From the NCBI RefSeq assembly GCF_055900595.2, contig NZ_CM148325.1: a stretch of DNA of 64,000 bases; one strand, written 5' to 3'. Below the pieces are notes generated by a model. It was not told where the DNA came from. It made no database searches and worked only from the letters and a program-made list of their open reading frames with translations. This document shows, piece after piece, positions 1 to 64,000 of this stretch; positions within the stretch are counted from its first letter, which is position 1, and each line of letters opens with the position of its first letter. A program made the translations under genes and the position numbers.

Positions 1-2857
<2,857 letters not shown>

Positions 2858-3030
2858 TCACAACCCGAAGATGTTTCACTTCTGATTGCGAAAATTTGAG
2901 AGACTCACGAACAACTTTCGTTGTTCAGTGTTTCAATTTTCAGCTTGATCCAGATTTTTAAAGAGCAAAACTTCGCAGTGAACCTTTGCAGGTACACTCT
3001 GAAGTATTTTTTATTTAATCACTACAGAGA

Positions 3031-3106
3031 TGGTGGAGCTATGCGGGATCGAACCGCAGACCTCCTGCGTGCAAAGCAGGCGCTCTCCCAGCTGAGCTAT
3101 AGCCCC
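3031..3106 (-). tRNA. alaV: tRNA-Ala (UGC), rRNA spacer tRNA
   Basis: Reverse complement reads GGGGCTATAGCTCAGCTGGGAGAGCGCCTGCTTTGCACGCAGGAGGTCTGCGGTTCGATCCCGCATAGCTCCACCA (76 nt, CCA encoded). Confidence 0.95.
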
Positions 3107-3148
3107 ATAACATGTAGTTAAAACCTCTTCAAATTTGCGGTGCAAATT

Positions 3149-3225
<77 letters not shown>

Positions 3226-3293
3226 GTAGAGGTTTTACTGCTCATTTTCATCAGACAATCTGTGTGAGCACTGCAAAGCACAGTTCTTTCAGG

Positions 3294-4835
<1,542 letters not shown>

Positions 4836-4959
4836 AAAAGTTTGATGCTCAAAGAATTAAACTTCGTAATGAATTACGTGTTCACTCTTGAGACTTGGTA
4901 TTCATTTTTCGTCTTGCGACGTTAAGAATCCGTATCTTCGAGTGCCCACACAGATTGTC

Positions 4960-4979
4960 TGATAAATTGTTAAAGAGCA
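4960..4979 (-). promoter_or_regulatory. rrn leader boxA antitermination element
   Basis: Minus strand reads TGCTCTTTAACAATTTATCA, the canonical rrn boxA, about 125 nt upstream of the mature 16S 5' end. Confidence 0.75.
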
Positions 4980-5019
4980 GTTGCGACGCGGCTTTCAGCT
5001 CACTGTCGCGAGGTGGCGT

Positions 5020-5047
5020 ATATTACGCTTTCCTCTTTCAGAGTCAA
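5020..5047 (-). promoter_or_regulatory. rrnH P2 promoter (sigma-70)
   Basis: Minus strand TTGACT - 16 nt - TAATAT, about 185 nt upstream of the 16S 5' end; matches rrn P2 architecture. Confidence 0.65.
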
Positions 5048-5129
5048 CCCTGAATTTCAGGATTTTTCTCTTCAACCGAACCGGCTGTTTGTGTGAAGTG
5101 ATTCACATCCGCCGTGTCGATGGAGGCGC

Positions 5130-5157
5130 ATTATAGGGAGTCGTTTCAGGAAGACAA
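5130..5157 (-). promoter_or_regulatory. rrnH P1 promoter (sigma-70) with GC-rich discriminator; AT-rich UP-element region continues to about 5200
   Basis: Minus strand TTGTCT - 16 nt - TATAAT followed by GCGCC discriminator; AT-rich tract (5160-5200) upstream in the transcription sense. Confidence 0.7.
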
Positions 5158-5200
5158 GCGGAAAAATGCATTTTTATTTCAACCGCTCATCTTTTAATCA

Positions 5201-5773
5201 TTACGCCGGTTTTTGCTGCTTTTTTATCGCTTGCGGCAGGTCTGCCAGGCTATTTAACACCCAATCCGCCGCGTTTTCTGCTTCAGGCGTAATAGGTTTT
5301 CCCGTACGCACCAGCACTTTTGTTCCCACGTTCGCCGCAGCCGCTGCCTGCATATCTTCTAATTTATCGCCCACCATATAAGAAGCGGCCATATCAATAT
5401 GCAAATAATCGCGTGCTGACAAAAGCATCCCCGGATGTGGTTTGCGGCAGTCGCAGACCTGGCGAAACTCTTCAACACTACCCTGCGGATGATGCGGGCA
5501 ATAATAGATACCATCCAGATCGACATCGCGGTCCGCCAGCGACCAGTCCATCCACTCGGTCAGCGTTTCAAACTGTGCTTCAGTAAATTTACCGCGAGCA
5601 ATGCCAGACTGGTTGGTTACTACCACCAGCGCAAAGCCCATTTTTTTTAGCTCGCGCATGGCGTCAATGACACCGTCGATAAATTCAAAGTTGTCGATCT
5701 CATGGACATAGCCGTGATCGACATTAATGGTGCCATCACGGTCAAGAAAAATTGCGGGTACGCTCTTCGCCAC
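5201..5773 (-). CDS. gmhB: D-glycero-beta-D-manno-heptose-1,7-bisphosphate 7-phosphatase (HAD family)
   Basis: 190-aa ORF; HAD motif DRDGT near N-terminus; sits immediately upstream of the rrn promoters as in K-12. Confidence 0.93.
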
Positions 5774-5862
5774 CTTTTATAGCTCCTTAATAAGGCATGT
5801 GACGCTAGTATCGCATGTTTCGACCTGCAAGAAAGTGTTCTTCGCATAAACCTGATTGATTT

Positions 5863-5886
5863 AGACGTCTGGATGCCTTAACATCC
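5863..5886 (+). promoter_or_regulatory. MetJ operator (tandem met boxes) in metNIQ promoter
   Basis: AGACGTCT perfect met box at 5863-5870 followed by degenerate 8-bp repeats GGATGCCT and TAACATCC, 75-98 bp upstream of the metN start. Confidence 0.6.
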
Positions 5887-5960
5887 ATTTCATTGACGGC
5901 TTTGACCGTTTCAGGCATTCGAAATGCCACGACTAACTTAATGACGATAATAAATAATCA

Positions 5961-6992
5961 ATGATAAAACTTTCGAATATCACCAAAGTGTTCCACCAGG
6001 GCACCCGCACCATCCAGGCGTTGAACAACGTCAGCCTGCATGTGCCAGCTGGACAAATTTATGGCGTTATCGGTGCCTCAGGCGCGGGTAAAAGTACGCT
6101 TATCCGTTGTGTAAACCTGCTGGAGCGCCCAACCGAGGGTAGCGTGCTGGTCGATGGTCAGGAACTTACCACGCTGTCAGAATCCGAGTTGACCAAAGCT
6201 CGCCGCCAGATTGGTATGATTTTCCAGCATTTTAACCTGCTCTCTTCGCGCACTGTTTTTGGCAACGTGGCACTGCCGCTGGAGCTGGACAACACGCCGA
6301 AAGACGAGATTAAACGTCGCGTGACAGAATTACTGTCATTGGTTGGTCTTGGCGATAAGCATGATAGTTACCCGTCTAACCTTTCCGGTGGGCAGAAACA
6401 ACGTGTGGCGATTGCCCGTGCGTTAGCCAGCAATCCCAAAGTATTGCTGTGTGATGAGGCCACCAGCGCGCTGGACCCGGCAACAACACGTTCTATTCTC
6501 GAACTGCTGAAAGACATCAATCGTCGTCTGGGTTTGACGATTCTGTTGATCACCCACGAAATGGACGTTGTGAAGCGCATTTGTGATTGCGTGGCGGTGA
6601 TCAGTAATGGCGAGTTGATCGAGCAGGACACGGTAAGTGAAGTGTTCTCGCATCCGAAAACGCCGCTAGCGCAGAAGTTTATTCAGTCGACCCTGCATCT
6701 GGATATCCCGGAAGACTATCAGGAACGACTGCAAGCGGAACCATTCGCTGACTGCGTGCCGATGCTGCGTCTGGAGTTTACCGGTCAATCGGTCGATGCC
6801 CCGCTGCTTTCTGAAACCGCGCGTCGTTTCAACGTCAATAACAACATTATTAGCGCGCAGATGGATTACGCCGGTGGCGTTAAGTTCGGCATCATGCTGA
6901 CTGAAATGCACGGCACACAACAAGATACGCAAGCCGCCATTGCCTGGCTGCAGGAACACCATGTAAAAGTAGAGGTACTGGGTTATGTCTGA
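5961..6992 (+). CDS. metN: Methionine ABC transporter ATP-binding protein
   Basis: 343-aa ORF; Walker [13 protein letters not shown] signature LSGGQKQR, C-terminal NIL-type domain; followed by permease and lipoprotein genes. Confidence 0.95.
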
Positions 6993-7638
6993 GCCGATGA
7001 TGTGGCTGCTGGTTCGTGGCGTATGGGAAACGCTGGCAATGACCTTCGTATCCGGTTTTTTTGGTTTTGTGATTGGCCTGCCGGTTGGCGTCCTGCTTTA
7101 TGTCACGCGTCCGGGGCAAATTATTGCTAACGCGAAGCTGTATCGTACCGTTTCTGCGATTGTGAACATTTTCCGATCCATCCCGTTCATTATCTTGCTG
7201 GTATGGATGATTCCGTTTACTCGCGTTATTGTCGGTACATCGATTGGTTTGCAAGCAGCGATTGTTCCGCTGACAGTTGGTGCAGCACCGTTTATTGCCC
7301 GTATGGTCGAGAACGCTCTGCTGGAGATCCCAACCGGGTTAATTGAAGCTTCCCGCGCAATGGGTGCTACGCCGATGCAGATCGTTCGCAAAGTGCTGTT
7401 ACCGGAGGCGTTGCCAGGTCTGGTGAATGCAGCAACTATCACCCTGATTACTCTGGTCGGTTATTCCGCAATGGGTGGCGCAGTCGGTGCCGGTGGTTTG
7501 GGTCAGATTGGCTATCAGTATGGCTACATCGGTTACAACGCGACGGTGATGAATACGGTACTGGTATTGCTGGTCATTCTGGTTTATTTAATTCAGTTCG
7601 CAGGCGACCGCATCGTCCGGGCTGTCACTCGCAAATAA
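6985..7638 (+). CDS. metI: Methionine ABC transporter permease
   Basis: 217-aa hydrophobic ORF overlapping the metN stop by 8 nt; ABC permease fold. Confidence 0.94.
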
Positions 7639-7677
7639 CGTTCAACACAACATAAATAATTGAAGAAGGAATAAGGT

Positions 7678-8493
7678 ATGGCGTTCAAATTCAAAACCTT
7701 TGCGGCAGTGGGAGCCCTGATTGGATCACTGGCACTGGTAGGCTGCGGTCAGGATGAAAAAGATCCAAACCACATTAAAGTCGGCGTGATTGTTGGTGCC
7801 GAACAGCAGGTTGCAGAAGTCGCGCAGAAAGTCGCGAAAGACAAATATGGCCTGGACGTTGAGCTGGTCACCTTCAACGACTATGTTCTGCCAAACGAAG
7901 CATTGAGCAAAGGCGATATCGACGCCAACGCCTTCCAGCATAAACCGTACCTTGATCAGCAACTGAAAGATCGTGGCTACAAACTGGTCGCAGTAGGCAA
8001 CACGTTTGTGTATCCGATTGCCGGTTACTCCAAGAAAATCAAATCGCTGGATGAACTGCAGGATGGTTCGCAGGTTGCCGTGCCAAACGACCCGACTAAC
8101 CTTGGTCGTTCACTGCTGCTGCTGCAAAAAGTGGGCTTGATCAAACTGAAAGATGGCGTTGGCCTGTTGCCAACAGTTCTTGATGTTGTAGAGAACCCAA
8201 AAAACCTGAAAATTGTTGAGCTGGAAGCACCGCAGCTGCCGCGCTCTCTGGACGATGCGCAAATCGCTCTGGCGGTTATCAACACCACCTATGCCAGCCA
8301 GATTGGCCTGACTCCGGCGAAAGACGGTATCTTTGTCGAAGATAAAGACTCCCCGTACGTAAACCTGATCGTAACGCGTGAAGATAACAAAGACGCTGAG
8401 AACGTGAAGAAATTCGTCCAGGCTTATCAGTCTGACGAAGTTTACGAAGCAGCAAACAAAGTGTTTAACGGAGGCGCTGTTAAAGGCTGGTAA
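7678..8493 (+). CDS. metQ: Methionine-binding lipoprotein (NlpA family)
   Basis: 271-aa ORF with lipoprotein signal peptide and lipobox LVGC. Confidence 0.94.
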   Translation: MAFKFKTFAAVGALIGSLALVGCGQDEKDPNHIKVGVIVGAEQQVAEVAQKVAKDKYGLDVELVTFNDYVLPNEALSKGDIDANAFQHKPYLDQQLKDRGYKLVAVGNTFVYPIAGYSKKIKSLDELQDGSQVAVPNDPTNLGRSLLLLQKVGLIKLKDGVGLLPTVLDVVENPKNLKIVELEAPQLPRSLDDAQIALAVINTTYASQIGLTPAKDGIFVEDKDSPYVNLIVTREDNKDAENVKKFVQAYQSDEVYEAANKVFNGGAVKGW

Positions 8494-8530
8494 TTTTTAG
8501 GCTGTTTCCACAATTTGTAATATCATTCAG

Positions 8531-8559
8531 GACGGGCGCTTGCCCGTCTTGTCATTTTT
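8531..8559 (+). terminator. Intrinsic terminator after metQ
   Basis: GACGGGCG-CTT-GCCCGTC hairpin followed by a T-rich tract (TTGTCATTTTT). Confidence 0.6.
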
Positions 8560-8610
8560 ACAAGCTCCTGATTCAATATTGACGTTTTGATCATACATTG
8601 AGGAAATACT

Positions 8611-9015
8611 ATGCGTGCTTTACCGATCTGTTTAGTAGCACTCATGCTAAGCGGCTGTTCCATGTTAAGCAGATCCCCTGTCGAACCCGTTCAAAGCACT
8701 GCACCCCAGCCGAAAGCGGAGCCTGCAAAACCGAAAGCACCGCGCGCCGCGCCGGTCCGAATTTATACCAATGCAGAAGAATTAGTCGGCAAACCATTCC
8801 GCGATCTCGGTGAAGTCAGTGGCGATTCTTGCCAGGCCTCTAATCAGGACTCTCCGCCGAGCATTCCAACCGCGCGTAAGCGGATGCAAATCAATGCCTC
8901 TAAAATGAAAGCCAATGCGGTATTACTGCATAGCTGCGAAGTTACCAGCGGTACGCCAGGCTGTTATCGTCAGGCTGTATGTATCGGTTCTGCGCTTAAC
9001 ATTACGGCGAAATGA
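8611..9015 (+). CDS. rcsF: Outer-membrane lipoprotein sensor of the Rcs phosphorelay
   Basis: 134-aa ORF; signal peptide with lipobox LSGC; Pro/Ala-rich linker; conserved Cys residues. Confidence 0.93.
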   Translation: MRALPICLVALMLSGCSMLSRSPVEPVQSTAPQPKAEPAKPKAPRAAPVRIYTNAEELVGKPFRDLGEVSGDSCQASNQDSPPSIPTARKRMQINASKMKANAVLLHSCEVTSGTPGCYRQAVCIGSALNITAK

Positions 9016-9719
9016 GCAGTTTCCAGTTCGAGCAAATAGGCGTTATTCACTCGCCCTATAAAGAAAAATTCGCCGTTCCGCGCCAGCCAGGTCTGGTAAA
9101 AAGCGCCAACGGTGAACTGCATCTCATTGCTCCCTACAACCAGGCCGACGCCGTTCGCGGCCTGGAAGCGTTTAGCCATTTATGGATCCTTTTTGTCTTT
9201 CATCAAACAATGGAAGGCGGCTGGCGTCCGACAGTGCGTCCACCGCGCCTCGGCGGTAACGCCAGAATGGGCGTTTTCGCCACACGCTCTACTTTCCGCC
9301 CTAACCCGATTGGTATGTCGCTGGTAGAGCTGAAGGAAGTTATTTGTCATAAAGATAGCGTGATTCTGAAGCTCGGCAGTCTGGATCTGGTCGATGGTAC
9401 GCCGGTGGTAGATATCAAACCGTATCTTCCCTTTGCCGAATCGCTTCCTGATGCCAGTGCCAGCTATGCGCAAAGTGCACCAGCGGCAGAGATGGCGGTG
9501 AGTTTTACCTTAGAGGTCGAAAAGCAGCTTTTGACATTGGAGAAGCGCTATCCGCAGTTAACGCTGTTTATCCGCGAAGTACTGGCGCAGGACCCGCGTC
9601 CAGCCTATCGTAAAGGTGAGGAAACGGGCAAAACCTATGCCGTCTGGCTACATAATTTTAACGTTCGCTGGCGCGTCACCGACGCTGGTTTTGAAGTCTT
9701 TGCGCTGGAACCGCGTTAA
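9012..9719 (+). CDS. trmO: tRNA (adenine37-N6)-methyltransferase (TsaA/YaeB family)
   Basis: 235-aa ORF overlapping the rcsF stop by 4 nt (ATGA); matches K-12 YaeB/TrmO in length and position. Confidence 0.9.
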   Translation: MSSFQFEQIGVIHSPYKEKFAVPRQPGLVKSANGELHLIAPYNQADAVRGLEAFSHLWILFVFHQTMEGGWRPTVRPPRLGGNARMGVFATRSTFRPNPIGMSLVELKEVICHKDSVILKLGSLDLVDGTPVVDIKPYLPFAESLPDASASYAQSAPAAEMAVSFTLEVEKQLLTLEKRYPQLTLFIREVLAQDPRPAYRKGEETGKTYAVWLHNFNVRWRVTDAGFEVFALEPR

Positions 9720-9829
9720 ATTCGCGCCCTTCTCTTTTGACATTTCTTTTGCACTGGTAAACTAAATCACTTTTTTTGTCCCAGGCTCGCCTTGAGCCTG
9801 CTCTACCTTCCAACTGGAACCGTAACAAC

Positions 9830-11548
9830 ATGCGTACTAGCCAATACCTGCTCTCCACTCTTAAGGAGACACCTGCCGACGCCGAGGTGATCAGCCATCA
9901 GCTGATGTTGCGCGCCGGGATGATCCGCAAGCTGGCCTCCGGGTTATACACCTGGCTGCCGACCGGCGTGCGCGTTCTGAAAAAAGTCGAAAACATCGTG
10001 CGTGAAGAGATGAACAACGCCGGTGCGATCGAGGTGTTAATGCCGGTGGTTCAGCCATCTGAACTGTGGCAAGAGAGTGGTCGTTGGGAACAGTATGGCC
10101 CGGAATTGCTGCGTATTGCTGACCGTGGTGACCGTCCGTTCGTACTCGGCCCAACTCATGAAGAAGTGATTACCGACCTGATTCGTAACGAGCTGAGCTC
10201 TTACAAACAGCTGCCGCTGAACTTCTATCAGATCCAGACCAAGTTCCGTGATGAAGTGCGCCCGCGTTTCGGCGTCATGCGTTCCCGCGAATTCCTGATG
10301 AAAGATGCTTACTCTTTCCATACCTCTCAGGAATCCCTGCAGGAAACCTACGATGCAATGTATGCGGCCTACAGCAAAATCTTCAGCCGCATGGGGCTGG
10401 ATTTCCGCGCCGTACAGGCCGACACCGGTTCTATCGGCGGCAGCGCCTCTCACGAATTCCAGGTGCTGGCGCAGAGCGGTGAAGACGATGTGGTCTTCTC
10501 CGACACCTCTGACTATGCAGCGAACATTGAGCTGGCAGAAGCTATCGCGCCGAAAGAACCGCGCGCTGCTGCTACCCAGGAAATGACGCTGGTTGATACG
10601 CCGAACGCGAAAACCATCGCTGAACTGGTAGAACAATTCAATCTGCCGATTGAAAAAACGGTTAAGACTCTGCTGGTTAAAGCCGTTGAAGGCAGTAGCT
10701 TCCCGCTGGTTGCGCTGCTGGTTCGCGGTGACCACGAGCTGAACGAAGTTAAAGCTGAGAAACTGCCGCAGGTTGCAAGCCCGCTGACTTTCGCGACTGA
10801 AGAAGAAATTCGTGCCGTGGTTAAAGCCGGTCCGGGTTCACTGGGTCCGGTAAACATGCCGATTCCGGTAGTAATTGACCGTACTGTTGCGGCGATGAGT
10901 GATTTTGCTGCTGGTGCTAACATCGATGGCAAACACTACTTCGGTATCAACTGGGATCGCGATGTCGCAACCCCGGAAGTTGCGGATATCCGTAACGTAG
11001 TGGCTGGCGATCCAAGCCCGGATGGACAGGGTACGCTGCTGATCAAACGTGGTATCGAAGTCGGTCACATCTTCCAGCTGGGTACTAAGTACTCCGAAGC
11101 ACTTAAAGCCTCCGTTCAGGGTGAAGATGGCCGTAATCAGATCCTGACTATGGGTTGCTACGGTATCGGCGTAACGCGCGTAGTAGCTGCGGCAATTGAG
11201 CAGAACCACGACGAACGCGGCATCGTATGGCCTGACGCTATCGCACCTTTCCAGGTGGCGATTCTGCCGATGAACATGCACAAATCCTTCCGCGTACAGG
11301 AGCTGGCTGAGAAACTGTATAGCGAACTGCGCGCACAGGGTATCGAAGTGCTGCTGGATGACCGCAAACAACGTCCGGGCGTGATGTTTGCTGATATGGA
11401 ACTGATCGGTATTCCGCACACTATCGTGTTGGGCGACCGTAACCTCGACAACGACGATATCGAATACAAATACCGTCGTAACGGTGAGAAACAGTTAATT
11501 AAGACCGGTGACATCGTCGATTATCTGGTGAAACAGATTAAAGGCTGA
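9830..11548 (+). CDS. proS: Prolyl-tRNA synthetase (class II)
   Basis: ORF track gives 9776..11548 (590 aa); the K-12 protein starts [20 protein letters not shown] at the second Met (9830), giving 572 aa. Confidence 0.95.
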
Positions 11549-11554
11549 TGCCAG

Positions 11555-11586
11555 AAAGGGTCCTGAATTTCAGGACCCTTTTTTAC
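11555..11586 (+). terminator. Intrinsic terminator after proS
   Basis: AAAGGGTCCTGAA-ATT-TCAGGACCCTTT perfect hairpin followed by TTTTTT. Confidence 0.8.
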
Positions 11587-11600
11587 ATGGATTGTATAAA

Positions 11601-12425
11601 ATGGATAAACCAAAGGCGTACTGCTGCCTGCTTCTCCCCTGCTTTCTTTTACTTTCGGCCTGTACCGTTGATATCAGCCAACCAGACTCATCAGCCACAG
11701 CGGTAGATGCCAAGGCAAAAACATGGGCAGTCAAATTCCAGCATCAAAGCTCTTTCACCGAACAATCAATAAAAGAAATAACAGAACCTGATCTCAAACC
11801 CGGCGATTTACTGTTCTCCTCAAGCCTCGGGGTAACCTCATTTGGTATCCGCGTCTTCAGCACTTCCTCAGTGAGCCACGTTGCAATCTTTTTGGGAGAT
11901 AATAACGTTGCAGAAGCGACAGGAGATGGCATCCAGATTGTTTCCCTTAAAAAAGCGATGAAGCATAGTGATAAGCTTTTCGTCTTACGAGTCCCGGATC
12001 TTACCCCGCAACAAGCCACAGAAATTACCGCGTTTGCCAATAAAATCAAAGATAGCGGTTATAACTATCGCGGCATTGTCGAATTTATTCCATTTATGGT
12101 GACTCGCCAGATGTGCTCACTGAATCCGTTCTCCGAGGATTTTCGCCAACAGTGCGTCAGCGGCCTGGCGAAAGCGCAGTTAAGCAGTGTGAGCGAAGGA
12201 GACAAAAAGTCGTGGTTTTGTTCGGAATTTGTCACTGATGCATTTGCCAAAGCCGGACATCCGCTTACGCTGGCACAGTCTGGCTGGATTAGCCCTGCCG
12301 ATCTGATGCATATGCGTACTGGCGATGTCTCTGCGTTTAAGCCAGAAACGCAGTTACATTATGTTGGGCACCTGAAGCCAGGAATTTATATTAAAGCGAG
12401 TCGCTTTGTTGGACTGACTCAGTGA
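11601..12425 (+). CDS. yaeF: Lipoprotein, putative C40-family peptidase
   Basis: ORF track 11592..12425; start placed at MDKPK (274 aa); signal peptide with lipobox LLSAC. Confidence 0.85.
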   Translation: MDKPKAYCCLLLPCFLLLSACTVDISQPDSSATAVDAKAKTWAVKFQHQSSFTEQSIKEITEPDLKPGDLLFSSSLGVTSFGIRVFSTSSVSHVAIFLGDNNVAEATGDGIQIVSLKKAMKHSDKLFVLRVPDLTPQQATEITAFANKIKDSGYNYRGIVEFIPFMVTRQMCSLNPFSEDFRQQCVSGLAKAQLSSVSEGDKKSWFCSEFVTDAFAKAGHPLTLAQSGWISPADLMHMRTGDVSAFKPETQLHYVGHLKPGIYIKASRFVGLTQ

Positions 12426-12450
12426 TAAAAGCCTGCCTCGTGCACAAAAT

Positions 12451-12549
12451 GCCGGATGCGGCGTGAGCGCCTTACCCGGCCTACAAAATCTTGCTAATAC
12501 AAAATGTTGCATTATTGGCTGTAGGCCTGATAAGCGCTGCGCATCAGGC
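12451..12549. repeat. BIME: two inverted REP units
   Basis: GCCGGATGCGGCGTGAGCGCCTTACCCGGCCTACA (12451-12485) and the inverted unit TGTAGGCCTGATAAGCGCTGCGCATCAGGC (12520-12549) between convergent yaeF and nlpE. Confidence 0.85.
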
Positions 12550-12580
12550 AATTTTTCGTTTGTTTCTGTCTCACGATGGC

Positions 12581-13291
12581 TTACTGCCCCAAACTACTGC
12601 AATCCTGGTGCGGGTAAAATTTACCTGCCGTATCGGGCGCAAATACTTTGGTCGGCGCACCAGTATCCGGATTAGCCTCAAGCGTAAAGTGACCTTCTAC
12701 TGACAGTAACACTGGTTTCTCGCTGTTGCCGCGGGCAGCCAAATAGCCCCGTTCCAGCTCAGCGTTATTCGCTACCATGAAACGTTTTCCGGTCGCACAA
12801 TCAGTAAAGGTTGCCGCATCAGCCATATAAAAATACATGCCGCGTAGAGTCATCGGCGTCACTGGCAGGCTGGATTTTGCCGGTTCCAGTGTATAGTTGA
12901 ACTGCGATTCGATCGGATTGCCTTCACGATCGAGCATCTCCAGCGCATCTCCTTTCGCCCGATAATATGACTTTTCACCTTTACTGTCGGTTAATACCAG
13001 TTTGTCAGCGGTTCGCGCCCATGTACCGTAGGAGGCGAAAGAGGAAGGTTCTTCACGAGCCCCCAGATAACGCTCATTCATCACCCAGGTTCCATCTTTT
13101 TCGAGGAACAGAGAGGTTTCGATGCCTTCGCAATCAGCACACGGCAGCACGCCGCGCCAGCTTTGCGGCATCGGCTTCAGTTCAGCGGCCTGCGCCGGAG
13201 AAAGCGTATCGACTTCGGCTCGATTATTACATCCCATCAGAGTAAAGAGGCTGATTACAGCCATCGCTGTCACTATCGCTTTTTTCACCAT
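12581..13291 (-). CDS. nlpE: Outer-membrane lipoprotein NlpE (Cpx-activating sensor)
   Basis: 236-aa ORF; lipobox LMGC; CXXC motif (CADC). Confidence 0.93.
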   Translation of the reverse strand: MVKKAIVTAMAVISLFTLMGCNNRAEVDTLSPAQAAELKPMPQSWRGVLPCADCEGIETSLFLEKDGTWVMNERYLGAREEPSSFASYGTWARTADKLVLTDSKGEKSYYRAKGDALEMLDREGNPIESQFNYTLEPAKSSLPVTPMTLRGMYFYMADAATFTDCATGKRFMVANNAELERGYLAARGNSEKPVLLSVEGHFTLEANPDTGAPTKVFAPDTAGKFYPHQDCSSLGQ

Positions 13292-13304
13292 CCATTCCTT
13301 CTTT

Positions 13305-13727
13305 TTATTCCCGACCGCCGCGCACTTTGCCGCGCAACGCCTTCACGCTTGATTTTTGTGCTTTCGATACCAGCCTGCGCTCTTTTGATGCGCGGGTAGG
13401 TCGTGTCGGTCGTCGGGCTTTTTGTTCTGTTGTTAATTCTTTAATCACTGCCACCAGCCGAGCCAGCGCCGCTTCGCGGTTCAGTTCCTGGCTGCGGTAT
13501 TCCTGTGCCTTGATGACTATCACTCCATCGCTGCTAATCAGATGATGGCTGGCAGCGAGCAGGCGCTCTTTGTAATACTCTGGCAGGCTGGACGCTCGAA
13601 TGTCAAAACGCAGATGAATAGCCGTTGAGGTCTTATTCACATGCTGTCCGCCCGCGCCCTGTGCACGAATAGCAGTGATCTCAAACTCACCATCGGGGAT
13701 AGCAACATGTCGGGAAATCATAATCAT
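13305..13727 (-). CDS. arfB: Ribosome-rescue peptidyl-tRNA hydrolase ArfB
   Basis: 140-aa ORF with GGQ motif ([10 protein letters not shown]) and basic C-terminal tail. Confidence 0.94.
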
Positions 13728-14269
13728 GAAGGTTGTTGCCAGGCGATTAAGTTTACTTCCAGATTATTCTTATCATCCGATAACCAAATCACCCCATCCT
13801 GAATCGTTGCCTGCAGCGTCATGGTACGATCGGCAAAGGCGCTCACTTTTGCCAGTTGCTCGTCGTCCAGATACCAGACAGAAAGATTGGCAAACTGCGC
13901 ACATTTGCTCTGATTTTGCTGCCACCAGATTTGCGCCGCCCGACTATTATAGGCAAACAGCGCCACTTCTGCGGCCTGGGTGCAGGCTTTCTTAATCCGC
14001 CGCTCATCCGGCAATCCCAGTTCAATCCACAAATCAATGCCCAGATGATCATTACGCAGCCACGCTTCCGGCTCATCATCGGCACACAAACCTCGGGTAA
14101 ATTGCAGACGTTCATCAGCATATTTCAGCCACGCCAGCAAGCGCAGCATCATGCGCTCCTGGGTTTCTGAAGGATGGCGCGCCAGCGTCAGAGAGGCATC
14201 GAGAAACTGGTTGCGGTCGAGATCGGCCACATTAACCGTCGCTTTATAAATTGTCGCTTTAAGCGCCAT
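13724..14269 (-). CDS. yaeQ: YaeQ family protein (PD-(D/E)XK fold)
   Basis: 181-aa ORF overlapping the arfB start by 4 nt; synteny yaeQ-arfB-nlpE. Confidence 0.9.
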
Positions 14270-14434
14270 AAGAAAACTCCTTTCGAATCAGGAGGCCATT
14301 GTAACGGAATACGTGCAGTTGCGACGCTGATATTGCAGAAATGAGTGTGGTATAGTCACCTTGCGAAACAGAGTTTATCTTCGTAGGCTTAGACTTGCAT
14401 CCACGGTTAAGTCAGAGTGCTGACAGGAGGGCAT

Positions 14435-14635
14435 GTGGAAAAATATTGTGAGTTAATACGCAAGCGGTACGCGGAAATCGCCAGCGGAGACTTAGGATAC
14501 GTTCCGGACGCGCTGGGCTGCGTTTTGAAAGTGCTGAATGAAATGGCTGCCGACGATGCCCTTTCTGAGGCTGTCAGGGAAAAAGCAGCATACGCTGCGG
14601 CAAACTTACTGGTGAGCGATTATGTCAATGAATGA
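14435..14635 (+). CDS. yaeP: UPF0253 small protein YaeP
   Basis: ORF track 14417..14635; a GTG at 14435 is preceded by AGGAGG (14424-14429) and yields the 66-aa protein (M/V)[22 protein letters not shown]... Confidence 0.8.
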
Positions 14636-14882
14636 TACGTATCAACCAATCAATTGTGATGATTACGATAATCTTGAGCTCGCCTGCCAGCATCATTTAA
14701 TGCTGACACTTGAGCTGAAAGATGGCGAAAAACTGCAGGGGAAGGCCAGCGATTTAGTCTCCCGCAAAAATGTGGAATATCTGGTCGTTGAAGCTGCTGG
14801 CGAAACACGCGAGCTACGCCTGGATAAAATTACCAGCTTTAGCCACCCGGAAATTGGTACGGTGGTGGTGAGCGAGTCCTGA
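14628..14882 (+). CDS. rof: Rho-binding antiterminator Rof (YaeO)
   Basis: ORF track 14622..14882; start placed at [36 protein letters not shown] (84 aa); overlaps the yaeP stop by 8 nt. Confidence 0.88.
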
Positions 14883-14891
14883 TTGACTTTC

Positions 14892-14924
14892 GCCGGATGC
14901 GACGTTTGATGCGTCTTATCCGGC
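14892..14924. repeat. REP unit
   Basis: GCCGGATGCGACG...CGTCTTATCCGGC palindromic unit between convergent rof and tilS. Confidence 0.7.
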
Positions 14925-14934
14925 TTTCACTTAA

Positions 14935-16230
14935 CTAAGTGTTTCGCCGCCAGACAAAACTTACGCCATTCTCACCTTCAGCCACACCTTCTTGCGTCAC
15001 AAATACCTCTGCCGCTGCAATCAGCGTTTCGCCATAAAACAGCAGTGGCGTGGTGTCACGCAACCACGGCGGTACGCCCAGTTCCTGCCAGATTTTCTTT
15101 AACTTACGCCCACCATTGCGCCCGACAATATGCAGCAATCCTGGCGCTTTGAAACGCACGCTGACCGCTTCGTCTGCACGCGGAGGGCGAATATCGCCTC
15201 CCGCAGTAAGCTGTACACTTCCCAGCGCCGCCGGTAATTCCAGCGGTTGTAACCACGTCTGCCACGGCACAATGGTTTCGCTTTGCCCAGTGACGGATTT
15301 AATCCACCACAGTTGCGATTGATAGCGGCGGATTTCAAACGCCCCCAAACGTAAACAGGGGGAAGCATCTTCTCGCGCCAGCGCCACTTCCTGCCAGATC
15401 CTCACCAACGCGTCGCGGGAAGGCATCGGTGCATTCTGCCCTGCCAGCCAGCGGCGGATAATCGCCGCGCGACGGGCATCACTCATCGCCAGCATTGGCG
15501 CAATCTGCAGCGTCCCCTGCGGCGTTTGACAGTGTGCTAAATCATCTGCCAGCAGTTCATCCAGCAGGCTCTCTTGCTCAGCACAAAGTGCGGCGCTGCG
15601 GGCCGTTGCTTCGGCAAAATGCGGCCAACGCTGCTGCAATAACGGCACTACGCGTAGGCGCAGGAAGTTACGATCGTATGAGTCGTCCTGATTACTTTCG
15701 TCTTCAATCCAACGTAAACCATGCGCCAACGCCCACTGCTCCAGTTCTCCCCGTGTGCGGGCGAGCAACGGTCGGATCAGCCGCGTTCCGGCAAACTCCG
15801 AGACTTCCGCCATAGCCGAAAGCCCTGCAGGGCCGCTACCACGTTTTAACGCCAGCAGAAACGTTTCACATTGATCGTCGAGATGTTGCGCTGTAACCAG
15901 CACTTCACCAGGTAACAGGGTACGAGCAAATGCCTGATAACGTGCCTGCCGCGCCTGAGCCTCAATACCTAGCCCCTCTTGCGCAAGTTGCACACGCTCA
16001 ACCACCAGCGGCACCTGCCACTGGTGGCAGATGTTCTCGCAATGCATAACCCAGGCATCGGCATTGGCACTTAAACCGTGATGCACATGAATCGCGCGCA
16101 GGGTGACGCCCGGATTTTCCGTCCGCCACTGCACCAACTGATGCAGCAGAACGGTGGAGTCAAGCCCGCCGCTAAAGGCCACCAGAATCTGGCGTGAGAT
16201 GAGAAGTTGTCTATTGAGAGTGAGTGTCAT
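14935..16230 (-). CDS. tilS: tRNA(Ile)-lysidine synthetase
   Basis: 431-aa ORF with PP-loop SGGLDS near N-terminus. Confidence 0.94.
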
Positions 16231-16294
16231 GATGGTGCGATTTTACAGTAGCAATGCCCGGCACGTTACCGGGCAAATATGGCGATGACAAGCC

Positions 16295-16684
16295 TTACTG
16301 CTCATACAGTTCCAACGGCAGTCCGTCCGGATCGTTAAAGAATGTGAAGCGCTTTTGCGTGTAGGGATCGACACGTATGGCTTCACATTTCACGTTATGG
16401 CTTTCAAGGTGCGCCACTGCCGCATCGATATCATCAACGCTAAAAGCCAGATGACGCAGGCCGCAAGCTTCCGGTCGGCTGGGGCGCTCCGGCGGGAACG
16501 GAAATGAGAAAAGCTCAATCACATATTGCCCATTAAGCGCCAAATCCCCTTTCCACGAATCGCGCGCTTCGCGATAGACTTCGCTTTGCAGCGTGAAACC
16601 GAGAATATCGCAGTAGAAAGCTTTGCTCACCGCATAATCCGTCGCAATAATCGCAATATGATGAACTTGTTTTAAACCCAGCAT
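16295..16684 (-). CDS. yaeR: Glyoxalase/VOC-family protein
   Basis: ORF track 16295..16711; start placed at MLGLKQVHHIAII (129 aa), the K-12 length. Confidence 0.85.
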   Translation of the reverse strand: MLGLKQVHHIAIIATDYAVSKAFYCDILGFTLQSEVYREARDSWKGDLALNGQYVIELFSFPFPPERPSRPEACGLRHLAFSVDDIDAAVAHLESHNVKCEAIRVDPYTQKRFTFFNDPDGLPLELYEQ

Positions 16685-16740
16685 AACGTCTCCTTTATTT
16701 GTTAACAGCACGTTACTCGCCCGGAAGCCGCTCTGGCAAG

Positions 16741-18882
16741 TTATCCCGCCATTTTTAGGACTCGTACGCGGTAAACGCCATCTTCGTCCTGTTTCGCGCC
16801 GTGAATATCCGTTTCCAAGCCGGGGTAGCGCTGGCCCACTGAACAGAGCATCAGCAGAAAATCGAGTACCGTGCGGCTCTTCTCGGTCAGCATTTCTCCT
16901 GGCATCAGTAGCGGTACGCCAGGCGGATAAGGCAGGATCATATTTGCCGATACTCTACCGACCAGTTGTTCCAGCGCAATGGTTTCTACTTCACCTTTAA
17001 TCTGTCGTTGCCAGGCCTGATGTGGCGTCATGATCATCTCCGGCAAAGTATCAAATGCCCGCAACATCAAACCGGGAAGATCGTGTTTACGAATCAGCTT
17101 ATGTATCCCTTGCGCGAGATCCTGAATACGCATATTGCGATAAAAATCGGGATCTTCTGCATAGAGATCGGGCAGCATATTTTTGATCCGCAGGTTGAGA
17201 TCGTAAGAGCGCTTAAATTCCGTCAACCCACGCAATAATCCCATTGCTTTGGTTTTATCGATGCCAATACTAAAGAGAAACAGCAGGTTATAAGGGCCGG
17301 TTTTCTCTACTACGATCCCACGTTCGTCGAGGAATTTTGCCACCAGCGCCGCCGGGATCCCCTCATCGCTCATATTGCCCTGCTCGTCCATCCCCGGTGT
17401 CAAAATAGTGACTTTAACCGGATCGAGAAACATATGATCGGCATCCGCATCGTTAAAGCCGTGCCACTTTTCGCCAGGCGCAACGGGCCAGCATTCGGCT
17501 TCATCCACCTGCGGCGGTTGCCAGATATCGAAAAACCAGCCGTCAGACTCTTCCCGCAGCCGCTGGACCTCTTTGCGAAAATGCAGCGCTCGTTCTACTG
17601 AACGGTTAATCAGCCGTTTGCCCGGATTACCACGCAGCATCGCCGCCGCTGTCTCAACCGAAGCAACAATGGGATAACTGGGCGAAGTGGTGGTATGCAT
17701 CATAAAGGCTTCATTAAACGCCTCTTCGTCGTACTCACCTTTAATGTGGATCAGTGATGCCTGCGACAACGCCGCCAGCATTTTGTGGGTCGATTGCGTT
17801 TCGAAGAAAACTTTTCCTGCCACCCGATCGCCACTCATACCACTTTTGCCCTGATAGATCGGATGAAAATGAGTATACGGGACCCAGGCGGAATCGAAGT
17901 GGATCGAGGGGACATCCAGCGTCTGTTTGATCCAGTCGGTGTTGTAGAGCAAGCCATCATAGGTTGAGTTGGTGATCACCGCATGAACCGGCCATTGTGC
18001 CTGCGTGGTAGCAGCGACTTTCTCTTCGATACTGTCGCGGGTAAATTCTCGTCGCGGGATCCCACCCAGAATCCCCAACGCATTACGTGTTGGTTTTAGC
18101 CAGACCGGCACTACATCGTTCATCATCAACAGATGCGCCAGCGATTTATGACAATTGCGGTCAATTAACAGCGTACTGCCGGATGGCGCGGCGTACATAC
18201 CCACAATTTTGTTCGACGTCGATGTTCCGTTGGTGACAATATAACTCTGTTCCGCGCCGAAAGTCCGTGCGATGTACTCTTCCGCTTCCAGATGTGGCCC
18301 GGTGTGGTCGAGCAACGAACCTAGCTCGGTGACCGAAATAGAGACGTCAGCCTTGAGGGTATTCCCGCCGAAAAAATCATAAAACAGACAGCCAACCGGG
18401 CTTTTTTGATAGGCGGTGCCGCCCATATGCCCCGGCGTACAAAAGGTGTACTTCCGCTCTTTGACATAAGTAAACAAGGCTTTAGTGAATGGCGGGGTAA
18501 TGTTATCGAGATATTCGTTGGTGTACTGACGAATACGAATGGCGATATCTTCTGCCTGCCCCAGCGCATATTCAAAGAACCAGAGCGCCATCCGCATATC
18601 CTGCACGCTGACATCCATCGTCGAGTGAGTATTGATGAAGGCATAAAGCGGGAGATATTCATTAAGTTGATTGATATCGCTACATAAATCGAGACTGTAT
18701 TCATCCCAGTCAAAAATCACGCCGCATATTCGTGGGTTGTGTTCGATAAATTTCAGCAAATCAACGCTGTTTTGTGGCCAGATAATCTGAAAACCTTGCG
18801 CCACCAGCGCCGACTCCAGTTCTTTGATGGGCTCATCTTTATAAAAGACGCCATGCGGTCCCATAATGGCAATGATATTCAT
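16741..18882 (-). CDS. ldcC: Lysine decarboxylase, constitutive
   Basis: 713-aa ORF; PLP-dependent Orn/Lys/Arg decarboxylase family; located between yaeR and accA, which distinguishes it from cadA. Confidence 0.94.
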   Translation of the reverse strand: MNIIAIMGPHGVFYKDEPIKELESALVAQGFQIIWPQNSVDLLKFIEHNPRICGVIFDWDEYSLDLCSDINQLNEYLPLYAFINTHSTMDVSVQDMRMALWFFEYALGQAEDIAIRIRQYTNEYLDNITPPFTKALFTYVKERKYTFCTPGHMGGTAYQKSPVGCLFYDFFGGNTLKADVSISVTELGSLLDHTGPHLEAEEYIARTFGAEQSYIVTNGTSTSNKIVGMYAAPSGSTLLIDRNCHKSLAHLLMMNDVVPVWLKPTRNALGILGGIPRREFTRDSIEEKVAATTQAQWPVHAVITNSTYDGLLYNTDWIKQTLDVPSIHFDSAWVPYTHFHPIYQGKSGMSGDRVAGKVFFETQSTHKMLAALSQASLIHIKGEYDEEAFNEAFMMHTTTSPSYPIVASVETAAAMLRGNPGKRLINRSVERALHFRKEVQRLREESDGWFFDIWQPPQVDEAECWPVAPGEKWHGFNDADADHMFLDPVKVTILTPGMDEQGNMSDEGIPAALVAKFLDERGIVVEKTGPYNLLFLFSIGIDKTKAMGLLRGLTEFKRSYDLNLRIKNMLPDLYAEDPDFYRNMRIQDLAQGIHKLIRKHDLPGLMLRAFDTLPEMIMTPHQAWQRQIKGEVETIALEQLVGRVSANMILPYPPGVPLLMPGEMLTEKSRTVLDFLLMLCSVGQRYPGLETDIHGAKQDEDGVYRVRVLKMAG

Positions 18883-18979
18883 GTGTTCCTCCTGGAAAAT
18901 CCTTCCTTAATCATAGCCCGCTCAAACCATGGCGATAAAAAAGGGCCACCGAAGTGACCCTTTTCAGAACATTTGCTGA

Positions 18980-19939
18980 TTACGCGTAGCCGTAGCTCAT
19001 CAGGCGCTGATAACGACGATTTTTTAAATCTTCAGTGCTTAACACGTCGAGATCGGCCAGATCCGCCAGCAGTTGCGCTTTCAGAGACGCCGCCATCGCT
19101 TCCGGGTTACGGTGAGCGCCGCCCAGCGGTTCCGGGATGATGGAGTCGATCAGTTTCAGTTCTTTCAAACGCGGAGCGATGATCCCCATCGCTTCAGCCG
19201 CCAGCGGTGCTTTGTCGGCGCTCTTCCACAGAATGGACGCGCAACCTTCCGGCGAAATAACGGAATAGGTGCTGTATTGCAGCATATTCACTTTATCGCC
19301 CACGCCAATCGCCAGTGCGCCGCCAGAACCACCTTCACCGATAACGGTGCAAATAGTCGGTACGCTAAGGCGAGACATTTCACGCAGGTTGCGTGCAATG
19401 GCTTCAGACTGACCGCGTTCTTCTGCGCCCACGCCCGGATAAGCCCCCGGGGTGTCGATAAAGGTGATGATTGGCATCTTAAAGCGTTCAGCCATTTGCA
19501 TCAGACGCAGTGCTTTGCGGTAACCTTCTGGCGCTGGCATACCAAAGTTACGGCGAATTTTTTCTTTGGTTTCACGACCTTTTTGATGACCAATGATCAT
19601 CACCGGACGACCATCGAGACGGGCGATACCACCGACGATAGCTTTATCGTCTGCATACGCGCGGTCGCCAGCCAGTTCGTCAAATTCATCAAAGGCCAGG
19701 CGAACGTAATCCAGGGTATAAGGACGCTGTGGATGGCGTGCCAGTTGCGCAATCTGCCATGCACCGAGATCGGCGAAGATTTTACGCGTCAGTTCTACGC
19801 TTTTTTCACGCAGACGATGCACTTCTTCATCGATGTTAATATCCAGTTTCTCATCCTGGCGGCTAACCGCAGTCAGAGAATCGATTTTCGCTTCCAGCTC
19901 TGCAATCGGCTGTTCAAAATCAAGGAAATTCAGACTCAT
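18980..19939 (-). CDS. accA: Acetyl-CoA carboxylase carboxyltransferase alpha subunit
   Basis: 319-aa ORF; directly downstream of dnaE. Confidence 0.95.
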
Positions 19940-19951
19940 AGTATTCCTGTA

Positions 19952-22900
19952 TTAGTCAAACTCCAGTTCCACCTGCTCCGAACCAATGAGGCCACGGAGA
20001 TCGTTTAATAAACGATCGCTCGGAGAAACACGCCACGTCGCGCCAAAACGCAACCGCGCGCGTGCATCCGCCCTCTGATAGTAGAGATGTACTGGAATTG
20101 TCCCAGAGCGGTGGGGTTCCAGAGACTGACGGAGTCGGTTTAAAAGCTGGTCATCAATTTGCCTGTCCGTCAGCGAGATAGCAAGCCCGCGAGCATATTT
20201 TTCCCGGGCTTCGTCAATATCCATCACTTCGCGAGCGGTCATTTTAAGCCCACCGCTGAAGTCATCAAAGCTGACCTGTCCGCTGACGATAAGTATGCGG
20301 TCTTTTTCCAGCAATTGCTGGTATTTATCCAGGGCGTCAGTAAACAACATCACTTCCAGCCGCCCGGAACGGTCATCCAGCGTGCAGATACCGATACGAT
20401 TGCCGCGCTTGGTGACCATAACCCGCGCAGCAACAACGAGCCCCGCAGCCGTGGTGACTTTACCACGTTCTGTCGGGTGCATGTCTTTCAGCCTTACGCC
20501 TCCGACATAACGCTCAATCTCTTTTAAATACTGGTTGATAGGGTGTCCCGTCAGATACAGACCTAACGTTTCACGTTCCCCATCTAACACCACCTGCTCC
20601 GGCCACGGTTGGCAACTGGCGTAGGATTGTTCAATTTGTTCCGGCTCTTCTGCCAGCACGCCGAACATATCAGCCTGACCGATGGCTTCTGCTTTCGCGT
20701 GTTGATCAGCCGCCTTTAACGCATCGCCCAGCGAGTTCATCAGCGCCGCGCGGTGTGGCCCAAGACGGTCAAACGCCCCGGACATGATCAGTTTTTCCAG
20801 CACTCGCCGGTTTAACTTTTTGGTGTCTGTACGGGCGCAGAGATCAAACAGTTCACGGAAATAGCCGCCTTTATTACGGGCTTCGATGATCGCCTCAATC
20901 GGACCTTCACCTACCCCTTTGATCGCGCCAATACCATACACGATTTCGCCGTCGTCGTTGACGTGGAAATGGTAAAGACCGGAGTTTATATCTGGTGGCA
21001 GGATTTTCAGCCCCATCCGCCAGCACTCATCCACCAGGCCTACCACCTTCTCGGTGTTGTCCATATCTGCGGTCATTACTGCCGCCATAAACTCCGCTGG
21101 ATAGTGCGCTTTCAGCCATAACGTTTGATATGAAACCAAAGCATAGGCCGCGGAGTGCGATTTGTTAAATCCGTACCCAGCGAATTTCTCCACCAGGTCG
21201 AAGATTTTCATCGCCAGTTCGGCGTTGATCCCGTTCTTTTCTGCGCCTTCAGCAAATACAGAACGCTGCTTGGCCATCTCTTCCGGCTTTTTCTTACCCA
21301 TCGCACGACGCAGCATATCCGCGCCACCGAGGGTATAACCAGAAAGCACCTGGGCAATCTGCATGACCTGTTCCTGATACAGGATGATGCCGTAGGTTGG
21401 CTCCAGTACCGGTTTCAGGCTTTCATGCTGCCACTGCACATCCGGATAGGAGATCTCTTCGCGACCATGTTTACGGTCGATAAAGTTATCCACCATCCCT
21501 GATTGCAACGGACCAGGGCGGAACAGTGCCACCAGTGCGATCATATCTTCGAAGCAGTCAGGTTGCAGACGCTTGATCAGGTCCTTCATGCCGCGCGATT
21601 CAAGCTGGAATACCGCAGTGGTTTCCGAGCGTTGCAGCATGTCGAAGCTTTTCTTGTCATCCAGCGGGATCGCGGCGATATCCAGCGGCGGCTCGCCATT
21701 CTTCGCCCGCCGCTTGTTGATCATCTCCAGCGCCCAGTTGATGATGGTGAGCGTACGCAAACCAAGGAAGTCGAACTTCACCAGTCCGGCGTATTCAACG
21801 TCGCTTTTATCAAACTGGGTGACCGGATGTTTGCCCTCTTCATCGCAGTAAAGCGGCGCAAAATCAGTAATTTTGGTCGGCGCGATAACCACCCCACCGG
21901 CGTGCTTACCGGCGTTACGGGTGACCCCTTCAAGTTTGCGCGCCATGTCGATCAGCGCCTTAACTTCTTCGTCCGCTTCGTAGATTTCCGGCAGTTGCGG
22001 CTCGGCTTCAAACGCTTTCGCCAGCGTCATCCCCGGATCTGGCGGGATCAGTTTCGAGATACGATCGACAAAGCCGTACGGATGCCCCAGCACACGGCCT
22101 ACGTCGCGGATCACCGCTTTTGCCGCCATTGTACCGAAGGTGATGATCTGCGATACCGCATCACGGCCGTACATATCTGCCACGTGTTCGATAACCTGGT
22201 CGCGTTTTTCCATACAGAAGTCAACGTCGAAGTCAGGCATGGAGACACGTTCCGGGTTAAGGAAACGTTCGAACAGCAGGTCAAATTCCAACGGATCGAG
22301 GTCGGTGATTTTTAACGCGTAAGCCACCAGTGACCCTGCACCAGAACCACGGCCTGGCCCTACCGGTACGCCGTTATCTTTCGACCACTGGATAAATTCC
22401 ATAACGATGAGGAAGTAACCCGGGAAGCCCATCTGGTTGATAACCTGAAGTTCAGTATCCAGACGTTCGTCATACTCCGGGCGACGCTTAAGACGTTCTT
22501 CCTCGTCAGGGAATAAAAACGCCAGACGCTCTTCCAGGCCTTCTTTTGCACGCTTGACCAGATAATCTTCGGTGCTCATGTCCCCGGTCGGGAACTGCGG
22601 CAGGAAGTATTCACCGAGACGCACAGTCACGTTACAGCGTTTGGCGATCTCAACAGTGTTGGCAAGGGCTTCGGGGATGTCGGCAAACAGCTCGCACATC
22701 TCCTCTTCGCTGCGCATATATTGCTGCGGCGAATAATTACGCGGGCGTTTGGGATCGTCGAGAGTAAAGCCGTCATGGATCGCGACACGGATTTCGTGCG
22801 CGTCAAAGTCGCTGCTGTCGATAAAGCGCACGTCATTGGTCGCCACGACGGGCAAACCGCGCGCTTCCGCCAGCTCCACTGCCGCGTGCAGATAACTTTC

Positions 22901-23434
22901 TTCGTCCGGCCTGCCGGTGCGGATCAGCTCGAGAAAATAGCGATCCGGGAAGTGCTCTTCATAAAACGCAACGCACTCATCTACCAGCGCGCTGTTACCA
23001 CGCAAAAGACTGCGCCCGACGTCGCCCATGCGCCCGCCGGAAAGGAGGATCAGCCCTTCGTTTAATTCGATAAGCCAGTCGCGATCGATGATAGGCCCAG
23101 CGGCACCGTACCCGCGCTGATACGCTTTTGAGATCAGCAACGTCAGATTCTGATAGCCGGTATTGTTCGCCGCCAGCACCGTCAGGTGGGTTAACTCATC
23201 ACCCAGCAGGTCGCACTGGACATTAAAATCTGCCCCGACGATGGGCTTAATCCCTGCGCCATGTCCCGCTCCGTAGAACTTCACCAGACCGCAAAGGTTG
23301 GTGAAATCGGTGATCGCCAGTGCTGGCATACCCAACGCCGCCGCCTTTTTTACCAGCGGCGCGGTTTTGGCCAGGCCATCGATCATCGAGTAGTCGCTGT
23401 GCACCCGCAGGTGTACGAAACGTGGTTCAGACAT
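19952..23434 (-). CDS. dnaE: DNA polymerase III alpha subunit
   Basis: 1160-aa ORF; N-terminal PHP domain, polymerase core, OB fold. Confidence 0.96.
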
Positions 23435-23470
23435 CTTCAGATTCCGGTTTACTTAATCTCGACACAAGAA

Positions 23471-24067
23471 TCAGGACGCAAGTCCCAGTGCGCGTTTGAC
23501 AGGCCCAAAGCTGCGACGATGATGTTCAGTCGCGCCATATTCAGCCAGTTTTTCCAGATGAAAAGCGGTTGGATACCCTTTGTGCTGGGCAAAACCATAT
23601 TGCGGGAAAACAATATCCAGCGCCGCCATTTCAGCGTCGCGCGTCACTTTCGCCAGGATAGACGCAGCACTGATTTCCGGCACACGACTGTCGCCTTTCA
23701 CCACTGCCATCGCAGGCATCGGTAATTTTGGGCAGCGGTTACCATCAATCAACACATATTCTGGCGCAATATGCAGCCCCGCGACGGCGCGCTGCATCGC
23801 CAGCATGGTCGCATGAAGAATGTTCAGTTCGTCGATTTCGTGGGGTTCCGCGCGGCCCAGACTCCAGCTCAACGCTTTCTCTTTGATCTCTTCACAGAGC
23901 GCCAGACGGCGTTTTTCGCTCAGCTTTTTGGAATCATTCAGCCCGGCAATTGGGCGCGCCGGGTCAAGGATCACCGCAGCGGTAACCACCGCGCCAACTA
24001 ACGGCCCGCGTCCGACTTCATCCACACCCGCAACCAGATGCGTGTGCGGATAAACAAATTCGATCAT
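23471..24067 (-). CDS. rnhB: Ribonuclease HII
   Basis: 198-aa ORF with N-terminal catalytic DEVGRGP motif. Confidence 0.94.
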
Positions 24068-25212
24068 TGTGTTAACTCCAGAACGGCTTGTGCCGCCTGC
24101 TCATCGGCATTGCAGCGGATCTGCTGATGCAGTTCACGGAAGGTATCGTGCATCGCGTGACTGGTTTTCCCATTCGCCAACAGCGGTAACAGCGCCGCAG
24201 CCAGTTTTTGCGGCTCACACTCTTCCTGCAATAACTCTTTGACTAACTCTCTGCCCGCCAGCAAATTTGGCAGCGAGACATACTCGGTTTTCACCAGCCG
24301 CTTCGCCAGCCAGAAGGTAAAAGGCTTCATGCGATATCCCACCACCATCGGGCATTTCGCCAGCATGCACTCCAGGGCTGCCGTACCCGACGCCAGTAGC
24401 GCCGCATCACTGGCGACCATCGCCTCACGGCCCCTCCCATCCAGCAGATGAACAGCAAGGTCCGGTGCGACTTCAGCTTTGATACGCTCAAACTGCTCGC
24501 GGCGTTTGGCATTCACCAGCGGCACCACGATCTCGAGATCGGGATATGTCTGACGCAAAAGCTGAGCCGTTTTCAGGAAATCGGCACTAAGCATCTCCAC
24601 TTCCGCACCACGGCTTCCCGGCAGCAATGCAAGACAGTGAGCATCGTGAGGGATCCCCAGCACATCACGCGCGGCGTTTTTATCTGGATCTAACGGCATG
24701 GCATCAGCCATGGTGTGACCGATAAAACGGCACGGCACGTTGTATTTGTCATAAAACGCTTTTTCGAAAGGCAGAAATGCGAGCACCAGATCGGTGGCTC
24801 TGCCTATTTTGAAAACGCGTTTCTGTCGCCACGCCCAGACGGACGGACTGACGTAATGAATGGTTTTGATACCCTGCTTTTTAAGATTACCTTCGAGGGT
24901 AATATTGAAGTCAGGTGCATCAATGCCGACAAAAACATCTGGCTTCAGTTCGCCAAAACGCTTTGTCAGATCGGCACGAATATGCAGTAAGCGACGCAGA
25001 CGCCCGAGCACTTCAACAATGCCCATCACCGCCAGCTCTTCCATTTCGTACCAGGCTTCGCAGCCTTCAGCCTGCATTCGTGGCCCGGCAACACCAACAA
25101 AGCGGGCGTTGGGCACACGTTCTTTCAGAGCGCGGATTAAACCGGCCCCCAGGATATCGCCGGAGGTTTCTCCGGCGACCAGGGCAATCGTTAATGGACG
25201 CTGTTCAGTCAT
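24064..25212 (-). CDS. lpxB: Lipid-A-disaccharide synthase
   Basis: 382-aa ORF; 4-nt overlap with rnhB, 1-nt overlap with lpxA. Confidence 0.95.
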
Positions 25213-26000
25213 TAACGAATCAGACCGCGCGTTGAGCGTGCAAAGAAATCGGTAAAGGCTTTCACTTCCGGATATGTTTCCGCCAGTTCAGCAATTTCCG
25301 GTTTCACTTCATCGAGCGTTTTACCGCTACGATAAATCAGCTTATACGCATTGCGGATAGCGGTAATCGCCTCACGGCTGAATCCGCGGCGCTTCAGCCC
25401 TTCGATATTGACACCGAACGGCGTTGCGTGGTTACCCTGCGCAATGACATAAGGAGGGACGTCCTGCGCCACACCGGAGCAGCCGCCAACCATCACATGC
25501 GCACCAATGATGCAGAACTGATGGACTGCGGTCATGCCGCCGATGATCGCGAAGTCGTCAACCGATACGTGACCCGCCAGCGTTGCGTTGTTGGCGAGGA
25601 TGCAGCGGTTACCTACCGTACAATCGTGCGCAATGTGCGCGTTGATCATCAGTAAGTTGTCGCTGCCCACCTTCGTCAATCCACCGCCCTGGACTGTGCC
25701 ACGATGAATGGTGACGCTTTCGCGAATGCGGTTACGATCGCCGATTTCCACACGGGTCGGTTCGCCAGCATATTTAAGATCCTGGTTGACTTCGCCGATG
25801 GAGGCGAACTGATAAATCTCATTGTCGCGGCCAATTTTAGTATGACCATTCACGACAACGTGAGATTTCAGTACGGTACCCTCACCAATTTCGACATGGG
25901 GTCCAACGATACAAAAAGGACCAATGTGAGCATTGGCGGCAATCGATGCGCCCTCTTCCACAATGGCGGTTGGATGCACAAAGGCGGATTTATCAATCAC
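25212..26000 (-). CDS. lpxA: UDP-N-acetylglucosamine acyltransferase
   Basis: 262-aa ORF with left-handed beta-helix hexapeptide repeats. Confidence 0.95.
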
Positions 26001-26003
26001 GTA

Positions 26004-26459
26004 TCAGGCCTCCCGGCTACGAGCACACATCATCGTTGCTTCGCAAACTACTTTACCGTCGACCAGAGCAACCCCTTTAAAACGGGTCAGGCCGCGGCGC
26101 GTTTTTTCGAAAGTGACTTCCATGATCATTTGATCGCCTGGCACGACCGGGCGCTTGAAGCGCGCTTCGTCAATACCGGCGAAGTAGTACAGCTCGCCCG
26201 GTTCCAGTTTTCCTACGCTCTTAAACGCCAGAATACCTGTTGCCTGTGCCATTGCTTCCAGAATAAGCACACCCGGGAAAATCGGTTTTCCAGGAAAATG
26301 GCCCTGGAAGAATGGCTCATTGACAGAGACATTTTTTACTGCGCGCAGAAAACGACCTTCTTCAAAATCCAGCACGCGATCTACCAGTAAGAACGGGAAA
26401 CGGTGCGGCAGAAGTTCTAAAATCTCTTCAATCTGCAGAGTATGAGTGTTAGTAGTCAA
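26004..26459 (-). CDS. fabZ: 3-hydroxyacyl-ACP dehydratase
   Basis: ORF track 26004..26552 (182 aa from an upstream ATG); the 151-aa protein starts at a TTG read as (M)[26 protein letters not shown]. Confidence 0.9.
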
Positions 26460-26563
26460 GATACTCTTCCTGTCAAAATATAAGAAACGACAATAATAAC
26501 ACGGCCTGCCGCAATCGTAAGAATGAGACAGGCCGTAAAGTTTGGCGAACAAAAGATGGAACG

Positions 26564-27589
26564 TTAGTCTTGTTGATTAACCTTGCGCTCAAGCGATTTC
26601 AAACGCTTGCTCATGTCATCAATGTTCATCACCAGTGCAGCGGTTTTGCGCCAGACTTTGTTGGGTTGCAGCGGAATGCCTGAGGAATAGACGCCTGGTT
26701 CAGTGATGGGACGCATCACCATACCCATGCCCGTAACCGTCACTTTGTCGCATATTTCCATATGCCCATTGATTACGCTGGCTCCGCCGATCATGCAGTA
26801 ACGACCAATTTTCAGGCTTCCCGCCATAATGACGCCACCGGCAACCGCCGTATTGTCGCCAATCACGACGTTATGTGCAATCTGGCACTGGTTATCAATG
26901 ATCACGCCATTGCCAATAACGGTGTCATCCAGCGCACCGCGATCGATAGTAGTACAGGCACCGATCTCCACGCGATCGCCAATAATTACGCGACCAATCT
27001 GCGGGATCTTCACCCAGTTACCCCGATCGTTGGCATAACCAAAGCCGTCTGCGCCTACCACTGTTCCGGACTGGATCAGGCAATTCTGACCGATCTGGAT
27101 CTCATGGTAAATGGTTACGTTCGCCCAGAGACGCGAACCTGCACCTATTTTGCTGTTTTTACCTACGAAGCAACCGGCACCGATAATCACGTTATCGCCC
27201 AGTTCAACGCCGGACTCAATCACCGCGTTAGCGCCAATCGATACGTTGTTACCCAGCTTCGCCGTCGCGTCGATCACCGCACTGGGTGCAATGTTCTGCG
27301 CGGGCTGCGGCGTGGTATCTAAAATTTGCGCCATGCGCGCGTAAGTCAGGTAGGGGTTCTTCACTACCAGCGCGGCACTTTTCGCGAAAGGAAGATCGTC
27401 CTGGGTCATGACAACCGCGGACGCCTGGCACAAGCCTAAATGCTCACGGTATTTTGGGTTAACCATGAACGTGATGTGACCTGTTTGTGCAGATTGCATG
27501 GACGCAACGCCGGTGATGACGATATCGCCATCACCGTGTAGTTCTGCATCCAACTGCTGCGCTAAATCAGCCAGTCGAATTGAAGGCAT
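26564..27589 (-). CDS. lpxD: UDP-3-O-(3-hydroxymyristoyl)glucosamine N-acyltransferase
   Basis: 341-aa ORF with hexapeptide-repeat beta-helix. Confidence 0.95.
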
Positions 27590-27592
27590 TAC

Positions 27593-28078
27593 TTATTTAA
27601 CCTGTTTCAGTACGTCAGCAGTGATGTCTTTTACATCGCTGCTGTTGTAAGCAACGGCGTTTGCATCAACAACCAGATCGATATCCTGGCTGTTGGCAAC
27701 GGATTTCACAGCAGTCTGGATACGAGTAACCAGTTTGCCGCGTTCTTCGTTGGAACGACGAGCGCGATCCTGCTCAAAAGCCTGCGCTTTCTGAGCAAAA
27801 GTCTGGCGCTGAGCCATCACGTCTTTTTCCAGTTTGGTACGATCGCTGCCCGCTTTCATGGACTGCAGCTTTTTCATTTTAGCCTGCAGATCGGTTTCCA
27901 TACGCTGCAGTTCGCTGGCACGGCCTTTGAACTCATTTTCCAGCGTGTTAGAAACACCGGTTTTCTGCGCTACCTGCTGGAACAGGCTGCCCATATTGAC
28001 GATTGCAATTTTGTCAGCCGCCTGAGCAGAAGTTGCCAGTGCTAAACCGAGACCTGCAGCTAATAACCACTTTTTCAC
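27593..28078 (-). CDS. skp: Periplasmic chaperone Skp
   Basis: 161-aa ORF; signal peptide then coiled-coil, Lys-rich protein. Confidence 0.95.
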
Positions 28079-28199
28079 AATAAACTCCTTACCATCCCAT
28101 TTGCACCGGAGGGTGCAGTTCTTTGCGTGGCCCGGCGATCTTATATTGATCGCCTAAAGTCATCGCTACACTACCACTACATTCCTTTGTGGAGAACAC

Positions 28200-30650
<2,451 letters not shown>

Positions 30651-30661
30651 CTAACTAACTC

Positions 30662-32014
30662 TCATAACCGAGAGAAATCATTGAAAAGTGCAAGCCCCAT
30701 TAACAGCACCAGCAGAATCGAGCCAATGCGATAACAAAAGTCTTGAACCCGCTCGGATACCGGTCCGCCCTTGATCTTTTCGATCGCAAGGAACAGCAGA
30801 TGCCCCCCATCAAGTACGGGCAACGGAAACAGGTTAATTATCCCTAAGTTCACGCTAATGAGCGCAAGAAACGGCAGGTAATAAACAACCCCGAGTTCCG
30901 CTGTCATCCCAGCCCCCTTGGCGATAGAGATCGGCCCACTGAGGTTGTTCAGTTTCACATCACCGGTGATCAATTTTCCCAGCATACTGACCGTCAGCTT
31001 CATCAGCTGCCACGTTTTGTCCGTGGCTTCGACGATAGCGTTGAACGGCCCATACTGGCGTACAACTTTATACTCATCTGGCAAAGGAATGACTTTCTGC
31101 TCAATACCGACAAAACCAATCGCCTTACCATTACCCGGTTTACTCTCCGGGATTAATGTCAAAGACAAGGGACTCCCCTGTCTTTCGATTTCTAACGCTA
31201 AGGATTTACCCGGGTTATCCCGGACAAGCATCACAAAGGTCACCCACTGCGTTAAGGACTGACCATCGACTTTAACGATCCTGTCGCCTGCTTGCAAACC
31301 TGCCTTGCTTGCGGCCGAGTTTGGCTGCACATTTTCCAGTACAGGTTCAATTTGCGGGCCACGAGGACGAATCCCCAGCGAAGATACCGGATCTTCTTTA
31401 TCAGGCTCAAACGCCCAGTGACGTAAATCGAGCTTTACATCCCGTCGTTGGTCGCTGCCAAATGGCGCTACCGTAATGGTGGTGCTTTCATCGCCAATTT
31501 TATCGACCAACTGCAAACGCACGGCATCCCAATCAGGCGTTTCGATACCATCTACGGCTTTTAGTTCCGTACCTGGTGCAATTTGTGCTTCCGCAGCTAT
31601 CGAATTGGCTGCTATTTCGCCAACCACCGGACGTACGCCAGGTACACCAATAATAAAAACCAGCCAGTAGGCAAAGATAGCAAAAATGAAGTTTGCAACC
31701 GGACCTGCGGCAATAATCGCCGCACGTTGGCCGACAGATTTATTATTGAAGGCATGGTGGCGGAGTTCCGGAACAACCGGTTCTGCGCGCTCATCCAGCA
31801 TTTTGACATAACCGCCCAACGGGATCAGGGCGATGACATATTCGGTGCCTAGCTTATCAGTTCGGCGCCAGAGCGCCTTGCCAAAACCTATTGAGAAACG
31901 CTCAACACGAACACCACAACGCCGGGCAACCCAGAAATGACCAAATTCATGCACGGTGATAAGTACACCCAGTGCAACGATGAACGAAGCCAAATCCCAG
32001 AGAAAACTCAGCAT
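30662..32014 (-). CDS. rseP: Site-2 protease RseP (regulator of sigma-E)
   Basis: ORF track 30662..32059; start placed at [11 protein letters not shown] (450 aa); HEFGH zinc motif and PDZ region. Confidence 0.93.
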
Positions 32015-32025
32015 ATTACCTTCCG

Positions 32026-32883
32026 TTAAAGCGTCCTGAATACCAGTAACAACAAGCAAGCAAAGACCGGTACCGCAGCCGTCAGACTATCAATACGATC
32101 TAAAATACCACCGTGTCCTGGAATTAAATGACCGCTGTCCTTAATTCCTGCTTCACGCTTAAACATACTCTCGGTCAGATCGCCGAGCACTGAGACTAAC
32201 GCTGCGACAATAGAGCAAATGAGTAAGGTGACGGGAGCGATGTCGAGATTCGCCCACATGCCATAACCCCATGAGATTACCGCTGCAGTCGCGAGTCCAC
32301 CGATAAAGCCTTGCCAGGTTTTACCCGGAGAAACCTTCGGTGCCAGCTTATGTTTACCAAACAATTTGCCAAACATATATGCGCCAGAGTCAGCGCCCCA
32401 TACCAGGATCATGACATAGAGCAGCCATATTGCGCCACTGTAATGATTCTCGTCGTAGTGCCAGGCCCGTAACGCCAGCATGCCCCAGAAGAAGGGAACA
32501 ATGGTTAGCACGCCAAAAATAATGCGCAATGTTTTAGAGTTACGCCAGATTGCTGCGGAACCTGGGTAAAACAGCACCAGCAATAGCGCGACAATCCACC
32601 AACCCAGCGAAGCCCAAAGTGAGATTTCAACCAGCGGTTGATGAATATTTCGGTGATATTCCGGCAACAGAAAAAGCATCAGCGCCAACAATAACCCACA
32701 TAACACCGCCAACCATACTCGCTGCGAGCGAGTGGTAAAACCGCTAAGCTGTCCCCATTCCCACGCTGCCAGCATACAGACCACCAGCGTTACAATGGCG
32801 AACCCCACCGGCGGCAACAGAAACAACGCCGCGATGACGACGGGTATTAACACAAAAGCAGATATCAGGCGATACTTCAGCAA
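32026..32883 (-). CDS. cdsA: CDP-diglyceride synthase
   Basis: 285-aa polytopic membrane ORF. Confidence 0.94.
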
Positions 32884-32895
32884 AAGCGACCCCCA

Positions 32896-33657
32896 TCAGG
32901 CTGTTTCATCACCGGGCTCGGTGCCGCCGAAACGACGCTCTCGATTAGCAAAGGCATTTAACGCCCCTTCAAAGTCTTGTTCATCGAAATCGGGCCAGAG
33001 AACATCTGTAAAGTAAAGTTCGGCATAGGCAATTTGCCAAAGCAAAAAGTTACTAATGCGATGCTCCCCCCCAGTCCTAATTACTAAATCTACAGGGGCC
33101 AGTTCATGCATACAGACATGCTGGTTTAGCATCTCTTCATCTATCTGATCTGGTTGCAGGTTTCCTTGCTGCACCTTTTCAGCCAGTTGCCTGACTCCCT
33201 GGACTATATCCCAACGTCCACCGTAGTTCGCCGCAATATTCAGCGTTAGACCGGTATTTCCGGCTGTTAGCGCTTCCGATTTACGAATACGTTCTTGCAA
33301 ACGCGAGTTAAAGCGACTGGTATCGCCAATAATACGCAGACGTACGTTATGTCGGTGCAGGCTTTTTACTTCGCTATCGAGCGCCCAAACAAACAGTTCC
33401 ATTAACGCACTGACTTCCTGCGCTGGTCGGTTCCAGTTTTCACTACTAAAGGCATACAGCGTTAACGCCTCAATACCGTTGTTGGCCGCAAAAGAGACAG
33501 CCCGGCGGACGGATTTTGCCCCGGCTTTATGCCCAAAGGCACGAATCTTCCCTTGCTTTTTTGCCCAGCGACCATTGCCGTCCATAATGATCGCAACATG
33601 ACGACAGCCATGTACTGGCAATTTTTCGCTAAGTGGTTGAGTAGCAGACAACATCAC
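32896..33657 (-). CDS. uppS: Undecaprenyl-diphosphate synthase
   Basis: 253-aa ORF with cis-prenyltransferase motifs (DGNGRWA). Confidence 0.95.
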   Translation of the reverse strand: MMLSATQPLSEKLPVHGCRHVAIIMDGNGRWAKKQGKIRAFGHKAGAKSVRRAVSFAANNGIEALTLYAFSSENWNRPAQEVSALMELFVWALDSEVKSLHRHNVRLRIIGDTSRFNSRLQERIRKSEALTAGNTGLTLNIAANYGGRWDIVQGVRQLAEKVQQGNLQPDQIDEEMLNQHVCMHELAPVDLVIRTGGEHRISNFLLWQIAYAELYFTDVLWPDFDEQDFEGALNAFANRERRFGGTEPGDETA

Positions 33658-33711
33658 GCGTTTCTTATTCCCTGACAGGGTTTACGGTACTCAGGAATAC
33701 TGAAGCCTATA

Positions 33712-33738
33712 CAAAAAAAAGCCGTGTAAAACCACGGC
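33712..33738 (-). terminator. Intrinsic terminator after dxr
   Basis: Minus strand GCCGTGG-TTTTAC-CACGGC hairpin followed by TTTTTTTT. Confidence 0.75.
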
Positions 33739-33841
33739 ATACCTGACCTTATAAGCCAACTACTTATGGTCAGATGGCGCAGACTATATCACTGAAGCCC
33801 TACGCTAACAAATAGCACGACTCTCTGTAGCCGGATTATCC

Positions 33842-35038
33842 TCAGCTTGCGAGACGCGTCACCTCTTTTCTGGCGACTTCACGCGCGTTCGTATCAACAG
33901 ATAACACATCGTCCACGCATTGTGGTTCGCGCATATCCATTTTTTCCAGTACGGATAAATTCAACGCGGCGATATCCGTAAAGCGGATTTGTTGCGCAAG
34001 AAAGGCTGCAACGGTGATTTCGTTTGCGGCATTCAATGCAGTCGTCGCAGCCTGGCCTTGTTCGAACGCGTCCATTGCCAGTTTAAGGCATGGATAGCGA
34101 TCATAATCCGGTGCGGCAAATGTCAACGCACTGAGTTTGCAAAAATCCAGCGGCTTCACACCAGAGTTCACGCGATTCGGCCAGGCCATGGTGTGGGCAA
34201 TTGGCGTACGCATATCCGGTTCACCCAACTGCGCCAGAACACTGCCGTCCTGATAACGCACCATTGAGTGAATCACTGACTGCGGATGAATCAGCACTTC
34301 CATCTGGCTGGCACTGGCGCTAAACAACCAACGCGCTTCAATGTATTCCAGACCTTTGTTCATCATGGTAGCCGAATCGACAGAAATTTTACGCCCCATC
34401 GACCAGTTCGGATGACGGCAGGCTTGATCCGGCGTCATTGTTGCCAAATCGCGCAATGGCGTCTCACGGAAAGGGCCACCAGACCCGGTAAGCAAAATGG
34501 ACACCACGCCATTTTGCTCAAGGTCAGCGTATCCCAGATTATGCTGGATAGGTTGCGGTAAACTCTGAAAAATGGCGTTATGTTCGCTATCGACTGGTAA
34601 CAATTGCGCTTTGCTCTGCTTTACGGCGTCCATAAACAGACGTCCGCAAGTGACCAGTGATTCTTTATTGGCCAGCAAAATGGTTTTACCCGCGCGGATC
34701 GCAGCAAGCGTAGGTAACAGCCCAGCAGCGCCAACAATGGCTGCCATCACCTGATCAACATCCTCAAGCGCTGCCATATCGCAAGCGGCTTGTTGCCCAC
34801 TTAAGACTTCGGTGCGGCTACCCTGTTGCTGTAGCATCGTTTTAAGAAGTTTCGCACTCGCTTCATCGTCCATTACGGCATAGCGGGGAGAGAATTCCAG
34901 GCACTGCTCTACCATGCGAGTGACATTTTTGCCTGCCACCAGCGCAACTACGCGGAAGTGTTCGGGATTATGGCGCACCACGTCCAGCGTGCTGCAACCA
35001 ATCGAGCCGGTCGAGCCCAGAATGGTGAGTTGCTTCAT
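33842..35038 (-). CDS. dxr: 1-deoxy-D-xylulose-5-phosphate reductoisomerase
   Basis: 398-aa ORF with N-terminal NADPH-binding GSTGSIG. Confidence 0.95.
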
Positions 35039-35071
35039 GAAACATCCAGAGTTGAGACAGAATAAAAAGCA

Positions 35072-35113
35072 AAACGCCGCCAGCCGATCCGCAAGGATCT
35101 ACTGAGCGGCGTT
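35072..35113 (-). terminator. Intrinsic terminator after frr
   Basis: Palindrome AACGCCGC...GCGGCGTT; on the minus strand it is followed by a T-rich tract (TTTTGCTTTTT). Confidence 0.6.
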
Positions 35114-35130
35114 TTTTGTCGTTCAAGAAA

Positions 35131-35688
35131 TCAGAACTGCATCAGTTCTGCTTCTTTGTCTGCCAGCGCCGCTTCAATTTTCTTGATTGCAGCATCAGTC
35201 AGTTTCTGTACATCGTCCTGAGAACGGCGATCGTCGTCTTCGCTGATCTCTTTATCTTTCAACAGTGCTTTCACTTTGTCGTTCGCGTCACGACGCACGT
35301 TACGTACTGCAACACGCGCTTGTTCTGCTTCACCACGAACGATTTTGGTCAGATCTTTACGACGTTCTTCCGTCAGCGGCGGCAGCGGAACACGAATGTC
35401 GCTACCCGCAGAGTTCGGGTTCAGGCCAAGATCGGACGCCATAATCGCTTTTTCAACGGCCGGAGACATTGAACGATCAAACACGTTGATTTTCAGAGTA
35501 CGGGAATCTTCTACCGTTACGCTTGCCAGCTGACGCAGCGGCGTCGGCGTGCCGTAATATTCCACGACAATGCCATCCAGCAGGCTGGGAGAAGCACGAC
35601 CCGTGCGTATTTTGCTGATTTGGGTTTTGAACGCTTCTACGCATTTGTCCATGCGTACTTCAGCATCTTTTCTGATATCGCTAATCAC
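35131..35688 (-). CDS. frr: Ribosome recycling factor
   Basis: 185-aa ORF. Confidence 0.96.
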
Positions 35689-35979
35689 GTTACGAATCCT
35701 TGAAAACTTGTCTCAGTCAGACCAGACAGTCACACACAGTGGAAGTGTGCTAAGTATAGCCCTGATTAAACATATTACGGGTAATCGTCTGGATTATTAG
35801 GCTATTTTATTTGCCATTTTGGCACCGGGCAGTGCTCGCCATCCTCACGTACTTGTGTACGCTCCGGTTGCTGCGCGCTGGCCGTGACCAAACTACCTGC
35901 AACAATAACGCCTTATAACCAGACTTACGCCCCCGCGATACTTACGCGGAATCTTACCCTTATTTATCCATCACGGGAA

Positions 35980-36705
35980 TTATTCCGTGATTAAAGTCCC
36001 TTCTTTTTCACCCATTACCACACGGCGCAGCGCACCCGGTTTGTTCATGTTGAAAACACGAATCGGTAATTTATGGTCACGAGCCAGCGTGAAGGCCGCC
36101 AGGTCCATGACTTTCAGCTCTTTTTCCAGCACTTCGCTGTAAGTCAGTTGCTCGTACATCGTTGCGGTTGGATCTTTCGCCGGATCAGCAGTAAACACGC
36201 CGTCAACTTTGGTTGCTTTCAACACCACATCAGCTTCAATTTCGATACCACGCAGGCAAGCTGCAGAGTCGGTGGTAAAGAACGGGTTACCTGTACCGGC
36301 GGAGAGGATCACCACACGATTGTTGCGCAACAGGCTAATCGCTTCTGCCCAGCTGTAGCTGTCGCACACGCCATTCAATGGAATAGCGGACATCAGACGA
36401 GCGTTCACATAGGCGCGGTGCAGTGCATCACGCATTGCCAGGCCGTTCATTACGGTCGCCAGCATCCCCATGTGGTCGCCCACAACGCGGTTCATACCCG
36501 CTTTCGCCAGACCAGCGCCACGGAACAGGTTACCCCCACCAATCACCACACCAACCTGAATACCCAGTTCAACCAGTTCTTTGATTTCCTGAGCCATGCG
36601 ATCCAGTATGCTTGCATCAATACCGAAGCCTTCCGTGCCCTGCAGAGCTTCGCCACTCAACTTAAGCAGAATGCGTTTATAGACGGGTTTTGCATTGGTA
36701 GCCAT
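35980..36705 (-). CDS. pyrH: UMP kinase
   Basis: 241-aa ORF. Confidence 0.96.
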
Positions 36706-36814
36706 GTTTCTTTCCTGAGACTGTCAACGATTGAAATGAATTAATACCGGCGACATTGTACGTCGCTTTTCAGCGCAGCCCCATAAGGGTTAGCTGAATT
36801 TACAAGATGGGCGC

Positions 36815-36842
36815 AAAAAGAAGCCGCCCTCAGGCGGCTCCT
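36815..36842 (-). terminator. Intrinsic terminator after tsf
   Basis: Minus strand GAGCCGCCTGAGGGCGGCTTC hairpin followed by TTTTTG. Confidence 0.75.
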
Positions 36843-36851
36843 TTTCGATAA

Positions 36852-37703
36852 TTAAGACTGCTTGGACATCGCAGCAACTTCTGCTGCAAAGTCAGTCTCA
36901 ACTTTCTCGATGCCTTCACCTACTTCGAAGCGGATGAAGCCAGTCACTTCAGCGTTATGCTCTTTCAGCAGCTGACCAACAGTTTTGCTTGGTTCCATAA
37001 CGAACGGCTGACCGGTCAGAGAAACTTCGCCGGTGAATTTCTTCATGCGGCCTTCAACCATTTTCTCTGCGATTTCTTTCGGCTTACCAGACTGCATCGC
37101 GATATCCAGCTGAACCTGGTATTCTTTCTCTACCACTTCAGCGGAAACGTCTTCCGGTTTGATGAATTCTGGTTTGCTTGCAGCAACGTGCATAGCGATG
37201 TGTTTAACCAGCTCTTCGTCAGCGCCTTTAGCAGCAACCAGAACGCCGATACGCGCACCGTGCTGATAAGAACCCAGAACGTCGCCTTCCAGCGCAGCAA
37301 CGCGGCGAATGTTGATGTTTTCACCGATTTTCGCTACCAGCGCAACACGTTCTTCTTCGAACTGTGCTTTCAGAACTTCAACGTCAGTGATTTTGCCAGC
37401 AACAGCTGCGTCCAGAACTTTGTCTGCGAACGCCTGGAAACCAGCGTCTTTTGCAACGAAGTCAGTCTGGCAGTTAACTTCCAGAATGATGCCGTAGTTG
37501 CCGTCGATTTTGGTTTTGATCACGCCGTCAGCAGCAACGTTGCCTGCTTTTTTCGCTGCTTTAATAGCACCGGACTTACGCATGTTTTCGATTGCCAGCT
37601 CGATGTCGCCGTTAGCTTCAGTCAGTGCTTTTTTGCAATCCATCATGCCTGCGCCAGTACGCTCACGCAGCTCTTTTACCAGGGATGCGGTAATTTCAGC
37701 CAT
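36852..37703 (-). CDS. tsf: Elongation factor Ts
   Basis: 283-aa ORF. Confidence 0.96.
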
Positions 37704-37754
37704 TCTAAAATCCTCGGAGATGTGATCTGCCCGGCATTAAACCGCACAGATATA

Positions 37755-37786
37755 AAAGTGAAAAAGGGGGCCATATGCAGGCCCCC
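37755..37786 (-). terminator. Intrinsic terminator / attenuator between rpsB and tsf
   Basis: Minus strand GGGGGCC-TGCATAT-GGCCCCC hairpin followed by TTTTTCACTTTT. Confidence 0.7.
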
Positions 37787-37809
37787 TAACCAAACGTGTA
37801 CTACCTGGT

Positions 37810-37940
37810 CTATAAGGGCTCTCCCCCTTCATATTTCGCGCCGCAGATGCGTTGTCTTCGCTCGCTCATCCCGGTCACTTACTGATGTAAGCTCCCGGGA
37901 ATTCTCGAGCTTGCCGCCTTTCTGCAACTCGAACTATTTT
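37810..37940. repeat. ERIC (IRU) element
   Basis: Contains GATGTAAGCTCCCGGGAATTC and, on the other strand, AAGTAAGTGACCGGGATGAGCG, close matches to the two ERIC core inverted repeats, in the usual imperfect-palindrome arrangement. Confidence 0.6.
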
Positions 37941-37960
37941 GGGGGAGTTATCAAGCCTTA

Positions 37961-38908
<948 letters not shown>

Positions 38909-39053
38909 TCAGACGATGAATTTTCTATTATAGAAAACGTTCAGTGGCACGTTTGGCGAAATTCAGAATGATTCTCAATTTGCCCGGGTGTGATACCATT
39001 GACGACACTTACATATATATTGTCGGTATCACCGACGCTGATGGACAGAATTA

Positions 39054-39848
39054 ATGGCTATCTCAATCAAGACCCCAGAAGATATCGAAAAAATGCGCGT
39101 CGCTGGCCGACTGGCTGCCGAAGTGCTGGAAATGATCGAACCGTATGTTAAACCGGGCGTCAGCACCGGCGAGCTGGATCGCATCTGTAATGATTACATT
39201 GTTAATGAACAACACGCGGTTTCTGCCTGCCTCGGCTATCACGGCTATCCGAAATCCGTTTGCATCTCTATTAATGAAGTGGTGTGCCACGGTATCCCGG
39301 ACGACGCCAAGCTGCTGAAAGATGGCGATATCGTTAACATTGATGTCACCGTAATCAAAGATGGTTTCCACGGCGACACCTCAAAAATGTTTATCGTCGG
39401 TAAGCCAACCATCATGGGCGAACGTCTGTGCCGCGTAACGCAAGAGAGTCTTTACCTGGCGCTGCGCATGGTAAAACCGGGCATTAATCTGCGCGAAATC
39501 GGCGCGGCAATTCAGAAATTTGTCGAAGCAGAAGGCTTCTCCGTCGTTCGTGAATATTGCGGACACGGTATTGGTCGCGGCTTCCATGAAGAACCGCAGG
39601 TGCTGCATTATGACTCCCGTGAAACCAACGTCGTGCTGAAGCCGGGAATGACCTTCACCATCGAGCCAATGGTCAACGCGGGCAAAAAAGAGATCCGCAC
39701 CATGAAAGATGGCTGGACGGTAAAAACCAAAGATCGCAGCTTGTCTGCACAATATGAGCATACTATTGTGGTGACCGATAACGGCTGCGAAATTCTGACG
39801 CTACGCAAGGATGACACCATCCCGGCGATAATCTCGCACGAAGAATAA
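39054..39848 (+). CDS. map: Methionine aminopeptidase
   Basis: 264-aa ORF; divergent from rpsB. Confidence 0.96.
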   Translation: MAISIKTPEDIEKMRVAGRLAAEVLEMIEPYVKPGVSTGELDRICNDYIVNEQHAVSACLGYHGYPKSVCISINEVVCHGIPDDAKLLKDGDIVNIDVTVIKDGFHGDTSKMFIVGKPTIMGERLCRVTQESLYLALRMVKPGINLREIGAAIQKFVEAEGFSVVREYCGHGIGRGFHEEPQVLHYDSRETNVVLKPGMTFTIEPMVNAGKKEIRTMKDGWTVKTKDRSLSAQYEHTIVVTDNGCEILTLRKDDTIPAIISHEE

Positions 39849-39853
39849 GATGA

Positions 39854-39877
39854 AGCCGGCGAATGCCGGCTTTTTTA
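39854..39877 (+). terminator. Intrinsic terminator after map
   Basis: AGCCGGC-GAAT-GCCGGCT hairpin followed by TTTTTT. Confidence 0.8.
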
Positions 39878-39891
39878 ATACGATAATTTAA

Positions 39892-42582
<2,691 letters not shown>

Positions 42583-42612
42583 TGTGTTTACTGATATGAA
42601 AAGAGTTTAACA

Positions 42613-43437
42613 ATGCAGCAGTTACAGAACATTATTGAAACCGCTTTTGAACGCCGTGCCGAGATCACCCCAGCCAATGCAGACACCGTTACCCGCGAAG
42701 CGGTAAATCAGGTGATCGCCCTGCTGGATTCCGGCGCACTGCGTGTTGCGGAAAAAATTGACGGTCAGTGGGTGACGCATCAGTGGTTGAAAAAAGCGGT
42801 GCTGCTCTCTTTCCGTATTAATGATAATCAGGTGATCGAAGGGGCAGAAAGCCGCTACTTCGACAAAGTGCCGATGAAATTCGCTAACTACGATGAAGCA
42901 CGTTTCCAGAAAGAAGGCTTCCGCGTCGTGCCACCAGCGGCAGTGCGTCAGGGCGCGTTCATTGCCCGTAACACCGTGCTGATGCCGTCTTACGTCAACA
43001 TCGGCGCATATGTTGATGAAGGCACCATGGTTGATACCTGGGCGACCGTCGGTTCCTGTGCGCAGATTGGTAAAAACGTCCACCTTTCCGGTGGCGTGGG
43101 TATCGGCGGCGTGCTGGAGCCGCTGCAGGCTAACCCGACCATTATTGAAGATAACTGCTTCATCGGCGCACGCTCTGAAGTGGTTGAAGGGGTGATTGTC
43201 GAAGAAGGTTCCGTCATCTCTATGGGCGTATACATTGGTCAGAGCACCCGTATTTACGACCGTGAAACCGGCGAAATCCACTACGGTCGCGTTCCGGCTG
43301 GTTCGGTGGTTGTGTCAGGTAATCTGCCGTCGAAAGATGGCAAATACAGCCTCTACTGTGCGGTTATCGTTAAGAAAGTTGACGCGAAAACTCGCGGCAA
43401 AGTCGGCATTAACGAACTGCTACGCACCATCGACTAA
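42613..43437 (+). CDS. dapD: Tetrahydrodipicolinate N-succinyltransferase
   Basis: 274-aa ORF with hexapeptide repeats. Confidence 0.96.
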
Positions 43438-43448
43438 AAGTCAGTACA

Positions 43449-43476
43449 CGGGCAGCATGAAGCTGCCCGTTTTTTT
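43449..43476 (+). terminator. Intrinsic terminator after dapD
   Basis: CGGGCAGC-ATGAA-GCTGCCCG hairpin followed by TTTTTTT. Confidence 0.8.
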
Positions 43477-43489
43477 ACAGGGATGAATG

Positions 43490-44302
43490 ATGATCACACG
43501 CAGGCGTTTTTTACAGGCTGCCGCCGCGACGTTAACGGTGAGTTCAGGTTTCGGTTATATGCATTACCTGGAACCCGGCTGGCTTGAATTAAGCCATCAC
43601 CGCTTCGCCTTTTTTGAAGAAAAAGCCGCACCATTCAAAATTCTGTTTCTGGCCGATCTCCATTACTCTCGTTTTGTTCCTTTAAGCCTGATTTCTGACG
43701 CTATTGCCCTTGGCGTAGCGCAAAAACCTGATTTGATTTTGCTGGGTGGCGATTATGTTTTATTTGATATGCCGCTGAATTTTTCGGCGTTCAGTGACGT
43801 ACTCTCTCCCCTTGCCAAATGTGCACCGACATTTGCCTGTTTTGGCAATCACGATCACCCCGTGGGTACAGAGAAAAATCGCTTAATTGGCGAGGCGTTA
43901 AAATCGGCGGGGATCACTGTGTTGTTTAACCAGGCAACGGTAATCGCCACATCAAAACGGCAATTTGAACTGGTTGGCACTGGTGATTTATGGGCCGGAC
44001 AATGCAAACCACCTCCCGCCAGCGAAGCAAATCTGCCTCGTCTGGTGCTGGCACATAATCCCGACAGCAAAGAAGTCATACGTGATGAACCCTGGGATCT
44101 GATGCTGTGCGGCCATACTCACGGCGGGCAACTGCGCGTACCGTTGGTTGGTGAACCTTTTGCCCCTGTCGAAGATAAACGTTACGTCGCCGGATTAAAT
44201 GCCTTTGGCGAACGACACATCTACACAACCCGTGGCGTGGGCAGTTTGTATGGTTTGCGTCTGAACTGCCGCCCGGAAGTAACGATGCTGGAACTGGTGT
44301 AG
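43490..44302 (+). CDS. yaeI: Metallophosphoesterase (phosphodiesterase YaeI), Tat-type signal
   Basis: ORF track 43487..44302; twin-arginine motif TRRRFLQ; metallophosphatase motifs (GDY, GNHD, GHTH). Confidence 0.88.
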   Translation: MITRRRFLQAAAATLTVSSGFGYMHYLEPGWLELSHHRFAFFEEKAAPFKILFLADLHYSRFVPLSLISDAIALGVAQKPDLILLGGDYVLFDMPLNFSAFSDVLSPLAKCAPTFACFGNHDHPVGTEKNRLIGEALKSAGITVLFNQATVIATSKRQFELVGTGDLWAGQCKPPPASEANLPRLVLAHNPDSKEVIRDEPWDLMLCGHTHGGQLRVPLVGEPFAPVEDKRYVAGLNAFGERHIYTTRGVGSLYGLRLNCRPEVTMLELV

Positions 44303-44463
44303 AACGTGAATTTTATCGCCAGAATAAAGCAGGTAATTTTTTGATTTTTACGCCATGATAGAAGTCTGGAAGAAAAAGGCTTTCTGCGATCACAGTCGAG
44401 CCGGGCAGGCCAGGCCAAATGCTAAAATAAGCACAATTTACTGACTCATTTTGAGGTAACGCT

Positions 44464-44850
44464 ATGTACGACAATCTGAAAAGTCTGGGTATTACCAATC
44501 CTGAAGAAATTGATCGTTACAGCCTCCGGCAGGAAGCCAACAACGATATTCTGAAAATCTATTTCCAGAAAGACAAAGGCGAGTTTTTCGCCAAGAGCGT
44601 GAAGTTTAAATATCCGCGTCAGCGTAAAACGGTCGTCGCTGATGGTGTGGGTCAGGGTTATAAAGAAGTCCAGGAAATCAGCCCGAATCTACGGTATATC
44701 ATTGATGAGCTAGATCAAATCTGCCAGCGTGACCGCAGCGAAGTTGATCTTAAGCGTAAGATCCTCGACGACTTACGTCACCTGGAGTCAGTAGTAACCA
44801 ATAAGATCAGCGAGATTGAAGCCGATCTGGAAAAACTGACGCGTAAATAA
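44464..44850 (+). CDS. yaeH: UPF0325 protein YaeH
   Basis: 128-aa ORF; conserved neighbour of yaeI and cdaR. Confidence 0.9.
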
Positions 44851-44863
44851 TGTCATTCTGTGG

Positions 44864-44895
44864 GCCGGGTAAAGTCTCACCCGGCTGTAATTTTG
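44864..44895 (+). terminator. Terminator hairpin between convergent yaeH and cdaR
   Basis: GCCGGGT-AAAGTCTC-ACCCGGC hairpin followed by TGTAATTTTGT. Confidence 0.55.
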
Positions 44896-44903
44896 TAATC
44901 GAC

Positions 44904-46061
44904 CTACCGCTCTTCATCCAGTTGTAACGCCACATACAGCAGCAACCTGTCATCAAAATTGCCCAAATCAAGCCCGGTCAGTTCCGATATACGATTAAGC
45001 CGATACTCAAGAGTATTACGATGAATAAACAACGCCTTTGACGTTGCCAGCGGTTGCACATTGTGGCGAAACCACGCCGCCAGCGTTCGCCGCAGCAAGC
45101 CGTTATTGTCCATCGCTTTCAGCCGCGCCAGCGGTCGCGCCAGTTCGTTGGCCTGCCAATCGCCACGCAAACTGTCGAGCAACACAGGCAACATCAAATC
45201 CTGATAAAAATAGCAGCGACTTTCGGGCATCCGCTGTTTACCCACCACCATCGTCGTTTTCGCCGTACGATAAGAGCGGGCAATACTGCCTGGTCCGGTA
45301 AAATAGTTACCCAGCGAAACGCGAAAACGTAGCTGACCATACTCTTTCATGCGGGCAATCAGTTGTTCAACTCGCTTACGATGATCTTCTGCATCCCAGC
45401 GCCCAAACGAATTCAACGCCGGTTTCAACACCACCATTTCGGTCAGTGAAACAATCGCCACCAGATTATTACGCTCGGGTGTAGTCAGCGCGTTTTGCAG
45501 TTGCTGTAACTCCGCCATTGCGCTATCCACGCCAAGTTGACCGCTATCGACCTCAACAATAGCCACCACTCGCGGTTGATTGAGATCGACCCCCAGCCGT
45601 TGCGCCCAATCAGTAAGTGCGGGAGTATTCTCCTCGGCCTGAAGGAGGTTCATCACCAGTTCTTCCCGCAAACGGCTATCCTGCGCCAACAGGTGCATCA
45701 ACCGCGACTGTTCCAGCATCATTTCAGCCGTCATGCAGACCAGTTCGCCATATTTACGCAGATTCTCTGGTTCACCTGTCAGGCCAATTACGCCGACAAT
45801 TTCACCTTCCAGCCGTAACGGTAGATTAATCCCCTGCCGCACACCGTGCAGATGACGTGCCACCGCGTCATCGATATCGACGACTCGTCCCTGTGAAAGT
45901 ACCAGCAATGCACCTTCGTGCAATTCACCAATACGCTCACGATCGCCGCTGCCGATAATACGCCCGCGGGCATCCATTACGTTAATATTGGTATCAATGA
46001 TGCGCATGGTGCGCGCCACGATATCCTGCGCCATTTTGGTATCAAGATGCCAGCCAGCCAT
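44904..46061 (-). CDS. cdaR: Carbohydrate diacid regulator CdaR (PucR/CdaR family)
   Basis: ORF track 44904..46079; start placed at MAGWHLDTKMAQDIV (385 aa); C-terminal HTH. Confidence 0.9.
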   Translation of the reverse strand: MAGWHLDTKMAQDIVARTMRIIDTNINVMDARGRIIGSGDRERIGELHEGALLVLSQGRVVDIDDAVARHLHGVRQGINLPLRLEGEIVGVIGLTGEPENLRKYGELVCMTAEMMLEQSRLMHLLAQDSRLREELVMNLLQAEENTPALTDWAQRLGVDLNQPRVVAIVEVDSGQLGVDSAMAELQQLQNALTTPERNNLVAIVSLTEMVVLKPALNSFGRWDAEDHRKRVEQLIARMKEYGQLRFRVSLGNYFTGPGSIARSYRTAKTTMVVGKQRMPESRCYFYQDLMLPVLLDSLRGDWQANELARPLARLKAMDNNGLLRRTLAAWFRHNVQPLATSKALFIHRNTLEYRLNRISELTGLDLGNFDDRLLLYVALQLDEER

Positions 46062-46169
46062 AAGTCCTCCGTTATGCACGGCTTAGCATAAGGAAGTACG
46101 TAACGTACGGCATTGTGCAAATGCCCAAAGGATGAGGAAGATGTATGGAGTTGTGGTGAAGTTCACAGA

Positions 46170-46198
46170 TTGTAAGGAGAACCCCTTCCCGTTTTCAG
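46170..46198 (-). terminator. Terminator-like hairpin after degP
   Basis: AACCCCTTCC-loop-GGAAGGGGTT perfect 10-bp stem immediately downstream of the degP stop; weak U tract. Confidence 0.45.
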
Positions 46199-46215
46199 GA
46201 AGGGGTTGAGGGAGA

Positions 46216-47640
46216 TTACTGCATTAACAAGTAGATGGTGCTGTCGCCGCGCTGAATGTTCAGTGCCAGCACAGACGGTTTGCTGTCGAGAACTTTACGC
46301 AGTTCAGCGATGTTTTTCACTGCCTGCTGGTTCGCACCAATAATCACATCACCTTTCTTCAGGCCGATCTGCGCAGCTGGAGTGCCCGTTTTCACGTTGT
46401 TCACCACCACGCCCTGATCTTTGCCTTTGTTGCTCATCTCAGCGCCTTCAATGCCGTTGAAGATGGTGCTGGAATCAACCTGATTCTGGCTGCTCTGCTG
46501 CAGTTCCAGGTTCACGTTAACCTGCTTCCCGTCGCGCAGTAAGCCCAGGGTCAGTTTGCTGCCTACCGGCATAGTGCCCACCTGAGCACGCAGTGCGGCA
46601 AAGCTGCTGATTGGCTTACCGTTCAGTGAGGTGATCACATCACCCGCTTTAATGCCCGCTTTCGCGGCGGAAGAATTCGGCAGAACCTGGCTTACGAAAG
46701 CACCGCGCTGGGCGTCAACTTTCATCGCTTTCGCCAGATCGGAGTTCAGCTCAGTCCCCATAATACCCAGCTCACCGCGTTTCACCTGGCCGTATTCCAC
46801 CATCTGCGAGGTCAGGTTTTTCACCATGTTACTCGGGATAGCAAAACCGATACCGATGTTGCCGCCGTCCGGTGCGAGGATCGCGGTGTTGATACCGATC
46901 AGTTCGCCGTTCAGGTTAACCAGCGCACCACCGGAGTTACCACGGTTGATCGCAGCATCGGTCTGGATGAAGTTTTCATAGTTTTCGGCATTCAGACCGC
47001 TACGCCCCAGCGCAGAGACAATCCCGGAAGTTACTGTCTCGCCCAGGCCGAACGGGTTACCAATTGCTACGGTGTAATCACCCACGCGCAGTGCATCAGA
47101 ATCCGCCATCTTAATTGCGGTCAGGTTTTTCGGATTCTGGATCTGGATCAGCGCGATATCAGAGCGCGGATCTTTGCCAACCATCTTCGCGTCGAACTTA
47201 CGACCATCGCTCAGCTGGACTTTAATCACCGTCGCGTTATCAACAACGTGGTTGTTGGTGACGACATAGCCTTTATCGGCATCAATGATGACGCCGGAAC
47301 CCAGCGCCATGAATTTTTGTTGCTGGCCGCCGCCATTACCGCCCTGGCCCCCCTGGCAGAACGGAGAGCTCTGGAACGGAGAACCTTCCTGGCAGAACGG
47401 AGAATCATCACCGAAGAACTGCTGGAAATTACGCGGCATACGCGGCGTATTAACGGTTGTGCTACCTTCTACGTTAATGCTGACCACTGAAGGCATCACC
47501 TTTTCGAGCATTGGTGCAAGGCTTGGTATCTGCTGGGCTGTCGTTGCTGAAGAAGTCTCAGCCGCCGTTGCAGAGAGCGGAGATAACGCCAAACCTAAAC
47601 TCAGAGCCAGTGCACTCAGTGCTAATGTGGTTTTTTTCAT
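46216..47640 (-). CDS. degP: Periplasmic serine endoprotease / chaperone DegP (HtrA)
   Basis: 474-aa ORF; signal peptide, trypsin-like protease domain with GNSGGAL active-site motif, two PDZ domains. Confidence 0.96.
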   Translation of the reverse strand: MKKTTLALSALALSLGLALSPLSATAAETSSATTAQQIPSLAPMLEKVMPSVVSINVEGSTTVNTPRMPRNFQQFFGDDSPFCQEGSPFQSSPFCQGGQGGNGGGQQQKFMALGSGVIIDADKGYVVTNNHVVDNATVIKVQLSDGRKFDAKMVGKDPRSDIALIQIQNPKNLTAIKMADSDALRVGDYTVAIGNPFGLGETVTSGIVSALGRSGLNAENYENFIQTDAAINRGNSGGALVNLNGELIGINTAILAPDGGNIGIGFAIPSNMVKNLTSQMVEYGQVKRGELGIMGTELNSDLAKAMKVDAQRGAFVSQVLPNSSAAKAGIKAGDVITSLNGKPISSFAALRAQVGTMPVGSKLTLGLLRDGKQVNVNLELQQSSQNQVDSSTIFNGIEGAEMSNKGKDQGVVVNNVKTGTPAAQIGLKKGDVIIGANQQAVKNIAELRKVLDSKPSVLALNIQRGDSTIYLLMQ

Positions 47641-47685
47641 GTATTTCAGTCTCGATTAACAGATAACGCAAAATTGCTGTGTTCT

Positions 47686-47713
47686 TCAGATTCGTTTTAT
47701 AGCGCGAAGTTCC
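47686..47713 (-). promoter_or_regulatory. Sigma-E-type promoter of degP
   Basis: Minus strand GGAACTT (47713-47707) - 16 nt - TCTGA (47690-47686), matching the sigma-E consensus about 45 nt upstream of the degP start codon. Confidence 0.6.
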
Positions 47714-47769
47714 GAACTAAAGTTTCTGCAAAAGGTAAAAATTTATTGTTCGTCTTTACAAAAGCCTGG

Positions 47770-49287
47770 TTATTGTTCTACGGCCATCAGACGTCGGTAT
47801 TCATCCCAGGCATAGAGGTCGGTCATACCGCTGATATAATCCTGCAGCAGGCGGCAACGGTAATAATATTCCCATAGCGGAAACTCAGGAGAATCTGACG
47901 GTAATTTACTGACAGCCTCGACATAGGCCAGCCGATGGCGCGTCGAGAGTTTGTGGAATAAGCGCGATTCAATAGGGAAACGTTTCACCCGTTCTTTTTC
48001 TACCAGTTCAGTAAAGTCTGATAACGACAGGCTTAATAAAGGGCGATAAATCTCTAATAATCCGCTAATGACCCGATAGCCCTGCAATTCAAGCTGCTCG
48101 ACATCTGGATGGCTAAACACATGTTTTACAGCGACATTTTTATATAGCTTTAGAAGATCGCTGCATTCGCTGGCATCTTCCAATAATGCATGATTAAACG
48201 TTCCGGCGAAAATCGCAGGCAGATTATCAATAAATCGTTGTGCCGCGTAGGGTACCAGTTTATTTAGGGTGTTTACCCGTAAATACATAAAAAACTGATC
48301 TTCCGTACTGCGGCTTAAACTATTTGAGCGTGATTTTTCCCAGGCATTTTCAACCACCAGCGAAAAGAGCGAACCTTTCTCATGCTGGCCCCACGCTTCG
48401 TGCAAATGATGATAAAGCTGCTCAACGCTGAATATTCTTTTCTCTACCGCATCTTCAAGATCTGCCACACAATAGGAGATGTCGTCGGCAGCTTCCATAA
48501 TCCACGTTAATGGAAAACGACTGTAAAGCGCCAAATTAAGTTCTTTACGCAACCGGGCAATATAAGCTTCTTCAGAAAGATAATAACCCGGCTTTTTCAT
48601 TAAATAGTGATGTGTCTCAGGCGTTTCGCCACGCCACCACGCCGGACGGGTATATTTTAAAATACCGCCAACCTGTGCCCAGGTGAGATTCATCCGCATC
48701 AATGTATGCACCAGACGAATACCTTGTGCATTCCCCTCAAAATGGCATAAGTCCTGACGAATTTTGCGCCGCAGTTCGTTAAGCGGTTCTTCCCCTTCCC
48801 GTAAACGTAATGCCACCACGCAGCAGCGATCGTCAGTCAGAGGCTGGCTTTCGGCATCAGCCGGAAACAAACGCTGGCGAAACCAGTCATTTATCGCCGC
48901 TTCACCAAAATGGCCAAACGGCGGATTGCCGATATCGTGCATCAGGCATGACATCTCAACAATACTTTCAAAGGGGCCGGTCAGTTCATCCAGACCATAA
49001 TCTTCCAGTAATTTAAGCTCTTTCAGACGGCTTAAAATTTCTTTGGCGATGTAGCGCCCCACCTGCTGGACTTCCATTGAATGGGTTAGACGCGTGCGCA
49101 CGGCGGCATTTCGCTCCAGCGGAAAAACCTGGGTCTTTTGTTGCAGACGACGAATTGCCGGAGAGTTGATAATACGTCCGCGATCGCTCTCAAAGATTCG
49201 CAGGATCTCATGTTCGGTTTTAACGCCCTGTGGTGAACGGTAACGACGATGCCAGTTTATTTTTTTTCGGAAATCAATCTGTGCCAT
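47770..49287 (-). CDS. dgt: dGTP triphosphohydrolase
   Basis: 505-aa ORF with HD-domain motifs ([13 protein letters not shown]). Confidence 0.95.
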
Positions 49288-49370
49288 GTCCTCTCCCGCG
49301 TGAGAAATACGCTTCCCCGTAAGCGCATGGTAAACTATGCCTTCAAATCGGGCTTATCGCGAGTAAATCT

Positions 49371-50069
49371 ATGAAAATCGGCATCATTGGTGCAATGGAA
49401 GAAGAAGTTACGCTGCTGCGTGACAAAATCGAAAACCGCCAAACTATCAGTCTGGGCGGTTGCGAAATCTATACCGGCCAACTGAATGGAACCGAAGTTG
49501 TGCTTCTGAAATCGGGCATCGGTAAAGTCGCTGCGGCACTGGGTGCAACTCTGCTGTTGGAACACTGCAAGCCAGATGTGATTATTAACACCGGTTCTGC
49601 CGGTGGCCTGGCACCAACGCTGAAAGTGGGCGATATCGTTGTCTCGGACGAAGCACGTTATCACGACGCGGATGTCACGGCATTTGGTTATGAATACGGT
49701 CAGTTACCAGGCTGCCCGGCAGGCTTCAAAGCTGACGATAAACTGATCGCTGCCGCTGAGGCCTGCATTGCCGAACTGAATCTTAACGCTGTACGTGGCC
49801 TGATTGTCAGCGGCGACGCTTTCATCAACGGTTCTGTTGGCCTGGCGAAAATCCGCCACAACTTCCCGCAGGCCATTGCTGTAGAGATGGAAGCGACGGC
49901 AATCGCTCATGTCTGCCACAATTTTAACGTCCCGTTTGTTGTCGTACGCGCCATCTCCGACGTGGCCGATCAACAGTCTCATCTTAGCTTCGATGAGTTC
50001 CTGGCTGTTGCTGCTAAACAGTCCAGTCTGATGGTTGAGTCACTGGTGCAGAAACTGGCACATGGCTAA
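49371..50069 (+). CDS. mtn: 5'-methylthioadenosine / S-adenosylhomocysteine nucleosidase
   Basis: 232-aa ORF. Confidence 0.95.
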
Positions 50070-50862
50070 GTCACTGTTCAGGGCGCTGGTCGCCCTGTCT
50101 TTTCTCGCGCCGCTGTGGCTCAACGCCGCGCCGCGCGTCATCACGCTTTCACCCGCCAACACTGAACTTGCTTTTGCCGCCGGGATCACGCCGGTAGGGG
50201 TCAGCAGTTATTCCGACTACCCTCCACAAGCGCAAAAGATTGAGCAGGTTTCAACCTGGCAGGGGATGAATCTCGAACGCATTGTGGCCCTTAAACCCGA
50301 TCTGGTGATTGCCTGGCGTGGAGGTAATGCCGAGCGGCAGGTTGACCAGTTAGCTTCGCTGGGAATAAAAGTAATGTGGGTCGATGCGACAAGCATTGAA
50401 CAAATTGCCAATGCGTTACGTCAACTGGCCCCCTGGAGCCCACAACCGGACAAGGCTGAACAAGCCGCGCAATCCCTGCTGGACCAGTACGCACAATTGA
50501 AAGCGCAATATGCTGATAAACCTAAAAAACGTGTTTTTCTGCAATTCGGCATTAATCCGCCATTTACCAGTGGAAAAGAGTCGATTCAAAACCAGGTACT
50601 CGAAGTTTGTGGCGGAGAAAACATCTTTAAAGACAGCCGGGTTCCCTGGCCGCAAGTTAGCCGCGAACAGGTGTTAGCACGCGCGCCACAGGCGATTGTC
50701 ATTACAGGTGGACCGGACCAAATTCCTAAAATCAAACAATACTGGGGTGAACAGCTCAAAATTCCCGTTATTCCTCTCACGAGTGACTGGTTTGAACGTG
50801 CAAGCCCACGTATTATCCTCGCTGCACAACAGCTCTGTAATGCGCTTTCACAGGTAGATTAG
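50062..50862 (+). CDS. btuF: Vitamin B12 periplasmic binding protein
   Basis: ORF track 50035..50862; start placed at [22 protein letters not shown] (266 aa, signal peptide); 8-nt overlap with mtn. Confidence 0.92.
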
Positions 50863-50899
50863 CGCCTGATCTTTTCAGGTGCTCAGTGGGGATAGAACA

Positions 50900-51523
50900 A
50901 TGCTCGTCTATTGGCTGGATATAGTCGGCACAGCGGTATTTGCCATCTCCGGCGTTTTGTTAGCCGGAAAATTGCGTATGGACCCTTTTGGTGTTCTGGT
51001 ACTGGGCGTGGTTACCGCAGTAGGCGGCGGGACAATTCGCGACATGGCGCTGGATCACGGCCCGGTCTTTTGGGTGAAAGATCCCACCGATCTGGTTGTT
51101 GCAATGGTGACCAGTATGCTGACGATCGTGCTGGTGCGCCAGCCAAGACGCTTACCGAAATGGATGTTGCCGGTGCTGGATGCCGTTGGTCTGGCGGTGT
51201 TTGTCGGCATTGGCGTGAATAAAGCCTTTAATGCGGAAGCCGGTCCGTTGATCGCGGTTTGTATGGGCGTCATTACTGGCGTTGGCGGCGGGATCATTCG
51301 TGATGTACTGGCCCGCGAAATCCCCATGATTTTACGCACAGAAATCTACGCAACGGCCTGTATTATCGGCGGTATTGTCCACGCTACGGCTTATTACACA
51401 TTTTCCGTGCCCCTGGAAACAGCCAGTATGATGGGCATGGTCGTGACGCTATTGATTCGACTGGCGGCTATTCGTTGGCATCTTAAGCTACCGACGTTTG
51501 CGCTGGATGAGAATGGGCGTTGA
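50900..51523 (+). CDS. yadS: Glycine-rich TRIC-like membrane protein (UPF0126)
   Basis: ORF track 50879..51523; start placed at MLVYWLDIVGTAVFAISG (207 aa); duplicated GGG-containing hydrophobic halves. Confidence 0.88.
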   Translation: MLVYWLDIVGTAVFAISGVLLAGKLRMDPFGVLVLGVVTAVGGGTIRDMALDHGPVFWVKDPTDLVVAMVTSMLTIVLVRQPRRLPKWMLPVLDAVGLAVFVGIGVNKAFNAEAGPLIAVCMGVITGVGGGIIRDVLAREIPMILRTEIYATACIIGGIVHATAYYTFSVPLETASMMGMVVTLLIRLAAIRWHLKLPTFALDENGR

Positions 51524-51534
51524 AGAGTGAAGAT

Positions 51535-51557
51535 GTGCCGGATAGTTTATCCGGCAC
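51535..51557. other. Perfect 9-bp inverted repeat between convergent yadS and erpA
   Basis: GTGCCGGAT-AGTTT-ATCCGGCAC; no flanking U/A tract on either side. Confidence 0.4.
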
Positions 51558-51569
51558 ATGAACAACAGA

Positions 51570-51914
51570 TTAGATGCTGAAGGAAGAACCGCAACCGCAG
51601 GTGCTTTTCGCGTTCGGGTTGGTCACGATGAAACGAGAACCTTCCAGACCTTCGGTATAGTCAACGGAACCGCCGACCAGATATTGCAGGCTCATCGGGT
51701 CAACCACCAGGCCAACGCCCTGTTTTTCGATGGTCATATCGCCTTCGTTCACCTGATCATCAAAGGTGAAACCATACTGGAAGCCGCTGCAACCGCCACC
51801 GGTGATATACACGCGTAATTTCAGATTCGGGTTATCTTCGTCAGCGATCAGGCTTTTAACTTTGTTGGCTGCTGCGTCGGTAAACTCCAGCGGCAGTGCT
51901 ACGTCATCACTCAT
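51570..51914 (-). CDS. erpA: Iron-sulfur cluster insertion protein ErpA (A-type carrier)
   Basis: ORF track 51570..51947; start placed at [13 protein letters not shown] (114 aa); C-terminal CGCG Fe-S ligand motif. Confidence 0.94.
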
Positions 51915-51995
51915 ATTTTGCTCCAAACGACATCGGCAATTGGGCAAATTCTAACCCAATAATAATCGCCATTATCTAATACCCTGGTATTTCGT

Positions 51996-53435
<1,440 letters not shown>

Positions 53436-53641
53436 TCATACAAATAAGATGACGGCATTTTACTCGCACGTTCCATGAAAATCCTTTGCAAAGCGTAATG
53501 TTTCAAATGCACAAAACTTTTATACTCTATGAAATCAGGATTGCACCAGCACAAGCAACCTGACGTTTGACGAGTATTTAACTTGTTATGAATAACATAG
53601 AATAGCAGCCATTCACTTTTTCTACGAATCAGGAACCCTCC

Positions 53642-54922
53642 ATGAGTAAGTCTGAAAATCTATACAGCGCAGCGCGCGAGCTGATCCCTGGCGGTGTGAA
53701 CTCCCCTGTTCGCGCCTTTACCGGCGTGGGCGGCACTCCACTGTTTATCGAAAAAGCGGACGGCGCTTATCTGTACGATGTTGATGGCAAAGCCTATATC
53801 GATTATGTCGGTTCCTGGGGGCCGATGGTGCTGGGCCATAACCATCCGGCGATCCGCAATGCCGTGATTGAAGCCGCCGAGCGTGGTTTAAGCTTTGGTG
53901 CACCGACCGAAATGGAAGTGAAAATGGCGCAACTGGTGACCGAACTGGTCCCGACCATGGATATGGTGCGCATGGTGAACTCCGGCACTGAAGCGACAAT
54001 GAGTGCCATCCGCCTGGCCCGCGGTTTTACCGGTCGCGACAAAATCATTAAATTTGAAGGTTGTTACCACGGTCACGCTGACTGCCTGCTGGTAAAAGCC
54101 GGTTCTGGCGCACTCACGTTAGGCCAGCCAAACTCGCCGGGCGTTCCGGCAGATTTCGCCAAACATACATTAACCTGTACTTATAACGATCTGGCCTCTG
54201 TACGCGCCGCGTTTGAGCAATACCCGCAAGAGATTGCCTGTATTATTGTCGAGCCAGTAGCAGGCAACATGAACTGTGTTCCGCCGCTGCCAGAGTTCCT
54301 ACCGGGTCTGCGCGCACTGTGCGACGAATTTGGCGCATTGCTGATCATCGATGAAGTGATGACCGGTTTCCGCGTGGCGCTGGCTGGCGCGCAGGATTAT
54401 TACGACGTGGTGCCAGACCTCACCTGCCTGGGCAAAATCATCGGCGGTGGAATGCCGGTAGGCGCATTCGGTGGTCGTCGTGATGTGATGGATGCGCTGG
54501 CCCCGACCGGTCCGGTCTATCAGGCGGGTACGCTTTCCGGTAACCCGATTGCGATGGCAGCCGGTTTCGCCTGTCTGAATGAAGTCGCGCAGCCGGGCGT
54601 TCACGAGACGCTGGATGAGCTGACAACACGTCTGGCAGAAGGTCTGCGGGAAGCGGCAGAAGAAGCGGGAATTCCATTGGTCGTTAACCATGTTGGCGGC
54701 ATGTTCGGTATTTTCTTTACCGACGCCGAGTCCGTGACGTGCTATCAGGATGTGATGGCCTGCGACGTCGAGCGCTTTAAGCGTTTCTTCCATATGATGC
54801 TGGACGAAGGTGTTTACCTGGCACCGTCAGCGTTTGAAGCGGGCTTTATGTCTGTGGCGCACAGCATGGAAGATATCAATAACACCATCGATGCTGCACG
54901 TCGGGTGTTTGCGAAGTTGTGA
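53642..54922 (+). CDS. hemL: Glutamate-1-semialdehyde 2,1-aminomutase
   Basis: 426-aa ORF, PLP-dependent class III aminotransferase. Confidence 0.96.
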
Positions 54923-54935
54923 TCCAGCATGGTTT

Positions 54936-55021
54936 GTCGGATGCGGCGTAAACGCCTTATCCGACCTACAGATCAGGACCGTTTGTAGGCCCGATAAGAC
55001 GCCACAGCGTCGCATCGGGCA
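54936..55021. repeat. BIME: two inverted REP units
   Basis: GTCGGATGCGGCGTAAACGCCTTATCCGACCTACA and inverted TGTAGGCCCGATAAGACGCCACAGCGTCGCATCGGGCA between convergent hemL and fhuB. Confidence 0.85.
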
Positions 55022-55079
55022 TCCGTTGCCGCGTAAAAGCTTTATCCATCCAGGAGTTAAGGGCCGTTATATGGAAAAA

Positions 55080-57062
55080 TTAACGGCTCTGCTTTCTCAA
55101 CAAATAGATAAAATACGGCGCGCCGATAAAGGTCGACAGCAGCCCCGCTGGGATCTGGAATGGAAACAGCACCATCCGCCCACACCAGTCAGCGAACACC
55201 AGCAGTAATCCCCCCACCAGCGCCGAAATCACAATATGCGGCATCGTCCGTCGAAAGCCCATCATCCGTGCGATATGCGGTGCCATCAGGCCAACAAAAC
55301 TCAACGGCCCGATGGTCATTGTCGCGGTCGCCGTCAGGCAAGCCGCCAGCAGCAGTAGCGCAATTCGCGTCGGCGTCAGCGCCATTCCCACGGCTCGTGC
55401 GGTATCACCTCCCAGCGGTAAAATGGTCAGCCAGCGGCGGCACAGCGGGGTAATCGCCAGCAAAATCACCATCACAATTCCGGTGCGCCAGACCTGCGCC
55501 TCGGTCGCGTTGTAGGTCGAACCGGAAATCCAGGTCAGAACTTGCGCCATTCGCGGGTCACCACTTGCCTGCAACATCATCAAAAGCATGGTGAACGCGG
55601 TACTTAACGCCATCCCCGCCAGTAACATGCGGTGTGGAGAAAATCCACCGCGTCCGGCGGCGATCATAATGATCAACAGCGTCACCGCCGCCCCGAGACT
55701 TCCCGCGGGTAACAGCCAGCCAAAGGCATTACCCGGCACCAGAAACAGCATTAACACCACGCCAAACGCCGCGCCGGAGCTAATCCCCAGCACTTCCGGG
55801 CTTGCCATCGGGTTGCCGGTCAGCCGCTGAATAATACAGCCCGCCACCGCCAGCATGACGCCCGCAAACAGCGCCGCCATAATTCGCGGCCAGCGCCAGG
55901 GCATCAAATCCTCGAGCAGCGCCCCGCTCGCCCACGTCCAGCCGTGCGCATCACGACCAAACGACAGCGCCACCACCACAGCAATTATCAGCAGCACACC
56001 GCCAGCAAGGGCAAACGCCAGCACATGTTGGCGTTCAGTCGCGACACGATCGTTGGCCTTCATATCCGGCGCACTGATGCTGCGTAAACGCGGCAGCAGC
56101 CACAGTAACAGCGGCGCACCTATCAACGCCGTCATCGAACCGGTAGAAACTTCCATCCACACGCGAGTCAGCCAGAGGATGATTTGATCGGAAAGCCAGA
56201 GGATCAGCGCACCAATCAGTGACGCCAGCAGCAGTCTTGGCAGCAGACGCCGCGCCCCCAGCATTTTTGCCAGCAGCGGCGCGAACAACCCGATAAAGCC
56301 GATAATCCCCACCGCGTTCACCAGCAGAGCACTGATGACTATCGCCAGCGACAGCGCCGCCAGACGCGCGAGCGATAAAGCCAGTCCGAGATTACGCGCC
56401 ACGCCATCATCAAGCCCCATCAGGGTTAATGGACGAAGTAGCAGTAACGTCAACATCACGCCGCCCAGCAGCTGTGGCCATAAACGCTCAACGCCGCCCC
56501 AGTCGGTTTGCGTCAGCGTTCCGGTACTCCACAGGAACATGCTTTGTAGCTGGTCGTGATGGAAGATAACCAGTAACTGATTGATTGCCCCGCAATAAAG
56601 GCTCACCACAAGCCCCGCGAGGATCAGCGTTACCGGAGAAAGCCGTTTCCCCCACGCGACGCCAAAGACAATTAAGCCAACCACACAAGCCCCTGCCAAT
56701 GCAGCAAACTGGCTCGCCATAGCACCAGGGATCGCCCAGAGCGTGGTGACGGTAATCCCCAGTTGCGCGCCTGTAGCAACGCCCAACGTGGTCGGTTCCG
56801 CCAGCGGGTTACGTAACACTTGCTGAAACAGCACGCCCACCAGTCCCAGACCCGCGCCCACCAGCAGCGAAATCGCCAGACGTGGCAGCAAGCTGTAGTG
56901 AAAAATCATCTGCTCGATGACGTCAATATCCGGCGACCAGGCAGCCTGCGCCCACTGGCTACGCGGCAGCGCCTGAGAGAAGTTCATCCAGGTGAGCACC
57001 GCTGCGGCAACCACCAACAGCGCCAGCAATAATGCCGGGAAAAGCGCAATACGTTTACTCAC
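55080..57062 (-). CDS. fhuB: Ferric hydroxamate ABC transporter permease (duplicated)
   Basis: 660-aa hydrophobic ORF with two FecCD-like halves. Confidence 0.95.
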   Translation of the reverse strand: MSKRIALFPALLLALLVVAAAVLTWMNFSQALPRSQWAQAAWSPDIDVIEQMIFHYSLLPRLAISLLVGAGLGLVGVLFQQVLRNPLAEPTTLGVATGAQLGITVTTLWAIPGAMASQFAALAGACVVGLIVFGVAWGKRLSPVTLILAGLVVSLYCGAINQLLVIFHHDQLQSMFLWSTGTLTQTDWGGVERLWPQLLGGVMLTLLLLRPLTLMGLDDGVARNLGLALSLARLAALSLAIVISALLVNAVGIIGFIGLFAPLLAKMLGARRLLPRLLLASLIGALILWLSDQIILWLTRVWMEVSTGSMTALIGAPLLLWLLPRLRSISAPDMKANDRVATERQHVLAFALAGGVLLIIAVVVALSFGRDAHGWTWASGALLEDLMPWRWPRIMAALFAGVMLAVAGCIIQRLTGNPMASPEVLGISSGAAFGVVLMLFLVPGNAFGWLLPAGSLGAAVTLLIIMIAAGRGGFSPHRMLLAGMALSTAFTMLLMMLQASGDPRMAQVLTWISGSTYNATEAQVWRTGIVMVILLAITPLCRRWLTILPLGGDTARAVGMALTPTRIALLLLAACLTATATMTIGPLSFVGLMAPHIARMMGFRRTMPHIVISALVGGLLLVFADWCGRMVLFPFQIPAGLLSTFIGAPYFIYLLRKQSR

Positions 57063-57949
57063 GCTTTACCTCCGATGGCGTTATCCAGAATACGCACAAA
57101 GTGCATTGCCGAGAGCGTCGCACCATAAAACCAGACTGCGGGGACGCGCTGAAAGCGTCCGGCACGGACAAACGGCATGGCCTGCCACAGCGGGGTTGCC
57201 ATTAGTGCGTCCATGTCTTTGCTGTTGTCGTGATCAAAACAGAGCACATCAACGTCCTTATACGCTGCCAGACGATCGATACTGACGGCAGTACTGCCCC
57301 AGAAGTTGGTTTCTCCTTGCCAGGCATTTGGGATGCCGTACTCATCGAGAATTTCCTGGAACAGGCTGTTCGGGCCGAAGACCAGCATATGGCGTGGATC
57401 GATAAGCGTCGTCAGCAATAACGGGCGCGCACCACGCTTCACAAAACGGGGTTTCATGCTGCGGATGAAGTCTTCATAGTGCGCTAAATGCGTTTCTGCT
57501 GCGCTTTGCAGGTTAAGCAAATCTGCCATTTCCGTCAGCGATTTACGCGCCATCGCCAGCGGCTGTTTGCCGTCGCTGAAGTTAAATCCGCGCCCCGGCG
57601 CAATACGTGCCAGCATTTCTGGCGAAGGGCCATACCCTGCCGACCAGACCATAAACGACGGCTTCATTTCGGTCAGCAGTTCAAGGTTAGGTTCTGTCCG
57701 CAAACCGACGTCAATCACCGATTCAGGTAATGGCGGTTCGCTGACCCACAGGCGATAGTTGATGGTATCCGCCACGCCGTAAGGCACGATGCCTAGCGCC
57801 AGCAGTAATTCCACCGGCAACCACTCCAGCGCCACAATACGCTTTGGATCAATAGCCGCCGCGCGGGCGGTATTCATCTGCCATAACAACGGAGATAGCG
57901 CCATCGCTGTTAACAGTCGACGGCGCGTAATTAGAGGTAAGCCACTCAT
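57059..57949 (-). CDS. fhuD: Ferric hydroxamate periplasmic binding protein
   Basis: ORF track 57059..57952 (alternative Met one codon upstream); Tat-like RRRLL signal; 4-nt overlap with fhuB. Confidence 0.93.
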   Translation of the reverse strand: MSGLPLITRRRLLTAMALSPLLWQMNTARAAAIDPKRIVALEWLPVELLLALGIVPYGVADTINYRLWVSEPPLPESVIDVGLRTEPNLELLTEMKPSFMVWSAGYGPSPEMLARIAPGRGFNFSDGKQPLAMARKSLTEMADLLNLQSAAETHLAHYEDFIRSMKPRFVKRGARPLLLTTLIDPRHMLVFGPNSLFQEILDEYGIPNAWQGETNFWGSTAVSIDRLAAYKDVDVLCFDHDNSKDMDALMATPLWQAMPFVRAGRFQRVPAVWFYGATLSAMHFVRILDNAIGGKA

Positions 57950-58746
57950 CAATAAACAAAACTCACAGGTGCAGCACCCGCCGGATGCGGCAAAATTCCC
58001 ATCGGGATGCCATAAATCATTTCGAGGGTTTCGCCGCGCATAATTTCCGCAGGCGTTCCCTGCGCAATCATTTCACCGCCGCGCAGGGCGACCAGATAAT
58101 CACAGTAACGCGCAGCCATATTGATATCGTGCAGCACGGCAATGACCGTCAGGCCACGCTCCTGACTTAAACGGTGCACCAGCGCCAGCACATCAACCTG
58201 GTGGGCGATATCCAGCGCCGAGGTCGGTTCGTCGAGCAACAGACAACGGCTATCCTGCGCCACCAGCATGGCGATCCACGCCCGTTGACGTTCGCCGCCA
58301 GAGAGGCTATCGACCAGCCGATGCGCCAGCGGTTTTAAGCCAACCAGCGAGATAGCCTCTTCGACCTTTTCGCGATCTGCCGCGCCAAAGCGCCCCAGCG
58401 CGCCATGCCACGGGTAACGACCAATCGCCACCAGTTCACGCACCGTCATCCCTTCTGCCGGAGGAAGCTGCTGCGGCAAATAAGCCACTTTGCGAGCAAA
58501 CGCTTTGCTGCTCCAGCTTTCCAGCGGCTGGGCATCAAGAAGAATCTCCCCTTCTGACGGTGGCTGATGGCGGCCCAACATTTTTAACAGCGTGGATTTA
58601 CCAGAGCCGTTGTGACCAATCAGACCGGTCACTTTCCCGGCAGGAAAGGTTAACGACAGCGGATGCAAAAGCGTGCGCCCGGGCACACGAAAGGAGATAT
58701 TACGCAGTGCAAAAGTGGTATCGGAATGATTCGTGTATTCCTGCAT
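57949..58746 (-). CDS. fhuC: Ferric hydroxamate ABC transporter ATPase
   Basis: ORF track 57949..58851; start placed at MQEYTNHSDTTFALRNISF (265 aa); Walker A GHNGSGKST, signature LSGGERQR. Confidence 0.94.
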   Translation of the reverse strand: MQEYTNHSDTTFALRNISFRVPGRTLLHPLSLTFPAGKVTGLIGHNGSGKSTLLKMLGRHQPPSEGEILLDAQPLESWSSKAFARKVAYLPQQLPPAEGMTVRELVAIGRYPWHGALGRFGAADREKVEEAISLVGLKPLAHRLVDSLSGGERQRAWIAMLVAQDSRCLLLDEPTSALDIAHQVDVLALVHRLSQERGLTVIAVLHDINMAARYCDYLVALRGGEMIAQGTPAEIMRGETLEMIYGIPMGILPHPAGAAPVSFVY

Positions 58747-58796
58747 AACAGCCAACTTGTGAAACGGGCACGGAAATCCGTGCCCCAAAAGAGAAA

Positions 58797-60992
58797 TTAG
58801 AAACGGAAGGTTGCGGTTGCAACGACCTGACGTTCTGCGCCCCAGTAACATGCATAATCACGATAGCAACTGGAGACATATTCGCGGTCGAACAGGTTAT
58901 TTACGTTAACACCAACAGAAGAACCAGGCATACCGAAACGAGCAAGATCATATTTTATCATTGCATCAACCAAGGTATACCCCCCAACATTGAATGTCTG
59001 ATTGGTCTTATCACCCGTAGTGTAGAAACTTGAGGTGTCGCCAAAATAACGTGCCCCTGCACCAAGACTCAGACCACTAAGAGCTGTTTCGTGGAAAGTG
59101 TAATCTGCCCACAGCGAAGCCATATTTCGGGGGACCTCTGCCGGGCGTTTACCCTTGTACAATGTATCTTTGGTGTATTCAGCATCGGTGTAGCTGTATG
59201 CCGCAGTCACATTGATATTAGCGTTGACAGCTGCTTTAGCCTCAATCTCAAAGCCACGAGAACGAATCTCCCCCCCTTGTACGCTAAACAAAGTATTACT
59301 TGGATCTGCAGTCAGATTTTTGTCTTTCGTTAATTGGAATACCGAGGCAGTGACAGTGACAGGCGTATCTTTTGGTACGTATTTGACACCTGCTTCGTAC
59401 TGCTTACCGCGAGAAGGATCAAACGGTTTACCTTCTTTAGTCGCTCCAGATACTGGCTCGAAGGATTCGCTATAACTGAAATAAGGTGAAATACCATTAT
59501 CGAACAGATAATTAATACCACCTCTCCAGGTGAACTGCTGATCGTTAATTTCATCCAAAGAACTCGTTGAACGAGTATAGGTAGAGGTTTTCGCAAAATC
59601 GTAACGACCACCCAGCGTCAATACCCACTTATTCCACTCAGACTGATCCTGAATATAAAGGCCTGTCTGTTCCTGACGGTTAATTACCGCATATGGGAAA
59701 TTGATATTGATATTGGCGTTACCGTACTGTGGATCCGTCATGCTAATCGGATTAGCAGTACCATAGTTTGCATCAATATCGTTACGCATTCGCAGGTAAT
59801 CCACGCCAGTAAGCAAAGTATGCGCTACAGCACCGGTAGCAAAGTTGGACTGTAGTTGCGTATCAACAGTAAACGAATTTAAATCTTCGTCTGAACGTAC
59901 ATAAGCACGGCTAATTTGCGCTGGCGCGATGTAACCATTGCCATATACTGCATCGTAGAGTGTATGAATGCGGGTATAGCGCAGATTCTGACGTACAGTA
60001 AAAGTATCATTAAATTCATGAGCAAAACTGTAGCCAATTAATTGTTGACGACGAGACATCTTATTATCTTTCTCGCCTTCATTGAAATCTGTTGGCAATT
60101 TGTGCCAGCTACCATTTGCATCCTGATAGGGAACAACAGTTCCCTGGCGCGGTAACCAACCATAATAGCCCGCATCGGGATCACTCTGGAAATTACTCAG
60201 GAAAGTGAAATCCGTTTTATCATCAGGACGCCAACTGAATGAGGGAGCAACTGCATACCTTGTAGTTTTTGCGTACTTTTGTTGCGCATCCTGACTACGT
60301 CCTAATCCCGTCAAACGATATGACCAAACGCCATCATCATCTATTGCATCACTAAAATCGAATCCGGTCTGCCAAAGATTATCCGTTCCCATTTTGAACT
60401 GGATCTCTTTAATCGGATCCGTTGAAGGCCGTTTGCTTACCATGCTCACTACTCCGCCCGGATGGCTTTTACCATACAGTACGGATACTGGGCCACGGAG
60501 TAATTCCACACGCTCAAGGAAATAAGGATCAATAGAGGCTTCAGAGTAGTTATCCCCCTGAAGTTTTAAGCCATCCAGATATTGGTTAGTATTTACTGTA
60601 CTGGCTGTAGTAAATCCACGTATAGAAACAACATCATACGTTGTTGAACTACCACGCGTTGAAAAGACACTTGGCGTATAATCCAGAGCTTCTTTTACCG
60701 TTGCGGGTTGTTTGATATCCATCTCTTCCCGGGTCACAACCGAAATAGACTGCGGCGTTTTTTCAATTGGTGTATCCGTTTTAGTCGCAGTAGCAGAGTG
60801 CTTCGCCGCAATAGTTGCAGCTGGCCCCCATGCGCTTTCTTGCGGCGCTGGTGCAGCGGTAACGGTGATAGTGTCTTCTTTCGGTTCAACCGCTGCCTGT
60901 GCATAAACAGACATGCCGCTAACCGCTGTGGCTACTACAACTGCGATTTTACGCAGTGAGTGTTTTGGCTGAGCAGTTTTGGAACGCGCCAT
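58797..60992 (-). CDS. fhuA: TonB-dependent ferrichrome outer-membrane transporter FhuA, divergent mosaic allele
   Basis: 731-aa ORF. The first ~62 residues (signal peptide, TonB-box DTITV) and last ~11 residues (AERQVVATATFRF) match K-12 FhuA as I recall it; the interior is clearly homologous but heavily substituted and 16 aa shorter, and its DNA is AT-rich. Confidence 0.9.
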   Translation of the reverse strand: MARSKTAQPKHSLRKIAVVVATAVSGMSVYAQAAVEPKEDTITVTAAPAPQESAWGPAATIAAKHSATATKTDTPIEKTPQSISVVTREEMDIKQPATVKEALDYTPSVFSTRGSSTTYDVVSIRGFTTASTVNTNQYLDGLKLQGDNYSEASIDPYFLERVELLRGPVSVLYGKSHPGGVVSMVSKRPSTDPIKEIQFKMGTDNLWQTGFDFSDAIDDDGVWSYRLTGLGRSQDAQQKYAKTTRYAVAPSFSWRPDDKTDFTFLSNFQSDPDAGYYGWLPRQGTVVPYQDANGSWHKLPTDFNEGEKDNKMSRRQQLIGYSFAHEFNDTFTVRQNLRYTRIHTLYDAVYGNGYIAPAQISRAYVRSDEDLNSFTVDTQLQSNFATGAVAHTLLTGVDYLRMRNDIDANYGTANPISMTDPQYGNANININFPYAVINRQEQTGLYIQDQSEWNKWVLTLGGRYDFAKTSTYTRSTSSLDEINDQQFTWRGGINYLFDNGISPYFSYSESFEPVSGATKEGKPFDPSRGKQYEAGVKYVPKDTPVTVTASVFQLTKDKNLTADPSNTLFSVQGGEIRSRGFEIEAKAAVNANINVTAAYSYTDAEYTKDTLYKGKRPAEVPRNMASLWADYTFHETALSGLSLGAGARYFGDTSSFYTTGDKTNQTFNVGGYTLVDAMIKYDLARFGMPGSSVGVNVNNLFDREYVSSCYRDYACYWGAERQVVATATFRF

Positions 60993-61014
60993 TGGTATAT
61001 CTCTGATGTAAAGT

Positions 61015-61065
61015 GAATGATAACGTAAACGAGAATGATTATTATAAAGATGAGATAATATTCGA
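61015..61065 (-). promoter_or_regulatory. Fur-box region in the fhuA promoter
   Basis: Clustered GATAAT-type hexamers (TGATAACG, GAGAATGATTATTATAA, GATAATATT) 25-75 nt upstream of the fhuA start. Confidence 0.55.
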
Positions 61066-61171
61066 AACGCTGGCGGGTTCGCAAGCGGTACGCAATCTGA
61101 GCATTCCTGAGGGGTTAATAAACAATCAGATGAAAAGAAAGGGTTAATACTTTGGGTAGGATGTTATTTTA

Positions 61172-61194
61172 CCGGATGGCGACTCGCCATCCGG
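61172..61194. other. Palindrome downstream of mrcB
   Basis: CCGGATGGCG-A-CTCGCCATCCGG 10-bp inverted repeat; no U tract in the mrcB transcript sense. Confidence 0.35.
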
Positions 61195-61211
61195 TATGTC
61201 ACGCTTAGACG

Positions 61212-63746
61212 TTAATTACTACCAAACATATCCTTGATCCAACCTGCTACGCCGTCACTGTCTTTCTGCTCTTGCTGAGCAGGTTGCTGTTGCGGTTGTT
61301 GCTGCGGCTGAGAAGACTGATCAAACGGATTGCCTGACGGTTGCTGCTGAATCTCACTCTGCTGGCACAGCGATTGCGGATCGCTGGTCCAGACCGGCAA
61401 GACACGCATGCCACCGCTGCAGACAAAGTTGCCGTCGTAGTCCACGCCCATATCTGCAATATCTTCTGGTGGAACAAGATTCAGCGGTGTTGGTGTCTGG
61501 TTAGCCAGATAACGCTGATAAATCGACATTGCCCCACTGGCACCATACAGTTTGGTCGGCTGGTTGTTATCACGGCCTACCCAGGTGATGGTCACCGTGC
61601 TGCCGTCAATGCCCGCAAACCAGGTATCCACGTTGTTGTTGGTAGTCCCGGTTTTGCCCGCCAGATGCAGGTTCGGGTATTTCGCCCCAAGCTGACGACC
61701 CGTACCGCGTTGTACCACCTGCTGCATGGTCCATAGTGTCAGATACGCCGCCTGCGCCGGAACCGCGCGTTCCGCCTGCGGGAAGCTCTGATACAACACC
61801 TTGCCATCTTCCGCGATTACCGAACGCAGCGCAGAAAGCGGTGCTCGGTTACCACCGCTGGCGATGGTCTGGAACGCCTGCGCCACTTCAATTGGCGTTA
61901 AGTTCAACGCCCCCAGCAGCATTGCCGGAACCGGATGCAGCTGATCTTTCGGTACGCCCAGTTTAATCCAGGTATCCGTAACCGCAGGCAGCCCCAGCGC
62001 CATCCCCAGATTTACCGTCGGCACGTTCATCGAACGAGTCAACGCATCCACCAGCATCACTCTGCCACTTTCGCTATAACGACGATCATCGTTCTGCGGT
62101 GACCAGACCTGGCCATTCGGCTGACGCAGCGCGATTGGCGCATCGGCAATCCACGTGTTCAGGCGATAGATTTTCGGCTGGCTTAAGGCCGTCAGATAAG
62201 TCGCTGGTTTTGCAAGGGAACCAATCGAACGACGCGCCTGCATCGCACGGTTGTAACCTGCAAACTGCGGCTCAGAACCACCAACCATCGCACGAACTTC
62301 ACCACTAAAGCGGTCGACGACCACAATTGCCGTTTCCAGATCGCTTAACTTACGCTGTTTCTTCAGTGCCGGAATGCCTTCCACGGCGGCTTTTTCCGCC
62401 GCGTCCTGAGCCACCGAGTCAAAGGTAGTGAAGATCTTCACGCCGGAGAGATCTTTTACCTTATCGCCTAATTTCGCCTGCAGCTCCTGACGCACCAGTT
62501 GCATAAAGGCTGGCTGTGGAGAGATTACCCCACCACGCGGCTGAACCCCCAGCGGACGTGCACTCAACATGTCATAGAGCTCTTGATCAATAATCTGCTG
62601 TTGTTGCAGCAGACGCAGCACCAGGTTACGTCGCTCCAGCGCCAGTTTCGGGTTACGCCACGGGTTGTAGATGGACGCTCCTTTCACCATACCAACCAAC
62701 AGCGCCTGCTGGTCGAGACTCAGCTCTTCTACCGGGCGACCAAAGTAGTACAGGCTCGCCAGCGGGAAACCGCGGATTTCGTTGTCGCCGCTCTGACCGA
62801 GATACACCTCGTTCATATACAGCTCAAGAATGCGGTCTTTGCTGTAACGCGCATCCATGATCAGCGCCATGTAGGCTTCGTTCGCTTTACGCCAGTAAGA
62901 ACGTTCGCTGGAGAGGAACAGGTTTTTCACCAACTGTTGCGTCAGCGTACTCGCCCCCTGTACCGTGCGTCCGGCGGTCAGGTTTGCCAGCACCGCACGT
63001 CCGATGGAGTAGAGACTGATCCCATCATGCTCGTAGAAATGACGGTCTTCTGTCGCCAGCAAAGTATCCACCAGCAAATCCGGGAAACCACTGCGCGGCA
63101 CAAACAAACGCTGCTCACCGTTTGGCGAAGAGATCATGGTGATCAGACGCGGATCAAGACGGAAGAAACCAAACTGACGGTTGTTCTCCATATTGACGAT
63201 CGTCGACAGGTGATCGCCATCAAAGGTCAGACGCGCACGCACCTGCCCTTCTTTACTGTCCGGGAAATCAAACGGACGGCGGATCATCTCAATGCTGTTG
63301 GCCTGCACGGTAAATTCGCCAGGACGGGTCATTTTTGACACCTGACGATACTGGGTCGCCTCCAGCAGCTTCACCATCTCGTTCTTGCTGATGGTCATGT
63401 CTGGCTCAAGGTTGACCATTCGGCCATAAACAGCCGCAGGCAATTGCCAGACTTTGCCATCAATACGGCTACGAATTTTTTGATCGAGATAAACACCGTA
63501 AATGGCGATCAGCACGGCAAAAACGATAGCCAGTTTTAGCAGCAGCCATAGCCAGCCGCGTTTGCCACGAGGCTTACGCCCTTTGCCTTTGCCCTTACCT
63601 TTGCGCGGCATCGGTTCTTCATCCTCATAGTCATCATAATCGTCGTAATCATCGTCATCTTCGTAACGACGACGGCTTACCTTTTGTTTGACCGGACGCG
63701 TCGGTTTCCCTTTGCGTCCAATTGGCTCGCGGTCATTCCCGGCCAT
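61212..63746 (-). CDS. mrcB: Penicillin-binding protein 1B (bifunctional glycosyltransferase/transpeptidase)
   Basis: ORF track 61212..63761; start placed at [14 protein letters not shown] (844 aa); acidic/basic cytoplasmic tail, TM helix, transpeptidase motifs, Gln-rich C-terminus. Confidence 0.95.
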
Positions 63747-63839
63747 GCTTTTTCTCCGCAATATTCAGGCGCAAAAGCCCGATTTTCTGTTCTTCTGTAA
63801 CAAGACAGAAGAAGATATCTCTCAAATTTACTTTGGTCT

Positions 63840-64000
63840 TCATGAATACTTTTTCGTCCGTCGCGTCGGTGCGGTATTTGCCGGATCATCCGGCCAGACG
63901 TGTTTGGGATAACGCCCTTTCATCTCTTTTTGCACATCGCGATACGCTCCTTTCCAGAAGGCGCTCAAATCTCGTGTGATTTGCAGCGGCCTTTGGGCAG
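63840..64000 (-). CDS. hrpB: Probable 3' end of ATP-dependent RNA helicase gene hrpB (partial, enters from window edge)
   Basis: Minus-strand frame open for 53 codons from the window edge to a TGA at 63840-63842 (…[29 protein letters not shown]); hrpB precedes mrcB in K-12. The exact stop is uncertain: the spacing to mrcB differs from what I recall. Confidence 0.5.

What the first reader, a model, noticed from the sequence alone, without database searches (positions are those of the whole stretch)
58835..60805. fhuA carries a low-GC, highly divergent ~2 kb core flanked by native ends (mosaic receptor allele)
The encoded protein keeps the K-12 signal peptide, TonB-box and first ~62 residues and the last ~11 residues, but everything between is heavily substituted relative to K-12 FhuA as I recall it, and the protein is 16 aa shorter. 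In 60-nt blocks I counted by eye the interior is roughly 33-45% G+C, against about 60% in adjacent fhuC. All flanking spacings are K-12-like. The pattern fits homologous replacement of the gene interior by a segment from a lower-GC donor, plausibly under phage/colicin selection, and is the only part of the window that looks horizontally acquired.
Basis: partly seen in the sequence, partly recalled or inferred. Interest (0 to 1): 0.7.

Follow-up and report, generated by a model that had tools for sequence, protein, structure and literature searches.

The report
Known minority fhuA receptor allele (E4)

Summary
fhuA (58797-60992, minus strand, 731 aa) has a 1,958-nt core (58846-60803, codons 64-716) that is ~63% identical to K-12 in DNA and 66% in protein. 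The window background is 96.8 +/- 2.2%. Core GC is 44% and GC3 is 0.38, the lowest of 31 long ORFs. The first 189 nt and last 49 nt are near-identical in every E. coli class compared.

The interpretation, homologous replacement of the gene interior, is essentially right but already published. This allele is cluster E4 (Group II) of Wang et al. 2018, with an insertion in L3 and L10 and a deletion in L4. The same group calls the phenomenon 'mosaic evolution' of outer-membrane proteins.

Added here:
- Exact junctions.
- Frequency of ~91 of 5,426 complete genomes, in two subtypes.
- Recent transfer between diverged lineages: window vs EPEC E2348/69 differ at 10/2461 positions in the fhuA tract against 198/3560 in fhuCDB.
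- The orthologous position in 71 of 80 other species.
- No plasmid or phage carrier.
- No donor: the nearest non-E. coli protein is 86% identical, and none of the 80 relatives analysed is AT-rich at silent sites.

The low GC3, shared with class E3, remains unexplained. Altered phage and colicin sensitivity is inferred from loop changes, not tested.

The parts
58797..60992 (-). fhuA coding sequence, 731 aa, intact; ferrichrome outer-membrane transporter, allele class E4
   Evidence: ORF list. NCBIfam FhuA equivalog NF007465 scores 1330 bits against a cutoff of 803. Matches solved E. coli FhuA structures at E about 1e-290 over residues 34-731.
58846..60803 (-). Divergent low-GC core (codons 64-716: most of the plug and the whole barrel except the last strand)
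   Evidence: 714 of 1916 aligned positions differ from K-12. Junctions were read from the nucleotide alignment. Core GC is 0.442 and GC3 is 0.379.
60804..60992 (-). 5' conserved end: signal peptide, TonB box (DTITV at 60861-60875) and mature residues 1-30; near-identical in all E. coli allele classes
   Evidence: Residues 1-63 are identical in the E1, E3 and E4 proteins. There are 3 differences from K-12 in the 297 nt of 61100-60804.
58797..58845 (-). 3' conserved end: last 15 codons (WGAERQVVATATFRF, the final beta-strand) plus the stop codon
   Evidence: No difference in any of the six comparison strains (E1, two E2, E3 and both E4 subtypes).
58640..61100 (-). Tract shared almost identically with EPEC E2348/69 (fhuA, about 110 nt upstream and about 150 nt of fhuC); the likely recent intraspecies recombination import
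   Evidence: 10 of 2461 positions differ, against 198 of 3560 in the adjoining fhuC, fhuD and fhuB; Fisher p = 5e-34. Sliding identity.
60733..60803 (-). First 71 nt of the core, identical in class E3 (L003) but with 14 differences in K-12; a nested mosaic between classes
   Evidence: Nucleotide alignment.
60096..60131 (-). Loop L3 region with a 4-residue insertion relative to K-12 (PYQDANGSWHKL)
   Evidence: Alignment. Corresponds to 'Indel 1', the marker of cluster E4 in bioRxiv 10.1101/320069.
59901..59942 (-). Loop L4 remnant: 17 of the 22 K-12 residues 318-339 are absent, including Cys318, Cys329 and Tyr325
   Evidence: Wang et al. report 'a deletion in L4' for E4.
59691..59756 (-). Loop L5, almost completely replaced (3 of 19 aligned residues identical, 8 indel columns)
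59268..59324 (-). Loop EL8 (K-12 546-564): 11 of 19 identical; tip F557 to L and E554 to S
   Evidence: Loop limits from PMC9586334.
58995..59042 (-). Loop L10 region with a 5-residue insertion (SSFYT) relative to K-12
   Evidence: Alignment. Corresponds to 'Indel 2' of cluster E4.

Best explanation
The window carries FhuA allele class E4, one of four deeply divergent fhuA classes that coexist at the same chromosomal site in E. coli.

Step 1 (inferred): at some earlier time, homologous recombination replaced codons 64-716 of an E. coli fhuA with the orthologous segment from another enterobacterial lineage of the 'Group II' FhuA type. The crossovers fell in the conserved start of the plug and in the conserved last beta-strand.

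Step 2 (shown by sequence comparison): the resulting chimeric cassette has since moved between E. coli lineages by ordinary homologous recombination, with crossovers in the conserved flanks. The clone represented by the window acquired, or shares, a roughly 2.5-kb tract that is almost identical to that of EPEC E2348/69.

The product is a functional TonB-dependent hydroxamate-siderophore transporter. It keeps the E. coli signal peptide, TonB box, plug, 22-strand barrel and last strand, and it is under purifying selection. Its extracellular loops L3, L4, L5, L7, L8 and L10 are rebuilt. This should change or abolish recognition by FhuA-dependent phages (T1, T5, phi80 and relatives), colicin M and microcin J25. 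That consequence is inferred, not tested. Frequency-dependent selection by such agents is the most likely reason several classes persist.
For: - Sharp junctions at 60803/60804 and 58845/58846, with near-identical ends in all classes.
- The core is 37% different from K-12, against a 3% background.
- dS is saturated against E1, E3 and the nearest other genera, while dN is 0.10 to Trabulsiella and Enterobacter and 0.31 to K-12.
- E4 lies inside a clade of FhuA from Enterobacter, Pseudescherichia, Trabulsiella, Cedecea, Klebsiella and Raoultella with 100% bootstrap support, separate from E1/E2 and E3.
- These relatives sit at the orthologous mrcB-fhuA-fhuCD position in 71 of 80 species, so they are alleles or orthologs rather than paralogs.
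- There is one copy per genome, always chromosomal, and no plasmid or phage carries it.
- Recent intraspecies transfer: 0.4% against 5.6% divergence from E2348/69, p = 5e-34.
- Function retained: intact ORF; FhuA equivalog score of 1330 against a cutoff of 803; dN/dS of 0.06 between the two E4 subtypes; R81, Y116, Y244, W246 and Y313 conserved.
- Loop changes.
- Literature: E1-E4 clusters and exchange between species (bioRxiv 10.1101/320069); fhuA allelic replacement in ST410 (PMC6715731); divergent fhuA associated with microcin J25 resistance in natural E. coli (PMC10926693); L4, L5 and L8 provide most hydrogen bonds to T5 pb5 (PMC9586334).
Against: - No donor was found. The best non-E. coli protein among 5.8 billion clusters is 86% identical, so the direction and date of the interspecies step are inferred only.
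- GC3 of 0.38 is not matched by any of the 80 relatives analysed, so 'import from a Group II enterobacterium' does not by itself explain the composition.
- Class E3 vs Salmonella S2 shows about the same DNA identity as the flanking genes. At least that class could therefore be an old polymorphism rather than a recent import.
- The position of E4 within Group II is unresolved (support of 52% or less).
- No phenotype data for E4 were found.
Confidence: 0.85

Rival explanations
1. Ancient balanced polymorphism. The FhuA classes predate the split of the enterobacterial genera and have been kept at the locus by balancing selection. The E4 core would then be an old resident of Escherichia rather than an import, and recombination would only shuffle it among strains.
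For: - Three super-classes each contain many genera, and several genera (Enterobacter, Buttiauxella, Klebsiella, Scandinavium, Kosakonia, Citrobacter) appear in two or three of them, all at the same locus.
- E3 vs Salmonella S2 has about 80% DNA identity, equal to that of the flanking genes.
- No donor closer than 86% exists for E4.
- The two E4 subtypes differ by dS 0.145, which implies long residence or two imports.
Against: - A long-resident E. coli gene should have E. coli-like silent-site composition, but GC3 is 0.38 against a median of 0.58.
- The junctions with E. coli-type ends are abrupt.
- The gene tree within each super-class does not follow the genus tree.
- The published analysis favours exchange after speciation.
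Confidence: 0.1
2. In-situ hyper-divergence. The native fhuA interior diverged within E. coli under strong positive selection from phages and colicins, with no import.
For: fhuA has been reported as positively selected in E. coli (cited). The loops are the most changed parts.
Against: - Divergence is not confined to the loops: the plug is 67% identical and the strands 57-70%.
- dS is saturated.
- The composition shift affects silent sites.
- E4 is closer to other genera (85%) than to K-12 (66%).
- Within E4, dN/dS is 0.06.
Confidence: 0.02
3. Assembly or annotation artefact, or a paralog mistaken for fhuA.
For: None found.
Against: - The same allele is found in 90 complete genomes from independent projects, always between mrcB and fhuC.
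- There is a single place per genome.
- The exact protein is on record from 1000 or more contigs.
Confidence: 0.01

Closest known systems
FhuA cluster E4 (super-group II) of Wang et al. [quoted passage not shown]
   Same: The diagnostic features match. There are unique insertions at their Indel 1 (L3) and Indel 2 (L10), a deletion in L4, and strong changes in L2, L5, L6 and L7. The cluster stands apart from E1/E2/S1 and E3/S2 and groups with FhuA of other Enterobacteriaceae.
   Different: The allele itself shows nothing different. The paper gives no junction coordinates, GC or codon data, or population frequency. It also concludes there was no significant exchange in the near past, whereas the window and E2348/69 comparison shows a recent transfer. 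The correspondence was judged from the described indels; their sequence tables were not available.
'Mosaic evolution' of E. coli outer-membrane proteins (Cao et al. 2025, PMC12175518: FhuA, LamB, OmpA, OmpC, OmpF, FadL and others)
   Same: A conserved locus and fold, a limited number of variant types, recombination that is incongruent with strain phylogeny, and variable parts that lie in extracellular loops.
   Different: That model describes conserved genes with local highly variable regions. Here the whole 1,958-nt interior is exchanged as one block, including the plug and the membrane strands (57-70% identity), between two fixed junctions.
fhuA allelic replacement in the E. coli ST410 B4/H24RxC clone (PMC6715731)
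   Same: One fhuA class was replaced by another (<74% nt identity) through recombination within a clonal lineage. [quoted passage not shown]
   Different: That event involved WP_039023099.1 and class E3 (WP_000124383.1, identical to locus L003), not E4.
E. coli K-12 FhuA (class E1; solved structures 1BY3, 2FCP, 8A60)
   Same: Same family and architecture, with identical signal peptide, TonB box and last strand. The L11 cysteine pair and several ferrichrome-pocket residues are conserved.
   Different: Identity is 66%. L4 is shortened by 17 residues with loss of its disulfide, L5 is replaced, and there are insertions in L3 and L10. Substitutions include F115N, F557L and E554S.

Membership tests
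FhuA (ferrichrome TonB-dependent outer-membrane transporter) | Scores above the curated cut-off of NCBI's FhuA equivalog model, and better than for any other receptor model | tested here: met
   NF007465 scores 1330 bits against a cutoff of 803, full length 1-731. The next model, FoxA, scores 601 against a cutoff of 1300.
FhuA (ferrichrome TonB-dependent outer-membrane transporter) | Plug plus 22-strand barrel architecture homologous to solved FhuA structures | tested here: met
   Sequence match to PDB FhuA chains at E about 1e-290 over residues 34-731. Pfam Plug and TonB_dep_Rec_b-barrel are on record for the cluster. My own AlphaFold model was unusable (pLDDT 49), so the fold is supported by homology only.
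FhuA (ferrichrome TonB-dependent outer-membrane transporter) | TonB box and genomic linkage to fhuCDB at the mrcB-fhuA-fhuCDB locus | tested here: met
   The DTITV region is identical to K-12. The gene order and the 219-nt and 50-nt spacers match K-12.
FhuA (ferrichrome TonB-dependent outer-membrane transporter) | Transports ferrichrome; ligand-pocket residues are conserved | tested here: inconclusive
   R81, Y116, Y244, W246 and Y313 are conserved. F115N, G99T, Q100V, Y315N and F391Y differ. Part of the residue list comes from memory of Ferguson et al. 1998. Transport itself cannot be tested here.
FhuA cluster E4 / Group II (Wang et al. 2018) | Unique insertions in L3 (Indel 1) and L10 (Indel 2), with deletion in L4 | tested here: met
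   There is a 4-aa insertion at 60096-60131, a 5-aa insertion at 58995-59042, and L4 is reduced by 17 residues. Description of E4.
FhuA cluster E4 / Group II (Wang et al. 2018) | Clusters with FhuA of other enterobacterial genera rather than with E1/E2/E3 | tested here: met
   NJ tree of the core gives 100% bootstrap support for the clade containing E4 plus Enterobacter, Trabulsiella, Pseudescherichia, Cedecea, Klebsiella and Raoultella.
Receptor for phages T1, T5 and phi80, colicin M, microcin J25 and albomycin (properties of K-12 FhuA) | Presence of the K-12 loop determinants: L4 for T1 and phi80; L8 (F557) for T5 and SO1-like phages; L4, L5 and L8 contacts with pb5 | tested here: not met
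   L4 is largely deleted, L5 is replaced, and F557L and E554S are present. Determinants are taken from PMC10373560 and PMC9586334. This predicts altered sensitivity. Actual sensitivity cannot be tested with these tools.

The most novel reading that the evidence does not exclude
The AT-rich silent sites of the two minority E. coli classes are a real signal and not an incidental donor trait. E4 has GC3 of 0.38 and E3 has 0.40, while their closest relatives in other genera have 0.56-0.78. Two readings are possible. Either both classes reached E. coli from one still unsampled low-GC enterobacterial reservoir that maintains several FhuA classes, or AT-richness is itself favoured in circulating receptor cassettes, for example through H-NS-type silencing or expression tuning of foreign alleles. 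Either reading would address what the 'mosaic evolution' papers call the unknown source of variable outer-membrane-protein segments.
Probability: 0.2. Interest if true: 0.5.

Novelty: already known. Interest (0 to 1): 0.3.

Why it matters
FhuA is the entry point for several model phages (T1, T5, phi80 and many newer isolates), for colicin M and microcin J25, and for sideromycin-type antibiotics such as albomycin. Which FhuA class a strain carries should therefore affect phage-therapy host range, bacteriocin sensitivity and uptake of siderophore-antibiotic conjugates.

The existence of class E4 and its recombinational origin are already published, so the finding does not open a new question. 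The useful additions are practical:
- Exact cassette boundaries.
- A frequency estimate of about 1.7% of complete genomes, including the prototype EPEC strain E2348/69.
- Evidence that the cassette still moves between lineages.
- A composition anomaly with no sampled donor.

Tried and rejected
1. AlphaFold2 model of the E4 protein from a 39-sequence alignment: mean pLDDT was 49. It was too poor to define loops or to run fold searches, so I used homology to solved FhuA and published loop limits instead.
2. Donor search. One scan covered one genome for each of 100,044 species and another covered 5.8 billion protein clusters. Nothing was closer than 85-86% outside E. coli and Shigella, and the 304-member E4 cluster is named E. 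coli or Shigella only.
3. Low-GC donor hypothesis: GC3 was computed for fhuA in 80 related species, and none was below 0.485. Salmonella S2 was fetched to test whether class E3's low GC3 is inherited from its closest relative; it is not (0.562).
4. Paralog hypothesis: rejected by synteny and by the single copy per genome.
5. Plasmid or phage vehicle: none found. Most hits in 'plasmids' are multi-megabase records, which look like mislabelled chromosomes.
6. I first thought the host might be a cryptic Escherichia clade, because nearly all genomes are 96.6-97.3% identical in dnaE. However, relatives at 98.8-99.2% exist, so I make no such claim.
7. A first bootstrap run with Biopython's distance calculator timed out. 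It was redone with numpy distances.
8. A literature search for the protein accession WP_000124389 found nothing. No paper reporting phage or colicin phenotypes of E4 strains was found.
Full report
**1. What is in the sequence**

The window is an E. coli chromosomal segment running hrpB-mrcB-fhuACDB-hemL and onward to an rRNA operon, colinear with K-12. fhuA lies at 58797-60992 on the minus strand as an intact 731-aa ORF. In 500-nt chunks the window is 96.8 +/- 2.2% identical to K-12, with a minimum of 86.9% outside fhuA. The chunks inside fhuA fall to 66-74%. A 100-nt sliding comparison shows 95-100% identity up to about 60800, then 53-74% down to about 58850, then 99-100% again.

In a seven-strain nucleotide alignment the first position that differs from K-12 is 60803 (first base of codon 64) and the last is 58846. 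The divergent core is therefore 58846-60803, or 1,958 nt. Protein identity to K-12 FhuA is 66%, and the protein is 16 residues shorter.

The composition claim also holds. The core is 44.2% G+C with GC3 of 0.379. That compares with GC3 of 0.535 for K-12 fhuA and 0.60-0.70 for fhuC, fhuD and fhuB. fhuA has the lowest GC3 of all 31 ORFs of at least 250 aa in the window. The spacers to mrcB (219 nt) and fhuC (50 nt) equal those of K-12.

**2. It is a bona fide, functional fhuA**

- The protein scores 1330 bits on NCBI's FhuA equivalog model, whose cut-off is 803.
- It aligns to solved E. coli FhuA structures over residues 34-731 at E about 1e-290.
- The signal peptide, TonB box, mature residues 1-30 and the last strand are identical to K-12.
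- Between the two subtypes of this allele class, dN is 0.0086 and dS is 0.145, which indicates purifying selection.

**3. Population picture**

Among 5,426 complete E. coli genomes, fhuA falls into four classes.

| Class | Example | Genomes | Share |
|---|---|---|---|
| K-12 class (at least 95% nt identity) | K-12 | about 3,700 | 68% |
| K-12-related class (86-87% nt identity) | DS566, Z0117EC0013 | about 1,066 | 20% |
| 729-aa class | L003 (WP_000124383.1) | 563 | 10% |
| Window class | this window | about 91 | 1.7% |

The window class has two subtypes. One is at least 99% identical (14 genomes). It comprises the 8-genome clone that the window belongs to, four E2348/69 assemblies and one pig isolate. 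The other is about 96.3% identical (77 genomes from pigs, poultry, cattle, humans, a cat and a frog). There is always one copy, always on the chromosome. The exact window protein is on record from at least 1000 contigs, all named E. coli or Shigella.

**4. This is already in the literature**

Wang et al. 2018 (bioRxiv 10.1101/320069) describe four E. coli FhuA clusters, E1-E4, and two Salmonella clusters, S1 and S2. E1 (K-12), S1 and E2 form one group, and E3 and S2 form another. E4 stands alone and joins 'Group II' with other Enterobacteriaceae. E4 is diagnosed by insertions in L3 and L10 and a deletion in L4. They conclude that fhuA was exchanged between enterobacterial strains after speciation.

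The window allele shows exactly those indels, so it is E4. The same group later named the pattern 'mosaic evolution' of outer-membrane proteins and stated that the sources of the variable segments are unknown (PMC12175518). [quoted passage not shown] Divergent fhuA has also been associated with natural microcin J25 resistance (PMC10926693). None of these papers gives junctions, GC content or codon data.

**5. Origin of the core**

A scan of one genome per prokaryotic species found 80 relatives. The closest are Trabulsiella odontotermitis (85%) and Enterobacter, Lelliottia and Pseudescherichia (83%). A search of 5.8 billion protein clusters found the E. coli cluster at 98% and then nothing above 86%.

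In 71 of 80 species the relative lies between mrcB and fhuCD, so these are orthologs or alleles and not paralogs. A neighbour-joining tree of the core places E4 inside a clade with those genera at 100% bootstrap support. E4 sits on its own long branch, and its sister group is unresolved (support of 52% or less).

Searches with K-12 FhuA and with class E3 show that each class has close relatives in several other genera. The K-12 type is 89-93% identical to proteins in some Salmonella, Citrobacter, Enterobacter and Buttiauxella. E3 is 95% identical to the main Salmonella cluster. Several genera appear in two or three super-classes. FhuA classes are therefore shared across genera at one locus, as Wang et al. 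reported.

**6. Two layers of recombination**

All E. coli classes share nearly identical sequence from about 61070 to 60804 and from 58845 to about 58640. Beyond those limits the window's clone is 5-6% different from every strain compared, with dS of 0.21-0.24 in fhuD and fhuB.

The contrast with E2348/69 is the clearest evidence:

| Region compared with E2348/69 | Differences |
|---|---|
| 61100-58640 (fhuA tract) | 10 of 2,461 positions |
| Adjoining fhuC, fhuD and fhuB | 198 of 3,560 positions |

Fisher's exact test gives p = 5e-34. In this strain, then, the 'native ends' most likely travelled with the core in a recent exchange of about 2.5 kb between E. coli lineages. The interspecies event that created the chimera, with junctions at codons 64 and 716, is older.

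Class E3 shares the first 71 nt of the core with E4 with no differences (K-12 has 14), which shows further recombination between classes. No plasmid or phage carries the core, and no mobile-element gene interrupts the locus. Plain homologous recombination is therefore the inferred mechanism. The means of DNA entry is unknown.

**7. The unexplained part**

None of the 80 relatives has low GC3; the range is 0.485-0.82. Class E3 in E. coli is also AT-rich at silent sites (0.40). Its 95%-identical Salmonella counterpart has GC3 of 0.56 and the same roughly 80% DNA identity to E. coli as the flanking genes. E4 also shows lower GC1 and slightly more AT-codon amino acids than its relatives, as expected after long residence in an AT-richer genome.

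That two unrelated minority classes share the anomaly is not accounted for.

**8. Likely functional consequence (inferred)**

Mapped on K-12 mature numbering:

| Region | Change relative to K-12 |
|---|---|
| L4 | Loses 17 of 22 residues, including the Cys318-Cys329 pair and Tyr325 |
| L5 | Keeps 3 of 19 aligned residues |
| EL8 | F557L and E554S |
| EL7 | 50% identical |
| L3 and L10 | Insertions |
| Plug | F115 becomes N |

In the T5 pb5-FhuA structure, most hydrogen bonds involve EL4, EL5 and EL8, and pb5 touches F115 and Y116 (PMC9586334). L8 is essential for T5 and SO1-like phages, and L4 for T1 (PMC10373560).

Divergence is not limited to the loops: the plug is 67% identical and the strands are 57-70%. 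Ferrichrome-pocket residues R81, Y116, Y244, W246 and Y313 are kept, while G99, Q100, Y315 and F391 differ (part of that list is from memory). The prediction is a working hydroxamate transporter with an altered phage and bacteriocin receptor surface. No phenotype data for E4 were found.

**9. Verdict**

The allele and its evolutionary interpretation are already published, so novelty is 'already known' and interest is modest. The remaining value lies in the exact cassette boundaries, the evidence for ongoing inter-lineage transfer, and the composition anomaly with no sampled donor.

Noticed in passing
window 55080-58639 (fhuC 3' part, fhuD, fhuB): This segment is 5-6% different from every E. 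coli compared, with dS of 0.21-0.24. Only the 8 genomes of the window's clone are at least 99% identical. The next best are 97.4% and the bulk are 94-95%. By contrast the dnaE region has relatives at 99.0-99.2% and a bulk at about 97%. The segment next to fhuA may itself be an older import from a divergent Escherichia lineage.
   Followed up: partly
L086:687-5568 (E2348/69) and L088:877-5781 (Z0117EC0013); the corresponding site in the window is 60993-61211: Some E. coli carry a four-gene chaperone-usher fimbrial operon inserted between mrcB and fhuA. The window strain lacks it and has the K-12-like 219-nt spacer, even though its fhuA is almost identical to that of E2348/69.
   Followed up: no
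L003:3001-5190 (E. coli class E3) vs L089:3001-5190 (Salmonella S2): The proteins are 95% identical, but the DNA is only about 80% identical, the same as the flanking genes. GC3 is 0.40 in E. coli against 0.56 in Salmonella. So a second E. coli fhuA class has AT-rich silent sites that its closest relative lacks.
   Followed up: partly
L008:4001-6205 (Cedecea davisae) and L024:3337-5544 (metagenome-assembled genome): In these genomes fhuA has GC3 of about 0.49-0.50, while the flanking DNA is 59% G+C. The fhuA composition dip may therefore recur in other genera.
   Followed up: no
window 43501-45000 and 12501-13000: These are the other least K-12-like 500-nt chunks in the window (86.9%, 88.5% with indels, and 90.9%). 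By K-12 coordinates they fall around yaeH-yaeI and near the yaeF-nlpE region. They are much milder than fhuA and were not examined.
   Followed up: no
window 60804-61070 and 58640-58845: The sequences immediately flanking the variable core are more uniform across all E. coli classes than the genome background. There are 15 polymorphic columns in 296 and 3 in 206, against 161 in 1640 further downstream. This fits repeated crossovers there or strong constraint on the promoter, signal peptide, TonB box and fhuC start.
   Followed up: partly
H31 (NZ_CP026085.1, DH5alpha): In this laboratory strain record the K-12 fhuA match is split by an IS4-like element. This is the known fhuA disruption of that lineage and is unrelated to the finding.
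   Followed up: no

What the first reader, a model, noticed from the sequence alone, without database searches (positions are those of the whole stretch)
60993..61211. Native Fur-regulated promoter retained upstream of the divergent fhuA
The 219-bp mrcB-fhuA spacer has the same length as in K-12 and carries clustered GATAAT-type Fur-box hexamers upstream of fhuA. The mosaic junctions are therefore intragenic: the foreign core was spliced into a locus that keeps its original iron regulation and fhuACDB operon context.
Basis: partly seen in the sequence, partly recalled or inferred. Interest (0 to 1): 0.4.

Follow-up and report, generated by a model that had tools for sequence, protein, structure and literature searches.

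The report
Ordinary Fur-controlled fhuA promoter, retained
This is the standard iron-repressed E. coli promoter of the ferrichrome receptor gene fhuA, left intact upstream of a rare, already described variant of the gene, so it is a correct but ordinary observation.

Summary
Window 60993-61211 is the 219-bp mrcB-fhuA spacer and aligns to K-12 without gaps (12 mismatches, 11 of them in the distal half). It carries the fhuA Fur operator, a 6-bp-phased array at 61019-61059. This array is the best Fur-like cluster in the 64-kb window, and 0 of 2000 shuffles reach its score. It matches the K-12 operator that shifts with Fur in gels, apart from one edge SNP (61052). It is identical to the CFT073 operator, where fhuA is Fur-dependent.

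Identity to K-12 stays near 100% through fhuA codon 63. It then falls to about 60% between 60803 and 58846 and returns to 100% for the last 16 codons and into fhuC. The junctions are therefore inside the gene.

The core allele occurs in 90 of 5426 complete E. coli genomes, including EPEC E2348/69. It fits the published "E4" FhuA cluster (Wang et al. 2018).

Corrections:
- mrcB and fhuA are transcribed in the same direction.
- "Foreign" is unproven. The nearest non-E. coli relatives of the core are only 82-84% identical in protein.
- The promoter block is nearly invariant across E. coli, so strict vertical inheritance in this strain cannot be shown.

This is known biology and of low interest.

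The parts
60993..61211 (-). mrcB-fhuA intergenic spacer, 219 bp
   Evidence: ORF coordinates. Gapless alignment to K-12 167265-167483 with 12 mismatches.
61170..61196 (-). Stem-loop just after the mrcB stop (12-bp stem, 3-nt loop). Probably the 3'-end hairpin of the mrcB transcript. Not a canonical intrinsic terminator.
   Evidence: RNA fold -24.4 kcal/mol, z = -4.7. Followed by AAAAUAA rather than a U-tract, and not reported by the terminator scan. Single copy in the window, so not a REP family member. The stem is kept in K-12 and CFT073.
61131..61145 (-). AACCCTTTCTTTTCA, counterpart of the distal HypT footprint site of the Salmonella fhuA promoter (-111 to -97)
   Evidence: Exact position. 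The Salmonella site is AACCCTTCCTTTTCA (PMC6397515). The window sequence is identical in K-12 and CFT073.
61079..61084 (-). -35-like hexamer TTGCGA of the upstream candidate promoter
   Evidence: Promoter scan: TTGCGA, 18 bp, TATTAT, 9 of 12 matches. TTGCGA/TTGCTA is conserved across most Enterobacterales genera aligned. In ST131 the divergent upstream DNA ends just 5' of it.
61055..61060 (-). -10-like hexamer TATTAT of the upstream candidate promoter, overlapped by the exact Fur hexamer ATTATC (61059-61054)
   Evidence: Conserved across genera.
61041..61046 (-). -10 hexamer TATAAT of fhuAp, taking the K-12 start-site assignment used in the literature
   Evidence: The position is -12 to -7 relative to the start site implied by the HypT site coordinates in PMC6397515, which take the E. 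coli start site and boxes from Huerta & Collado-Vides 2003.
61034..61034 (-). Inferred transcription start (+1) of fhuACDB, equivalent to K-12 167442, giving a 41-nt 5' UTR
   Evidence: Derived here. TTACGTTATCATTCA at 61028-61014 is +7 to +21, and AACCC...TCA at 61145-61131 is -111 to -97. Both give the same +1. Not measured in this strain.
61019..61059 (.). Fur operator: array of 6-bp-phased Fur-box matches covering both -10 candidates and +1 (-25 to +16)
   Evidence: Corresponds to the K-12 cluster (3 sites, 31 bp, 19.5 bits, coordinate 167439, gel-shift positive; PMC2189734). Identical to CFT073 and one edge SNP from K-12. Conserved from Serratia and Rahnella to E. coli.
61014..61028 (-). 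TTACGTTATCATTCA, exact match to the proximal HypT footprint site (+7 to +21)
60804..60992 (-). Conserved 5' block of fhuA (codons 1-63: signal peptide, TonB box DTITV, linker)
   Evidence: 98.9% identical to K-12 (2 of 189 sites differ). At least 95% identical in 5419 of 5421 E. coli genomes, with sampled hits at 98.4-100%. The adjacent mrcB control segment gives sampled hits of about 96%.
58846..60803 (-). Divergent fhuA core (cork plus barrel, codons 64-716), E4-type allele
   Evidence: About 60% nt identity to K-12. The whole protein is 63% identical. Present in 90 of 5426 genomes. Nearest other genera are 82-84% identical in protein.
58797..58845 (-). Conserved 3' end of fhuA (last 16 codons plus stop), continuing into the invariant fhuA-fhuC spacer
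   Evidence: Identical in all ten strains aligned, whatever their allele class.

Best explanation
Window 60993-61211 is the normal E. coli regulatory region of the fhuACDB operon.

A sigma-70 promoter starts transcription near 61034. Its -10 is TATAAT at 61046-61041. A second conserved candidate, TTGCGA-18-TATTAT, lies 14 bp upstream. An array of Fur-box hexamers at 61019-61059 spans both -10 elements and the start site. When iron is plentiful, Fe2+-Fur dimers occupy this array and block RNA polymerase. Under iron limitation Fur leaves and fhuACDB is transcribed. The two sites footprinted by the hypochlorite regulator HypT in Salmonella are also present.

The variant fhuA downstream is one of several old allele classes that move between E. 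coli lineages by homologous recombination. The crossovers fall in the invariant blocks that flank the variable core: codons 1-63 on one side, and the last 16 codons with the start of fhuC on the other. The receptor core can therefore be swapped without touching the promoter.

Shown here: sequence identity, operator statistics, boundary positions and allele distribution. Inferred: Fur binding and the start site in this strain, both transferred from K-12, CFT073 and Salmonella data.
For: Operator:
- Phased Fur cluster ranks first in the window, with 0 of 2000 shuffles reaching it.
- It is the same sequence as the K-12 cluster that shifts with Fur (PMC2189734; PMC1807945).
- From the -35 to the start of the 5' UTR it is identical to CFT073. 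In CFT073 a fur deletion raises fhuA 3.9 log2-fold, and K-12 shows a Fur ChIP-exo peak at 167456-167466 (PMC10164565 supplement).
- The -35, -10 and operator are conserved across most of the Enterobacterales genera aligned.
- The best triplet Fur score is the same in strains of all three allele classes.

Start site: it is consistent from two independent HypT site coordinates.

Boundaries: 60804/60803 and 58846/58845.

The promoter is E. coli type, not the type of the genera closest to the core:
- 99-100% identity to K-12, against 59-86% to Trabulsiella, Cedecea, Enterobacter and Pseudescherichia over 61100-60901.
- It has the E. coli states CTCATCTTTATAATAATCATT, not TCTGCGGTCATAATAATAATT.

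The promoter haplotype follows strain background, not allele:
- E4 carriers AR_0085 and ZF34 have the K-12 state at 61052.
- E2348/69 has the B2-type 5'-UTR SNPs.
- Window vs E2348/69: 6 of 1958 differences in the core and 6 of 322 in the promoter block, p = 0.003.
Against: - No measurement exists for this strain. Fur binding, iron response and start site are all transferred from other strains.
- Three different -10 assignments exist for this promoter. One is the scan's TATTAT. One is TATAAT, as used in PMC6397515. [quoted passage not shown] So the exact geometry of repression is uncertain.
- The promoter plus 5' block is much closer to K-12 (1 of 253) than the strain's background of 4.4% (p = 1e-4). 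'Native' in the sense of vertical descent in this lineage is therefore not established.
- The hairpin after mrcB lacks a U-tract, so some read-through from mrcB cannot be excluded.
Confidence: 0.85

Rival explanations
1. The promoter block is not native to this lineage. It arrived by recombination from mainstream E. coli, either together with an fhuA allele or in a separate earlier event, and only looks 'retained' because every E. coli has nearly the same sequence there.
For: - The window's flanks differ from K-12 by 4.4% (mrcB 96.5% and fhuCDB 95.0% identical).
- In contrast, 61102-60850 differs at 1 of 253 sites (p = 1.4e-4) and the first 143 coding bases at 0 sites (p = 0.0016).
- Across genera the signal-peptide region is not strongly conserved at nucleotide level (59-86%), so protein constraint alone does not explain zero synonymous change.
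Against: - The block carries states private to, or rare outside, the window's lineage (61111 C, 60849 A, 60822 A), so any import is not very recent.
- It differs from the E2348/69 block six times more per site than the core does, so it did not come with the latest core transfer.
- Strong regulatory constraint is evident for the promoter part.
Confidence: 0.3
2. The Fur-like hexamers are a chance by-product of AT-rich intergenic DNA and fhuA here is not Fur-controlled.
For: A single 14 of 19 match is not rare. Four such sites occur in the window, and 43 of 2000 shuffles of the spacer reach 14. The second-best phased cluster (14649-14685) lies in the rof/yaeP/tilS region and is presumably meaningless.
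Against: - The phased triple score ranks first of 63,970 positions, and 0 of 2000 shuffles reach it.
- The sequence matches operators with experimental Fur binding or Fur-dependent expression.
- The operator is conserved across most of the genera aligned, while the surrounding spacer is not.
Confidence: 0.02
3. fhuA in this strain is expressed largely by read-through from mrcB, because the post-mrcB hairpin is not a canonical terminator. The Fur promoter would then be secondary.
For: The hairpin at 61196-61170 is followed by AAAAUAA, not a U-tract. No terminator-like site on the - strand was found in the spacer.
Against: The same hairpin and spacer are present in K-12. There, fur deletion changes fhuACDB but not mrcB, and fhuA RNA levels differ from mrcB levels (PMC10164565 supplement). 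A 12-bp GC-rich stem may still stop or process transcripts.
Confidence: 0.05

Closest known systems
fhuAp, the Fur-repressed promoter of fhuACDB in E. coli K-12 (Fur cluster at 167439; Chen et al. 2007, PMC2189734; Shultzaberger et al. 2007, PMC1807945)
   Same: Same position, same 219-bp spacer, same -35 and -10 candidates, same Fur array and the same triplet Fur score (39 in both). The proximal 110 bp differ at one base.
   Different: C instead of T at 61052, at the upstream edge of the array. This state is also found in CFT073, the APEC strain and E2348/69. There are eleven further SNPs in the distal half of the spacer, one of them in the loop of the post-mrcB hairpin.
E4 cluster / Group II FhuA of E. 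coli (Wang et al. 2018, Infect Immun 86:e00573-18; bioRxiv 10.1101/320069); allele of EPEC E2348/69
   Same: Insertions at the two positions said to be unique to E4 (near residues 297-300 and 699-703 of their alignment) are present relative to K-12 and to the third allele class. The core is 99.7% identical to E2348/69. The conserved-flanks, variable-core pattern is the published 'mosaic evolution'.
   Different: The preprint of that paper does not use the words promoter, upstream, intergenic or breakpoint. The exact boundaries (60804/60803 and 58846/58845) and the independence of promoter haplotype from allele class were worked out here. The assignment to E4 is inferred from the indel description, not from their strain list.
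Salmonella Typhimurium fhuA promoter with two HypT sites (Jo et al. 2019, PMC6397515)
   Same: The proximal site TTACGTTATCATTCA is identical. The distal site differs at one base. The spacing to the start site is the same.
   Different: HypT binding was footprinted on Salmonella DNA only and was not tested for E. coli or this strain.

Membership tests
Fur-repressed sigma-70 promoter (E. coli fhuAp) | Fur-box array matching the GATAATGATWATCATTATC consensus as overlapping 6-bp-phased sites | tested here: met
   11, 13, 14 and 12 of 19 at 6-bp steps. Triple score 39, rank 1 of 63,970 positions, 0 of 2000 shuffles.
Fur-repressed sigma-70 promoter (E. coli fhuAp) | Operator overlaps the -10 element and/or the transcription start | tested here: met
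   The array 61019-61059 covers TATTAT (61060-61055), TATAAT (61046-61041) and the inferred +1 at 61034. The start site is transferred from K-12, not measured.
Fur-repressed sigma-70 promoter (E. coli fhuAp) | Sequence identity to an operator shown to bind Fur or to confer Fur-dependent expression | tested here: met
   One edge SNP from K-12 (gel shift). Identical to CFT073, where fur deletion gives +3.9 log2.
Fur-repressed sigma-70 promoter (E. coli fhuAp) | Fur binding and iron-dependent repression in this strain | not testable with these tools
   Needs EMSA or footprinting and expression assays.
fhuACDB operon | Gene order fhuA-fhuC-fhuD-fhuB on one strand with K-12-like spacing | tested here: met
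   ORFs at 58797-60992, 57949-, 57059-57952 and 55080-57062, all on the - strand. Collinear with K-12 at 94-100% identity outside the core.
E4-type mosaic fhuA allele (Wang et al. 2018) | Insertions at Indel 1 and Indel 2 that are absent from other E. coli clusters | tested here: met
   A 4-aa insertion near residue 291 and a 3+1-aa insertion near residue 657, relative to both K-12 and the third class. Description.
E4-type mosaic fhuA allele (Wang et al. 2018) | Listed as E4 in the authors' own clustering | not tested
   Their strain table is not in the text held. E2348 is not mentioned.
Rho-independent terminator (for the hairpin 61196-61170) | GC-rich stem-loop followed by a U-tract on the transcribed strand | tested here: not met
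   A strong stem is present but is followed by AAAAUAA. It is not reported by the scan.
REP/BIME repeat (for the hairpin) | Multiple dispersed copies of the palindromic unit | tested here: not met
   Only the one locus matches in the 64-kb window with up to 3 mismatches. No repeat feature is annotated there in K-12.
Known RNA families (Rfam) | Match to any covariance model in 60800-61400 | tested here: not met
   No match up to E = 1.

The most novel reading that the evidence does not exclude
Two blocks flank the variable fhuA core and are nearly invariant across the species. One is the promoter plus codons 1-63. The other is the last 16 codons plus the fhuA-fhuC spacer and the start of fhuC. 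On this reading they act as fixed homology arms of a receptor 'cassette'. Repeated allele swapping between lineages, driven by phage and colicin pressure, would keep these arms homogenised well below the genomic background divergence. That would explain why all three allele classes share the same 3' boundary, why the window allele and the third class share the 5' boundary against the K-12 type, and why regulation is never disturbed.
Probability: 0.35. Interest if true: 0.35.

Novelty: already known. Interest (0 to 1): 0.1.

Why it matters
It matters little beyond annotation. It confirms that this strain's variant FhuA is expressed under the normal iron (Fur) control. FhuA is the receptor for ferrichrome, albomycin, colicin M, microcin J25 and phages T1, T5 and phi80. 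Any change in phage, colicin or antibiotic susceptibility should therefore come from the protein surface and not from altered regulation.

The one mildly useful addition is that the exact boundaries are now defined. The promoter haplotype also tracks strain background rather than allele class. This supports cassette-like exchange of the receptor core, an idea already published as 'mosaic evolution' of outer membrane proteins.

Tried and rejected
- Real Fur weight matrix: the site lists of Chen et al. 2007 are in supplements that are not held. I used consensus matching with a phased-triplet statistic and shuffles instead.
- Rfam scan of 60800-61400: nothing.
- Hairpin after mrcB as a REP element or intrinsic terminator: single copy and no U-tract. 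Left as a probable 3'-end hairpin.
- Search for a donor of the core among 100,044 species representatives: the best are Trabulsiella, Cedecea, Enterobacter, Buttiauxella and Pseudescherichia at 84% protein identity. Nucleotide identity to four of these genera is about 74%, roughly the same as for the flanking genes. No recent foreign donor can be named. The K-12-type allele could equally be the unusual one.
- Small ORFs in the spacer (27-49 aa): they overlap the promoter or the start of fhuA, have no support, and were dismissed.
- Second-best Fur-like cluster at 14649-14685: lies in the rof/yaeP/tilS region and was judged to be chance.
- One malformed literature query and two malformed paper reading 'find' calls gave errors.

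Full report
What is at the coordinates.

On the - strand the window carries mrcB (stop at 61214-61212), a 219-bp spacer (61211-60993), fhuA (60992-58797, 731 codons), and then fhuC, fhuD and fhuB. All five genes run in the same direction, as in K-12. fhuA is therefore not divergently transcribed from mrcB. It is only divergent in sequence.

The K-12 spacer (167265-167483) is also 219 bp, and the two align without gaps. There are twelve mismatches. Eleven lie in the distal half (61211-61103) and one (61052, C vs T) lies in the proximal 110 bp. The 219-bp spacing is also found in every other E. coli I fetched that has mrcB next to fhuA. The matching length says nothing specific about K-12.

The Fur operator.

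Matches to the 19-bp Fur consensus occur at 61019, 61025, 61031 and 61037 (11, 13, 14 and 12 of 19). They are spaced exactly 6 bp apart, which is the pattern expected for overlapping Fur sites. An exact ATTATC hexamer sits at 61059-61054.

A single 14 of 19 match is not remarkable: there are four in the window, and 43 of 2000 shuffles of the spacer reach it. The phased triple is different. Its score of 39 ranks first of 63,970 positions in the window, and no dinucleotide shuffle of the spacer out of 2000 reaches it.

This array is the K-12 fhuA Fur cluster described by Chen et al. 2007: three sites over 31 bp, 19.5 bits, coordinate 167439, 45 bp upstream of the ATG, positive in a Fur gel shift (PMC2189734; also PMC1807945). 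The window differs from it only at 61052, at the upstream edge of the array, and the score does not change.

From the -35 through to the start of the 5' UTR the window is identical to CFT073. In that strain a fur deletion raises fhuA by 3.9 log2 units. In K-12 a Fur ChIP-exo peak lies at 167456-167466 (PMC10164565 supplement). fhuA responded to fur deletion in eight of the nine strains studied there.

Promoter geometry.

The consensus scan finds TTGCGA (61084-61079), 18 bp, then TATTAT (61060-61055).

Jo et al. 2019 (PMC6397515) take the E. coli start site and boxes from Huerta & Collado-Vides 2003. They place their two HypT footprints at +7 to +21 and at -111 to -97. Both sequences are in the window, at 61028-61014 (exact) and at 61145-61131 (one base different from Salmonella, identical to K-12). 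Both give the same +1 at 61034. That makes TATAAT (61046-61041) the -10 and leaves a 41-nt leader.

A third, model-based assignment puts the -10 29 bases upstream of the coding region. Whichever is right, the Fur array (61059-61019, about -25 to +16) covers it.

In an alignment of the upstream region from most of the 15 other Enterobacterales genera, the TTGC(G/T)A, the TATTAT and the stretch ATAATAAT(C/A)ATTCTCGTTTACGTTATCATT are conserved from Serratia and Rahnella to E. coli, while the surrounding sequence is not. This is good phylogenetic footprinting for the promoter and the operator.

Nothing in Rfam matches the region.

Where the similarity to K-12 breaks.

Identity to K-12 is 99-100% from 61102 to about 60805. 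It falls to about 60% between 60803 and 58846, and is 100% again from 58845 through the fhuA-fhuC spacer into fhuC.

The conserved 5' block encodes the signal peptide, the TonB box and the linker (codons 1-63). The replaced part is the whole cork and barrel, not only the loops. The whole protein is 63% identical to K-12 FhuA.

What the variant allele is.

The core is present in 90 of 5426 complete E. coli genomes. Thirteen are at least 99% identical, including EPEC E2348/69, and 77 are at about 96.2% in other strains from diverse hosts and sources.

A third allele class of about 480 genomes is equally distant (67% protein identity). It shares the window's sequence up to about 60745.

This is the published picture. 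Wang et al. 2018 describe four E. coli FhuA clusters (E1-E4) that do not follow strain phylogeny, and they call the pattern local recombination or mosaic evolution (also PMC12175518). The window's protein has the two insertions they give as unique to E4.

A scan of one genome per bacterial species found no close donor. The best matches are Trabulsiella, Cedecea, Enterobacter, Buttiauxella and Pseudescherichia at 84% protein identity. At nucleotide level the core is about 74% identical to four of these genera, roughly what the flanking mrcB and fhuC show. 'Foreign' therefore only means 'unlike K-12'. The direction of replacement is not established, and the allele classes look old.

Did the promoter travel with the core?

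Three results say it did not.

First, the promoter is E. coli type and not the type of the genera closest to the core. Identity is 99-100% to K-12, against 59-86% to those genera, and the window has the E. coli-specific states next to the operator.

Second, the promoter haplotype follows strain background. E4 carriers AR_0085 and ZF34 have the K-12 state at 61052. E2348/69 has the B2-type 5'-UTR SNPs (61006, 60999) that it shares with CFT073 and an APEC strain. The window has neither of these.

Third, against E2348/69 the window differs at 6 of 1958 core sites but at 6 of 322 sites in 61125-60804 (Fisher p = 0.003). The last difference before the core is at 60822. The 5' crossover of the most recent exchange therefore lies between 60822 and the first core difference at 60747, inside fhuA. 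On the 3' side there are no differences from 58970 to 58607, and then a cluster begins inside fhuC. That crossover may lie in fhuC rather than in fhuA.

A reservation about 'native'.

The window's flanks are about equally distant from the A, B1 and B2 strains compared: mrcB is 95.4-96.6% identical and fhuCDB 94.2-95.0%. Only about 14 complete genomes match it at 99% or more. It comes from a rare, deep lineage.

Against that 4.4% background, 61102-60850 differs from K-12 at only 1 of 253 sites (p = 1.4e-4), and the first 143 coding bases differ at none (p = 0.0016).

Species-wide, the 93-bp promoter module is at least 95% identical in 5359 of 5421 genomes. The first 189 bases of fhuA are at least 95% identical in 5419 of 5421, with sampled hits at 98.4-100%, against about 96% for an adjacent mrcB segment of the same length.

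Regulatory constraint explains the promoter part. The lack of synonymous change in the signal-peptide codons suggests homogenisation by recombination. The block is certainly 'E. coli's own', but it cannot be shown to have descended vertically in this lineage. I give that rival about 0.3.

The rest of the spacer.

Right after the mrcB stop there is a 12-bp perfect stem-loop at 61196-61170 (-24.4 kcal/mol, z = -4.7). It is kept in K-12 and CFT073. It is followed by AAAAUAA, not a U-tract, so it is not a textbook terminator. It is single-copy in the window, so it is not a REP element. I treat it as the probable 3'-end hairpin of the mrcB transcript, without proof.

In E2348/69 and in an ST131 strain a chaperone-usher fimbrial operon lies directly upstream of fhuA in place of mrcB. 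It replaces the distal spacer down to about 61125 in E2348/69 and about 61086 in ST131. Only the last 93 bp or so is common to all E. coli.

Verdict.

Both pieces are textbook or already published: the Fur-controlled fhuA promoter, and the mosaic E4-type fhuA allele found in E2348/69. What this check adds is the exact boundaries, the evidence that the promoter did not move with the core, and the caveats on 'foreign' and 'original'. Interest is low.

Noticed in passing
window 54600-58796 and 61212-63746 (flanks of fhuA): The flanking genes are about equally distant from the A, B1 and B2 E. coli compared: mrcB is 95.4-96.6% identical and fhuCDB 94.2-95.0%. Only about 14 of 5426 complete genomes match at 99% or more (dog isolate Z0117EC0005 and Kenyan stool isolates such as E400634). 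The window seems to come from a rare, deep-branching E. coli lineage.
   Followed up: partly
L002 1-2568 (E2348/69) and L008 1-4781 (ST131); insertion point corresponds to window ~61086-61211: In E2348/69 and in an ST131 strain a chaperone-usher fimbrial operon lies directly upstream of fhuA in place of mrcB and replaces the distal spacer, including the counterpart of the distal HypT site. The window lacks this operon.
   Followed up: partly
window 58567-58606 (inside fhuC): A tight cluster of about 10 substitutions is shared only with the near-identical genome E400634 and absent from the other eight strains aligned. It looks like a small recombination patch. It also marks the end of the tract that is near-identical to E2348/69.
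   Followed up: partly
window 60804-60835: The K-12 Fur ChIP-exo table of Gao et al. 2023 lists three peaks for fhuACDB. The third (167641-167672) maps to window 60835-60804 and ends exactly at the last conserved base before the divergent core. The sequence there is GC-rich and not Fur-like, so this may be a shoulder artefact. It is unexplained.
   Followed up: no
window ~58766-58786 (fhuA-fhuC spacer): An inverted repeat, GGGGCACGGATTTCCGTGCCC, lies between fhuA and fhuC. It is identical in nine of the ten strains aligned (WCHEC035125 differs at one loop base), whatever their fhuA allele. It could be an attenuator or an mRNA-stability element.
   Followed up: no
window ~63800-63870 (hrpB-mrcB spacer): K-12 has about 100 extra bases here compared with the window. 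This is an insertion/deletion in the intergenic region, possibly a repeat element in K-12.
   Followed up: no
window 14649-14685: This is the second-best phased Fur-like cluster in the window (score 37). It lies in the rof/yaeP/tilS region, no link to iron regulation is known to me, and it is probably chance.
   Followed up: partly
window 60745-60803: The third E. coli fhuA allele class (e.g. WCHEC035125) is identical to the window's allele from the K-12 breakpoint (60803) to about 60745 and diverges only after that. The 5' junctions of the allele classes are therefore nested.
   Followed up: partly

Follow-up and report, generated by a model that had tools for sequence, protein, structure and literature searches.

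The mrcB gene, the disordered tails of its product, and the internal start codon at Met46 have been known since the 1980s, and the two-start feature of this gene is well documented. Ribo-RET experiments in Escherichia coli K-12 and BL21 revealed an internal initiation site in mrcB (bioRxiv 10.1101/520783), and the same mrcB proteoform pair was found by Ribo-RET in S. Typhimurium (PMC11005335). Functional work on the alpha and gamma isoforms has been done in K-12, and the M46L substitution serves to make alpha alone as a stable protein (PMC13423804). According to the same 2026 paper, PBP1b is brought to the division site by the N-terminal peptide unique to alpha, with FtsA as the probable partner.

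Internal in-frame starts also yield N-terminal proteoform pairs from other bacterial genes, such as infB and clpB and the Ribo-RET set of Meydan et al. Genes of this type resemble mrcB in that one mRNA carries two in-frame starts, each led by a Shine-Dalgarno sequence, and the shorter isoform is missing an N-terminal module. As in these genes, the mrcB proteoform pair is conserved in Salmonella. However, the module removed in mrcB is a disordered cytoplasmic targeting peptide and spacer of a membrane protein rather than a folded domain, and its internal Shine-Dalgarno core is built from codons for acidic residues.

Two other proteins of peptidoglycan synthesis offer a comparison for the opposite end of PBP1b. 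Bacillus subtilis PBP1 and E. coli PBP1b both have an extracytoplasmic, compositionally biased C-terminal tail that is not needed for catalysis, and the disordered region of the B. subtilis protein, which is poorly conserved in sequence, reportedly acts by virtue of being disordered (Brunet et al. 2022, PMC9732909). E. coli FtsN has a Q-rich periplasmic linker at residues 129-225 (PMC7939390), and shares with PBP1b a Gln-rich unstructured periplasmic segment that links functional elements. The FtsN linker joins a helix region to the folded SPOR domain, whereas the PBP1b linker runs from the transpeptidase domain to a terminal peptide of a few residues.

The window, which is the entire 64,000-nucleotide stretch of DNA that was analyzed, carries the mrcB (ponB) coding sequence on the minus strand at 61212..63746, with the ATG at 63746-63744 and the TAA at 61214-61212. 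The open reading frame and its translation, together with NCBIfam, Pfam, and RefSeq, define a gene of 844 codons plus TAA that encodes PBP1b alpha. An earlier reading of the letters alone (hereafter the initial annotation) had named the gene mrcB, and the features it described are all in the sequence, but it left the minus strand unsaid. We required the whole-protein profile score to exceed the curated equivalog cut-off for membership in the PBP1b family, and the 844-amino-acid translation scores 1733.6 bits with the NCBIfam model PRK09506 (cut-off 1120) and 1248.6 bits with TIGR02071 PBP_1b (cut-off 717.75). Matches to Pfam domains occur in the order PBP1_TM (residues 1-79), UB2H (113-197), Transgly (209-379), and Transpeptidase (473-714). 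The transmembrane anchor is placed at residues ~65-87 (63486..63554, minus strand) based on the PBP1_TM match and a 23-residue hydrophobic run, from which we infer its exact boundaries.

For evolutionary comparisons, we aligned the protein with those of 80 other Enterobacteriaceae species, yielding 81 sequences that are not phylogenetically independent. Residues E233, E290, S510, K513, S572, N574, and K698-T699-G700 are present in the window protein and invariant in this alignment. We take these, as established PBP1b knowledge, to be the GT residues Glu233 and Glu290 and the TP motifs Ser510-x-x-Lys513, Ser572-x-Asn574, and Lys698-Thr-Gly700. The structures 3VMA, 3FWL, and 5FGZ/5HL9 match residues 53/55/58-804 with E = 0. 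All PDB constructs span this range, and the 58-804 form has been called a “functional truncation” (PMC12279963), so the tails are dispensable for folding and catalysis. RefSeq annotates mrcB from the same ATG in a strain with 100% identity. The gene is therefore the standard E. coli mrcB, encoding the bifunctional peptidoglycan synthase PBP1b.

K-12 PBP1b (UniProt P02919) differs from the window protein at four of 844 amino acids (A181S, E591D, I782V, and M799I, the last of which falls in the C-terminal tail), with 96.5% nucleotide identity. The first 198 nucleotides are identical, both tails are of equal length, and the two loci share their flanking genes, with hrpB on the upstream side and fhuA on the downstream side. 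Because nucleotides 1-198 are identical, the K-12 experiments apply to the window allele. K-12 has a 102-bp G-rich palindromic insert between hrpB and mrcB that the window lacks, and the window allele is uncommon, since only 8 of 5,424 genomes have at least 99% identity over the region. On the downstream side, a hairpin with a 12-bp stem (61170..61196, minus strand) begins 15 nucleotides after the stop codon and lacks a U tract on the strand that encodes mrcB; the 65-nucleotide segment containing it folds at -24.4 kcal/mol. An Rfam search at E <= 1 gave no match in 60900-64000, and a scan for promoter and terminator consensus sequences produced counts no better than those of shuffled sequences, with nothing upstream of mrcB.

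The alpha start is preceded by a GGAG Shine-Dalgarno core (63754..63757, minus strand) located 7 nucleotides before the ATG at 63746. Its duplex with the 16S 3′ end is computed at -6.6 kcal/mol, and the motif is unchanged in all Escherichia compared, namely 12 strains of E. coli, E. albertii, and two others. The gamma start is the ATG of codon 46 (63609..63611, minus strand), identified through aligned-codon conservation and the published Ribo-RET peaks, and Met46 is the sole Met between residues 1 and 110. A GAGGA Shine-Dalgarno-like core (63622..63626, minus strand) lies 10 nucleotides before this codon, with a predicted duplex of -6.1 kcal/mol, and it is formed by GAG-GAT, a Glu-Asp codon pair in the acidic stretch. 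In the minimum-energy mRNA fold, the region around the internal start is left unpaired, and it is no more structured than shuffled sequences (z = 0.28). The initial annotation had equated an in-frame Met at codon 46 with the start of the known shorter isoform. The codon is where it was said to be, at 63611-63609, and the equation is borne out by the GAGGA core, the published K-12 Ribo-RET data, and the identity to K-12 over the first 198 nucleotides. An initiation signal thus exists at the internal Met, the absence of which the initial annotation had named as refuting its proposal. Initiation at Met46 and the function of the N-terminal peptide are themselves derived from the literature rather than from this sequence analysis, which contributes the anatomy, the conservation, the polymorphism, and the Shine-Dalgarno signal.

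Among the 80 other species, the aligned codon 46 is ATG in 65 and GTG in seven, and it is lost in eight, where it reads GCG, GCC, CGT, or ACG. Because these eight species lack a start at the aligned codon, the gamma isoform is dispensable in some lineages, and the start falls short of being universal. Of the 73 sequences that keep a start (72 species plus the window), 71 have a Shine-Dalgarno core 4-13 nucleotides upstream, versus 47.8 of 73 expected from synonymous resampling. This expectation corresponds to a chance level of ~65% for GAGG-like motifs in acidic codon runs, and five of the eight species without the start still have one. We considered the exclusive use of GTG in the seven valine replacements as evidence for a retained start, but gave it no weight, since a single nucleotide change can turn ATG into a valine codon only by way of GTG.

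Two other accounts of the N terminus were weighed against this arrangement. The open reading frame assigned mechanically opens with a TTG (MRRKSM…; 63759..63761, minus strand), and, if translation truly began there, the protein would have 849 amino acids. TTG is a permitted start in bacteria, and the frame is open from this codon. However, the TTG at 63761 has no Shine-Dalgarno sequence upstream (pairing of -2.5 kcal/mol versus -6.6 for ATG1) and directly adjoins, or overlaps, the 5′ side of the GGAG that serves ATG1. Moreover, RefSeq annotates ATG1, Met1 (MAGNDRE) is where the profiles of NCBIfam and Pfam start to match, and all 80 species begin with MAG(N/D)DREPIGRK from an ATG. A start at the TTG therefore has a negligible chance of being real, and the initial annotation was right that the mechanical start (63761-63759) is five codons too far upstream. 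The other account holds that the shorter PBP1b arises by proteolytic loss of the N-terminal 45 residues, with Met46 being incidental. Precedent exists in the beta form of PBP1b, a proteolytic product of alpha that has been reported as an OmpT artefact, and the eight species without a start codon at the aligned position would also fit. Yet proteolysis does not account for the ribosomes seen initiating inside mrcB in both E. coli and Salmonella, for the stable alpha-only protein obtained with M46L (PMC13423804), or for the conserved Shine-Dalgarno core upstream of codon 46. The GTG found at all seven valine replacements is likewise still a start codon, but also the only one-step route to valine. 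We consider proteolysis to be a very improbable source of the shorter form, and internal initiation at Met46 is the explanation used below.

The N-terminal tail has three parts that differ in charge, with net values of +8 for residues 1-27, -13 for residues 28-45, and +10 for residues 46-64. It begins with a conserved 14-residue peptide found only in alpha (residues 1-14; 63705..63746, minus strand). Within it, M1, A2, G3, D5, R6, E7, P8, I9, G10, R11, and K12 are invariant in the 81 Enterobacteriaceae sequences, forming an invariant 12-residue peptide ahead of a variable low-complexity spacer. The 18-residue acidic spacer (residues 28-45; 63612..63665, minus strand) holds the internal Shine-Dalgarno core, and its codons form a 9/18-nucleotide tandem repeat (TRF array 63619-63666). 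The 19-residue basic juxtamembrane segment (residues 46-64; 63555..63611, minus strand) includes a 6-nucleotide KG repeat (TRF array 63580-63604). This composition is extreme, as neither the 13 D/E in 18 residues nor the 16 K/R/G in 18 was reached in any of 5,000 protein shuffles. The three-part charge pattern is kept across the 80 species, among which the length of the acidic spacer varies.

The initial annotation had described this tail as acidic and then basic. Its two peptides map to residues 28-45 (18 residues) and 48-64 (17 residues), so that both stretches stand, but the leading basic segment at residues 1-27 was missed. It is this first basic segment, overlooked earlier, that carries the functional N-terminal peptide.

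At the other end of the protein, a Gln/Pro-rich linker (residues 795-829; 61260..61364, minus strand) follows the last Cys (C794), and we take it and the remainder of the C-terminal tail to be periplasmic from the known topology of PBP1b. The linker contains a conserved GNPF motif (61323-61334) and a 12-nucleotide repeat (TRF array 61282-61307). The 28-residue Gln/Pro-rich peptide quoted by the initial annotation corresponds to residues 800-827, where Q occupies 14 of the 28 positions and Q+P together occupy 19, a bias reached by none of 5,000 protein shuffles. Across species, the tail from ~residue 796 to the end measures 45-58 residues with a mean Q+P content of 43%, and N806 and F808 are invariant in the 81 sequences.

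The protein closes with a 15-residue terminal peptide (residues 830-844; 61215..61259, minus strand). Residues D831, G832, V833, A834, G835, W836, I837, K838, M840, F841, and G842 are invariant in the 81 sequences, giving an invariant 12-residue peptide behind the variable linker, and an 11-residue form is kept in more divergent PBP1b fragments that have a plain Q-run linker. Thus, the termini do contain the low-complexity stretches reported by the initial annotation, but neither is purely low-complexity because both tails end in invariant peptides. All residues after 804, including the terminal peptide, are missing from every crystallized construct. A literature search with a broad query on the function of the PBP1b C-terminal tail found no study of the C-terminal peptide. 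A profile of the tail searched against 1.84 billion representatives returned 24 matches, all eight that were inspected being short C-terminal fragments of PBP1b; full-length representatives are absent among the matches, so taxonomic reach is not mappable from them. From this search, the motif appears to be in no other protein family. We also considered an amphipathic helix for the terminal peptide, which is not supported, as 799 of 5,000 shuffles reach its hydrophobic moment. An AlphaFold2 model of full-length PBP1b built with the 81-sequence Enterobacteriaceae alignment (mean pLDDT 34, pTM 0.22) is too poor to address docking.

Residues 795-844 resemble the disordered region of B. subtilis PBP1 in being C-terminal, extracytoplasmic, compositionally biased, and outside the folded domains. 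Unlike that region, the enterobacterial tail is ~50 residues long, is Q/P-rich, and has an invariant 12-residue end, and the poor conservation reported for the B. subtilis region is not seen in the last 12-14 residues, which are invariant in 81 sequences. A short Q/P-rich tail that ends in an invariant 12-residue peptide hints at a leash carrying a motif for specific docking.

We then evaluated variation within the species by using 5,424 complete E. coli genomes. Tail-length alleles, whose counts were approximated from BLAST identity bands, include a one-Asp deletion in the acidic spacer (179 genomes, 3.3%), a Lys-Gly deletion in the basic segment (132 genomes, 2.4%), and a Gln-Gln-Pro (three-codon) or, rarely, a four-codon deletion in the C-terminal tail (up to ~16% of genomes). 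The tails therefore vary among strains, whereas it was identity of the tails in all strains that the initial annotation had said would count against it. These indels are whole in-frame repeat units, and the TRF arrays lie exactly where the indels occur. Against this background, the first 198 nucleotides of mrcB are unusually invariant at the nucleotide level within Escherichia. Identity of at least 99% over this segment is found in 94% of the 5,424 genomes, compared with 41% and 35% for the next two 198-nucleotide segments. Synonymous divergence (pS) from E. albertii amounts to 0.07 for codons 1-66 but ~0.32 for the other codons. The effect fades in comparisons with Salmonella and Citrobacter (0.31-0.35 in codons 1-66 against roughly 0.5-0.6 elsewhere), and it is absent with Enterobacter and Klebsiella. 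The conserved block extends from ~75 nucleotides upstream to near the TM-coding region and coincides with the two initiation regions.

These patterns admit explanations that require no function for the tails or for the conserved block. If only the catalytic core mattered, the low-complexity tails might be functionless, slippage-prone filler that drifts neutrally, as could be argued from the catalytic competence of residues 58-804 in vitro and from linkers that differ in length and sequence from strain to strain and from genus to genus. Neutral drift is harder to reconcile with the charge pattern kept in 80 species, the maintained Q/P composition and length of the C-terminal tail, the invariant peptides at both tail ends, and the single N-tail allele present in 94% of E. 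coli genomes. Furthermore, the alpha-specific tail has a demonstrated role at the division site (PMC13423804), and we judge the neutral explanation to be unlikely. A recent recombinational spread or sweep, rather than selection on the RNA or on initiation, is a more substantial contender for the near-invariance of the 198-nucleotide segment in Escherichia, to which we assign a real but minority chance. Its appeal lies in an effect that is strongest within the genus and fades with distance, and in the otherwise rare mrcB allele of the window, which reveals mosaicism in the region. Opposing it are the match between the conserved block and the extent of the two initiation regions and the invariance across all phylogroups sampled. 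In addition, Eyre-Walker and Bulmer are said to have described in 1993 a general reduction of synonymous change at enterobacterial gene starts.

The gene identity and the two-start model meet no contradicting evidence among the results obtained, and we are highly confident in the reading as a whole, in which one mRNA has two in-frame starts and encodes disordered tails of variable length. Initiation at ATG1, with GGAG 7 nucleotides upstream, produces the 844-residue alpha form with a cytoplasmic tail of 64 residues. Initiation at ATG46 with its GAGGA core produces gamma, which keeps only the basic juxtamembrane segment of the N-terminal tail. In alpha, the acidic and basic stretches may serve as a flexible spacer that holds residues 1-14 away from the membrane, and these residues, as published, direct alpha-PBP1b to the site of division, with FtsA probably mediating. 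The C-terminal tail would be a flexible Gln/Pro linker of variable length ending in an invariant peptide, for which any role is conjectural. The DNA that encodes both tails consists of short tandem repeats whose units are gained or lost in frame, with replication slippage being the most likely source of the indels. Strains would thereby come to differ in length at low frequency, and genera to a greater extent.

For genome scans, this locus offers the lesson that the mechanical start of the mrcB open reading frame is off by five codons and that the gene is on the minus strand. Three by-products may each merit a small follow-up: the low synonymous diversity over the two-start region, the set of E. 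coli alleles that differ in tail length while staying in frame, and the invariant C-terminal peptide, which is routinely deleted in in vitro work and appears to be unstudied. More speculatively, and with somewhat greater doubt than we attach to the sweep, PBP1b might bear a short linear motif on a tether at both termini, known at the N terminus and possible at the C terminus on a Gln/Pro leash; separately, the synonymous sites frozen in Escherichia from nucleotide -75 to +198 might mark an RNA element that sets the alpha:gamma ratio. If true, the C-terminal peptide could dock a partner or PBP1b’s own domains, and its reach could be tuned when strains lengthen or shorten the leash, as ST131-type alleles do through the QQP deletion.

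The gene at 63746..61212 on the minus strand, an orientation that the initial annotation left unstated, is mrcB (ponB), which encodes PBP1b in 844 uninterrupted codons ending with TAA. Its product matches the NCBIfam equivalog PRK09506 (1733.6 bits) and TIGR02071, PBP_1b (1248.6 bits), carries the Pfam domains PBP1_TM, UB2H, Transgly, and Transpeptidase in that order, and has all the PBP1b catalytic residues in place (E233, E290, S510, K513, S572, N574, and K698-T-G700). The structures 3VMA, 3FWL, and 5FGZ/5HL9 match residues 53/55/58-804, and the gene sits between upstream hrpB and downstream fhuA, the arrangement found in E. coli. The open reading frame track indeed begins five codons upstream of the accepted start, at a TTG (63761-63759). 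This codon lies immediately 5' of the GGAG (63757-63754) serving the real ATG and lacks Shine-Dalgarno pairing of its own, and the protein starts at the ATG, with MAG(N/D)DREPIGRK, in RefSeq and in all 80 related species. A 279-amino-acid open reading frame antisense within mrcB (62499-63338, plus strand), for which we found no support, most likely stays open by chance on the strand opposite a long gene.

The compositional extremes noted for the two tails of the protein are present. An acidic run spans residues 28-45 (net charge -13), a basic run residues 46-64 (net +10), and a Gln/Pro-rich stretch residues 800-827, and the tail densities of D/E, K/R/G, Q, and Q+P were not reached in any of 5000 shuffled versions of the protein. 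The description of the cytoplasmic N tail as acidic then basic holds for these two runs, but it missed the basic segment that precedes them (residues 1-27, net +8); the charge order is basic, then acidic, then basic. In 81 sequences (80 Enterobacteriaceae species plus the window), M1, A2, G3, D5, R6, E7, P8, I9, G10, R11, and K12 are invariant, which agrees with the reported conservation of the first ~14 residues of PBP1b in Enterobacteriaceae (PMC13423804). The same study (Nat Microbiol 2026) found enrichment and activity at the division site only for the alpha isoform, which starts at Met1, with recruitment relying on the N-terminal peptide, in which R6 is key, and probably proceeding via FtsA. 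The acidic and basic runs differ among species in length and sequence and keep their charge pattern. The most economical reading is that these low-complexity runs would act as a flexible charged spacer between the targeting peptide and the membrane.

The in-frame Met proposed as the known start of the shorter (gamma) isoform is encoded at 63611-63609 (codon 46) and is the sole Met between residues 1 and 110. The ribosome profiling of initiation sites suggested as a check has already been published: in E. coli, Ribo-RET revealed the initiation site inside mrcB (bioRxiv 10.1101/520783). Likewise, the same pair of proteoforms was observed in S. Typhimurium, where the extension is 42 residues long (PMC11005335), in agreement with our alignment, which places the Salmonella Met at residue 43. 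Because mrcB nucleotides 1-198 are the same in the window and in K-12, these initiation data transfer directly. The proposed role of Met46 is further upheld by a Shine-Dalgarno core, GAGGA (63626-63622, minus strand), which is built from the Glu-Asp codons GAG-GAT of the acidic run and precedes ATG46 with 10-nucleotide spacing. Its predicted pairing with the 16S rRNA 3' end is -6.1 kcal/mol, versus -6.6 for ATG1. The 81 nucleotides around ATG46 have no more structure than shuffled sequences (z = 0.28), with the core and AUG unpaired in the predicted fold.

Met46 was found in 12 of 12 E. coli sequences examined. Among the 80 Enterobacteriaceae species, which were retrieved from a genome collection, 65 have ATG at the aligned codon and 7 have GTG (Silvania, Leclercia, Kosakonia cowanii, and Klebsiella pneumoniae and relatives), whereas the start is lost in 8 (GCG, GCC, CGT, or ACG; e.g., Kluyvera, Pseudescherichia, and Phytobacter). 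A Shine-Dalgarno core lies 4-13 nucleotides 5' of the start in 71 of 73 start-keeping sequences (window counted), versus 47.8 expected from synonymous-codon resampling, and in 5 of the 8 species without the start, which is close to chance level. This excess backs a functional internal start as supportive evidence only, because the species are not independent. Two records stood apart in these comparisons. The mrcB gene of “Escherichia sp. ESNIH1” (PQKR01000006.1) has only 85% identity and, like Pseudescherichia, is without the Met46 codon. A record titled “Chryseobacterium sp. 18061” (CACSKA010000010.1) carries an enterobacterial mrcB (85% identity), pointing to contamination or mislabelling.

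The region of the two starts is also unusually uniform at the nucleotide level. Of 2535 mrcB sites, 89 differ between the window and K-12, none of them within the first 198, and nucleotide diversity among 12 strains is 0.0034 in nucleotides 1-198, versus 0.019-0.035 in nucleotides 199-600 and 0.05 in the 3' end of hrpB. Nucleotides 1-198 and ~75 nucleotides upstream of the ATG (63549-63820, minus strand) form a block that is nearly invariant within Escherichia. Nucleotides 1-198 have at least 99% identity to K-12 in 94% of 5424 complete E. coli genomes, compared to 41% and 35% for the next two 198-nucleotide segments. Synonymous divergence from E. albertii is 0.07 in codons 1-66 and ~0.32 elsewhere; this contrast is less marked in comparisons with Salmonella and Citrobacter and disappears in those with Enterobacter, Klebsiella, and Buttiauxella. 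One candidate explanation is selection on both initiation regions, on top of the generally reduced synonymous change at the beginning of genes that Eyre-Walker and Bulmer reportedly described in 1993. The other candidate is a short recombinational sweep inside the genus.

Positions 61100-64000 are 96.1% identical to a K-12-type strain (96.5% for the mrcB coding sequence alone, with four amino acid differences, none in the N tail). This hrpB-mrcB segment is a rare allele, with at least 99% identity in 8 of 5424 genomes and ~96% in most, and the sole 100% match seen was E. coli Z0117EC0005 (dog, South Korea). The region looks mosaic because the 5' 198 nucleotides of mrcB are the common allele while the segment is the rare one. 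Two minus-strand hairpins, TTCTTCTGT-cttgtt-ACAGAAGAA (63790-63813) and TCGGGC-ttttgc-GCCTGA (63765-63782), occupy the interval from the hrpB stop to the mrcB start, in a 71-nucleotide segment whose predicted folding surpasses that of shuffled sequences (z = -2.66). In E. coli, the first has an invariant stem and a variable loop (TTGTTAC, TTGTAAC, TTGCAAC, TTGTCAC). Candidate roles are an hrpB terminator, an mrcB leader, or an operator. K-12 and many other strains carry ~102 extra bases here (between window positions 63839 and 63820; 462-563 in locus L001 of the K-12-derived strain PG20180062), making the intergenic distance 195 nucleotides in K-12 and 93 in the window. This insert is missing from the window, ST131, and others; it forms an imperfect, G-rich palindrome (…CTCCCTGTGGGAGAGGGCCGGGGTGAGGGC…) and resembles a boxC-type repeat.

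Downstream, a hairpin with a perfect 12-bp stem, TACCGGATGGCGA-g-TCGCCATCCGGTA (61170-61196), begins 15 nucleotides past the mrcB stop, in a 65-nucleotide segment that folds at -24.4 kcal/mol; a terminator scan did not call it because the mrcB strand has no U tract there. Read by eye, an AT-rich region upstream of fhuA (61017-61084; fhuA at 58797-60992, minus strand) has hexamers that look promoter-like on either strand, as well as a stretch, GAGAATGATTATTATAAAGATGAGATAATATT, that looks like a putative Fur-box region. In PG20180062, an O16:H48 mouse-gut isolate, the annotation marks fhuA as a pseudogene that contains an internal stop (L001 3411-3603). In strains EC32 and ST131 (3230-5589 in loci L008 and L009), fhuA does not directly follow mrcB, and a fimbrial protein, chaperone, and usher cluster adjoins it downstream instead.

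Tail repeat lengths vary among strains, rather than being identical in all of them. Tandem Repeats Finder places arrays exactly in the tail-coding DNA, with periods of 9/18 (63619-63666), 6 (63580-63604), and 12 (61282-61307). For the N tail, 5089 of 5424 genomes (93.8%) are within 1% of the window/K-12 allele, 179 (3.3%) have a one-Asp deletion, and 132 (2.4%) have lost one Lys-Gly unit, where these and the following allele numbers derive from BLAST identity bands and are approximate genotype counts only. Both deletions were seen in one strain, LR14. The C tail has less than 95% identity to the window in 877 genomes (16%), and the ST131-type Gln-Gln-Pro deletion allele was counted in 566 (10.4%); sampled rows of the 877 show a 9-nucleotide deletion, or 12 nucleotides (four codons) in one strain, AR_0369. 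Each of these indels preserves the reading frame and deletes entire repeat units, as would be expected of replication slippage.

The periplasmic C tail begins after the last conserved Cys, C794, and from about residue 796 comprises 45-58 residues across species. Its order is a Gln/Pro-rich stretch, a conserved GNPF(D/N)QS motif in which N806 and F808 are invariant, another Q/P run whose length varies, and an invariant end, D831-G-V-A-G-W-I-K838-x-M-F-G842. A profile search of 1.84 billion representatives returned only 24 matches, and the 8 inspected were all PBP1b C-terminal fragments. Some of these are divergent, with a plain poly-Q linker and the conserved 11-residue terminal peptide still present. 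Because such fragments keep the peptide, the C tail is, as judged from sequence, more than low complexity and would consist of a leash plus a conserved terminal peptide. The peptide is not notably amphipathic, and an AlphaFold model made to see whether it docks on the core gave a pLDDT of 34. The 58-804 construct used in all structural and most biochemical work on PBP1b is without this tail (PMC12279963, PMC7939390), and our literature search found no study of it. Its nearest analogues are FtsN-type Q-rich periplasmic linkers and the disordered C-terminal region of B. subtilis PBP1, for which a role in directing the enzyme to wall gaps has been proposed (PMC9732909); the PBP1b tail differs from the latter by its invariant end.

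The mrcB observation is thus confirmed and its interpretation supported, and the feature itself is already known. Some residual novelty lies only in the invariant C-terminal peptide and in the nucleotide-level conservation of the dual-start region.
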